Both the position numbers and the translations under genes were made by a program. A DNA stretch of 42,976 nucleotides from a virus (taxonomy: Duplodnaviria > Caudoviricetes): IMG/VR virus record IMGVR_UViG_3300028585_000010, positions 1-42,976 of that record; one strand, written 5' to 3'. Each line of letters opens with the position of its first letter. Position 1 is the first letter of the stretch. The notes under the pieces are model-generated. The model had not been told where the DNA came from and made no database searches. It was given only the letters and a program-made list of their open reading frames with translations. This document shows, one piece after another, positions 1 through 42,976 of the stretch.

Positions 1-127
1 CGATGATGACGATGAGTTTCATTTCTCTTTCTCCCTTGTTTTATTGGTCGGTCTTCTTGCGCCTAGGCTTACTACCCGCTGCCCTAGCTTCCTCGCTAGT
101 GAAGCGATGCGCTACCCCTTTGGCGCT
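1..127. repeat. Exact terminal direct repeat (copy 1), likely circular-assembly overlap
   Basis: 1-127 is identical to 42850-42976; 127 is a common assembler k-mer size and the repeat cuts through coding sequence. Confidence 0.95.
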
Positions 128-220
128 GGCGCTGTGTCCACCTTTAGCGGCTACTTCCTTGCGGCGCTCTGCGGTCATTGCTGCAAAGCCACGTGGCTTT
201 TTTGGTTTCGGTTCGGTCAT
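41..220 (-). CDS. KGG-repeat (general stress/Con-10-like) small protein, 59 aa; not in ORF track
   Basis: Manual translation MTEPKPKKPRGFAAMTAERRKEVAAKGGHSASAKGVAHRFTSEEARAAGSKPRRKKTDQ; RGFAAM..ERR.E.AAKGG and AHRFTSEEARAAG motifs; AGGAG RBS upstream. Confidence 0.85.
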   Translation of the reverse strand: MTEPKPKKPRGFAAMTAERRKEVAAKGGHSASAKGVAHRFTSEEARAAGSKPRRKKTDQ

Positions 221-241
221 ACTGGCTCCTGTGCTGTTAGT

Positions 242-277
242 GAACTCTACTATGCACTAGCAGAGTTCCCAGCGCAA
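242..277 (-). promoter_or_regulatory. Putative sigma70 promoter overlapped by a palindromic operator-like site
   Basis: Minus strand TTGCGC-17 nt-CATAGT; near-perfect inverted repeat GAACTCT...AGAGTTC at 242-268. Confidence 0.45.
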
Positions 278-285
278 GCGATTTC

Positions 286-393
286 TCAATCTCTAGCAGA
301 AATACGACGCTCGCCCTTGTCCATACTGTTGACCGTGCTACCGAACAGCCTTGCAACTGCGTATCCAACTGCTAACCAGTAGAGCATGTACAT
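286..393 (-). CDS. Small putative membrane peptide, 35 aa
   Basis: MYMLYWLAVGYAVARLFGSTVNSMDKGERRISARD with AGGAG RBS; fills the gap between ninB and the KGG gene. Confidence 0.45.
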   Translation of the reverse strand: MYMLYWLAVGYAVARLFGSTVNSMDKGERRISARD

Positions 394-417
394 AGTGACT
401 CCTTGGGAGGGATGGGA

Positions 418-783
418 CTACTCGGACCACTTAACGTTGTGCTGCGCGCCGAATGCGGAGATTAGTTCAAGCAAATCAGACATCTCGGCTTTCGTCATCT
501 TGCTCGTGGACTGGCCCAGCACCACGAAGCCAGTACCTTCGAGATTCGGAACTACGTCCTGGCGCTTCAAGCTCGATGTAAAGATATGCTTCCAACAGGC
601 AGAGTCTAGCTTCCGACCATGCCAAACGACTTGAGCCGCTACATCGTTCAGCATGGCCCATAAGGCTGCGTTCTGTTCGAGCGACCTAGTAGGCGGCTTG
701 ATCGTCACCACGTGGCCATCAGGAGCGTCTAGGACGCCCTGTACGGCACGCTGCCTAGCCTGTCGATGGACTAGGCGGTACAT
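418..783 (-). CDS. ninB: NinB/Orf family recombination protein
   Basis: RSLEQNAALWAML..VA.QVVWHG and STSKMTKAEMSDLLELISAFGA motifs. Confidence 0.9.
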   Translation of the reverse strand: MYRLVHRQARQRAVQGVLDAPDGHVVTIKPPTRSLEQNAALWAMLNDVAAQVVWHGRKLDSACWKHIFTSSLKRQDVVPNLEGTGFVVLGQSTSKMTKAEMSDLLELISAFGAQHNVKWSE

Positions 784-1424
784 TAGACGGAACCAATTCT
801 AGGAGCAGGCCCACGCAATATTTCTTCATTTGCCGAGACCATTTCAGCAAACAGCAGCAAGTCATCTTCTAGCGCCTGGATTTTCTCTTCGTCCCGCGTG
901 ATGCGAACGATGGTTAGGTGCCGCCCGATTGGCTCAAGGTCAGGTGCCCACAGAACAAGGTCGCACCACTTGCGACCAGTCAGCCACATCGCACCAAGAA
1001 TCTGATCCGTATAGGCGCTGATATCGCCACTAAACGCCGTGAACAGCGTGTCAGACGAAACCATAGTCTTGACCTCAAGGATGCCGTTATCGTCAATCAG
1101 GCCGTCAACAGACACGCCGAACAGTCGGTCATCGGTGGTGTAAAAGCCGACCTCGTTAACCAGGTATCCGGTCTGTGCTTCATAAGCAATCCGTGCAAAT
1201 GCTTCCTGCTCGGATCCAAAACGCATGGCCGCATTCACGTAGACCTCGCCAGCCTTGCCGCCTACTCGCTCGCGTGCAACGTCCTGCGCATAGCCGATAC
1301 ACTTCTTGTCAGGTGCCCCGCCCTTGAGTCGGGATCGTGCGTCTTTGAAGCGGCTGGCGGTAATGACGCCTTTGCGAGCGTCAAGCCATTCCTGCGAACC
1401 TTGCGGATGATCGTAGTAGATCAT
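783..1424 (-). CDS. YqaJ/lambda-exonuclease family recombination nuclease
   Basis: QGSQEWLDAR..ITASRF, SVDGL, LEVK and Y..QI..AMW motifs; adjacent to an annealase. Confidence 0.9.
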   Translation of the reverse strand: MIYYDHPQGSQEWLDARKGVITASRFKDARSRLKGGAPDKKCIGYAQDVARERVGGKAGEVYVNAAMRFGSEQEAFARIAYEAQTGYLVNEVGFYTTDDRLFGVSVDGLIDDNGILEVKTMVSSDTLFTAFSGDISAYTDQILGAMWLTGRKWCDLVLWAPDLEPIGRHLTIVRITRDEEKIQALEDDLLLFAEMVSANEEILRGPAPRIGSV

Positions 1425-2191
1425 TCGGACACCCCGCGCTGTGCATCCAGTTCCTCGGGCGTCAATTCAGGCGCTGGCGCTTCCATGTCAATCGTCATGG
1501 CCGATTCCTTCAACTCCTTGCCGCGAGCCGCCACAGCCGCTTTAAAGCTCGCGTACAGGCCCTTGTCATTGGCCGCTTGAATTTCCTTGATGCCTGCCTG
1601 CCATACCGCCGTAACTTCTTCTGTCGTCGTGCAAGCTGCGACTGCTGCCATCCAGTCTTGAGAGATGGCTTGCTCAGTGGCTGGCGTCGAGTTGATATCC
1701 TTCATCGGCGCATGGATAGGCTCAACGTCCTGCGCTTCCTCAACCGTCAGCATCCCCCCGATAGCGCCAGGAAACACGGCACGGACGCCTTCAGCGATGC
1801 AGCGCGCACGAAGCATGGCCTGCGGGTAGTTCTTCCAGTTGTCCTTGTTGGTCAGGTTCGCTTTCTTCGCCTGCTCGAATGTCCACTCCACACGAAGCGA
1901 GCCGCCCTGCTTATGGCTGAACGTGCCGCAAGCGCGCAACGAGTTGATTTCTTCCCATGACACCGAACCGCCCGCAGCTTGGAAACGAGCCAGAATCGAA
2001 TGGGTCTTGCGCGCTGGACGGCCTTGCACGATGTCAAAATCTTGAATAGCTGTCATCGGGTGCAAGCCTTCAGCCTGAGCCAGCAGCATCAAGCTCATGG
2101 CCTGCGATTCATCCTTGGCCCCGAATAGCTTGGACCGGACGATGTAGGACGCCATGCTTTCCATTTCATTGAATGCGACGATATTGCTCAC
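1421..2191 (-). CDS. RecT/Red-beta-like single-strand annealing protein
   Basis: NWKNYPQAMLRARCIAEGVRAVFP..IGG.LTVEEAQD motif; coupled to the exonuclease; GTG start with GGGAG RBS. Confidence 0.8.
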   Translation of the reverse strand: MSNIVAFNEMESMASYIVRSKLFGAKDESQAMSLMLLAQAEGLHPMTAIQDFDIVQGRPARKTHSILARFQAAGGSVSWEEINSLRACGTFSHKQGGSLRVEWTFEQAKKANLTNKDNWKNYPQAMLRARCIAEGVRAVFPGAIGGMLTVEEAQDVEPIHAPMKDINSTPATEQAISQDWMAAVAACTTTEEVTAVWQAGIKEIQAANDKGLYASFKAAVAARGKELKESAMTIDMEAPAPELTPEELDAQRGVSE

Positions 2192-2256
2192 TTCTTTCTC
2201 CCTGTTGTTACTTCGTAGCCAGAAGGTAGGCTTGCTGATAGGCGGTGCGGTCGTAT

Positions 2257-2502
2257 TCAGTCATCAGCACGCTCATATGTCGCATCAAAAATATCCGGCT
2301 TACAGGGGTAGAACTCACCCTTTATGCCCTTGATGATCCAGTCACCAACGCTGGCGATCATGGTTCCTTCAAGCGTTGGGATTCCAACTTTGTCGGAGCC
2401 TAGCGACTGGTGCAGTTCAGGGATGTTGAATGCGTCAAGACATTCGAGCTTGCCGGTCCACTGGATCGCCTCAATGACAACTGGCTTTTTACGGAACTTC
2501 AT
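2257..2502 (-). CDS. Conserved phage protein (PGDYG-like), 81 aa
   Basis: MKFRKKPVVIEAIQW...IPTLEG.M.AS.GDWIIKGIKGEFYPCKPDIFDATYE; start moved to ATG 2502 behind AAGGAG. Confidence 0.85.
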   Translation of the reverse strand: MKFRKKPVVIEAIQWTGKLECLDAFNIPELHQSLGSDKVGIPTLEGTMIASVGDWIIKGIKGEFYPCKPDIFDATYERADD

Positions 2503-2816
2503 CTTTCTCTCCTTGTTATAGGTACTGCACCTTTTCTCTAGGCATAGAGCAAGCCAAGGAGTTGATGCCCTCCCCAGCCATACCCAATCAATAAAACAGA
2601 TCAAATACTGCTGCTGCCATAAGCGGTCAATTCGATTTCCAGAGCACCCGTTTCGTGGGCTAAACGCTATATCAACTGTTTGCTCTGTTCCTGGGATGCC
2701 TTGACCAAGCTCCACGCGCTGGCTTGCTAGTAAGCGCTCGACTTTCCTCCCGCGCCGGCATCAATGTGGCCGCTTAATAACGCTCGGGGTGCGGTCGATG
2801 AGTAGTCCAGAAATGC

Positions 2817-2926
2817 AAAAAGGCTAAGTATTCTGCTCTCCTGTGGTGCGACACAGTTGCGGTCTAACCCGCTAGAAAACAGAATACTTAGCCCTCGTTG
2901 TCATTGAGTCGCACCTCATCGACAAC
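2817..2926 (-). ncRNA. C4 antisense-like RNA #1 with upstream target hairpin and overlapping terminator
   Basis: Three-way junction: stem GGCTAAGTATTCTG/CAGAATACTTAGCC, P2 GCGG-GTTAGA-CCGC, P3 loop GTCGCACC complementary to upstream hairpin GGTGCGAC; followed by a T-tract. Confidence 0.7.
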
Positions 2927-2935
2927 ACCAGGGTA

Positions 2936-3280
2936 TCAACCGGCCTGATCTATGTCAAGCTTCTTGTAGCTGAAATCGGACTCTTCAAGATAGTAGTAAG
3001 TTTTGTCATGACGGTTGTATTCGCATTTCAGGGTAGCTAGATAGTGGACGCCATCAACGATGAACTCTTGCTCGTATTCATCTTGCCCTCGGTTGTAAGC
3101 TCCTTGGCAGTCATCGAATGCGAAGCCTTGCATGCGCTCTTCTAGCACGCCCTCAGCCTCTTCTAGCGATGGGAAGACGTTCTGCTCTGGCGCTGACTCG
3201 AATGCGGTCAGTGCTTGTTCTGCTGCTGCCAGAGAGGCTTTAGCGGTTTCAACATTCTGCTTGAGTTGTTCGATATTCAT
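2936..3280 (-). CDS. Hypothetical protein
   Basis: ORF starting MNIEQLKQ behind AAGGAG. Confidence 0.75.
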   Translation of the reverse strand: MNIEQLKQNVETAKASLAAAEQALTAFESAPEQNVFPSLEEAEGVLEERMQGFAFDDCQGAYNRGQDEYEQEFIVDGVHYLATLKCEYNRHDKTYYYLEESDFSYKKLDIDQAG

Positions 3281-3385
3281 TTTATACTCCTTGGTTTGAT
3301 TAAAGTTAAACTGCGGGTTCCGCGAAGGGCGGAACTGCATTCGACTGATCGTTATCGTTCATTCACTCACTCCTTAGTTATCTTG

Positions 3386-3419
3386 CCGGTGCCGCTGTCT
3401 GGATAGGTAGCGGCACCGG
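3386..3419. other. Intergenic 11-bp perfect inverted repeat (RNA hairpin or processing site)
   Basis: CCGGTGCCGCT-12 nt-AGCGGCACCGG; no T-tract. Confidence 0.5.
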
Positions 3420-3425
3420 ATATGC

Positions 3426-3821
3426 TTAATTAGCCTTGGTGAAGGTCTGCACAGTGACCAGCTTCTGTTCTTCTTGGCAGGCCACATCGTAAGCGTATTC
3501 GATCCAGTCTACGGCCTCAGGCTCTCCATGCTTGCCGCCGCCGTACCAGTACGTGAAGCCGACCCACGAACCGTCAACATACTTAACGGCTACCGCCTCG
3601 CTTTCGTAGTGGCGAGAGTACTCGCATTCCAGTCCGGTTTCGGTGCCCGACGAACGGATTTCGTTGCGCGCGTCCTGAAGCTCGTAATCATCGCCATCGG
3701 TCTCGTTGTAGATTTCATCAATGTTGCCTGCGTCGATCTCTTCTGGCAGCTCAAAGTCGTTGTAGCCAAAGCCTGCATGGCGAATTAGGATCAGGTGCTT
3801 GAGTTTCTGTTCTGGCGTCAT
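3426..3821 (-). CDS. Conserved phage hypothetical protein
   Basis: MTPEQKLK...SRHYESEAVA...DGSWVGFTYWYGGGKHGEPEA; AAGGAG RBS. Confidence 0.8.
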   Translation of the reverse strand: MTPEQKLKHLILIRHAGFGYNDFELPEEIDAGNIDEIYNETDGDDYELQDARNEIRSSGTETGLECEYSRHYESEAVAVKYVDGSWVGFTYWYGGGKHGEPEAVDWIEYAYDVACQEEQKLVTVQTFTKAN

Positions 3822-3883
3822 TTCTTTCTCCTTAGTTCGATTAGTGTTGTCCAGCGGGTGCCGCAAAGCGCGGCATTACGCAC

Positions 3884-4048
3884 TCAAAGTGCAACTACAG
3901 TGTATTTCTTCACCTCTGCATCATACCCATTACTCTGCGCCCACTTCAGAGCAGCCCACTTAGCTGACTGCTCGTCTGTTGCCTGGACTTCGGTCGAGAA
4001 GTCGTGCTTGATGCCCCGAAAAGTGATTTGCACTCGGTAGGTTCTCAT
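3884..4048 (-). CDS. Hypothetical protein
   Basis: ORF in a tightly packed leftward operon. Confidence 0.55.
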   Translation of the reverse strand: MRTYRVQITFRGIKHDFSTEVQATDEQSAKWAALKWAQSNGYDAEVKKYTVVAL

Positions 4049-4050
4049 GG

Positions 4051-4248
4051 CTAAGGTTTCCAGCACATCCCCAAGAAATCATCAGCGTAAGCCTCTTTGA
4101 TTTTCTCTCGCAGCGATGGGAACTGGTGCGTGAATACTGGGTGCCCCAAGCGCTTCTCAACATCCTCGTGGAAGTCGGAAAAGCTTTCTACAGCCATGTA
4201 GCCAGTAAAACCCGTGATCACCAACGCTTGCTCTTTAGTGAACTTCAT
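4051..4248 (-). CDS. Conserved phage hypothetical protein
   Basis: VITGFTG....FSDFHEDVEKRLGHPVFTHQF; overlaps the upstream stop codon. Confidence 0.75.
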   Translation of the reverse strand: MKFTKEQALVITGFTGYMAVESFSDFHEDVEKRLGHPVFTHQFPSLREKIKEAYADDFLGMCWKP

Positions 4249-4394
4249 TTCCCCACCTCCTTATCAAAATATCCCGCTTCCAGTTGCTTAAGCAACCTTC
4301 GTGCCTCTTTCTCGCGCTTGGTCAGGGCTGCGAATCCATCTAAGCAGAGGTAGATGGTCAGGCCGATGATGGCTAGGGCTAGAATGTCGGTCAT
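4245..4394 (-). CDS. Small membrane-anchored hypothetical protein
   Basis: MTDILALAIIGLTIYLCL hydrophobic N-terminus; ATGA coupling. Confidence 0.55.
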   Translation of the reverse strand: MTDILALAIIGLTIYLCLDGFAALTKREKEARRLLKQLEAGYFDKEVGK

Positions 4395-4582
4395 TCTGCA
4401 AGCGCCTTGAAGTAGCTGTAAAGGCACTCAACCGTCGAGTGCTGCGGATCAGGCGACTTGCCCGAGCTAATCAAGCTGATCGTCTTCTGAGTCAGGCCAG
4501 TGCGGCGCGCAGTCTCCGCATTGTTGTAAGCCTTATCGTTGAGCTTCCGTACTACATACTGAAGCATGGTTTCTTGCTGCAT
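4391..4582 (-). CDS. XRE/Cro-like helix-turn-helix regulator, 63 aa
   Basis: NNAETARRTGLTQKTISLISSGKSPDPQHSTVECL HTH; first gene of the leftward operon; AAGGAG RBS. Confidence 0.85.
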   Translation of the reverse strand: MQQETMLQYVVRKLNDKAYNNAETARRTGLTQKTISLISSGKSPDPQHSTVECLYSYFKALAE

Positions 4583-4612
4583 CTCGATCACTCCTTGTTG
4601 GTCAGTGATGTA

Positions 4613-4704
4613 ATCATACATCGCACGAACAGCAAGCTGCAAGCTGTATTTGTAGTCACGCACGTAAAATATCTGTTGACGCGGGTTTCTTGTTCAGGCA
4701 TAGT
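4613..4704. promoter_or_regulatory. Divergent early promoter region
   Basis: Plus: TTGACG(4676)-17-CATAGT(4699); minus: TTGCAG-18-TATGAT (4642-4613); lies at the strand switch. Confidence 0.6.
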
Positions 4705-4752
4705 TCTACCCATGGCAGCGCATTCGACGCAGCGGATACGATAAAGAAAATT

Positions 4753-4953
4753 ATGCAACTCACCAGCAAAGAACACTACGAATTGATGACCAGCTTTGAG
4801 CGCACTTTCAAAGGCCATCGCCTGGATAGGGAAGAAAAATCGATGTGGCCACGTGGAGCTGTTTATCAGGATGGTGGAGTGAACAACCTTTTCAAAGCCT
4901 TCCGGGAAGGATATTCGCTACACCAAGCCATTGCACGAATGGAAGCCGCCTAA
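4753..4953 (+). CDS. Hypothetical protein
   Basis: MQLTSKEHYELM...YQDGGVNNLFKAFREGY; first gene after the rightward promoter. Confidence 0.7.
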   Translation: MQLTSKEHYELMTSFERTFKGHRLDREEKSMWPRGAVYQDGGVNNLFKAFREGYSLHQAIARMEAA

Positions 4954-4999
4954 CCGCCAACCCGCGCCCTTCGGGGCGAACAAGTAGCCGGAGGATCAC

Positions 5000-5137
5000 A
5001 TGAAAGCATCCCGCCCGACGCAAGTGCAGTTGAAGCAGTATTTGACCAACAGGCGAGCAGAGGGCGGGCCGCCTCCGACACCGGAGCGAATCCGGGAAAT
5101 GCTGGGGTGGAATCTGATACCGGCCAACAAGAAGTAA
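5000..5137 (+). CDS. Small hypothetical protein, 45 aa; not in ORF track
   Basis: MKASRPTQVQLKQYLTNRRAEGGPPPTPERIREMLGWNLIPANKK with GGAGG RBS. Confidence 0.65.
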   Translation: MKASRPTQVQLKQYLTNRRAEGGPPPTPERIREMLGWNLIPANKK

Positions 5138-5181
5138 GACTAACCGCGCTGCACTGTGTGGCGCTACTAGGAGAGAAGAAG

Positions 5182-5679
5182 ATGAAAAATGTGCTTGACC
5201 CTTGCTGCGGTTCGCGAATGATGTGGTTTGACAAAGCAGACCCTCGCGCCATATTCGGTGACCGTCGCAGTGAAACGCTGGTCGTTACTGACAACAGCAA
5301 GGGCAATAAGTCAGGAACTCGTACTTTGAAGATTGAGCCGGATACCCTTATGGACTTTCGCAAGCTTCCGTTCGATGATAGCTCGTTCAAGTTGATCGCT
5401 TTCGACCCGCCTCACCTAGAACATGCCGGGCCAAAAAGCTGGCTGGCGGCAAAGTACGGAAAGCTATCCGACAACTGGCGTGCTGACCTCAGTGCGGGCT
5501 TCTCTGAGTGCTTCCGGGTGCTGGAGACAAACGGTGTTCTGGTATTTAAGTGGAATGAGACTCAGGTAAAGCTGAAAGAGGTTCTTTCTCTGACGCCGCA
5601 TGCGCCGTTGTTCGGGCAAGTGTCAGGACGTAGTGGAATGACTCACTGGCTCGTATTTATGAAAGGAGAGGAAAAATGA
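5182..5679 (+). CDS. SAM-dependent methyltransferase, probably an amino (N6A/N4C) DNA methyltransferase
   Basis: VLDPCCGS SAM-binding motif and FDPPH catalytic-type motif. Confidence 0.85.
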   Translation: MKNVLDPCCGSRMMWFDKADPRAIFGDRRSETLVVTDNSKGNKSGTRTLKIEPDTLMDFRKLPFDDSSFKLIAFDPPHLEHAGPKSWLAAKYGKLSDNWRADLSAGFSECFRVLETNGVLVFKWNETQVKLKEVLSLTPHAPLFGQVSGRSGMTHWLVFMKGEEK

Positions 5680-5843
5680 ACCGCCTCTACACCCGCAAGC
5701 CGCTCATCAAGCGCATTGCATCTAACCGCTGGGTAGTTGCTGCTCTGTTCTTGGCCGCTATCCTGGCGCTTCAAGGGCTGGCAGAAGCAGCCTGTATTCC
5801 TCTTGATTGCGTATATGACGCACGAATCGAAACAGCATCCTAG
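5676..5843 (+). CDS. Small membrane/secreted hypothetical protein, 55 aa; not in ORF track
   Basis: MNRLYTRKPLIKRIASNRWVVAALFLAAILALQGLAEAACIPLDC...; overlaps the upstream stop, GGAG RBS. Confidence 0.55.
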   Translation: MNRLYTRKPLIKRIASNRWVVAALFLAAILALQGLAEAACIPLDCVYDARIETAS

Positions 5844-5856
5844 ACTGGAGAAAAGA

Positions 5857-6114
5857 ATGAACGACTTCAAAACTGGCGACACCGTATTCGACGCCGATGG
5901 CAACTCTGCACGCTACCTTGGCCGCGATGGTACTGGCTACGCTGTCCTTCCATACGGCGGTGGCGGCGATACGGTTGACTGGATCGGACAACACGCTGTA
6001 TGGCCGGAGGTCTTCGCTGAGCCGCCAAAGATGCCGATGCACTTCAAGCTGGTGATGCTGGCCTGCCCGGTAGCCGCAATTGTCGGGATGATCTATGCCG
6101 GGGTGACATCGTAA
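5857..6114 (+). CDS. Hypothetical protein with C-terminal hydrophobic helix
   Basis: MNDFKTGDTVFD... behind GGAG RBS. Confidence 0.65.
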   Translation: MNDFKTGDTVFDADGNSARYLGRDGTGYAVLPYGGGGDTVDWIGQHAVWPEVFAEPPKMPMHFKLVMLACPVAAIVGMIYAGVTS

Positions 6115-6750
6115 ATGCGTAGGACTGAGCTTAAAAGGAAGGCTCCATTGCCGCGCGTACCCCCACCTGAAGGCAAGCCACCAAAGCTGAAGTCGTGCAA
6201 GGTTTGCCGCCAGAAGTTTCAACCGCGTACGCCGCTGCAAGTTGCATGTGGATGGGAATGCGCCCAAGTACATGGTCAGAAGGTGACGGCGCAGCAGAAG
6301 GCTAAGCAGCAGCGGCAGGAGAGGGCGCAGGACAAGGCGAAACTCGACAGCATGAAGACGATCCCTAAGCTGAAGGCCGAGTTGCAAACTGTCTTCAACC
6401 TTTACATCAGACTTCGGGATGCTGGCAAGCCCTGTATCTGCTGCGGCAAGTTCGCCACTGCTGCGGCTCTTGCAAAGCCTGGTGGCGCTTACGACAGTTG
6501 CCACTACCGTAGCCGGGGCAGTGCTGATCACCTTCGCTACAACGAAGACAATGTGCATCTTGGTCTTAAGGACTGCAATACGTGGGGTCATAAAGACTAT
6601 AGAGGTGGACTAATAGCCCGCATTGGCCTTGAGAGGGTCGAGGCACTGGAATCAGACCAAGCATTGGTGAAGTGGACGCATGACTGGCTGCGATCTACAA
6701 AGGCGCTGTATCAAGCTAGAGTGCGCGAACTGAAGCGTAATCAAGAATGA
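6115..6750 (+). CDS. ninG: NinG/Rap family recombination endonuclease
   Basis: CKVC..F.PR..LQVAC..ECA, FNLYIRLRD...PCICCG, HYRSRG...LRYNEDNVH, YRGGLIARIG. Confidence 0.92.
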   Translation: MRRTELKRKAPLPRVPPPEGKPPKLKSCKVCRQKFQPRTPLQVACGWECAQVHGQKVTAQQKAKQQRQERAQDKAKLDSMKTIPKLKAELQTVFNLYIRLRDAGKPCICCGKFATAAALAKPGGAYDSCHYRSRGSADHLRYNEDNVHLGLKDCNTWGHKDYRGGLIARIGLERVEALESDQALVKWTHDWLRSTKALYQARVRELKRNQE

Positions 6751-6953
6751 GTCGTGACAAATCCGAATGCTGCGGCCTATGCGCCAGATTCAGCCGCAAG
6801 GATCAAGCGCAGACCGATCTAGGCAACGGCTGGTGCAGCGGATACGAGCGATACGTTCACTGTGCCCGCAGGCCTACAGTGCTGTTTAATCCCGCGCAAA
6901 GAGGGCAGATGCCAGAGCGCCGGGCGTTTATAGAAAAACATAAGGGGGAGTGA
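6747..6953 (+). CDS. Cys-rich hypothetical protein
   Basis: CGLC...GWC...C; coupled to ninG. Confidence 0.65.
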   Translation: MSRDKSECCGLCARFSRKDQAQTDLGNGWCSGYERYVHCARRPTVLFNPAQRGQMPERRAFIEKHKGE

Positions 6954-6954
6954 T

Positions 6955-7623
6955 ATGGAAAAGAAATTAGACAGTCGTGGCCGAGTGATGAAAGTTGTCC
7001 CACTGGGCGAACGCCAAAGGCTGCGGATCCTGGCTGTGCTTGCTGAAGAAGCAATGAGCGCGGCTGACATTGGCGATCGTATCCATCTGAGCAAAGATAT
7101 GGTTCTGAAACACTTGAAGGCGATGCGCGAAGAGTCTCCTAGGCGCATCCATGTTGGCTCGTACACGATCAACGGTACTGGCCGGCCTACGCCGCTCTAT
7201 GCGATCGGCAATGAGCCAGATGCGGAGTACCACCATCAGACTGTGCTCAAGAGCCATCATCACCGCTTGCTGGGCATCGTATTGGCCGAGCTTGAGCAGT
7301 CGCCTAGAACGATCCGCGAACTGTCCATTCTCACCAAGCTTTCCATCTCCGGCGCTCGCAACCTAGTAAGTGAGCTGCGCGAGATGGGCTGGTGCTATCT
7401 GTCCGCCTGGGCGCCCCCCGTGAACCGCAACCGTGCGCCGATCTTCTCTGTAGGAATTGGTAAGGACGCGCCTCCAGCGGTAACGACTCGGGCTAAGCGT
7501 TGGAAACAAGAGAAAGCGGACCCTGATCTGCACAAGCGTAATTTGGCTAAGCGCCGCACTAAGGCACTGGCCGCACGCACTCTCAAGAAGCCGCAGGGCG
7601 TATTTGCAGCGCTGTTTGCATGA
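6955..7623 (+). CDS. Tandem winged-HTH DNA-binding protein
   Basis: Two HTH-like units (MSAADIGDRIHLSKDMVLKHL; TIRELSILTKLSISGARNLV), each followed by a similar RP/AP.Y/F..G..DA segment. Confidence 0.7.
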   Translation: MEKKLDSRGRVMKVVPLGERQRLRILAVLAEEAMSAADIGDRIHLSKDMVLKHLKAMREESPRRIHVGSYTINGTGRPTPLYAIGNEPDAEYHHQTVLKSHHHRLLGIVLAELEQSPRTIRELSILTKLSISGARNLVSELREMGWCYLSAWAPPVNRNRAPIFSVGIGKDAPPAVTTRAKRWKQEKADPDLHKRNLAKRRTKALAARTLKKPQGVFAALFA

Positions 7624-7826
7624 AACTAGAACTCCAGGTGATGGCATACATGCGATGCCACAAGCAAGCGCTTACCGAGCAGGTTGCAGAGGCGCTAGGG
7701 CGGTCTATCAAAGCAGTCTACCTATGCCTACGTCGGCTAGCATTTCAAGGCAAGGTGGCGCGTCTGGGCAGGTCTGTGAACAACGTAATGCGGTGGCAAA
7801 TAATAAAGGGGAAAGCAAATGTCTAA
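7620..7826 (+). CDS. Small winged-HTH protein
   Basis: LTEQVAEALGRSIKAVYLCLRRLAFQGKV. Confidence 0.65.
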   Translation: MKLELQVMAYMRCHKQALTEQVAEALGRSIKAVYLCLRRLAFQGKVARLGRSVNNVMRWQIIKGKANV

Positions 7827-8313
7827 GAAGCGCAACAAGAAGTACCAAGGGCCAAAGTATGTCGCTCGCAACGTGATCTCAACGTTCTTTGGCGGCATGG
7901 GTGATACGCATATCGACCACTTGCGCACGGTGCAGGTCAAGAACCACATGGCGCTGTCTGAAATGAGCCAGGGGCGGGGCAATCGGGAGCAGTTCAATCT
8001 CATTGTCGGCGCCATTAACATCGGCAACGTGATGTGCGAGCAGGGCATCGGCGACGAATACAGGCAAGTCATGCTGTCGGCGCGTGATGCCATGCTGGAG
8101 GTCGGCAAGAGAGCCATGCGCAATGAAGAACGGTTCGTGTTCACTGGCCCTGAGCTTTGCGCCGTGCGTGAAAGCCTGGAGTGTCACGATGCCCAGTTGG
8201 AGAACGTTCGCGCCATTGACGTCGATAGGGCAGCAGCAGAGGTAGAGCGCCGCGTGCGCCACCGTATCAACAGCACCAGCGTCAAGCGCGAGATGGCGAA
8301 GGAAGCAGCGTAG
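7819..8313 (+). CDS. Conserved phage hypothetical protein
   Basis: 164-aa ORF coupled to the upstream gene and followed by a terminator. Confidence 0.75.
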   Translation: MSKKRNKKYQGPKYVARNVISTFFGGMGDTHIDHLRTVQVKNHMALSEMSQGRGNREQFNLIVGAINIGNVMCEQGIGDEYRQVMLSARDAMLEVGKRAMRNEERFVFTGPELCAVRESLECHDAQLENVRAIDVDRAAAEVERRVRHRINSTSVKREMAKEAA

Positions 8314-8341
8314 CGATGCCGGATAAGCGGCATCTGGCACA

Positions 8342-8366
8342 GCCCACTACGGTGGGCTTTTTCTTT
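8342..8366 (+). terminator. Rho-independent terminator
   Basis: GCCCAC-TACG-GTGGGC followed by TTTTTCTTT. Confidence 0.8.
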
Positions 8367-8411
8367 GCCTGCTGCTTCCCCGCGACACATTGAGCACAGT
8401 ACAAATACTGC

Positions 8412-8440
8412 TTGCAACCATGGTACAGCTAGCTTACACT
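8412..8440 (+). promoter_or_regulatory. Putative sigma70 promoter for the replication operon
   Basis: TTGCAA-17 nt-TACACT immediately before the C4-like element. Confidence 0.6.
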
Positions 8441-8444
8441 GTAC

Positions 8445-8569
8445 TTGTTGATGTGAACGGCATCGGCAAAATGTAACGCCATAGAAGCCGCTTCGGTTTC
8501 TGTGTTCTTAGGGAGAAATCCCCCTGGCCGTTCACCAGGAGAGCACAGAAAACCAAAGCGGCTTTTTTT
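8445..8569 (+). ncRNA. C4 antisense-like RNA #2 with upstream target hairpin and overlapping terminator
   Basis: Hairpin TTGTTGATG-[TGAACGG]-CATCGGCAA; long stem AAGCCGCT...AGCGGCTT enclosing GGGA-GAAA-TCCC (GNRA) and CCTGG-[CCGTTCA]-CCAGG; T7 tract. Confidence 0.75.
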
Positions 8570-8907
8570 GTTTTAAAAGACGGGGCCATAACCCAGCCCT
8601 AGCGGAAGACCACAAAGCATAGTGGTGCAGGTACTCGGATTCAGCCCGACCGCGATAAACGTGCCGCTGCAAAGACGTAACCGGAGTGCCGGGGAATCAA
8701 TGTAGTGAGGGGAGATGAGCCCCACGGTGTAGCGATAGACCTTGAGAACATAGGGATGAGCGCACCGGGCAAGATAAACGTCTGCTGATCGTAGCGCCGT
8801 ATACGGGTGAGGTTTGGACTTGAGCGAAACAGAAATGGGCTTTTGACTTTCCTAAACCGAACCCCAAAAGCGCCCCAACCAAGCGGTATTTAAATTCGGG
8901 GTACAAC

Positions 8908-10401
8908 ATGACATTCGAAGCACGGGCATACCAGACAGAAGCAGTGCAAAACCTGCGATCTGGCCTTGCTGGCGGTTACAAGCGCCAGATTCTTACCAGC
9001 CCGACGGGCAGCGGCAAGACTGAGATCGGCATGATCTTGGTTCGTGGAGCAGTTGCGAAGGGTAAGCGAGTCGCTTTTCTCTGCAATCGCATCAACCTGG
9101 TAGGGCAAACATCAACTCGATTCTTCCGCGCCGGTATTCCTCACGGCGTTATTCAAGGGAACAACACTTCCCGCACATACGAAAACGTAATCGTCGCTTC
9201 GATTCAGACGGTAGCTCGCCGGGGAATGCCCGAAGTCGATTTGCTTGTCATTGACGAGGCCCACGGCGTAGCAGGATCAAAGGACTATCACAAGGTTATC
9301 AAGGAGCATGGCGGCGCTGTCATCGGCCTGTCTGCAACTCCATTCTCCAAGGGCCTAGGCAAACACTATGACGAGCTTAACGGGCCGTTGTTCGAGCAAA
9401 TGGTGGTGGCGGCCTCGATTCAGGATTTGATTGACCAAGGATACTTGGTTGACTGTGATGTGTACGCGCCATCGCAGCCTGATCTGAGCGGCGTCAAAAT
9501 CACAGCAGGCGACTACAACGAGCGGGAACTTGGCGAGGCGGTAGATAAGCCAGCTCTGATTGGAGACATCGTGACCAACTGGCGAAAGTACGCCGATGGT
9601 ACGCCTACTGTCTGCTTCGCTACGAACATTGCTCACTCCAAGCACATAGTAGAACAGTTCGCAGTTGCCGGCGTGGTGGCAGAGCATATCGACTGCTACA
9701 CCGATGAAGATGAGAGAGCGGCAATCCTAGCGCGGGTGGCATCGGGTCAAACGCTTGTCATCAGCAATGTCGGCATTCTTACCGAAGGCTGGGATTTTCC
9801 CGCTTGCAAGACCATGATTCTTGCACGGCCTACGAAAAGCCTGATTCGTTACCTGCAAATGGCAGGTCGCGTTCTGCGTCCAGCTCCAGGCAAAGACCGC
9901 GCCCTGATCCTAGATCACAGCGGAACAGTTCAGAGTATCGGATTCCCTACTGATGACTTCCCAATGGTTCTTTGCGATGGCAAGCCAAAGCAAGCAACGG
10001 GGTCTGACAAGAAGGCAGAGGAAAAGAAGCCAGCTAAATGCCCTCAGTGCAGCTATCTTAAGAAAGGCGGCGGCAAATGCCCTGTTTGCGGATTCCTGCC
10101 GGCTCGCCCAAATACGACTGAACATGCAGAAGGCGAGCTAGTTCCGCTCACAAAGAAGGATAAAGCAAAGGCTGCGAAGCTGGCCGGACTCGATAAGCAA
10201 AACGTCTATTCAGAGCTGTTCCGCATGGGGCAAGAGAAGGGATACAAAAGCGGCTGGGTGGCGAACCAGTACCGAAGCATCTTCGGGGTGTGGCCGAAGG
10301 GACTCAATGACATAGGCCGACCGCCTAGCCTAGTTGTTCAGAACATGGTTAAAGCAAACATTATTCGATTCCACAAGGGGAATAAGAATGCTCAACGTTA
10401 A
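8908..10401 (+). CDS. SF2 DEAD/DEAH-type helicase with C-terminal Zn ribbon
   Basis: SPTGSGKT Walker A, VIDEAH, LSATP, LTEGWD, QMAGRVLR, CPQC...CPVCG. Confidence 0.95.
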   Translation: MTFEARAYQTEAVQNLRSGLAGGYKRQILTSPTGSGKTEIGMILVRGAVAKGKRVAFLCNRINLVGQTSTRFFRAGIPHGVIQGNNTSRTYENVIVASIQTVARRGMPEVDLLVIDEAHGVAGSKDYHKVIKEHGGAVIGLSATPFSKGLGKHYDELNGPLFEQMVVAASIQDLIDQGYLVDCDVYAPSQPDLSGVKITAGDYNERELGEAVDKPALIGDIVTNWRKYADGTPTVCFATNIAHSKHIVEQFAVAGVVAEHIDCYTDEDERAAILARVASGQTLVISNVGILTEGWDFPACKTMILARPTKSLIRYLQMAGRVLRPAPGKDRALILDHSGTVQSIGFPTDDFPMVLCDGKPKQATGSDKKAEEKKPAKCPQCSYLKKGGGKCPVCGFLPARPNTTEHAEGELVPLTKKDKAKAAKLAGLDKQNVYSELFRMGQEKGYKSGWVANQYRSIFGVWPKGLNDIGRPPSLVVQNMVKANIIRFHKGNKNAQR

Positions 10402-11302
10402 AGCGAGAACCATTGATCTTGCACTTGGCAAGTGGCCTGGAATTTTGGTCGCGCTTGGGGTAGACGAGAAGTTCCTAAGCAAAAAGCATGGCTCATGTCC
10501 GTTTTGTGGCGGCGTAGACCGTTTCAGGTTCGACAACAAGAACGGTTCAGGCTCGTTCATTTGCTCGCACTGTGGCGCTGGTGGTGGTATGGAATTTCTA
10601 ATGCGTCTGTTTGGGTGGCCTTTTAAGGAGGCAGCCGCAAATGTTGACCGCGTAATTGGTACGGTGAAAGAGACTGTTCAGCGCGAAGAGCGTTCAGAGG
10701 CCGACAAGGTTGCCTCAATCAAGAAGGTGCTTCGTGAATGTCGAGCTGTCATCAAGGGTGACCCGGTCTGGATTTATCTTAACCGGCGCACTGGCATAGT
10801 TGATGTGCCTAGCGATATCAAGTTTCATCCAGGATTGCATCACACCGAGGGAGGCATGCACCCGGTAATGGTTTCTGTCCTGCGCGCCGCTGACGGTACG
10901 GGGATAACAGTTCACAGAACATATCTCACGCTGGATGGGCGCAAGGCATCAATGAACCCGTCTAAGAAGTTCATGGCTGGCAGGCGTTTGAATGGAGGCG
11001 CGGTGAGGCTGTCGCGTGTTCAGCCGGAGATTGGCATTGCCGAGGGTATCGAAACGGCTTTAGCGGCTTCTGAGCGGTTCAAGATGCCCGTATGGGCGGC
11101 GACTAACTCTGTTTTGCTTGAGCAGTTTATGCCCCCCGATGGTTTGCAATCGGTTGTCATCTTCGGGGATACCGATTCTTCATTCACCGGGCAATCTGCC
11201 GCCTATAATCTTGCCCGTAGGCTAGTGCGTGATGGAATCAAAGCGGAGGTTGTTCTTCCTGACCAGATCGATAAAGACTGGTGTGACTTGGCGGGGATAT
11301 GA
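10388..11302 (+). CDS. DNA primase (P4-alpha-type Zn-binding plus TOPRIM)
   Basis: HGSCPFCGGVDRFRFD...CSHCG; IAEGIETALA; IFGDTD; KDWCD. Confidence 0.92.
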   Translation: MLNVKARTIDLALGKWPGILVALGVDEKFLSKKHGSCPFCGGVDRFRFDNKNGSGSFICSHCGAGGGMEFLMRLFGWPFKEAAANVDRVIGTVKETVQREERSEADKVASIKKVLRECRAVIKGDPVWIYLNRRTGIVDVPSDIKFHPGLHHTEGGMHPVMVSVLRAADGTGITVHRTYLTLDGRKASMNPSKKFMAGRRLNGGAVRLSRVQPEIGIAEGIETALAASERFKMPVWAATNSVLLEQFMPPDGLQSVVIFGDTDSSFTGQSAAYNLARRLVRDGIKAEVVLPDQIDKDWCDLAGI

Positions 11303-11526
11303 AAGTAAGTAAGGCATTCATGCGCGACTTCGCATACATCGCCAACTATTACGAGTGGGACGATAAGACAGTCGAAGAGGTAAAGCAGGAGACAAGAGAC
11401 AGCCCAGCACTTGTCGCCTACTGGAGAAATTTAGCAGCTGCGCATAGGGCCGGATACGCCCAGAACCGTGACAACAACTGGATCAGGTTAGAACACTGGA
11501 AGCAGATTAATCAATCGAAGGAGTAA
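11299..11526 (+). CDS. Hypothetical protein
   Basis: ATGA-coupled ORF. Confidence 0.7.
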   Translation: MKVSKAFMRDFAYIANYYEWDDKTVEEVKQETRDSPALVAYWRNLAAAHRAGYAQNRDNNWIRLEHWKQINQSKE

Positions 11527-11529
11527 CGC

Positions 11530-11736
11530 ATGTGTGATACCAGCATCCGCCGCTTGACTGCGCAAGAGCGCGAGGAAGAAGAGTACCGTAGCCTGTTCGC
11601 GCAAGTGGACGAGCAGATGAAGGCTGGCTACGAGAAGGACTTCGGCCCGACATACCGCCAGCTGTACCCGTATAAGTCGGACTGGCAGCTGATCGACAAG
11701 GTTGTAACGAGGATGATGCGGAGTGCATGGGCATAG
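11530..11736 (+). CDS. Hypothetical protein
   Basis: ORF with AAGGAG RBS. Confidence 0.7.
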   Translation: MCDTSIRRLTAQEREEEEYRSLFAQVDEQMKAGYEKDFGPTYRQLYPYKSDWQLIDKVVTRMMRSAWA

Positions 11737-11748
11737 TTCAAATAACCC

Positions 11749-11776
11749 TTGATCTTTCCAAGAACAGTGTTACACT
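11749..11776 (+). promoter_or_regulatory. Putative sigma70 promoter
   Basis: TTGATC-16-TACACT with TGn extended -10. Confidence 0.45.
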
Positions 11777-11804
11777 AAAGTCTCCAATTACAAGAGAGGC
11801 AGAA

Positions 11805-11978
11805 ATGGCTAGACCAGTTGACCAGCGGACGTTGAGAGCAGAGAGGCTTCTGACCACTCCGCATCCTCGTAGCCCTTCGGGGCAACCTTACACAAGGGCC
11901 GAAGCAGCGCGTGAAGCAGGAATCGCTCTTGCCACGTTGTATTATCACCTTAACAAAAACAAGCAAGAAGCTAAATAA
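11805..11978 (+). CDS. Small HTH DNA-binding protein
   Basis: TRAEAAREAGIALATLYYHL; GAGG RBS. Confidence 0.7.
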   Translation: MARPVDQRTLRAERLLTTPHPRSPSGQPYTRAEAAREAGIALATLYYHLNKNKQEAK

Positions 11979-11995
11979 TCAAACTAAAGGGAGAA

Positions 11996-12781
11996 ATGAT
12001 GAGTAACGAAAAATACGATGCCAATAAGGCGGCAGAAGAAGGCGAACTGCCAGCGCTGCCAGAAGAGTATTACATGGCGTATGGTAATCGGACGTATGAC
12101 GAGGATCACATGCGCGCCTACGCACGCCAAGCCATCGCAGCCGACCGCGCATCCCGTCAGGTCGCCAATAAGGCGGAAGTCGAGCGAGACGCTGCCCGTT
12201 ATCGTTGGCTGCGGAACCCTGATACCGATGTGGCTTTGGTTATTGATAAACAGACTGGATTCGTTAATCCAATGGAAGGAGTGCCGGGCGTAGGCGGATA
12301 CCACACTTACGAATACCGCGCTGGCGACGAACTCGACGCCGCCATCGACGCAGCAATGGGCATCGCCGCCCCTCCTGCAACTACTGGTGCAAGCACTGTA
12401 CTGACGGATGCGCGGATCGAGGAAATCTACGAAGGTATCGGCCATACCTGCACGCAAACTGATATTACCTTCGCCCGCGCCATCGAGCGCGAAACGCTGA
12501 TCGCTGCATTGATCGCCAACGACAAGAAAATCGACCCGGTCGCGGCACAAGCCGGTCAGGTAGCGGTGCCGGAAGGCTGGAAGCTGGTGCCGATTGAAGG
12601 CACCAGAAAAATGAAGAAGGCTGGGTTGACCGCGCTGCGCAAACTTTTGGGAAGCACTGTCGACGCGCTCGAAGTCGATGCGTGCTACGCGGCCATGCTT
12701 GCCGCCACTCCCTTGTCAGCCAGCGAATCCCTGCGCTCCCCACAAGAAGCAGCGGGAACCGAGAAAGGGGCGAACCAATGA
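11996..12781 (+). CDS. Mosaic phage hypothetical protein
   Basis: Common lambdoid accessory modules RDAARYRWLR, ELDAAIDAAM, VPEGWKLVP.E.T..M. Confidence 0.8.
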   Translation: MMSNEKYDANKAAEEGELPALPEEYYMAYGNRTYDEDHMRAYARQAIAADRASRQVANKAEVERDAARYRWLRNPDTDVALVIDKQTGFVNPMEGVPGVGGYHTYEYRAGDELDAAIDAAMGIAAPPATTGASTVLTDARIEEIYEGIGHTCTQTDITFARAIERETLIAALIANDKKIDPVAAQAGQVAVPEGWKLVPIEGTRKMKKAGLTALRKLLGSTVDALEVDACYAAMLAATPLSASESLRSPQEAAGTEKGANQ

Positions 12782-12972
12782 GCAGCACACGCGAAATCGT
12801 GCCAGTCGATATGCAGCAGGTCATTGAGTATCTGCAAAAGAATCTGCGCATCGAGGTCAAGACTGAAAGCAACTATACGGGCGATATGGACGGCAGCGGA
12901 AGCCTCTACAGCGACAGCCACACAATCGAACTCGTACTTGATGGCGACGTCATCAGTTCGACCAGAATTTAA
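12778..12972 (+). CDS. Hypothetical protein, 64 aa
   Basis: ATGA-coupled start MSSTREIV. Confidence 0.7.
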   Translation: MSSTREIVPVDMQQVIEYLQKNLRIEVKTESNYTGDMDGSGSLYSDSHTIELVLDGDVISSTRI

Positions 12973-12981
12973 GGAATCGAA

Positions 12982-14706
12982 ATGAGCCAATCCAACGATA
13001 GCGAACTGAATCTCGACCACCTGGAGGCGCTGGCACCGTGCCCCTTCTGCGAAAGCACGAATCTGCACATCGAGACCAGCAGCGTGCAGCCCGACGACTA
13101 CCACGATGCGTGGGTGCATTGCGGTGACTGCTTGGCTGAAGGGCGGCATGCCCTCAGCCTCGAAGGCTGGCTTCCAAACAGGGAAGAGGCGAAGGCCGAG
13201 GCTATCGCGGCCTGGAACCGTCGTACTCCCCAGCCAGTAGCAGCGCCGACAGCCGGGGATGCGCTGCCGCCGTTCACGGTCAGCCGATACAGCGACACGC
13301 AGCAGCGCGGCGTTCTGGCCATCTTCGACCGCAAGCTGTCCGATAGCGAACTCGATACCGTGCGCGCCGCCCTCGCCAACCAGCCAGCGCCGACAGCCGC
13401 ACCGATGTGCTGGAGCGCACTGGCACGCCGCCCGATTCTCTACACCGACACAGTGGGCGGCCAGCAGACCTGCCGGGATGACCTGTGGGCCGTAGCTACT
13501 GCCGAACTGAATGCAGCGCCGACAGTGCCAGCCGCTACGCTGCGGAAAGCATTGCGCGATTTACTCTTGGACGTAAACGCACGCATTTTCGATGGCGAGG
13601 CTGCGCGCGACGCGCAGACGCTGCTCGACAGCCATGATGATGATGATGACTCACGCCACCCAGCGCCGACCGCTCAAGCATACCTCGCGGCAGAACTTGA
13701 TCCCGCCGAGCCGGTGTATCGAGTATCGGACTTGATCCGCCAGCCAGCGCCGACAGCCGCACCGGAGCAGGTTGCACCGCTGGAGGGCCGCATTGTATCG
13801 GTTGACGTGAGCACTGGTGAAGATGATGCACTGAACCGCATTTATGCGGAGCTGACCGGCGAGACTGCATCGGACGGGGAAACACTGATCGCTATCGAGC
13901 AGTCGCGGAATTTCTCGCAGCCATCCGAGGCCGCGCCGCTGGATGACAAGCATGCCAGGGAACTGGCGCGCGCCGATCAGTCGCCTGTAACAATCAACAA
14001 TGACCAGCTGGCTGCATTTCATCGCTTTTGCGATTGCTGCGAGGACTTTGACGCTGACGGCCATGACGTGTCGAAAGCGATGATGTCACAGATGGTGCGT
14101 ATTGGTCTGGTTCGTCCGGCTGGACCAGGTCGACATGAAACCACAGAGTTTGGTGACTGGCTTCGAGACGCGCATCAACCAGCGCAGGAGCAGGCCGAGC
14201 CGGGCGCGTGGCATGTACTTGAAATGGCGGACCAGCCGGACCCTGACCGTCTACTCGACGTTGTGCTCACCAACGGCGTGACGCGTGAGAGCCTTCGCTA
14301 CACCAGCATCGACTGGACGCAAGTCGCGGACTGGCGCTACGCCGCCTCTCCGGTTGTGCGTGCACAGAGTGAAGAGAGCGAGGTGGCCGACGAATGGCGG
14401 CAAGTTCTGGACGAGGTGGCGCGCGCGACTCGCAAGTTCCCGACTTGGCCGACTGACCCGTTGCATGCTGTCGCCGTGCTGGGTGAAGAATTTGGCGAGC
14501 TGACGAAAGCCGTGCTGCAAACGGCATACGAGCCGCACAAAGTCGAGGAAGGCGAACTGCGCACCGAAGCCATCCAGACGGCAGCAATGGCCCTGCGCTT
14601 CGTCGCCAGCCTCGAAAAGTACGAGTTCACCTGCTGCGCACAGCATTCTCAGGGTCGCGCAGCTATCCGTGCCGCTCAGGAAGGAGGTGCGCATGAAAAC
14701 CGCTGA
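12982..14706 (+). CDS. Multidomain mosaic protein: N-terminal Lar-like (restriction alleviation) Zn finger, C-terminal MazG-like domain
   Basis: LAPCPFC...VHCGDC...AIAAWNRR; C-terminal VLGEEFGELTKAVL...LRTEAIQTAAMALRF; segments joined by APT linkers. Confidence 0.7.
   Translation: MSQSNDSELNLDHLEALAPCPFCESTNLHIETSSVQPDDYHDAWVHCGDCLAEGRHALSLEGWLPNREEAKAEAIAAWNRRTPQPVAAPTAGDALPPFTVSRYSDTQQRGVLAIFDRKLSDSELDTVRAALANQPAPTAAPMCWSALARRPILYTDTVGGQQTCRDDLWAVATAELNAAPTVPAATLRKALRDLLLDVNARIFDGEAARDAQTLLDSHDDDDDSRHPAPTAQAYLAAELDPAEPVYRVSDLIRQPAPTAAPEQVAPLEGRIVSVDVSTGEDDALNRIYAELTGETASDGETLIAIEQSRNFSQPSEAAPLDDKHARELARADQSPVTINNDQLAAFHRFCDCCEDFDADGHDVSKAMMSQMVRIGLVRPAGPGRHETTEFGDWLRDAHQPAQEQAEPGAWHVLEMADQPDPDRLLDVVLTNGVTRESLRYTSIDWTQVADWRYAASPVVRAQSEESEVADEWRQVLDEVARATRKFPTWPTDPLHAVAVLGEEFGELTKAVLQTAYEPHKVEEGELRTEAIQTAAMALRFVASLEKYEFTCCAQHSQGRAAIRAAQEGGAHENR
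13241..13764 (+). repeat. Five dispersed copies of CAGCGCCGAC (APT linker)
   Basis: Core at 13241, 13385, 13514, 13661, 13745; 24-nt exact copies at 13381-13404 and 13741-13764. Confidence 0.85.
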
Positions 14707-15085
14707 GCTGACCGGCGCGCTGCTGGATTACTGGGTGGCCGGGGCTGCCGGCGTTGACGCCGTGATGTCCGATCCGCACCGCAACGGATCGCGCAACATG
14801 GTCACGTTCTATGGACGAGACCACGACGGCCACCTAGATGGACGCAGCTACAAGCCATCGGAGCACTGGAGCGACGGCGGCGAGATCATCGAGCGCGAAC
14901 GCATTGGGCTGATGCCGGTTCTTCATGACGGCGAAAGCTGCTGGATGGCGGCCCATCCTAACTTCGGCTCCGGCTACCCTGGCCCGACGCCGCTGGTGGC
15001 GGCCATGCGTGCCTACGTGGCCAGCAAGTTCGGCGGCGAGGTGCCGGATGACGCAGCTATCCAGGCTGCTCAGGAAGGAAAGTAG
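14693..15085 (+). CDS. NinX/DUF2591 family phage protein
   Basis: ELTGALLDYWVA...PSEHWSDGGEIIERERI...GPTPLVAAMRAYVASKFG. Confidence 0.85.
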   Translation: MKTAELTGALLDYWVAGAAGVDAVMSDPHRNGSRNMVTFYGRDHDGHLDGRSYKPSEHWSDGGEIIERERIGLMPVLHDGESCWMAAHPNFGSGYPGPTPLVAAMRAYVASKFGGEVPDDAAIQAAQEGK

Positions 15086-15155
15086 CAATCTGCTGATTCA
15101 TGGGCTATACTAGGTGCAGAAGAGCCTCATCACTCTTTCTCCCTAGTTTGGATTT

Positions 15156-15183
15156 GGCCCGGCGCTTGTCGGGCTATTTTTTT
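15156..15183 (+). terminator. Rho-independent terminator
   Basis: GGCCCGGC-GCTT-GTCGGGCT then A-T7. Confidence 0.7.
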
Positions 15184-15192
15184 GGAGTTGGC

Positions 15193-15513
15193 ATGTGGGG
15201 AAGTAAATCTAGACATGAGCGCGGCTATGGCCTGGAGTGGACTAGGTTGCGCAAACAGGTCATAGAGCGCGACAAGGGCTTGTGCCAGATATGTCTAGCA
15301 AAGGGCATCGTCCACCCTGGCAAGGACGTAGATCACAAAGTAAGCAAGGCGCGCGCTGCACAGCTAGGTTGGAGCAAGCAGCAGACAGAGGCGCTAAGTA
15401 ATCTTTGGTACATCTGCCGTGCCGAGCATCTCAAGAAGACTGAAGAAGAGCAAGGCAAGAAGAAGAACCCGCCAAAGCCAACTATCGGTGCTGATGGGTG
15501 GCCTATTTCATGA
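15193..15513 (+). CDS. HNH endonuclease, HK97 gp74-like packaging accessory
   Basis: RGYGLEWTRLR..VIERD..LCQIC...DVDH...NL..IC..H..KT and C-terminal IGADGWP; GGAG RBS. Confidence 0.85.
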   Translation: MWGSKSRHERGYGLEWTRLRKQVIERDKGLCQICLAKGIVHPGKDVDHKVSKARAAQLGWSKQQTEALSNLWYICRAEHLKKTEEEQGKKKNPPKPTIGADGWPIS

Positions 15514-15533
15514 ATTAGTGGTACAGTTAAATC

Positions 15534-15902
15534 TCAGTGTTGCTAGTAGAGCGGCTGGGCGTAAAAACCTATGTTTCTGAGGAAGATACGAACTCAGGCA
15601 CTGAATGACAGCGTAACTTCGGGATAAGCTGACGGTTGGTGAAAGTCCAGCCACCACATAGCTTCATCTTCTTAACTCAGTGACGCGAACGGATACAGCG
15701 GGGCCTCATAACGGGGTTGCTAAGGGGTTCGATTCCCCTACTGGGAAATGCGGGACGCCGCATGGAGGGTCCAGCTATGTGGTGTGAAGACTATTGATTG
15801 TAGTCGGGCCGGCCAGACCGAAAGGATGCTCGCCTAGCTGGATAAAGAAGCAGCCGTATATCCAGACATGCAGAGTTAATCGCCTGCCGCCACACTCTTC
15901 AC
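15534..15902 (+). ncRNA. Candidate large structured non-coding RNA with tRNA-like domains
   Basis: Dense run of hairpins, UUCG/GAAA loops, 12-bp helix CACCACATAGCT/AGCTATGTGGTG enclosing a tRNA-like cloverleaf. Confidence 0.6.
15675..15747 (+). pseudogene. Degenerate tRNA-like element (CAT at the anticodon position)
   Basis: T-arm AGGGG-TTCGATT-CCCCT, acceptor CTCAGT/ACTGGG, D-stem CGC/GCG, CTCATAA loop, but the canonical anticodon stem does not pair and no CCA is encoded. Confidence 0.55.
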
Positions 15903-15976
15903 TTTACTGTTTCTTCCGAGTTGCGAATCGGCTATTATTTGCATGCCCTCCCGCTAACGCAACTGAAGGAAACAAC

Positions 15977-16309
15977 ATGGCGGATTCCACTGAAGGCCCA
16001 GCCAAGATTAGCTTTGGCATCGGGTCAAACTCCAAGCGAAACATGGTGCGGCTAGCCGATGGCTCATACGCGGATGTTTTTGCGCCAGCTTACGGCTCGG
16101 GGCTAGTGACTGATAGCACGGGGGAACACACGTTTGACACGAATTCGCTCCCTTCTCGCTACAGGTACGATGCTGACGGTCAGATGATCTCGGCAACGTT
16201 TGGGCCGGATAAGGCTAGCCGTTTTGTACGTCAGACTTCTGAGTGGGAAAACGGCAATCTCAAAGGTGAGTCTGCTTGGTTTCTCGTTGACTCGCTGGAG
16301 GCACCATGA
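15977..16309 (+). CDS. Hypothetical protein, 110 aa
   Basis: ATG behind AAGGA; coupled to the downstream fibre-like gene. Confidence 0.75.
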   Translation: MADSTEGPAKISFGIGSNSKRNMVRLADGSYADVFAPAYGSGLVTDSTGEHTFDTNSLPSRYRYDADGQMISATFGPDKASRFVRQTSEWENGNLKGESAWFLVDSLEAP

Positions 16310-17250
16310 CCCCAGAAGCATTGGCTAACTTCAAGCGCATCTGGAGCCGATTGCCGATCTATAACAAGAACAATGCAGGTAAGACGGTCGCCGTTGTCAC
16401 TCCAGACAAAGCGCTAACTTTGACCGAAACAAACACGATGTCGCCCGGCGAGACTACTTGGGACAAGGTGATGGGAAAGCCTGCCACGTTCCCTACTACG
16501 TGGGCGCAAATTGGCGACCGGCCACCGATGTTTGACGGCACTTGGGGATCGCTAACAGGTAAGCCGGATATGTTCTCCGGCAGCTATGCGGATTTGAGCG
16601 ATAAGCCGAAGTTGAGCGCACTAGCGACTTCAGGCAGCTATTCCGACCTAACCGATAAGCCTACGTTGTTTAGTGGCGCATACGCTGATCTGAGCAGCCT
16701 GCCGGTGCTATTTGATGGCAAATGGTCGAGCCTGAGCGGAAGGCCAGCTACTTTCCCTTCGACTTGGGCGCAGGTAGCTGATAAGCCGCCTCTGTTCTCT
16801 GGCTCGTACAACGATCTGACAAACAAGCCTGCTATACCAGCCTTGCCTAATCTGGCGACAGTGGCATCCACAGGTAGCTATGATGATCTAACTGCCAAAC
16901 CGACGCTGTTTAACGGAACGTGGGCATCACTAACTGGCAAGCCTGATGTGGCGACCAAGACAGACGTTGCAGCGGCTACAAAGCGTATTGAGACATACAG
17001 CGGCACGACTGACGCAAACGGCCTGTACACAGTCACATTCCCCACGCCATTCTCAGCTATCCCAACTATCCAGCCAGAGCCACCAGCAATGGCTAACCAA
17101 GTATGGGTAAAGGTCAACGCAACAGCTACCGGCTTCAGCCTGCGACTACTTCAGCGTAACGTGGTCGCCTTGCTCGGCATCGAGGTGCTTCTAGGCGCAA
17201 CCGTGAACGTTGCTAATGCGCCAGCACGTGTATCTGTTATTGCTACATAG
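16306..17250 (+). CDS. Fibre-like virion protein with SG(S/A)Y.DL..KP / TW..L..KP repeats
   Basis: About a dozen ~14-aa repeats of a type seen in phage fibre shafts; C-terminal beta-rich domain (TVTFPTPFSAIP). Confidence 0.7.
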   Translation: MTPEALANFKRIWSRLPIYNKNNAGKTVAVVTPDKALTLTETNTMSPGETTWDKVMGKPATFPTTWAQIGDRPPMFDGTWGSLTGKPDMFSGSYADLSDKPKLSALATSGSYSDLTDKPTLFSGAYADLSSLPVLFDGKWSSLSGRPATFPSTWAQVADKPPLFSGSYNDLTNKPAIPALPNLATVASTGSYDDLTAKPTLFNGTWASLTGKPDVATKTDVAAATKRIETYSGTTDANGLYTVTFPTPFSAIPTIQPEPPAMANQVWVKVNATATGFSLRLLQRNVVALLGIEVLLGATVNVANAPARVSVIAT

Positions 17251-17298
17251 CAGAGTTCGTGGTAACCTGAAGTCTCTTATCCCTCCCAAGGAAACTAT

Positions 17299-17470
17299 CA
17301 TGTCCAAAGATGAAATAATCGAAGAAATCGTGCAAGAGATCGCCAAACTGGGCGAATGGAAGCATTGCATGAGCTACAACGATAGCTACTTCGGTGAGCC
17401 TCAAGGATTGGTTAAGCGAGTGGCATACCAACTTGAGCGCCTGTCTGATAAGTTGGAGCAGATGAAATGA
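17299..17470 (+). CDS. Hypothetical protein, 56 aa (start approximate)
   Basis: MSKDEIIEEIV behind AAGGA. Confidence 0.6.
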
Positions 17471-17640
17471 GCCAGCCATTGGACTACAAAGAACTACTGA
17501 AGAAGTACATGAGCACAGTCATTGGATGTGAGGGTTACAGCTTTACAGGTGTTAGCGACGAGAGGTATTCCGGTAATGTCCTGACAGATCAAGAGCGCCG
17601 GGCATTGAAAGATATTGAAAAGGAGCTGGGTTATGAGTGA
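17467..17640 (+). CDS. Hypothetical protein, 57 aa; not in ORF track
   Basis: MSQPLDYKELLKKYMSTVIGCEG...; overlaps neighbours on both sides. Confidence 0.65.
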   Translation: MSQPLDYKELLKKYMSTVIGCEGYSFTGVSDERYSGNVLTDQERRALKDIEKELGYE

Positions 17641-18238
17641 AGAATACGCAACCACTCGCCAAGACTTCCTCACTGCTACTGCTAGCTACCTTGGCCTAGA
17701 CATTGACGCTATCAGCGATGACAGCATTCTCAAGACAGACGATGCTGGCATGATGGTCGCTGTCCTGCATGTATGGCTCAAGCCCTCCGACATCATCGGC
17801 ATTGGCAAGAGGATGCAGGAGATAGCAGCGCAGAACAACCAGGCTGTGCAGGTTCACACTGATACGGTAGCTATTGAAGGCCCGACAGTAGAAGCCATGC
17901 GAGAGGCTTACAACGCGCTCAGCAAGGCAGAGAAGGGCCGCTATGGATCGTTTGCACGGTATATGGCAGAGAGTAGCGGCGGCATTGTGGCAGAAGGCCC
18001 GGCGTTCATTGTGACGCCAGGCTACATTGCGCCTGCTGAGCGTACTGTCCACCACGTTGACACGCCAGAGGAACCAGAACCAACGAACATGGATGCTGTG
18101 TGGGTTCCATTTGCTGAGGCTACGATTGCTCAGATGCAGCACCATTGCGATACACGGCACAGCTCAGAGACTGGGCATGAGTACCTGATCCAATGGGCCA
18201 TGCTCACCGATGAGCAGAAGCAGAAGGCAAAGCCATGA
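17633..18238 (+). CDS. Hypothetical protein
   Basis: MSEEYATTRQDF behind AAGGAG. Confidence 0.75.
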   Translation: MSEEYATTRQDFLTATASYLGLDIDAISDDSILKTDDAGMMVAVLHVWLKPSDIIGIGKRMQEIAAQNNQAVQVHTDTVAIEGPTVEAMREAYNALSKAEKGRYGSFARYMAESSGGIVAEGPAFIVTPGYIAPAERTVHHVDTPEEPEPTNMDAVWVPFAEATIAQMQHHCDTRHSSETGHEYLIQWAMLTDEQKQKAKP

Positions 18239-18342
18239 GTGCTACTGAGATGGCTATCTATGCGCTGTGCCTTGGGCTGATAGGTGGCAGCTTGATTGGC
18301 TTCGGGCTAGGGATGGAGTTGGCTAAGGAGAACAAGCAATGA
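18235..18342 (+). CDS. Small single-TM peptide, 35 aa
   Basis: MSATEMAIYALCLGLIGGSLIGFGLGMELAKENKQ; ATGA coupling at both ends. Confidence 0.55.
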   Translation: MSATEMAIYALCLGLIGGSLIGFGLGMELAKENKQ

Positions 18343-18521
18343 GCGAGGCCATCGATCTGTCAAAACTACGAATCCAAGAGACCCACAGCTTCGAGTTCCT
18401 CACTACAACAGCAGATTATCTCGGATTATCTGTTGATCGCAGCATAAGTAATAAGATAAGCGCCAATGTTGAGCAACAGATTCGACTATATGCATCGGCC
18501 CACGTGGCAGGAAATAGCTAA
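18339..18521 (+). CDS. Hypothetical protein, 60 aa, sharing a motif with the 17633 protein
   Basis: AAGGAG RBS; FLTTTADYLGL motif. Confidence 0.6.
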   Translation: MSEAIDLSKLRIQETHSFEFLTTTADYLGLSVDRSISNKISANVEQQIRLYASAHVAGNS

Positions 18522-18524
18522 GGG

Positions 18525-19274
18525 TTGATGATGGCAGGTTATGTACGTAAGGTAAGGCTGGAGCCTAAGAAGCCGCATCTAGTAACAGACGATGATAGGC
18601 AGCGCGCATTCGTAGCAGGTAACTACCCTCGCAACTGCCTACAGTGCGGCACAGGCTACAACTACCATCCAGCAGCGAAGGATAAAGGCCACGAGCATAA
18701 GCGCGGCCTGTTCTGTAGTTGGGACTGTAAGTCACAGCATATCAAGGATAGTAAGCCCGGGCCGCATAGTAAGCTACAAGTTAACCCATGTAGCTCGTGT
18801 GGCACGATCATGCTGTCGAAGGGTAAGAAGAAGTATTGTTCGGATTCCTGCAAGCCTGAAACATCTTATGAGGTTAGAGTTGGCCTAGTTGGCTTGGCTA
18901 CATGCAGCGTATGTGATAGCAAATTCGAGTACACTCGCAGGAATGGTCGGCCTCCATGTCATTGTAGCGAGAAGTGTAGCAAGGCAGTGAAGGCGAGGAT
19001 AAGACGTATCGCTAAGGCTGGCCGCAAGGCACACATGAAGAAGGTCGAGAAGGAAAGTGTTGATCCATTCAAAGTCTTTGATCGTGATGGTTGGACTTGT
19101 CAGATGTGTGGTGTGCCAACGCCAAGAGAGCTAAGGGCTACATGGGAACACAACGCCCCGGAGCTAGACCACATCATTCCACTGTCTAAAGGTGGGCCGC
19201 ACACGTACAAGAATACGCAATGTTGTTGCAGGAAATGCAATCAAATGAAATCAGATAAAATTGTCTCAAAATAA
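18525..19274 (+). CDS. HNH endonuclease with multiple N-terminal Zn-finger repeats (homing-endonuclease-like)
   Basis: CLQCG..FCSWDC, CSSCG..YCSDSC, CSVC..HCSEKC; VFDRDGWTCQMCG...ELDHIIPLSKGGPH...N.QCCCRKCNQMK. Confidence 0.88.
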   Translation: MMMAGYVRKVRLEPKKPHLVTDDDRQRAFVAGNYPRNCLQCGTGYNYHPAAKDKGHEHKRGLFCSWDCKSQHIKDSKPGPHSKLQVNPCSSCGTIMLSKGKKKYCSDSCKPETSYEVRVGLVGLATCSVCDSKFEYTRRNGRPPCHCSEKCSKAVKARIRRIAKAGRKAHMKKVEKESVDPFKVFDRDGWTCQMCGVPTPRELRATWEHNAPELDHIIPLSKGGPHTYKNTQCCCRKCNQMKSDKIVSK

Positions 19275-19299
19275 AGTTTCAAGAAAGTAAATGTTGTCG

Positions 19300-19362
19300 T
19301 AGGGGCATGTTAGGACTTTGATAACATCTCCCCGCTAAGGACCGCGCTCAGCCTCTTTTTAT
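19300..19362 (+). other. Probable cos/packaging region
   Basis: Intergenic gap between HNH and terS, the usual position of cos in HK97-like phages; exact cut site not determinable. Confidence 0.4.
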
Positions 19363-19401
19363 GCGCAGTCAAGATACAAAAATGGATTTAGGAGGCATGT
19401 T

Positions 19402-19818
19402 ATGCCAGGCCCAGGTAAGAAGCCCGCAGCGTTGAAAGCTGTGGCAGGTACGGAAAGAGCGGATCGCGCCGTGGTGAATGGCGCTGATCTGCCTGCGCTC
19501 GCGTCTGTTCCGCCTGCGCCGGATTGGTTGCCTAACTCGCACGCGGTGAAGGAGTGGGATCGTCTAGCTTCGATCCTGACTGCCAACAAGTTGTTGACTG
19601 AAGGTGGCTTGTCGGCGCTAGGGATGCTCTGCGCCCTTCATGGCAAGTGCGTACAGCTTTATGCCGCTGGTGAGGCCCCTACTGCGAGCATGGCCGGCAC
19701 GCTGCGTAACATGATTAACGACTTCGGCTTAACTCCAGTAGCACAGGGCAAGGTGACGCCAGTTGCGCCGGAAGACACCGGCAACAAATTCGCACGTAAT
19801 GGCAAGCGCACAGCGTGA
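19402..19818 (+). CDS. terS: Terminase small subunit (P27 family)
   Basis: MPGP..KPAALK...G, PPAPDWL....A..EWDR, FGLTP. Confidence 0.9.
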   Translation: MPGPGKKPAALKAVAGTERADRAVVNGADLPALASVPPAPDWLPNSHAVKEWDRLASILTANKLLTEGGLSALGMLCALHGKCVQLYAAGEAPTASMAGTLRNMINDFGLTPVAQGKVTPVAPEDTGNKFARNGKRTA

Positions 19819-21526
19819 CTATGTAAAGATCGCAATTGACTACGCTCAGGCGGCAGTCGATGACGTTCACCGTAAGAGGTTTGGTAAGTGGGTTCGCCTT
19901 GCCGCCAAGCGGTTCTTGGATGATCTCAAGCGCGCCAAGAAGAAAAACGCTCCCTTCTACTTTGACGACTGGAACGCAGTTGATGCCTGCGACTTTCTGG
20001 AGAAGTTGCCGCACGTTGAGGGCAAGTGGGAGACTGACAACGTTGTGATGCATGCATCGCATGTGTTCTTCGTGGTCAACCTGTTCGGATTCCGTAACCA
20101 AGATGGCACGCGCCGATTTACTACGGCGCTATTTGCCGTGGCACGCAAGAACGCCAAGAGTTTCCTTGCATCTGGCATCGGTTTGTACTGCTTCTGCTGC
20201 GAGGATGAGCCAGGTGCACAGGTGATTAGTGCGGCGACTACAGGCTCTCAGGCCCGTATCGTATTCAACGTTGCCAAGCGAATGATTCAGAAGCTGCCGG
20301 ATCTGAGAGAAGCATTCCTGGTCGAGCCATTCGTTAATGCCATTGCCCGATATCAGAATGGTGGATCGTTCAAACCGATCAATGCAAAGGCGAGTTCGCA
20401 AGATGGCCTGAACCCATCGCACTGCATAATTGACGAAGTTCACGCTCACAAAAACCATGACTTGCTGAACGTTCTCAAGTCTGCTGCCGGTGCGCGCCGT
20501 AGTCCGTTGTTTTTATACACGACTACTGAGGGATACGAGAGCCCGGGCCCATGGGGCGAGATTCGCTACTTCGCTAAGCAACTGCTTCAAGGTTTAGTCG
20601 AAGCAGACCACTTCCTGGCGGTCTACTTCGCGGTTGACGACGAAGATAAGGAAGAGGGTACGCCAGCAGACGACGATTTCGATGAAACGAAGTGGATCAA
20701 GGCTAATCCCCTGATGGAAGTAAACCCTTTGCTGATGAAAGAGATCAGGAAAGAGGCCATCGAAGCCAAGGCTATGCCTGGTAGATTCGCTGAATTCAAG
20801 ATTAAGCGCCTGAATCGCCCATCTTCTGTTGTTGGCGGCTGGGTGAATATCCTGAAATGGAAGGCTTGTGATCGTCCTGTAGACCTGGAATGGCTGAAGA
20901 AATACCCATGCTACGGTGGCTTAGACTTGGCTAGTACAAGCGATTTCACGTCCTTCCGGTTGGTTTGGAACGTCGAGGGAGTTATTTATACGCATGGATG
21001 GCGTTTCGTTCCTCAAGGGGCGATCAACTCAAGGACTGAGCGTGGTCTAGTCCCATATCAGGGCTGGGTCGAGTCCGGTGTTCTTATTCAGGCCGGTGCA
21101 GAAGTAACAGACTACGATGTGGTTGAGCGTTATATTCGTGATGCTCATGAGAATTTCGATATCCGCCTTGTTTGCTACGACTCATGGAATGCGATGCAGT
21201 TGGTGCAGAAGTTGGAGCCGGATGGAATCAACATGAAGGAGTTTATTCAAGGTCCAAAGAGCTATCATCCTGCGATGAAAGCATTAGAGCGTGCTTACAT
21301 TGAGGGAGACTTTGCCCATGGAAATGACCCTGTGCTAAACTGGTGCGCAGCGAATTTCATTGCACGAACCGATCAAAACATGAATACTGCTCCTGATCGC
21401 AAGAATGCACGCGAAAAGATTGACGATATGGCGGCGCTTTTGATGGCTATTGGAGCGATGCAAGGAACAGTTGAAGAGAAAAAACGGAGTTGGGATGATT
21501 ATTTGGCTGACATGGCGGGCGCATGA
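19799..21526 (+). CDS. terL: Terminase large subunit (HK97/cos type)
   Basis: ARKNAKS Walker A, IIDEVH Walker B, YGGLDLAST, KIDDMAALLMA. Confidence 0.96.
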   Translation: MASAQRDYVKIAIDYAQAAVDDVHRKRFGKWVRLAAKRFLDDLKRAKKKNAPFYFDDWNAVDACDFLEKLPHVEGKWETDNVVMHASHVFFVVNLFGFRNQDGTRRFTTALFAVARKNAKSFLASGIGLYCFCCEDEPGAQVISAATTGSQARIVFNVAKRMIQKLPDLREAFLVEPFVNAIARYQNGGSFKPINAKASSQDGLNPSHCIIDEVHAHKNHDLLNVLKSAAGARRSPLFLYTTTEGYESPGPWGEIRYFAKQLLQGLVEADHFLAVYFAVDDEDKEEGTPADDDFDETKWIKANPLMEVNPLLMKEIRKEAIEAKAMPGRFAEFKIKRLNRPSSVVGGWVNILKWKACDRPVDLEWLKKYPCYGGLDLASTSDFTSFRLVWNVEGVIYTHGWRFVPQGAINSRTERGLVPYQGWVESGVLIQAGAEVTDYDVVERYIRDAHENFDIRLVCYDSWNAMQLVQKLEPDGINMKEFIQGPKSYHPAMKALERAYIEGDFAHGNDPVLNWCAANFIARTDQNMNTAPDRKNAREKIDDMAALLMAIGAMQGTVEEKKRSWDDYLADMAGA

Positions 21527-22839
21527 GTGACAAGAAAAAGACAGCCGGCCTGTCGCTGAAGTCTATCTACTTCTCAATCCGTGATGCTCTTGCATATCGC
21601 CAGCTAGACCGCGATCCTGGCAACCGTGATGTGACTCGCGGAGACTACCATTCTGCCTCAGATGCTACTCCACGCATTGATCGAGCGCTTCAACTCTCTA
21701 CTATCTGGTCCTGCGTCCGTCTAATCTCCGGAACGATCTCGACGCAACCGCTTTTCCTCTACGAGCGCACCGAAACTGACGGTAGGGATACTCGACGTAT
21801 CGCACGCGAGCATTCTCTGTACTATCTTCTGCACGATTCGCCTAATGCGGACATGACAGCGGTTGAATTCTGGGAATGCGTGGTTGTTGGCTTGCTTACA
21901 TGGGGCAATTCCTACGTTCTCAAGTCGTATTCCGGCTCTAGATTGGTCGCTTTGGACCCGCTAAACCCTGCTTTGATGAGTGTTAGGCGCACGCTGGATG
22001 GTGATGTGACCTACATTTACGCCGATCCTAGAGGCCAAAAAGAGTACACAGAGCGAGAGATTTGGCACATTAAGGGCTTCGGATCGGATGGGTTGATCGG
22101 GTATTCTCCTATTGGCATGGGCTGGCGCTCTGTTCTGAGCGCTTCCAACGTGGAAAATGCCTCTGCCAAGACGTTTGGTAAGGACTTGCGCCCATCTGGC
22201 GTAGTTTCTATCACGGAGATTCTTAAGGCAGACCAGCGCAAGCAGATGCAAGAGGCCATTGTTGATGGCGTGTTTGGGAATATGGAAATCGGCAAGCTTC
22301 ACCTCTTGGAAGGCGGGGCAAAGTATCAGCAGATCGGAATTAACCCTGTTGACGCCCAGATGGCGGAGACTTTGTCTCGTAGTGTTGAGGACTTGTGCCG
22401 CTGGTATCAAGTACCGCCATCCATGATTGGTCATGGGACAGCTGTGTCTAATTGGGGAACAGGTCGTGAACAAATCAACCTTGGTTTCAAGCAATACGTA
22501 CTTGATCCTTACCTTACGCGGATCGAGCAAAGCATTGCTAAGAATCTTCTGACGGCAGCAGAGCGTAAGAAATACTACGCCGAGTTCAACTTAGAAAGTT
22601 TGCTTCGCGCAGATAGCTCTGGGCGGGCCAACTTCTACGACAAGATGATTAAGGGCGGTATATATACCCCTAACTTCTGCCGCGCTCTTGAAAACGAGCC
22701 TCCGCTTCCAGGTGGTGACCGACTTTACATGCAAAGCAACATGATTCCGCTTGAAATGGTCGGAGAGATTACATCGACTACGCAAACTGATACAATCGCG
22801 CAAGATAATCAAGGAAACGAAGATGAACCTGCTAACTAA
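21523..22839 (+). CDS. Portal protein (HK97 family)
   Basis: WSCVRLIS..I, L..SPN..MT, LLTWGNSY, IG.SPI, YQVPPSMIG, GIYTPN..RALE. Confidence 0.95.
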   Translation: MSDKKKTAGLSLKSIYFSIRDALAYRQLDRDPGNRDVTRGDYHSASDATPRIDRALQLSTIWSCVRLISGTISTQPLFLYERTETDGRDTRRIAREHSLYYLLHDSPNADMTAVEFWECVVVGLLTWGNSYVLKSYSGSRLVALDPLNPALMSVRRTLDGDVTYIYADPRGQKEYTEREIWHIKGFGSDGLIGYSPIGMGWRSVLSASNVENASAKTFGKDLRPSGVVSITEILKADQRKQMQEAIVDGVFGNMEIGKLHLLEGGAKYQQIGINPVDAQMAETLSRSVEDLCRWYQVPPSMIGHGTAVSNWGTGREQINLGFKQYVLDPYLTRIEQSIAKNLLTAAERKKYYAEFNLESLLRADSSGRANFYDKMIKGGIYTPNFCRALENEPPLPGGDRLYMQSNMIPLEMVGEITSTTQTDTIAQDNQGNEDEPAN

Positions 22840-23500
22840 GTCGGTCGAATTGGACCTGAAAAACCTTAAGGATGACGGCAGTTTTACTGGCTATGGTTCG
22901 GTATTCAATACCAAGGATCAGGGCGGCGATATCGTTATTCCTGGCGCTTTCTCGGAAAGCCTGAAACGTTGGCAGAAGAATGGCCGACAAGTGCCGGTTC
23001 TTTGGCAGCACAAGACGGATGAGCCTATTGGCTCGTGGCCCGACCTGAAAGAAGACGATCACGGCTTGCTTGGAAGCGCTGAATTGTGGACCGAAGACGC
23101 GCCGTATGCGCGAATCGCTCACAAGGGCATGAAGACCAAGACGATTACTGGCCTTTCTATCGGCTATCGCGTCAAGCGTGAGGAATACGACAAAAAGGCC
23201 GGCGCGAATAAACTGATCGAGCTGGACCTTGTGGAAATCAGCGTCGTGACGAATCCAATGCACGATGACGCTCGTATTGAAAGCGTTAAAGCAATGATCG
23301 AGGCAGGGCGACTGCCAACATTGCGCGAATTCGAAGAGTTCCTGCGGGATGCAGGTGGCTTTTCTAAAGCTCAGGCCGAGAAGATCGCCAGTAACGGCCT
23401 GAAACAACTGCTCCGGGGTGATCCTGGCAGCGACACAGGCGAGCAAGCTAAAGCTATTCTGGAAATCCTGACTAGCGCTCACACCAAAATCACCCTTTAA
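22823..23500 (+). CDS. Prohead maturation protease (HK97 family)
   Basis: FTGYGSVF..D..GD, VLWQH, GLSIGY, LVEISVVTNP. Confidence 0.95.
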   Translation: MNLLTKSVELDLKNLKDDGSFTGYGSVFNTKDQGGDIVIPGAFSESLKRWQKNGRQVPVLWQHKTDEPIGSWPDLKEDDHGLLGSAELWTEDAPYARIAHKGMKTKTITGLSIGYRVKREEYDKKAGANKLIELDLVEISVVTNPMHDDARIESVKAMIEAGRLPTLREFEEFLRDAGGFSKAQAEKIASNGLKQLLRGDPGSDTGEQAKAILEILTSAHTKITL

Positions 23501-23506
23501 GGAAAC

Positions 23507-24685
23507 ATGATGGAAATCACTGAAATCAAAGCAGCAGTAGATAAACTGACCGATTCGGTACGTGCCGAAGCGGAAAAAGCCGTTGCAGAAGCGCAGCGCG
23601 GCATCAAAATGGCGGAAGGTCAAAAGGATCAAATCGATGATCTGATGACTAAGCAGTCCGCTGCTCGCGCAGAACTGGACGAACTGTTGCAAAAGATGGC
23701 ACGTCGAGGCGCCGCATCGGAAGAGCAAGGCCCTAAGTCGGCTGGCTACGCGTTCATCGAAAGCGAACAGTTCAAGTCGTTCCAGAGCAAAGGCGACCGT
23801 CTGCGCACTGGTGATTCGGTGCGTGTCGATGTGAAGGCTATCACCAGTCTTGCCGCTAGCGCTGGCACTCTGATCGCCCCAGACCGTCGCGAAGGTGTTC
23901 TGGCGCTGCCACAGCGTCCGCTGGCTGTCCGTGATCTGCTGGCTCCTGGCCGCACTTCGTCTAACCTGATCCAGTATTTCCGCGAGACGGTCTTCACCAA
24001 TAACGCAGCTCCGGTTGCTGAAGGTGGTCTGAAGCCTGAATCGAACATCACGTTCGAGCAGCGGGATGCGAAGGTCATCAAGCTGGCTCACTGGATCAAG
24101 GCTACGACCGAGATTCTGGACGATGCCCCAGCGCTTCAGTCGATGATTGACCAGCGTCTGCGTTATGGTCTGGACTACGTGGAAGACCTGCAACTGCTGA
24201 TGGGTTCTGGCACTGGTCAGAATCTGGCCGGTATCTACACCAATGCGCAGGCTTATGTCGCTCCATTCGCTGTCTCTGGCGCTACCGCTATCGACATTCT
24301 GCGTCTGGCCTTCCTGCAAGGTGAGCTTGCGCTCCTGCCGGCTGATGCCGCTGTTCTGCATCCTAGCTCGTGGGCGCGTATCGAACTGCTGAAAGACACG
24401 CAGGGTCGTTACCTGATCGGCAATCCACAGGGCACGCTGGCGCCTACTCTGTGGGGCCGCCGCATCGTGACTACTCTGGCCATGCCAGATCAGCAGTTCC
24501 TGGCTGGCAACTTCCGTCAGTCGGCGCAGATCTTCGACCGTGAAGATGCAAACATTGTTGTCAGTACGGAAAACCAGGACGACTTTATCTACAATCGCGT
24601 GACGATCATGGCGGAAGAGCGCCTCGCTCTGGCAGACTATCGCCCCGAGGCCCGTGTGAAAGGTTCACTGGCTCCAGCAGTCTAA
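23507..24685 (+). CDS. Major capsid protein (HK97 fold with delta domain)
   Basis: VAEGGLKPES, KLAHWIKAT.EILDDA, LLKDTQGRYL, AEERLAL. Confidence 0.96.
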   Translation: MMEITEIKAAVDKLTDSVRAEAEKAVAEAQRGIKMAEGQKDQIDDLMTKQSAARAELDELLQKMARRGAASEEQGPKSAGYAFIESEQFKSFQSKGDRLRTGDSVRVDVKAITSLAASAGTLIAPDRREGVLALPQRPLAVRDLLAPGRTSSNLIQYFRETVFTNNAAPVAEGGLKPESNITFEQRDAKVIKLAHWIKATTEILDDAPALQSMIDQRLRYGLDYVEDLQLLMGSGTGQNLAGIYTNAQAYVAPFAVSGATAIDILRLAFLQGELALLPADAAVLHPSSWARIELLKDTQGRYLIGNPQGTLAPTLWGRRIVTTLAMPDQQFLAGNFRQSAQIFDREDANIVVSTENQDDFIYNRVTIMAEERLALADYRPEARVKGSLAPAV

Positions 24686-24691
24686 GTAAAC

Positions 24692-24716
24692 GGGGCGGCT
24701 TAGGTCGCCCCTTGTT
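24692..24716 (+). terminator. Hairpin/terminator after the capsid gene
   Basis: GGGGCGGC-TTAG-GTCGCCCC-TTGTT. Confidence 0.55.
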
Positions 24717-24733
24717 GAATCTAAGGAGATAGT

Positions 24734-24958
24734 ATGAAAGTCAACGCAACAGTAAAAGCGCCGTTCTATCACGGCAATACACCATATGCTGAAGGTGACC
24801 AAGGTCAGTTCACGAAAGCTGAAGCCAACGATCTGGAGAAATCCGGGCTGATCGAAATCGGCGGCGAAACTGAGGAAGTCGAAACCAAAATGGACGCCGC
24901 GCCAGAGAACAAGATGGCTGACGCTCCTGCCAACAAGCGCACCAAGAAGGCCGATTAA
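24734..24958 (+). CDS. Small head-associated protein
   Basis: Position after the capsid gene; AAPENKM/APANK tail; AAGGAG RBS. Confidence 0.75.
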   Translation: MKVNATVKAPFYHGNTPYAEGDQGQFTKAEANDLEKSGLIEIGGETEEVETKMDAAPENKMADAPANKRTKKAD

Positions 24959-24960
24959 TC

Positions 24961-27132
24961 ATGGCTAATCCCTCCCAGGCTAAACTGCCAACTATCCGCA
25001 TCGAGAATCTTGGTGCGGCACAGTCAAATGTACCTTTCACCTTTGGTCAGGTGTTTGGGGTTGGTCATGTGAAGCCTGGAGAGGGGCTGTCTGCTGTGCT
25101 GGAGGATGGCTCCAAGGTCGCGCTACAAGTCGATCAGAAGGCGACGCACCCGGATGGCTCTGTGCGACACGCTGTTCTGTCTGGAGTGCTTCCTAAGCTC
25201 GATAAAGGTGCGACAGAGACGTTACAGCTAGTGAAGGCAGATCAGGTAAAGGGTAAGTTCGTGCCTGACCTCGCTGGCCTTGCTGGCTCCGTCGAAATCA
25301 CCATTGATGGCGTCAAATACACTGCCGGCGCGCTGTCTGGCAAGGCTATTGAGTGGCTGAGCGGCCATGTGGTGGCTGAATCGATTGTCGATGCGCCTCT
25401 TGTCGACGCTAAAGGTAATCCTCATTCTCATCTGACAGTTCGTGCGGGCATCCGTGGCTATGTCTCGAAGCATGCTCGAATCGAAGTCATCATCGAGAAC
25501 ACAAAGACGTTCACTCCAGGTGCAAACAACTTTAAGTACGATGTCGCTTTCAAGCTCGGGAAAGATGTCGTCTTCGAGAAAAAAGGCTTGATGCACTATC
25601 ACCATGCGCGCTGGCGTAAAGTGTTCTGGACTGGCGGCGAACCGTTGATCCATGTTCAGCACGATCCAGAATACGTCATTGGCACAAAGGCGGTTTCTAA
25701 CTACGACCGCTCTGCTACGCCGCAAGAAAAGAATCTACAATCGGTAACTCAACGAGTTACGGAAGAAAATACCGCCATTATGGCTGTTGGCCCCATCAAC
25801 AAAGCCATGGGCACGACTGGTGGGCGTCCTGATATCGGCCCTCTTCCGAGCTGGTACGTGATGTATCTGCTGTCGGCTGATAAGCGCCCGCGTGATGTCA
25901 TGATGGCGGCTGCTGAAGGTTCAGGTAGCTGGTCTATCCACTACCGCGACGAGAACACTGGCTATCCTGTGCGTACCGATAACGAGAAGAACAAGAACAT
26001 CTCTACGCACATGAACTTGTCTAACAAAGGGCCATTACCTGTCCCTCGTTTCGCCACCGGCAAGGGTACTCTGTCCACGCCTCTGTCGAACGACACGGCG
26101 CACCAACCGTCCTTTGCTTATTTGCCGTATCTTCTGACTGGCGACTACTACTTCCTCGAAGAGCTTCAGTTTTGGGCGACCAGCAACACGCTAGAGACCG
26201 ATCCTGGCAATCGTGGATACGAAAAAGGCTTGGTGAACTGGCAGCAAGTCCGAGGTCAGGCATGGTCTCTGCGCACGCTGGGTCATGCTGCCTACATCAC
26301 GCCGGACGATCACCCGCTCAAGGACTATTTCCTCAAGCAGCTCGACAACAACATCGAGTTCTACCGCCAGACCTATGTCGAGGGCAACCCGAACGCGTTG
26401 GGGGTGTACGACGGCTCCGGCAAGAACTCGTTCCCCATCGCGGCGTCGGCGCCATGGCAGGACGACTTCCTGACCTGGAGCTTCGGCAACCTGGTCGAGC
26501 TTGGCTTCGAGAAGGCCCGGCCGATCCTTGAATGGAAGGCCAAGTATCCGGTCGGCCGCATGACGGCGCCGGGTTTTTGCCAGATTGCCGCAGCTGCGTA
26601 CTACATGGAGTTCCGCCCCGCACCGAAAGAGCCCCTGTTCTCGAACTTGGCGGATATGTACCAGTTCAATTTCGGCGGCGACAAGATCTCGTTCGAAAGC
26701 AAAGCGCTCAAGCACCCCAAGGGCCTCAAGTTCATCGATCAGCCGTGCGGCAGCCAGGAGCAGGCCGACTGGATGACCGCCACCAACGGATTCAATTGGG
26801 CGGTGGGCCGGATGGGCGGCTTCTCCGACTCGGTGATGGGCTATCCGGCGAACATGCAGCCTGCACTGGCGGTGGCCGCTACGCTAGCTGTACCGAAGGC
26901 TGACGAAGCATGGGCCCGGTTTGACGCACGGACGGCTAAGCCTGATTACCGGACCGGCCCGCAATTCGCGATCGTGCCGCGCCCACCCGAGAAGGTGGAA
27001 GAACAGCCGCAGCCAGAAAAGCAGACGATCGGCCTGCGCGGAGTCAAGTCCGATGCGGACGAACAACTGCAGGTGACGCATGCCGGCATCAAGGCGGGCA
27101 CGCGGTACACTGTTGTCATTTTGGAAGAATAG
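24961..27132 (+). CDS. Large PcRGLX/YetA-like (polysaccharide-lyase-like) protein, 723 aa
   Basis: N-terminal VPFTFGQVF..G....LQVD..ATHPDGSVRHA; DTAHQPSFAYLPYLLTGDYYFLEELQFWA; QVRGQAWSLR; ORF certain, family inferred. Confidence 0.6.
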   Translation: MANPSQAKLPTIRIENLGAAQSNVPFTFGQVFGVGHVKPGEGLSAVLEDGSKVALQVDQKATHPDGSVRHAVLSGVLPKLDKGATETLQLVKADQVKGKFVPDLAGLAGSVEITIDGVKYTAGALSGKAIEWLSGHVVAESIVDAPLVDAKGNPHSHLTVRAGIRGYVSKHARIEVIIENTKTFTPGANNFKYDVAFKLGKDVVFEKKGLMHYHHARWRKVFWTGGEPLIHVQHDPEYVIGTKAVSNYDRSATPQEKNLQSVTQRVTEENTAIMAVGPINKAMGTTGGRPDIGPLPSWYVMYLLSADKRPRDVMMAAAEGSGSWSIHYRDENTGYPVRTDNEKNKNISTHMNLSNKGPLPVPRFATGKGTLSTPLSNDTAHQPSFAYLPYLLTGDYYFLEELQFWATSNTLETDPGNRGYEKGLVNWQQVRGQAWSLRTLGHAAYITPDDHPLKDYFLKQLDNNIEFYRQTYVEGNPNALGVYDGSGKNSFPIAASAPWQDDFLTWSFGNLVELGFEKARPILEWKAKYPVGRMTAPGFCQIAAAAYYMEFRPAPKEPLFSNLADMYQFNFGGDKISFESKALKHPKGLKFIDQPCGSQEQADWMTATNGFNWAVGRMGGFSDSVMGYPANMQPALAVAATLAVPKADEAWARFDARTAKPDYRTGPQFAIVPRPPEKVEEQPQPEKQTIGLRGVKSDADEQLQVTHAGIKAGTRYTVVILEE

Positions 27133-27135
27133 TAA

Positions 27136-29838
27136 ATGACGGTTAAGTTTAATAGAGCGTCCTTACAGTACCTCAGCGCTCCAGACGGGCTGAACAATAC
27201 ATTCCCCGATGAGGCGTGGTCGCTCTGTTTTGTCCTTTGTATTGATGGGACGTACACAGGCGCCGAGAACCAAATTCTTTTTTCTACCGGAGCAATCGCT
27301 ACCGGCGCGGTGAATGTTTCCTATCTTGGGCCCGGCCATTCCACCCCTAATTCGATTGGTGTCCAGATAGGATCGGCCAGCAGCATATTCGCCGCACCCG
27401 CCAATTCCCTGAGCGGGTCTTCTAAGTGGGTAATCTCCCTTGGAAGGGGCAGCACCGGCGGCGTGAGCCTGCGCATGAGCCCTATTCTGGCTACCGCCCC
27501 GGCGGACGGTAACGCGGTCCCGACTGTGACCTTGTCGGGCGCTAGCTTGAGCGGCACGCGTGACGGCCCGGGTTCGATGGTGATCGGTGCGCGTGCGGAT
27601 CTTGAGCCGGCGAAGGCTGCGGATCAGTCCATCGGCCGATTGTTCCGGGTCCGGGGCGGCATTCTGTCGACCTATGAGGTCGCGCGGCTGGCCTATGGCG
27701 AGACCGTTTACGATATCGGCAGGACTCCTGATTTTTATTTCCCCCTGGCTACTGCAGCCGACCTGACGGATCTCGGCCCACAGGCGGTGGTCCTTAAAGC
27801 GACCAACGGTCCGACTACCGGCACCGATCCCGGGTTCGGGTACGCACCTTCGGCCCCTATGGCGCCGGAATTTACGTCGGCCCCCGCGATTATTGGCACG
27901 CCGTCAGTCGGCACGGCCACAAGCTACACCGCCGGCACTGTTACGGGCTCGCCCGTGCCCACTGTGACGCGGCAATGGCTGCTCGACGGTGTCGCTATAC
28001 CCGACGCCACCGGCGCGGCTTACACCCCGGTGGCCGGCGACGCCGGCAAGCAATTGGCCGTCCGGGAGACCGCGACGAACGCGAGCGGTTCGGTCAGCTC
28101 AACCAGCCCGGGTGTCGCCGTCGCCGCGCCCCCGGCCTTTGCTGATAGTTTCACGCCGATGACTTCGCGCCGCATCTATCAGCGCATCTCGGGCAAAGCC
28201 GCGGTGAAGATGTCGGGCGAATACAATGTAGCTCCGGCCACGATTGAAGCGCAGCTCGTTGCGTCTGCAGACGGCACGACGGTGTTGCAGGCTTGGACGC
28301 CGCTGACTGCGACGACCATTTCTGGCAACGCGTGGGAGGGCACGCTGGCCGCGAACCAAGGCGGCGGATACCGCGCGCAAGTACGATTCAAAAATGCGTC
28401 TGGTACGGTCATCTACACGTCCGCTCTGGACACGAATTCGTGGGGCGTGGGCGAACTGATTGTTGGCGCGGGATCGTCGACGATTCACGGCTGGTGGACG
28501 AGCGGAACTTACCCGGGGACCGCGTACATTGCCACTTACCGCACGACTGACGGCTACACCTGGAAGTCTTTCCCGACGGCGTCCAACGGCATCGCCAAAA
28601 AGATCGCCAACGATTTGGCTTTGCGCCTGGGTGTGCCAGTCGGCATGATCGGCGCCGGCGAGTCAGGCACGATGCTCAAGACCTGGACCGAGGCGGGCAA
28701 TCCCTATTTTGCCAAGCTCACCTCCGCGATCAACGCTCAGGGCGGCAAGATCGGGGCGTTGATCGTATCCATGGGCTCGAACGATGCCGGGAATAACGTT
28801 GTCGTCAGCCGGGCCGCGCACGCAGCCATGTTGCGCAAGTTTATTGCGGACGTGCGCGCGCTGACGGGCCAGCCCGACCTTAAGGTGCTGATCAGTGGCT
28901 TTAATCGCCGCACCGACACCAACAGCACCCAGGCCAACTACGTACGCATGGCTGAACTGGACGTAGGTGCAGACGCCAACGTTTATCACTTTCCCACTGT
29001 CGATATGGCACTGGGTGGCGACGGCATCCATCTGGCGAGTTACGACGAAAGCGGCAACCGAGCCGTTGCGGTGTTTAATCCGGTGCTCGCCGGCGACCCG
29101 ACGTATCGTCAGGGTCCGAAGATCGCCAGCATGATGTACTCGGGCAGTAAGTTCACGGTCAATCTGCAGCACCGCAATGGTACGGACTTCACGCCCACCA
29201 GCGGCAATAGCGGGTTCGCCGCCAGCGACGCGACCGGAGCACTGACCCTGACCGCTGCGCGCAAGAGTGCCACGCAGATTGAGCTGATGGCTGATCGAGC
29301 TATCGGGGCCAGTCCGAAACTCACCTACATGGCCGGGGCTGACCCAGATGTGTCAGCGTTCACGTTTGATAACGGCGCCTATGCGCTGCCGATGGACGTT
29401 GAGACGGACATGGCTGCCACGCAACAAGCCCCAGGTGCGGATACCACGGCGCCCACGTTCCCGGCAGGGGCCACGGCCACGGTAACCAACATCACCAACA
29501 ACGGCGCGACGATCACGGTGCCGGCCGCTACGGACGACGTGGCGGTGGCGGGGTACCAAGTCAGTGTGAACGGCGGCGCGAGCTACAACAATGCCCCAGG
29601 GCGCGTGATCCCGCTCACTGGCCTGCCAGCCGGAACCGCAGTACAGGCTCGAGTCCGCGCGTACGATGCGGTGCTGAACTACTCCAGCCCACTATCGGCC
29701 AACTTCACCACGTTGAGCGACACTCCCGCCCCCGGCGGCATTGATGCGACGAAAGTCCCGGTCGAGCGAAGAGTTGTTTTCGAAGGCAATAAGCGCGTGG
29801 TACCATTTGAGGGAAGTATTCGAAAGGTGGTTTTCTAA
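27136..29838 (+). CDS. Multidomain fibre/appendage protein: LamG-like, Ig-like, SGNH/SASA esterase, FN3
   Basis: SGNH blocks GAGSS / GESG / MGSND / DGIH; Ig-like RQWLLDGVAIPDATGAAYTP..D.GK; FN3 ATDDVAVAGY...LTGL...VRVRAYDA. Confidence 0.75.
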   Translation: MTVKFNRASLQYLSAPDGLNNTFPDEAWSLCFVLCIDGTYTGAENQILFSTGAIATGAVNVSYLGPGHSTPNSIGVQIGSASSIFAAPANSLSGSSKWVISLGRGSTGGVSLRMSPILATAPADGNAVPTVTLSGASLSGTRDGPGSMVIGARADLEPAKAADQSIGRLFRVRGGILSTYEVARLAYGETVYDIGRTPDFYFPLATAADLTDLGPQAVVLKATNGPTTGTDPGFGYAPSAPMAPEFTSAPAIIGTPSVGTATSYTAGTVTGSPVPTVTRQWLLDGVAIPDATGAAYTPVAGDAGKQLAVRETATNASGSVSSTSPGVAVAAPPAFADSFTPMTSRRIYQRISGKAAVKMSGEYNVAPATIEAQLVASADGTTVLQAWTPLTATTISGNAWEGTLAANQGGGYRAQVRFKNASGTVIYTSALDTNSWGVGELIVGAGSSTIHGWWTSGTYPGTAYIATYRTTDGYTWKSFPTASNGIAKKIANDLALRLGVPVGMIGAGESGTMLKTWTEAGNPYFAKLTSAINAQGGKIGALIVSMGSNDAGNNVVVSRAAHAAMLRKFIADVRALTGQPDLKVLISGFNRRTDTNSTQANYVRMAELDVGADANVYHFPTVDMALGGDGIHLASYDESGNRAVAVFNPVLAGDPTYRQGPKIASMMYSGSKFTVNLQHRNGTDFTPTSGNSGFAASDATGALTLTAARKSATQIELMADRAIGASPKLTYMAGADPDVSAFTFDNGAYALPMDVETDMAATQQAPGADTTAPTFPAGATATVTNITNNGATITVPAATDDVAVAGYQVSVNGGASYNNAPGRVIPLTGLPAGTAVQARVRAYDAVLNYSSPLSANFTTLSDTPAPGGIDATKVPVERRVVFEGNKRVVPFEGSIRKVVF

Positions 29839-30155
29839 TGGCAAGTACGATCCCAACTCTGGTTCAAGGCAAGTGGACATTGCAGGTCGATCCTGACGAT
29901 GAGGTCAATTACGTTGCTGATGTGACGCAATGGCTCATTGACAACGCCACCACCGCTGCGTCGTTCGAGCTCATTCCTACCGGCATCACGGTTTTGCTCA
30001 AGGGTGACCCGCAAGGCGATCGTAGCGGCCTTCTGCCCGCTAAGCTCAAGTTCACTAGCGATACTGTTACCGCGCGCTCGTGCACCTGGCGGGTGACCAC
30101 GGCCGACGGCCAGCGTTTTGACAAAACGATGCATTTCACACCAGTGCAGAACTAA
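29838..30155 (+). CDS. Putative fibre-to-neck adaptor
   Basis: DPDDEVNYVADVTQWL...VTTADGQRFDKT; lies between the fibre and the head-tail connector. Confidence 0.6.
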   Translation: MASTIPTLVQGKWTLQVDPDDEVNYVADVTQWLIDNATTAASFELIPTGITVLLKGDPQGDRSGLLPAKLKFTSDTVTARSCTWRVTTADGQRFDKTMHFTPVQN

Positions 30156-30156
30156 C

Positions 30157-30765
30157 ATGATCAACGCCACCAAATTGCCGTCCGCCGAGCCGCAAATGCG
30201 GTTGTTGGCGTTGGACGACGCCTCGGTCGAACCGATCAGCCTCGAAGAGGCCAAGAAGCACCTGCGGCTTGAAGGCGTGCTCGACGATGAAGACGACCTG
30301 ATCAGCAGCATGATCACGGCCGCACGCGAGATGGCAGAAGGTAGGCTGAACCGCACTCTGGTGCGGCGCGTGCGTGAAGTCGCCGCTTGCAACTGGGGCA
30401 CGATCAAGTTACTGAAGCCGCCTTTCGTCCAGGTCGAGTCGGTGAGCTATTTCGACGCCGACGGCCAGTCGTTCGACGTGGATGCGTCTGACCTTTCCGT
30501 GTCTAGCATACGCGAGCCAGCCACGGTGTCGCTCCGCTACGGTTTCCCGGCGCCGCAGCTCGCGCGTCAGGATGAGGCCATCATCGTCCGGTACACCGCA
30601 GGTTACGCGCCTGGCGAAGTGCCGCGCATGATCGTGCAGTGGATGCTGCTGGTGATCGGTGCGCTGTACGCGCACCGCGAGAGTTTCGTGGCCGGCGTCT
30701 CGGTGACGATGATCCCGGAAGAGTTCAACAAGTGGCTCCTGCAGCCGTACATGGTGTACGAATGA
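30157..30765 (+). CDS. Head-tail connector (gp6-like)
   Basis: EPISLEEAKKHLR...EDDLI..MITAARE.AE; YTAGY; LYAHRE. Confidence 0.9.
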   Translation: MINATKLPSAEPQMRLLALDDASVEPISLEEAKKHLRLEGVLDDEDDLISSMITAAREMAEGRLNRTLVRRVREVAACNWGTIKLLKPPFVQVESVSYFDADGQSFDVDASDLSVSSIREPATVSLRYGFPAPQLARQDEAIIVRYTAGYAPGEVPRMIVQWMLLVIGALYAHRESFVAGVSVTMIPEEFNKWLLQPYMVYE

Positions 30766-31124
30766 GGGGCGGACAGCTCGATCGGCGCATCACGATCCTG
30801 GCCCCAGGCCCAGACGTTGACGGCGGTGAATACGGCCCGCAGCCAGGCGAGTACGCGCCCATTTTCAGGGGCGAACGCATTCCGGCACGCCGCGTGGACG
30901 AGTTGCCCAGCAACTCGGAAAGCATCGCAGAGGGCTTGCGGCTCGCGCACCGCCCGGCCAAGCTGCATATCCGCTACCGGCCCGACATCACCTCGGACAT
31001 GCGGATCATCATGCACGACGAGAGCGACAAGGTGTACGAGATCAGCGGCGGCCCGGCAGAGATCGGCCGGCGCGAGTGGATTGAATTGACGATCAGGGAG
31101 TATTCGACCAGTGGCAGCGCGTGA
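30762..31124 (+). CDS. Head closure/head-tail adaptor
   Basis: MRGGQLDRRITI...IRYRPDITSDMRI. Confidence 0.9.
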   Translation: MRGGQLDRRITILAPGPDVDGGEYGPQPGEYAPIFRGERIPARRVDELPSNSESIAEGLRLAHRPAKLHIRYRPDITSDMRIIMHDESDKVYEISGGPAEIGRREWIELTIREYSTSGSA

Positions 31125-31611
31125 GGAACTGATAACAGGCGGCCGGCAGCTTGACGACCTCCTGAAGACTCTGCCTAAGAAGCTGGAGCGCAATGTCATG
31201 CGCGCGGCCTTGCGGGCTGGCGGCGTAGTTCTCCGGGAAGAAGCCAGGCGACAAGCGCCTGTAGACGACGGCGTACTGCGCAAGAGTATCCGGATATCTA
31301 CACGGTCGCAGCGCGGCTCATTGTACGCGAGTGTCAAGGCCGGTAGTAAGAAAGCTTTCTATGCTCACATGGTTGAGTTCGGAACCCGCCCGCACAAGAT
31401 CAAAGCGAAACCGCAAAGCGCGCTGGACGTGAACGGTAATCCGCGACGTGATGTGGACCACCCAGGTTCGCAACCTCACGCCTTCATGCGCCCCGCCGCA
31501 GACCTGGCGTTCCAGGAAGCCATCAAGGCGTTCGACCGTAAGCTCCGGGAGCGCATGACCACCGCTGGGCTGAATGTGCCGGCCCCCGCACCGGACGACC
31601 CTGAACCATGA
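31111..31611 (+). CDS. HK97 gp10-like neck/tail completion protein
   Basis: APVDDGVLRKSI, FYAHMVEFGT, HPG.QPHAFMRPA. Confidence 0.9.
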   Translation: MAAREELITGGRQLDDLLKTLPKKLERNVMRAALRAGGVVLREEARRQAPVDDGVLRKSIRISTRSQRGSLYASVKAGSKKAFYAHMVEFGTRPHKIKAKPQSALDVNGNPRRDVDHPGSQPHAFMRPAADLAFQEAIKAFDRKLRERMTTAGLNVPAPAPDDPEP

Positions 31612-32015
31612 GCGGCGTCAATATCGTCCGTAAGCTGCTCTCCGAGCACGCGCCACTGTTGGCACTAGTGCCGGCCAAGGCGATCCGCGCTGGCGCGCTG
31701 CCACAGGCCCAAACGCTGCCGGCGGTGAGCGTGCACCGCGTCAGCGGCTACCAGTTCCGCACTGTGGCGAACCGCAGCCCATCCAAGCAGATCCGCGAGC
31801 GCGTCCAGGTGACGGTGCTGGCCGGCACGTACGAAGCCGCAGAGCGTATTTTGAAGGCGGCACAGCTCGGCCGCGGCATGCACATCGGCCAGGTGTTCGA
31901 TTACTACGTCAATAGCGTGGTGCTGGAAGGAATCGGGCCGTACATTCCATCCGGCGACGATAAAATTCACGAACAATCACTGGATTTTATGGTAACTTTC
32001 ACCGAAGCAAACTAG
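31608..32015 (+). CDS. Tail terminator (DUF3168-like)
   Basis: LPQ..TLPAVS..RVS...RVQVTV; position before the tail tube gene. Confidence 0.75.
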   Translation: MSGVNIVRKLLSEHAPLLALVPAKAIRAGALPQAQTLPAVSVHRVSGYQFRTVANRSPSKQIRERVQVTVLAGTYEAAERILKAAQLGRGMHIGQVFDYYVNSVVLEGIGPYIPSGDDKIHEQSLDFMVTFTEAN

Positions 32016-32082
32016 AATATCGGAATGCTTCAGCCCGCCCGTACCGCATCCCGCGCGCGGGCTCTAATCAGGAGAAATCAAA

Positions 32083-32580
32083 ATGCCGTTTCCAGCAGAC
32101 TTTGAAACCATTGCCGGCACCCGGCTGTTCATCAAGCCGGGCCGTGGCACCGACAACACCGAAGCCGCCTTCGAGACGTTCATGGGCACCGGCGCGTTCG
32201 AATTCACGGTTACCCAAGTCGGCCCCATTGAAGGCCGCGCGTACAACACCTCCGAACTCGATGTCGTGAGCCAGGGTCAGGTGCGCCGCAAGCTGGGCAA
32301 CTACCAGCTGCCGGACAGCGAATGGCAAGTGCTGGAAGAAGGCCCGGACGGTGAACCCGATGCGTACGAAGCCGCCCTCGAAGCGATGCGCGACCGCACC
32401 ATCTGCTCGTTCGCTGTCGTGCGTCAGTCGGGCCGCGTGTTCTACTTCACCGCCCAGGTGATGAACCTGTCGGAAGCCGGCGGCGGCAGTAACGACAACG
32501 TGACCTATACGATGCCGCTGCTGCTGCAAACCGAAGCGTTCTCGGCGCTGACCCCAGTGGTGCCGAACGACACCCCGTAA
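32083..32580 (+). CDS. Major tail tube protein
   Basis: Position, size, YFTAQVM motif, AGGAG RBS. Confidence 0.8.
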   Translation: MPFPADFETIAGTRLFIKPGRGTDNTEAAFETFMGTGAFEFTVTQVGPIEGRAYNTSELDVVSQGQVRRKLGNYQLPDSEWQVLEEGPDGEPDAYEAALEAMRDRTICSFAVVRQSGRVFYFTAQVMNLSEAGGGSNDNVTYTMPLLLQTEAFSALTPVVPNDTP

Positions 32581-32686
32581 CACTTTCGGCCGCAAGGCCA
32601 TAACCGAGCACCGACCGCGCGGCCGTCATTCCTTGGGAGGGAGCGACCGCGCGGCACGGGCAATAATCCCTCTCAAGGAACCGTAA

Positions 32687-33124
32687 ATGAGCAATTTCGA
32701 TATCAAGTCGCTGGCGATCGCCAGCACCGGCACTATGCCAATCCGCGATGTGGATGGCGAGATCCAGTACAACGACAAGGGCGAGGAACTGAGCATCACC
32801 TTCCACAGCCCTGGCACCCGCGAGTTTGCCCAAGCCAAGCACGAACACGAAGAAAAGCTCGGCGCCCGCCTGCTGAAAATGCAAGGCGGCAAGGGTGAAA
32901 AGTCCGACCCCGATCAAGATCTCAAGAGCATCGCAACCTTCTTGGCGAAGGTGACGGTATCGCTCAACGGCTTCAAGTATGACGGCGGCCCGAAGGCGCT
33001 GTACGAAGACCGCGAGCTGGGCCACATCACCGAAGCCGCTAACAAGTTCCTCGGTGAACGGGGAAACTTCAAGCGCAAGTCGGGCAACGACTCGTCGAAT
33101 ACGTCCGCTACGTTGCCTGGCTAA
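32687..33124 (+). CDS. Tail assembly chaperone (gpG-like)
   Basis: Between tail tube and tape measure; contains the slippery site. Confidence 0.85.
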   Translation: MSNFDIKSLAIASTGTMPIRDVDGEIQYNDKGEELSITFHSPGTREFAQAKHEHEEKLGARLLKMQGGKGEKSDPDQDLKSIATFLAKVTVSLNGFKYDGGPKALYEDRELGHITEAANKFLGERGNFKRKSGNDSSNTSATLPG

Positions 33125-33576
33125 ATGCTACACCCGAGCCGCCGGAGCGAAAGGGTAAGAACACCGCCCCGCCTCCCAAGCAACGCCAGCGGCGGCTCGA
33201 TATTCTCGATGCACTGGGGTTCGTGCCCCAGCCCGAGATAGAGGTCGGACAGCATTTGATTGATGCGCTGTTCAAGGTGGGCCCGGCGCATGCTGAAGCG
33301 CCGCTGAACGAGGGCGATCTTGAGCCGTACGAAAGGCGGCGCGGAATCGAGTTCGAACCATGGCAGGCCGAGTTGATCGTGGAATTGTCAAAGGCGTATC
33401 TCCATGAGACGCACGAGGCAAGGAAACTAGGTGCGGAATGCCCGTGGGACGAATTGAAGGAAACTTGGCATCGTATCCGCAATGCCAGAACCGAGAAGCA
33501 ATGGGATCGCGTGCGGCCCCAGCCTGAAGGAGCAAAGACCAAGTGGCCGTCATCAGCGACATCGAGATCCGCCTAA
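33061..33576 (+). CDS. -1 frameshift extension of the tail chaperone (gpGT-like)
   Basis: G GGA AAC heptamer at 33061-33067 in the correct phase; -1 frame open (..LVEYVRYVAWLNATPE..) and continuous with ORF 33223-33576. Confidence 0.85.
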   Translation, partial: GKLQAQVGQRLVEYVRYVAWLNATPEPPERKGKNTAPPPKQRQRRLDILDALGFVPQPEIEVGQHLIDALFKVGPAHAEAPLNEGDLEPYERRRGIEFEPWQAELIVELSKAYLHETHEARKLGAECPWDELKETWHRIRNARTEKQWDRVRPQPEGAKTKWPSSATSRSA

Positions 33577-36500
33577 GGGCTGACATTGCAAGGCTCCAGC
33601 AGGACATGACGCGAGCCCGTCAGTCCGTTACCAGCGCTACGGACGCGATGCGCAAGTCGCTTTTTGCTTTCGCTGCGGGCTTCAGCCTGGTCAACATAGC
33701 GCAGCAGGTTGTCGCCGCTCAGCGCGAGTTCGACAAGCTCAACTCGTCCCTCACCACCGCAACCGGGTCGGCGAAGTCAGCCGGCGAAGCCATGAAGGCT
33801 TTGCAAGACTTCGCGGCCCGAACCCCCTTCAGTTTGCAGGAAGTCACTGAGGGCTTCTTGAAGCTGCGCAATCTCGGCTTGAATCCATCCGAGCGCGCGC
33901 TGGAGTCCTACGGCAACACGTCAGCCGCGATGGGCAAGAGTCTGAACCAGCTTGTCGAGGCCGTCGCGGATGCGGCGACCGGCGAGTTCGAGCGGCTTAA
34001 AGAGTTCGGTATCAAGGCCAAACAGCAGGGCGACGCGGTGTCGCTCACCTTCCAAGGCACTACCACCAAGATCGGCAACAACGCCGCCGAGATTGAAGAG
34101 TACCTGACGCGCATCGGCGAGGTGAACTTCGCCGGCGGCATGGCGCGCCAGGCGAACACACTGGACGGTGACCTCTCCCGACTTGGCGACACCTGGAACC
34201 AGACGCTCGTCGCGTTCTCGCAAAGCGGCTTCGGTGACGTGGTGCGCAGCGCGGTGGGGGCGTTGTCCGACTCGCTCCAAGACTTGGGCGCCATCTTCAA
34301 GTCGGTCACCAGCGAGGCCGATGCAGAAGGCAAGAAGGTGGACGAGCTGAACGGCGTTCACTTCCTACTCACGACCACGTTCGAAACGCTGGCGGTGCTG
34401 GGCCTGAACGTGGCATTTGCGTTCAAGGCCGTCGGCCGGAACATCGGCGCGGTGGCGGCGGCTGTTGCCAATCCGACACAGGCGATCGAGATCCTGAAGC
34501 AGCGATTCTCCGATCTCGGTGATGAGTGGGATCAAGTCAACAAGGACAGCGACCGGGTGCTTAAGGCCGCGGGCAATGCTCGCGCCGCGCAAGCGGCTCA
34601 AGACGCAGCGCAGACCGGCGACCGCCTGGCGCAGTACCGGATCGTAAGCAGCGCGGCGAAGACCGCCAGTGACGCCGAGATCAAGGCCGCAGCAAAGACC
34701 AAAGACGCTTACGACGCATTCATCGTGACGCTCAAAGCCCGTGTTGACGCCACTGCGCGTGAAATGGAAGGTGTCGCGGCACTGACCGAAGCCGAGAAAG
34801 CTCACGTTGATCTCACCGAACAAATCCGCGCCGGCAAACTCAAGCTCACCAAGGCCCAAGAGGCCGCCGCACGCGGCTTGATCGACGAGGCCGGCGCGAA
34901 CGACGCGCTGATCCGATCCAACAAAGAATACTCCGATCTCCAGCAGCAGCTCGCCGACAACGCCAAGGCCCTCGCGGCTGATCGCCAGGGTTTGATCGAA
35001 TCCGCGCGCCAGGAGGCCGAGCGCAACGAGGAGCTGGTGCAGACGTTCGGCATGGCCGAAGCGGCGATCACGCGCATGCAGGCGGCCCGCTTGCTCGAGC
35101 AAGAGGCGCAGCGCCTCGGGCGCGACCTTACTGCGGAAGAAATCGAGGACTTGCAGCGTGTGATCGAACTCAAGGAGCGTAGCGCCGCTGCGGTCGCGAG
35201 CCGCGCCGAACTGGAGAAGACTAAGCAGTTCTGGTCCGACATCGACGAGACCGCGCGCGCGACGTTCACCTCGATCACGGACGGCGGCAAAAACGCCTTC
35301 CAGCGGCTCCGGGATACCGCTAAGAACACGTTCTTCGACTGGCTGTACCAGCAGACGCTCAAGAAGTGGATCATCAACATTCAGACCAGCACCGCGGGGG
35401 CCAACCCGCTTGAGGCGGTGTTTGGGAAGAACGCGGCGATCTTCAACAACGACACCTTGAAGAAGATCGGCACCACCATCGGCGGCTATTTTGCCGGTTC
35501 GGCGCTGAGCGGTGCTATCTCGGGCGATCGAAAGGTAAGCTCCGGGGTTAACGTGCTGTCCTCAATCAACACCGCGCTCACCAGCTACATCGCGGGCCCA
35601 CTGGGTGGCGCGGTGGCGGGGGTGATTGGCGGCGTCATCAACCGGGCGTTCGGTCGCGGGCCTAAGGAATACTCAGACAACAGCACCTTGGTCGGGAACA
35701 TCGGCGCCGGCGGCTTCAACGGCACGGTGAACACCGCCTGGACGCAGAAAGGCGGCTTGTTCCGGAGCAGCAAGTCCGGCACCGACAAGGCGGCGGTCGA
35801 TGCAATGACCGCGTCCGGACTCGCGGCGGCTTACGATGTGATCAAAGCCGCATCGACCGACTACGCCAAGATCCTGGGCGTGAACGCAGACAGCATTGCG
35901 AATCGCACGCAAGCGATCAGCATCGCGCTCGGCAAGGATGAAGCGGCAAATCAGAAGGCAATCGCCGACTTTTTCGGCGGTGTCGCGGACACCGTGGCCG
36001 CCGAGATCCTGCCCGGTATCGCGAAGTTCCAGCAAGAGGGCGAAACTGCCGCGACCACCCTGCAGCGTGTCGCTACCAACTTCGCCGCCGTCGACGCCAT
36101 CCTCGTAGCGATGGGCACCAACTCGCAAACCGCCTTCCGCGCAGTGGGCGTTGCGTCGATCGAGGCGCGCGAGCGACTGGTGGCACTGGCTGGCGGCATT
36201 GAGACCTTGGCGGCGCAAACCTCCTTCTTCAACGAGAATTTCCTCACCGAGGCCGAGCGCATCGCTCTGATCCAAGGGCCACTCAACCAGCAGCTCGCGG
36301 CGCTGGGTCTTGCCGGTACGACGACCACCGAGCAGTTCAAGACCGCAGTGCAAACGCTCGTCCAGTCAGGCGCGCTCGCCACCGAGGAAGGTGCGAAGCG
36401 GTACGCTCAATTGTTGGCGATCGCGCCACAGTTCAAGGTGGTCGCCGACTATTTGGACGAGCTTGGCAAAGCGGCAGCGCAGACTGCACAAGAGGCCAAG

Positions 36501-37538
36501 GACGCAGCGCAGGCCATGCTCGAGGCCAACGAGACCTTGCTGCGCGCGGCGGTCGATGCGGCGTTCGAAGGTGTCCAGCGCGCAGTCGAAGCGCAGCGCG
36601 ACCGGGTGACGGCGGCGTACGAGAAGATTAACGATGCGATCGAAGCCCGCATAGACAGGCTGAACGACCGTATCGGCGAGATGCGCCAGTTGTCGGATGC
36701 GCTCAAGGGCGCAATCCAGAGCATCAACTCGCCGGAGCAAGCCATCGCCTCGCGCATGGCGGCGCAGTCGCAGATCACCGCTGCATTGGCGATCGCCCGA
36801 GCTTCTGGTGTGCTGCCGAGCGCTGACAGCCTGAAGGACGCGCTTGCCGCGCTAGGACAGGATTCGTCGGATCAGTTCTCCACCTTTGCGGAGTACCAGC
36901 GCGACGTGGCGCGCACAAACGCCGAATTGGCTGCGTTGGGCGGCTTGACGGACGGCCAGTTGTCGGTGGCCGAGCGCCAACTCCAAAGCCTGCAGGAACA
37001 GCAAGTAGCGGCCAAGGCAGCGTACGAAGCCGAGATGCTTCGTCTGGACGGCATCCTGGAGTGGGCACAAGCTGAGGTGGACGCGATCAATGGCGTGAAC
37101 CGCAGCGTGCTGTCGGTGGTCGAGGCAATCGCGACTCTCAAGGTAGCCGGGCAAGCACTCCAGCAGGGCGCCAAGCCGTCGAATCCAGGCGGCAGTGCGC
37201 TCACCGTGGACCAGCTCTACCGCACCGTGCTGGGCCGCGAGGGTGACGCAGCGGGACTTGCGTATTGGAAGAACATTCTCGGCAACGGGGCGGTTGATTC
37301 AAAGGGCTATGCCGACTTCATCCAGGGCGCTAAAGGCGAACTGGAAATGAAACAGCCACCAGTGGTCTACAGCGCGCCCCAGTCCGGTACAATGGCAGGC
37401 AGTGCAACCCAGCAAGAGATAAACGCCCGCATGGAACGACAACTCGCCAGCATCGCCGCGTCTACCGAGAAGTTCGCGAGCCAGTTTGAGAACGTGTCGG
37501 GCGGCGGCCAGACCTTGTTCGTGGAGAACGTAAATTGA
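33543..37538 (+). CDS. Tail tape measure protein, 1331 aa
   Basis: Ala-rich helical; TMP domain (FAARTPFSLQEV...GEFERLKEFGI); C-terminal LYRTVLGREGDAAGLAYW (DUF4214-like). Confidence 0.95.
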   Translation: MAVISDIEIRLRADIARLQQDMTRARQSVTSATDAMRKSLFAFAAGFSLVNIAQQVVAAQREFDKLNSSLTTATGSAKSAGEAMKALQDFAARTPFSLQEVTEGFLKLRNLGLNPSERALESYGNTSAAMGKSLNQLVEAVADAATGEFERLKEFGIKAKQQGDAVSLTFQGTTTKIGNNAAEIEEYLTRIGEVNFAGGMARQANTLDGDLSRLGDTWNQTLVAFSQSGFGDVVRSAVGALSDSLQDLGAIFKSVTSEADAEGKKVDELNGVHFLLTTTFETLAVLGLNVAFAFKAVGRNIGAVAAAVANPTQAIEILKQRFSDLGDEWDQVNKDSDRVLKAAGNARAAQAAQDAAQTGDRLAQYRIVSSAAKTASDAEIKAAAKTKDAYDAFIVTLKARVDATAREMEGVAALTEAEKAHVDLTEQIRAGKLKLTKAQEAAARGLIDEAGANDALIRSNKEYSDLQQQLADNAKALAADRQGLIESARQEAERNEELVQTFGMAEAAITRMQAARLLEQEAQRLGRDLTAEEIEDLQRVIELKERSAAAVASRAELEKTKQFWSDIDETARATFTSITDGGKNAFQRLRDTAKNTFFDWLYQQTLKKWIINIQTSTAGANPLEAVFGKNAAIFNNDTLKKIGTTIGGYFAGSALSGAISGDRKVSSGVNVLSSINTALTSYIAGPLGGAVAGVIGGVINRAFGRGPKEYSDNSTLVGNIGAGGFNGTVNTAWTQKGGLFRSSKSGTDKAAVDAMTASGLAAAYDVIKAASTDYAKILGVNADSIANRTQAISIALGKDEAANQKAIADFFGGVADTVAAEILPGIAKFQQEGETAATTLQRVATNFAAVDAILVAMGTNSQTAFRAVGVASIEARERLVALAGGIETLAAQTSFFNENFLTEAERIALIQGPLNQQLAALGLAGTTTTEQFKTAVQTLVQSGALATEEGAKRYAQLLAIAPQFKVVADYLDELGKAAAQTAQEAKDAAQAMLEANETLLRAAVDAAFEGVQRAVEAQRDRVTAAYEKINDAIEARIDRLNDRIGEMRQLSDALKGAIQSINSPEQAIASRMAAQSQITAALAIARASGVLPSADSLKDALAALGQDSSDQFSTFAEYQRDVARTNAELAALGGLTDGQLSVAERQLQSLQEQQVAAKAAYEAEMLRLDGILEWAQAEVDAINGVNRSVLSVVEAIATLKVAGQALQQGAKPSNPGGSALTVDQLYRTVLGREGDAAGLAYWKNILGNGAVDSKGYADFIQGAKGELEMKQPPVVYSAPQSGTMAGSATQQEINARMERQLASIAASTEKFASQFENVSGGGQTLFVENVN

Positions 37539-38512
37539 GCCTGTACGAGGAGTTCGGAGACGCCTGTAGCATCCTAGTGCCGGTCGACATCGTCAACACG
37601 GCCGGCGCACTGGTGTCGATGACGGCTAACGGTGTCGCAGTTCCCGAAGACACGAATCCGGCATGGGCCGCCGCCACGACATACACCGCAGGCGAACGCG
37701 TTCACCTGCCCAGCACCCACCGGGTCTATGAAAGCACAGGCGCGAGCGGCAACGCGGGAAAAGATCCGTCGCTGCCGGCGAACCAATACAACGCAGCGGG
37801 CCAGCCGACGTTTTGGATCGATATCGGGCCGACCAACCGCACCGCCATGTTCGACGGCTTGGTGTCCACCCAGACCATCGCGGCTTCGCCCCTGGTGATT
37901 ACGCTGGCACCTGGCGCGTTCAACGGCTTCTCCCTGTTCGGTGTCGACGCCGACTCGTTCTCGGTCCAGGTGCTCGACGCCCCGGGCGGAAACGTCATCT
38001 ACAGCGAGCCGACGACACCGCTCGAAGGATCGATGCCGGGTGACTACTACGAATACTTCTTCGACCCGTTCAAGCCGCTGCGCCAGTTCAACCGGTTCGG
38101 CGTCGACCCCTACGGCCGCTCGCAGATCCAGATCACCTTCAACCGCGCCACCGGCAATGTCGGCGTCGGCATGTTCGCGATTGGCGACTTGAAGCCCGTT
38201 GGCGTGCCGCTCAAAGGTGTCAAGGTCGAGCCGATGGACTTCAGTTCGATCGTGCAGGATCGCTTCGGTAACGCTACGGTGCGTCGGCGCGCCAACTCTA
38301 CTGGCATGACGATCAGCACGGTGATGGAAGAGGACGAGGCGAACAGCGTGCTTCAGACGATCAAGGACACGCTGGGCGTGCCGTGTGTGGTCGTCGGCAG
38401 TAACGCCATGCTCTATGAGTGGATGACGGTCTTCGGTACAATCAGCGGTAGTATGTCGGACCAGCCCTACCCTTACGTCACGCTTCAACTTACAGTACGA
38501 GGATTCATCTAA
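37535..38512 (+). CDS. Tail tip/distal tail protein with a carbohydrate-binding-like insert
   Basis: Directly after TMP; WAAATTYTAGERV...VYES CBM5/12-like segment; WIDIGPTNR.AMFD. Confidence 0.7.
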   Translation: MSLYEEFGDACSILVPVDIVNTAGALVSMTANGVAVPEDTNPAWAAATTYTAGERVHLPSTHRVYESTGASGNAGKDPSLPANQYNAAGQPTFWIDIGPTNRTAMFDGLVSTQTIAASPLVITLAPGAFNGFSLFGVDADSFSVQVLDAPGGNVIYSEPTTPLEGSMPGDYYEYFFDPFKPLRQFNRFGVDPYGRSQIQITFNRATGNVGVGMFAIGDLKPVGVPLKGVKVEPMDFSSIVQDRFGNATVRRRANSTGMTISTVMEEDEANSVLQTIKDTLGVPCVVVGSNAMLYEWMTVFGTISGSMSDQPYPYVTLQLTVRGFI

Positions 38513-39507
38513 TGGCCTACCCAGATCCGCCAACTACACCGCCAATCCCCCAACGAGGTGACCGAACGACCTTCTCGGATCGCGTCGACGCCTTCCTTAC
38601 TTGGGTGGCGGCCATCATCCCGTGGTTGCAGGGCTTCGTGAATTATTTCCTATCCAATCTATCGGCTTTTTCTGCGGGTGGAGCAAACACTTTTTCATAC
38701 AATTTCGACAGCGCTGTAACGAACACAGATCCTGGTCCTGGCTTTCTAAATTTGAATGGTCCAATGCAAGATTCTTCTACAGCGTTACGGATTGATCCTA
38801 TTGCAGATGGGGGCGTGGACATAAACGCAGTTCTTTTGAATCTAATTTCAAGCACTAACGCTGCCAAAGGCTCTATAAAGATTCAGGTGTTGAATAGGCC
38901 GGATGCTTGGCTGTTGTTTGATATTACAGGCTTTACGCCAAGAACCGGATACTATGACTTAGTTGTTTCCTATGTTGCGGGAACTTCACAGAATCCATTT
39001 ATTAACGGCGATAAATTGATCGTATTTATCGAAAGAAACGGTAATAAAGGTGATAGTGGGACAATTGGATATATTAAAGTTTCCGACAAGAAGGCCGCAA
39101 CTACTACAGGAGGGGCTGCTGTTTCTGGGCTGCAAGACAGGACTTTAAATACCTTAGATTTGAACGAAATATCTGGTGCATCTCTATCAGCGAGTTCTGT
39201 CACACTTCCGGCCGGATCATACGAGGTCTATGCTAGAACTCCAGCCGCTGTCGTTGCAGGATGCCGCTCTGTTTTATTTAACGTCACAGACGGGGTGGCC
39301 GTTCTTTACGGCGGAAGCGATTATACAGAGGCTGGTTCATCCGCTAATTGCATGCTTAATGGGAAGTTCACTATTACTTCCGCTAAATCTTTTAAGCTGC
39401 AAACTTATGCCCAAAACTCCAACAACAACGGTGGTCTTGGTCAGCCAGCTAGGCAGGCAGGCCAGATGGAAATTTACAGTGAATTGATTTTTAGGAAAAT
39501 AACATGA
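38512..39507 (+). CDS. Tail fibre/receptor-binding protein
   Basis: N-terminal P.P.RGD..TF..RVDAF anchor; AT-rich variable remainder. Confidence 0.75.
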   Translation: MAYPDPPTTPPIPQRGDRTTFSDRVDAFLTWVAAIIPWLQGFVNYFLSNLSAFSAGGANTFSYNFDSAVTNTDPGPGFLNLNGPMQDSSTALRIDPIADGGVDINAVLLNLISSTNAAKGSIKIQVLNRPDAWLLFDITGFTPRTGYYDLVVSYVAGTSQNPFINGDKLIVFIERNGNKGDSGTIGYIKVSDKKAATTTGGAAVSGLQDRTLNTLDLNEISGASLSASSVTLPAGSYEVYARTPAAVVAGCRSVLFNVTDGVAVLYGGSDYTEAGSSANCMLNGKFTITSAKSFKLQTYAQNSNNNGGLGQPARQAGQMEIYSELIFRKIT

Positions 39508-39761
39508 GCTATTTACCCGGCATGATTTCTTATGTGCTTTTTGATCCCGAAGCCAGAGAACTGCTCGGGGGCTACGTGCAAGTCCCGCCCCCGGAGCATG
39601 TGCATCGAATTGAAGTATCAGACGAGGTGCGAGTTTCTTGGCCGCTGTATCGCCTAAATGCCGACATGACCGGCGTGGAGTTGATCCCATGGTGGGAGGA
39701 GCAACCAGAAGAGCCTCCAGTTGACCCCGAGCCATCCGACCCCGTACAATCCGGCAACTAG
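39504..39761 (+). CDS. Putative tail fibre assembly/chaperone protein
   Basis: ATGA-coupled after the fibre gene; acidic Pro-rich tail. Confidence 0.55.
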   Translation: MSYLPGMISYVLFDPEARELLGGYVQVPPPEHVHRIEVSDEVRVSWPLYRLNADMTGVELIPWWEEQPEEPPVDPEPSDPVQSGN

Positions 39762-39792
39762 AATCCTCTAGTGCAAACGTAAAGGAAGCATC

Positions 39793-39930
39793 ATGCGCAA
39801 GCAACTGTTCGCCGGCAACGGCAACCCTCCACCAAAAGATAAGCCGAACCGCGAAACTCCCGCCCCTGTCGAGATCCCGGAAGAGACTGACGCAGGCAAC
39901 GGCAACCCACCACCAAAAGACCAGAATTAA
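39793..39930 (+). CDS. 45-aa peptide with duplicated AGNGNPPPKD motif; not in ORF track
   Basis: MRKQLFAGNGNPPPKDKPNRETPAPVEIPEETDAGNGNPPPKDQN; AAGGA RBS; stop abuts the next ATG; the two repeat copies differ only at synonymous positions. Confidence 0.8.
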   Translation: MRKQLFAGNGNPPPKDKPNRETPAPVEIPEETDAGNGNPPPKDQN

Positions 39931-40329
39931 ATGTACCTGGTCGCATGCGGCGTCTTGCTGGCCGTTGCTACGGTCCTCAACCTGCGGGATCGCCGCATGC
40001 TCGCGCTCACCCTTGCGGTGGGCGTCAACGTCTTCTACTCCGTCCCCGCGCAGTCACAAGCTGCATTCTACGGCACGTGTATCGCTCTCGAATTGATGGT
40101 GCTCACGGTGGCGGTGTTCTACACCTCCCGCGCCAGTTGCATCGCGATCTATGCGTCCTGCGCATTGGTCATCGTCCACTTCATGGGCTGGACCCTCGAC
40201 GGTAGCCCGCCGCTCTCCCCGTACCGTGTTCTCGTAAAGCTGCTTGAATGCGCCCAGCTCGTCGCATGTGTGGCACTATCGCCCGTACTTACGCCGAAAC
40301 TGAGGAACCGCGATGCAGCGCCTACATGA
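39931..40329 (+). CDS. Multi-pass membrane protein of unknown function, 132 aa
   Basis: About 4-5 hydrophobic segments. Confidence 0.75.
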   Translation: MYLVACGVLLAVATVLNLRDRRMLALTLAVGVNVFYSVPAQSQAAFYGTCIALELMVLTVAVFYTSRASCIAIYASCALVIVHFMGWTLDGSPPLSPYRVLVKLLECAQLVACVALSPVLTPKLRNRDAAPT

Positions 40330-40765
40330 CCATGCCATGCCTCTCTTGAGGCTCTACGCCGGGGGCGATGCGATCATCTCCTGGTACAACTCGTTCAGTG
40401 ATCCTTACGCCCGCCTGGCGCGCATTGCGCAGACGCAGGACGGCGGCGTGCTGATCTGGATCATGGCGATTGTCGGCATCGCTATCGTGCTGGACGTGTT
40501 CATCAACGACTGGACCCCCAGCCGAATCAAATTAGGCAAGCATTCCATTCAGCTTGCATGGAATAAAGCATTTCAGTATAGACACTTCCTTTTCGTTGCG
40601 TTAGCCTTCTGTTATGCCGCACAACCTTATGTAGCAGAACGCGGCGGACACGCGATTTCCTTGCTGATCTGGTTCTACTGGAACAGTTTGCAGACGATCG
40701 TAATCGGATTTCTGGACGCCAAACAACGATCAAGGAGCCTCGGGTGGCAAAGAGCTATCAGCTAA
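40313..40765 (+). CDS. Membrane protein of unknown function, 150 aa
   Basis: About 3 hydrophobic segments; GAGG RBS; overlaps both neighbours. Confidence 0.75.
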   Translation: MQRLHDHAMPLLRLYAGGDAIISWYNSFSDPYARLARIAQTQDGGVLIWIMAIVGIAIVLDVFINDWTPSRIKLGKHSIQLAWNKAFQYRHFLFVALAFCYAAQPYVAERGGHAISLLIWFYWNSLQTIVIGFLDAKQRSRSLGWQRAIS

Positions 40766-41190
40766 AATACGCCATCTGGGCTTACCTCCTGGTGCAATGG
40801 AGCGCGGTCGCCTACGCGGCCGAGCACCCCCTCGTCGCCGGCATCGAATCGATTCCATTGACCGCAGTGCTGTACGTGTTCGCCCTGTCTATCGTGGGTG
40901 GCGCAGCGGGCACCTTGACCAAGCTGGCACGGCCCGAGATCGTCGTGCGCAGCCTCACCCTGGAGATCAGCAAGGACATCGTGGCTTCGGTTGCGGCCGG
41001 CCTCTTGGTGTTCTTCTTCACCAGTTGGTGGGACGGCGTGAACTTCTGGCTGCAAGCGGCGCTGGTCACGATGGCCGGTTACGGCGGCTCGAAGGTGCTG
41101 GACCTGGCGCTGGCCGATGGGTTCTTGCCCTGGCTGCAGCGCGCCTTCGGGCGCAACATCGACGCGCCACCAAACCGTTCACCGGAGTAA
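40744..41190 (+). CDS. Putative holin (LydA-like)
   Basis: Multiple TM helices, GGAAG...S..AGL...AGYGGSKVLD pattern; directly before the endolysin. Confidence 0.7.
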   Translation: MAKSYQLKYAIWAYLLVQWSAVAYAAEHPLVAGIESIPLTAVLYVFALSIVGGAAGTLTKLARPEIVVRSLTLEISKDIVASVAAGLLVFFFTSWWDGVNFWLQAALVTMAGYGGSKVLDLALADGFLPWLQRAFGRNIDAPPNRSPE

Positions 41191-41193
41191 AGC

Positions 41194-41694
41194 ATGACCC
41201 CACAACGACTGATCAACACCGGCATCGCGCCAGCTCTGGCCGAGCTCGAGGCCCAAGGCATCCCCGACAGCGTGGACGCGCGCCGCTTCCTCATGGCTAT
41301 CGCACTCCAGGAGTCCGCGATGATGGCTCGTCGCCAGATCACCGCCAGCGGCACGGAGAATGGTCCTGCGGCCTCGTTCTGGCAGTTTGAGCAGGGTGGC
41401 GGGTGCAAGGGCGTGCTGAGCCACCGCAGCACCGCGGAGCGCATGCGCAAGCTGTGTGTTGACTACAACGTCGCGCCGACCCCGCAAGGACTGTGGGAGG
41501 CGATGCGTTACAACGATGTGGTGGCCGCGGCCGCCGCGCGACTGCTGATCTACACCTTGCCCAAGGGCCTGCCCAAGACGGCCGAGGAAGGCTGGGAGCA
41601 GTACATCGCGGCGTGGAGGCCGGGCAAGCCGCACTCGGCCAAGTGGCAAGCTAACTGGGGTGCGGCAACTCTTGCTGTGGGGTTGAGGCTATGA
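41194..41694 (+). CDS. Endolysin (lysozyme/transglycosylase-like fold)
   Basis: LMAIALQES...RRQ...GPAASFWQFE; Y...WRPGKPH; lies between holin and spanins. Confidence 0.8.
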   Translation: MTPQRLINTGIAPALAELEAQGIPDSVDARRFLMAIALQESAMMARRQITASGTENGPAASFWQFEQGGGCKGVLSHRSTAERMRKLCVDYNVAPTPQGLWEAMRYNDVVAAAAARLLIYTLPKGLPKTAEEGWEQYIAAWRPGKPHSAKWQANWGAATLAVGLRL

Positions 41695-41806
41695 GTACGG
41701 ACAAAGAGATAGCGTTCAGGAGTAGGAATCTTTTCTGGCTTACCGCCGCGGTCTTTGGGTTTGCGTGTTTCGCTCTCGGCCATATATCGGGCGCATGGAG
41801 GTTTAT

Positions 41807-42277
41807 GTGAGCATCCTACCTACTTGGCCGATTGCGGCCGGTTGTCTGGCGCTGGGTATTCTGGGCGGTGCGTACGTCGACCATCAGATCATGGACGCCA
41901 AGATCCAGAAGATCACCGCCGCCCACACCGAGCAGCTGCGCGTGCGCGAGGTGCAGCGCGCCACCGACGAACGTGTCGCCCGCGAACGGGAGAACGCCCT
42001 CGCCACTCGCGCCGGGCAAATTGAACAGGAGAAGGAAAATGCGATCAACGCCGTTCGTACTGACGCTGATGCTCTTATTGCCCGCTTGCGCCAGCAAGCC
42101 GCCAGCAAGCCCGCCAGTCCAGGTCGAGTGCCCTCGGCCGCCGCCACTTGCGAAACACCCGCTGGGGCAACCGTTCCTGACCGAGCTGGAGAAGATCTTG
42201 TTCGCCTCGCCGCCCGCGCCGACGAACTGAGGACGGCGCTGGGGGCGTGCTATCAGTCTTATGATTCGCTGCGCTAG
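41807..42277 (+). CDS. Rz: i-spanin (Rz-like)
   Basis: N-terminal TM, coiled coil, LAARADEL...L.AC..SYD; GGAGG RBS before GTG. Confidence 0.85.
   Translation: MSILPTWPIAAGCLALGILGGAYVDHQIMDAKIQKITAAHTEQLRVREVQRATDERVARERENALATRAGQIEQEKENAINAVRTDADALIARLRQQAASKPASPGRVPSAAATCETPAGATVPDRAGEDLVRLAARADELRTALGACYQSYDSLR
42039..42230 (+). CDS. Rz1: o-spanin lipoprotein (Rz1-like), embedded in Rz
   Basis: MRSTPFVLTLMLLLPAC lipobox, Pro-rich mature part, +1 frame inside Rz. Confidence 0.85.
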   Translation: MRSTPFVLTLMLLLPACASKPPASPPVQVECPRPPPLAKHPLGQPFLTELEKILFASPPAPTN

Positions 42278-42507
42278 GACTTGCGCCAGCCATCAAGCCA
42301 CATGAAATAGACGGCGAACTTTGCTCCATCTAATCGCCCCTTGCGATAAATTAGGATGCCATCGTAGCCGTCAAGCAGAGCAAGAAGAAGTAGGATTCCC
42401 CATACCGCAGCTCCTTTAATGCTGAAGAACTGGACTCCTGCAACAGCTAGGGCGATTCCTAAGCAGGCAAACAATACGCACCGCATTACAGTCGATAGCA
42501 GTCGCAT
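42274..42507 (-). CDS. Small two-TM membrane protein, 77 aa
   Basis: MRLLSTVMRCVLFACLGIALAV...; GAGG RBS; follows the lipoprotein gene. Confidence 0.65.
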   Translation of the reverse strand: MRLLSTVMRCVLFACLGIALAVAGVQFFSIKGAAVWGILLLLALLDGYDGILIYRKGRLDGAKFAVYFMWLDGWRKS

Positions 42508-42514
42508 ATCTACC

Positions 42515-42871
42515 TCACAGCAGCACGTTATACCCACGCCCAGCCATGCAGCGGAAGGCGATAGTCTTCTTGTCCTGCACAGCCGATCCTGCACCTTCAG
42601 CAGCACCAGCCACGCCGAAAACTTGAGCGCCGAACTTAGCGCCATCTGAGCCGCCGATAGCCGCACCAATAAGCGCACCTAGCAATGCCCCGCCGATTGC
42701 ACCGTTGACCGCGCTACCGCCCGTATCGACTTGCTCAGCGTACTGATTGCACTCTGCGGTGTCTTGGTAATACTTGGCAGTATCCACGCCGCGCATGTCA
42801 ACGATCTGGCTCGGAGTGTGGTTAGCGCAGCCGGTCAGGGCCAATGCTGCGATGATGACGATGAGTTTCAT
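42515..42871 (-). CDS. Glycine-zipper lipoprotein
   Basis: Lipobox LTGC; GAIGGALLGALIGAAIGG zipper; terminal RCMAGRGY. Confidence 0.85.
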   Translation of the reverse strand: MKLIVIIAALALTGCANHTPSQIVDMRGVDTAKYYQDTAECNQYAEQVDTGGSAVNGAIGGALLGALIGAAIGGSDGAKFGAQVFGVAGAAEGAGSAVQDKKTIAFRCMAGRGYNVLL

Positions 42872-42976
42872 TTCTCTTTCTCCCTTGTTTTATTGGTCGG
42901 TCTTCTTGCGCCTAGGCTTACTACCCGCTGCCCTAGCTTCCTCGCTAGTGAAGCGATGCGCTACCCCTTTGGCGCT
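42850..42976. repeat. Exact terminal direct repeat (copy 2)
   Basis: Identical to 1-127. Confidence 0.95.

Follow-up and report, generated by a model that had tools for sequence, protein, structure and literature searches.

Why would a phage carry a short peptide gene with a repeated core directly in front of its lysis genes? The question is raised by a complete phage genome of 42,976 bases with direct terminal repeats, the whole of which is here called the window. In it a small reading frame, P, is followed by genes for two membrane proteins, A and B, a holin and the rest of a lysis block (Table 1). The structural block is siphovirus-like, and helicase, primase and RecE/RecT-like genes are also encoded among the 36 ORFs scanned. 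Tyrosine integrases of the PF00589 type, as distinct from serine integrases or plasmid-like lysogeny, gave zero matches in the complete genome; the positive control matched in 14 of 14 cases, and no integrase was seen among these 36 ORFs. Because there is no tyrosine integrase, a lysis-lysogeny switch is an unlikely target of the locus. Rz/Rz1-like spanin matches point to a Gram-negative host; the sole bacterial-genome match to B, a contig in a Novosphingobium MAG, does not fix it. Elsewhere in the window, the stretch 24961-29838, between the major capsid gene and the head-tail adaptor, holds two large ORFs, of 723 and 900 aa, that have hardly any PHROG match.

Table 1. Features at the lysis end of the window
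Feature	Position	Strand	Evidence
Sigma70-like promoter (TTGACC-N18-TACAAT); shares sequence with the 3' end of the 85-aa ORF upstream	39721..39750	+	10/12 matches
Ribosome-binding site of P, AAGGAAG	39782..39788	+	sequence
P, 45-aa leaderless Pro-rich two-core peptide	39793..39930	+	sequence, conservation; MRKQLFAGNGNPPPKD...DAGNGNPPPKDQN
Core copy 1, AGNGNPPPKD	39811..39840	+	sequence
Core copy 2, AGNGNPPPKD	39892..39921	+	sequence
A, 132-aa five-helix membrane protein, predicted N-out/C-in; candidate receptor or processor	39931..40329	+	AlphaFold2, conservation
B, 150-aa four-helix membrane protein, candidate antiholin or co-holin	40313..40765	+	phrog_20672 E 3e-10; phiAxp-2 gp36 fold and profile match
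LydA-family holin	40744..41190	+	PF16083 E 1e-8, 35.7 bits vs cut-off 28.4; phrog_6384 holin E 4e-11
Probable endolysin, 166 aa, inferred from position	41194..41694	+	phrog_3108 (unknown function) E 1e-31
i-spanin, Rz-like	41807..42277	+	phrog_2466 E 3e-9; GTG start inferred from L001 relative
Embedded o-spanin, Rz1-like lipoprotein	42039..42230	+	phrog_3198 E 2e-5; ORF also in L001

Is P a gene? It appears in the ORF listing at a 30-aa cut-off, and the reading frame with its own ribosome-binding site, proposed in a first-pass annotation of this DNA, was confirmed. So were the two copies of its core, which differ at repeat positions 3, 18 and 30, all by synonymous changes. Shuffling the codons of the ORF 20,000 times never produced a repeated word longer than 7 residues, against the 10 observed. 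SD words of 4-5 nt precede 27 of the 31 listed peptides, each start having been picked by its best SD. Relatives of the peptide in the protein collection (n = 19) carry two cores in 16 cases and one in 3, a split biased by the two-core query; the variable copy number that had been predicted is nonetheless borne out. In the 16 two-core relatives the cores are near identical, whereas the spacers (17-26 aa) have drifted to 20-68% identity, and across 26 GNGNPP cores the third codon positions vary, the first two being fixed by that selection of cores. Judged from these comparisons, P is a real, conserved gene, and selection on the peptide core, as the first-pass annotation had proposed, is shown at the level of conservation to act on the short Gly-rich core alone. 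The position of the core within the ORF is free (start, middle or end, 2-31 residues before the stop, and in one case at the end of an ORF of 64 aa), as would be expected of a core that is excised. P matches nothing in Pfam, PHROG or NCBIfam and contains neither Cys nor Ser. The absence of a signal peptide also held up: the maximum 8-residue hydropathy of P is 0.19, it stays below 0.9 in 29 of 31 peptides, and by this hydropathy-based measure a signal-like hydrophobic stretch was seen in no peptide, those of L053 and L121 possibly excepted.

With which of its neighbours does P belong? Searches with A or B yielded loci L001-L036, many of them duplicates, which were collapsed; the linkage count excludes the copies from the window itself and L024 and L027, two loci that are truncated ahead of the A start. 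P precedes A in all 16 non-self loci with upstream DNA, as 14 distinct peptides, so that the counter-case named by the first-pass annotation, A homologues lacking an upstream core peptide, did not occur among them. In each, an ORF of 31-46 aa ends at the start of A and carries the core [ATS]-G-[NGH]-G-(Q/T)-[NDE]-P-P, a pattern defined post hoc from the peptides in loci that are related rather than independent. A scan of viral contigs for GNGNPPP codons returned at least 119 stretches, 39 of them with short flanks; in at least 17 a short core ORF is immediately followed by an A-family gene, and at least 14 of these are new. Scans for two other motifs, DAGGRGK (120 stretches) and TGGGNPP (59), returned only Edwardsiella phage PEi21 and the L019 contig. 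The loci that have B and the holin but no A (L013, L029/L030, phiAxp-2 and ST79) carry no core peptide. Genomic context thus shows P tied to A, with P+A as the apparent pairing unit. The association with two membrane proteins that had been claimed earlier therefore stands for A; it falls for B, which occurs without P and A and is missing from six P+A loci. Most A-family cores are an identical GNGNPP despite the diversity of A. When 21 A proteins were placed in a tree, L002, L015 and L028, whose cores are GGG-type, grouped together with a shared loop-2 deletion; this grouping was not counted as co-evolution, since kin share labels and L019 falls elsewhere. GNGNPPP was also seen at the C-terminal end of longer ORFs in L065 (1225-1587, where it occurs twice) and L152, where no A-family gene was detected.

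B appears, from its distribution, to be the partner of the LydA holin and a separate module not linked to P. B is present in L013, L029 and L030, with the holin where it was read and with neither A nor core, and ST79 gp24, a relative of phiAxp-2 gp36, directly precedes a PF16083 holin in a P2-like cassette without P or A. In the six P+A loci without B, A is followed instead by a gene whose 106-132-aa product has a single hydrophobic helix, at its N-terminus, and only weak Rz-like or unknown PHROG matches; five of these loci have a lysozyme-like gene further on, within two ORFs. Because B+holin occurs without P+A, and P+A without B, the cassette reads as P+A placed before B+holin. Fold searches with B against solved structures gave generic helical bundles (best Z 11.7), and A was found not to be homologous to B.

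Lysis cassettes with two membrane proteins are known elsewhere. B plus the LydA holin is arranged in this way, with gp24-gp25 of ST79 as another instance of the pair, but such cassettes are without P and A. One source labels the gene before the holin of Burkholderia P2-like phages a putative antiholin, by prediction (PMC5247547), and the putative antiholin of AP3 is comparable to B in layout; LysF1a/LysF1b of mycobacteriophages is a further two-membrane-protein cassette, according to the accessible text of an F1-cluster preprint (10.64898/2025.12.04.692442). The gene order that had been read from the window (A, a second membrane protein, holin, endolysin, spanins) holds for B, the LydA holin and the Rz-like spanins, and for the endolysin by its slot only. 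The 166-aa protein matched phrog_3108 alone and no solved structure; it is called an endolysin because of its slot, which lysozyme-like genes fill in L002, L005, L006 and L036. The phrog_3108 protein also occupies the slot in L001, L029 and L030, carries an ALQES motif, and probably represents an endolysin family not yet annotated. At 41691-41810, flanked by the probable endolysin and the i-spanin, is a 39-aa ORF with one hydrophobic helix; the close relative L001 lacks this ORF. On the minus strand, a 118-aa glycine-zipper lipoprotein-like ORF (42515-42871) with a weak N-terminal match to the Cor superinfection-exclusion protein faces the lysis block and is overlapped by a second hydrophobic ORF (42274-42678, also minus strand); both are kept in L001.

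How is the block expressed? The TTGACC-N18-TACAAT site was picked up in a scan whose total count was no higher than in shuffles. Of the 32 P loci, 22 have a -10-like hexamer 29-54 nt upstream of the peptide start codon, where shuffled sequence would give 5.1; none of the 17 other gene starts of the window is preceded by one. The promoter is kept in L013 and L029, both without P+A, and so belongs to the lysis unit and not to P alone. Context shows that P+A comes first in a unit that has a promoter-like site, and that what follows the pair is a holin or a different small membrane gene from the lysis block. In L013 (2912-2962) and L029 (2412-2462) the promoter is kept together with a Pro-rich ORF of 16 aa, joined through TAATG to a B that has an N-terminal extension; the -10 of L013 falls within a short inverted repeat. 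The small ORF may be a relic of a deleted P+A.

Might P then act only in cis, as a leader in which EF-P-sensitive stalling at PPP controls translation of the coupled lysis genes? No other ORF comes between P and the promoter, its stop codon touches or overlaps the start codon of A, PPP ends most A-type cores, and the 16-aa ORF of L013 and L029 is again Pro-rich and coupled to B. The stalling alternative offered in the first-pass annotation nevertheless fits poorly. With 2-31 residues between core and stop, the core has no fixed place relative to the coupled start; PPP is missing in 3 of 14 distinct A-type peptides and in all seven peptides of the remote family A' described below, five of which lack even PP; the part common to both sets is the Gly-rich half and not the polyproline; and the core is gone where A is gone, although promoter and holin remain. 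We regard a leader as quite improbable.

What kind of protein is A? The TAA of P does abut its ATG, as had been noted, and the 4-5 transmembrane segments first proposed resolve into five predicted helices (2-16, 21-35, 43-63, 69-89 and 97-115; AlphaFold2 pLDDT 91). A profile search with A collected 102 clusters at 50% identity. The 90 members aligned matched no PHROG family at E 0.001 and, in one case of 90, a Pfam DUF weakly; A has no NCBIfam match. Family conservation, partly circular as members were recruited by profile, is 76% for Y47, 83% for E54, 97% for H83, 100% for Y98 and 96% for E106. Lys+Arg averages 1.9 in loop 1, 1.2 in loop 3 and 3.4 at the C-terminus, versus 0.4 and 0.7 in loops 2 and 4, from which an N-out/C-in topology is predicted. 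On the model, Y47, H83 and Y98 would lie near the periplasmic ends and E54 and E106 in mid-membrane, and the conserved polar residues are predicted to resemble an outward-facing polar pocket. Fold searches against solved structures returned generic helical bundles (best Z 10.3, no Foldseek match at E 0.001). The ESM Atlas returned unnamed, mostly phage clusters below 0.9, and gave A a weak likeness, under the search's threshold, to the membrane parts of histidine kinases. A predicted complex of A and P scored 0.00, with unfolded controls, and counts as evidence neither way. A tblastn search of cultured phages with A, B and two distant A relatives gave no match, and the A3 profile, searched without a positive control, detected no A elsewhere in the L013 genome or in phiAxp-2.

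A fold search led to cultured phages. The second viral match for A is a 143-aa protein of phage PEi21 (TM 0.65, E 0.057), assigned to ORF50 by protein length. The gene before it, ORF49, encodes a 41-aa peptide with three DAGGRGKTR repeats, and the one after it, ORF51, has weak holin matches. ORF50 belongs to phrog_15451; it has relatives in 77 phage records, and a Vibrio relative has them in 44. Eight loci of this family, A', were read. In seven an AGG-core peptide lies upstream, with up to three repeats: DAGGACVKPRGK in JD001, MAGGANVKPRGK in PEAT2, AAGGRGQQR in two Vibrio phages, MAGGNGKQR plus two DAGGKAKVR in an Erwinia phage. In the eighth, Vibrio phage Rostov M3, both A' and the holin-like gene are present, but no peptide lies upstream. 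A similar small holin-like membrane gene follows A' in all eight (phrog_13707 in the three scanned), and six loci are beside lysis-like genes, four of these divergent from the endolysin. Profile-profile comparison of A with A' gave 62.5% and E 7e-5 over 102 columns, with Y47, E54, H83, G86 and Y98 in register, falling to 8% with a narrow alignment and 2.8% with a single sequence; the alignments lend moderate support to a relationship. The A and A' peptides share a small residue and Gly that lead into a Gly-rich stretch, in many cases with Asp in front. Two other fold hits, each matched to its gene by protein length only, were rejected as relatives for want of a profile link to A. One, gp48 of Shewanella phage 3/49, is in a lysis block with no peptide, and the annotation tables of Shewanella 1/41 and 1/44 offer no obvious candidate. 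The other (K4JPZ4) is a 166-aa protein of phiCbK with four to five helices (L355, 19335-19835), away from the lysis genes; the ORF preceding it ends in a core-like TGGEDKPDAPEVPPGG.

Could P+A be a known system in a new place? Arbitrium, agr and T4 lysis inhibition were each tried on defining features of sequence and gene content, which the locus lacks, and were rejected as its identity. The arbitrium system of Bacillus SPbeta-like phages (AimP-AimR-AimX) is like P+A in its phage-encoded short precursor, small conserved core and adjacent candidate cognate receptor, and some arbitrium precursors carry repeats. However, the arbitrium/RRNPP propeptide has an N-terminal Sec signal and P, by hydropathy, has none; the arbitrium receptor is a cytoplasmic TPR regulator, whereas the genes next to P encode hydrophobic bundles of helices (132 and 150 aa) that gave no match to TPR; and arbitrium sits at a lysogeny switch, P+A beside lysis genes in a phage that has spanins and is probably lytic. 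Multi-core RiPP precursors of the cyanobactin and microviridin type share the repeated cores, but P has no leader and no known maturase nearby; A may be a new one. T4 lysis inhibition is a response to superinfection and works through holin T, with its periplasmic domain, and the antiholin RI. At the locus neither RI, RIII nor T was matched in Pfam or PHROG, and the holin is of the LydA family. As far as the available parts of the sources describe them, T4 (RI/RIII antiholins, holin T), N4 (preprint 10.1101/2025.11.12.688109) and BSPM4 share with P+A the proposed output, holin timing shifted by a periplasm-side cue of phage density; N4 and BSPM4 respond to superinfection, ORF52 of BSPM4 being a 64-aa single-helix protein (PMC11657625). 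None of the three, in those parts, has a peptide gene with a polytopic partner or a family match to the P+A locus. No description of the pair was found in the literature searched, which was largely main texts outside subscription and included part of PMC5025407. P+A is apparently a real, conserved and undescribed peptide-membrane protein module at phage lysis genes, as far as comparison of sequences can tell.

AgrB-AgrD is the likeness that bears on another possibility, that P and A act within one cell. AgrB is a small polytopic membrane protein with Cys and His, and AgrD, like P, is a precursor of about 45 aa encoded beside it. A might be an intramembrane processing or export enzyme of AgrB-like logic, using Cys50 and His83 or two Glu, or P might be an intracellular ligand or substrate, as part of an internal lysis clock. 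P lacks a signal peptide, and its gene is coupled to that of A; C50 (76%) and H83 (97%) are conserved, at similar depth in helices 3 and 4; and an unchanging core is as fitting for a substrate as for a ligand. But A' has no Cys at the equivalent of position 50 and Asn in place of His83, AgrB (Pfam, E 0.01) or protease families matched none of the 90 A members, and no second receptor gene accompanies P+A. The core of P, moreover, has no Cys or Ser ring residue, amphipathic leaders are absent, and there are no two-component genes. We consider action within one cell unlikely, if still deserving of attention.

The reading that we prefer, tentatively and at somewhat less than an even chance, is that P and A are a ligand-receptor pair by which infected cells sense the lysis of their neighbours and shift holin timing. 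Since it has no export signal, P would build up in the cytoplasm and be freed when the cell bursts. Proteases would trim it after a small residue (A, T, S or V) to a core starting with Gly, and the core repeats would yield more signal per precursor. The core would then enter the periplasm of nearby infected cells, bind A, and A would act on the adjacent holin system. By analogy with lysis inhibition, the likelier output is a delay of lysis at dense infection, which would make the outcome a peptide-triggered counterpart of that phenomenon. Beyond the linkage of the genes, we infer every step. Release by lysis and sensing by neighbours would be the simplest account, given an excisable leaderless core, a membrane partner with a putative outer polar pocket and a holin next to it; the placing of the conserved polar residues of A in the predicted outer, periplasm-side half counts for it, as do the linkage of P to A, the near-constant cores between drifting spacers, and the AGG-core peptides and holin-like genes around A'. 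Counting against it are the A' of Rostov M3, which has no peptide, the peptide-free lysis block around gp48 of Shewanella phage 3/49, and the low diversity of cores in the A family, as signalling systems usually diversify their peptides. So does the gene after A, which differs between groups, a holin role being shown only in B-type loci.

Is the holin involved at all? P+A could be a superinfection-exclusion or membrane-protection module that shares the lysis promoter and does not touch the holin. Its host-type promoter suggests expression apart from the structural genes, and the phiCbK candidate lies far from lysis genes, although that protein, as noted, is not linked to A by profile. A membrane gene of the lysis block follows A in three unrelated layouts, however, and exclusion leaves a peptide core of variable copy number unexplained; we think it improbable. 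There is a slight chance that none of the four explanations is right.

Phage-phage peptide communication has been described in Bacillus phages, where it governs lysogeny. In T-even lysis inhibition, an example of communication among lytic phages in the available portion of a 2026 review (PMC13389391), the cue is not peptide-based. A peptide-gated holin, if real, would bring in a signal and receptor of a new class and a further point at which burst size and lysis time are controlled, and its reach would include Klebsiella phages studied for therapy. A still broader proposal, which we put forward with more reserve than the ligand-receptor reading itself, is that lytic phages of Gram-negative hosts run an export-free peptide quorum system: a leaderless multi-core peptide freed by lysis would be read by a minimal five-helix receptor wired directly to the holin, so that nearby bursts set the time of lysis. 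The family would extend to cultured phages of Klebsiella, Edwardsiella, Pectobacterium, Vibrio and Iodobacter, with several dialects of the core, and phages that have the receptor alone may eavesdrop. Even without a cell-to-cell signal, P+A is a conserved, unannotated part of lysis cassettes, and the related module in PEi21, JD001, PEAT2 and phiPLPE makes the hypothesis directly testable in culture. Two details of these cultured loci stand out. In all seven of L158-L164, the boundary between A' and the holin-like gene is covered by an overlapping ORF of 55-73 aa whose N-terminus is hydrophobic. The phiPLPE locus has two AGGQGK cores in different frames, which flank an A-run (L161, 1341-1455), reflecting a sequencing error, programmed slippage or decay.
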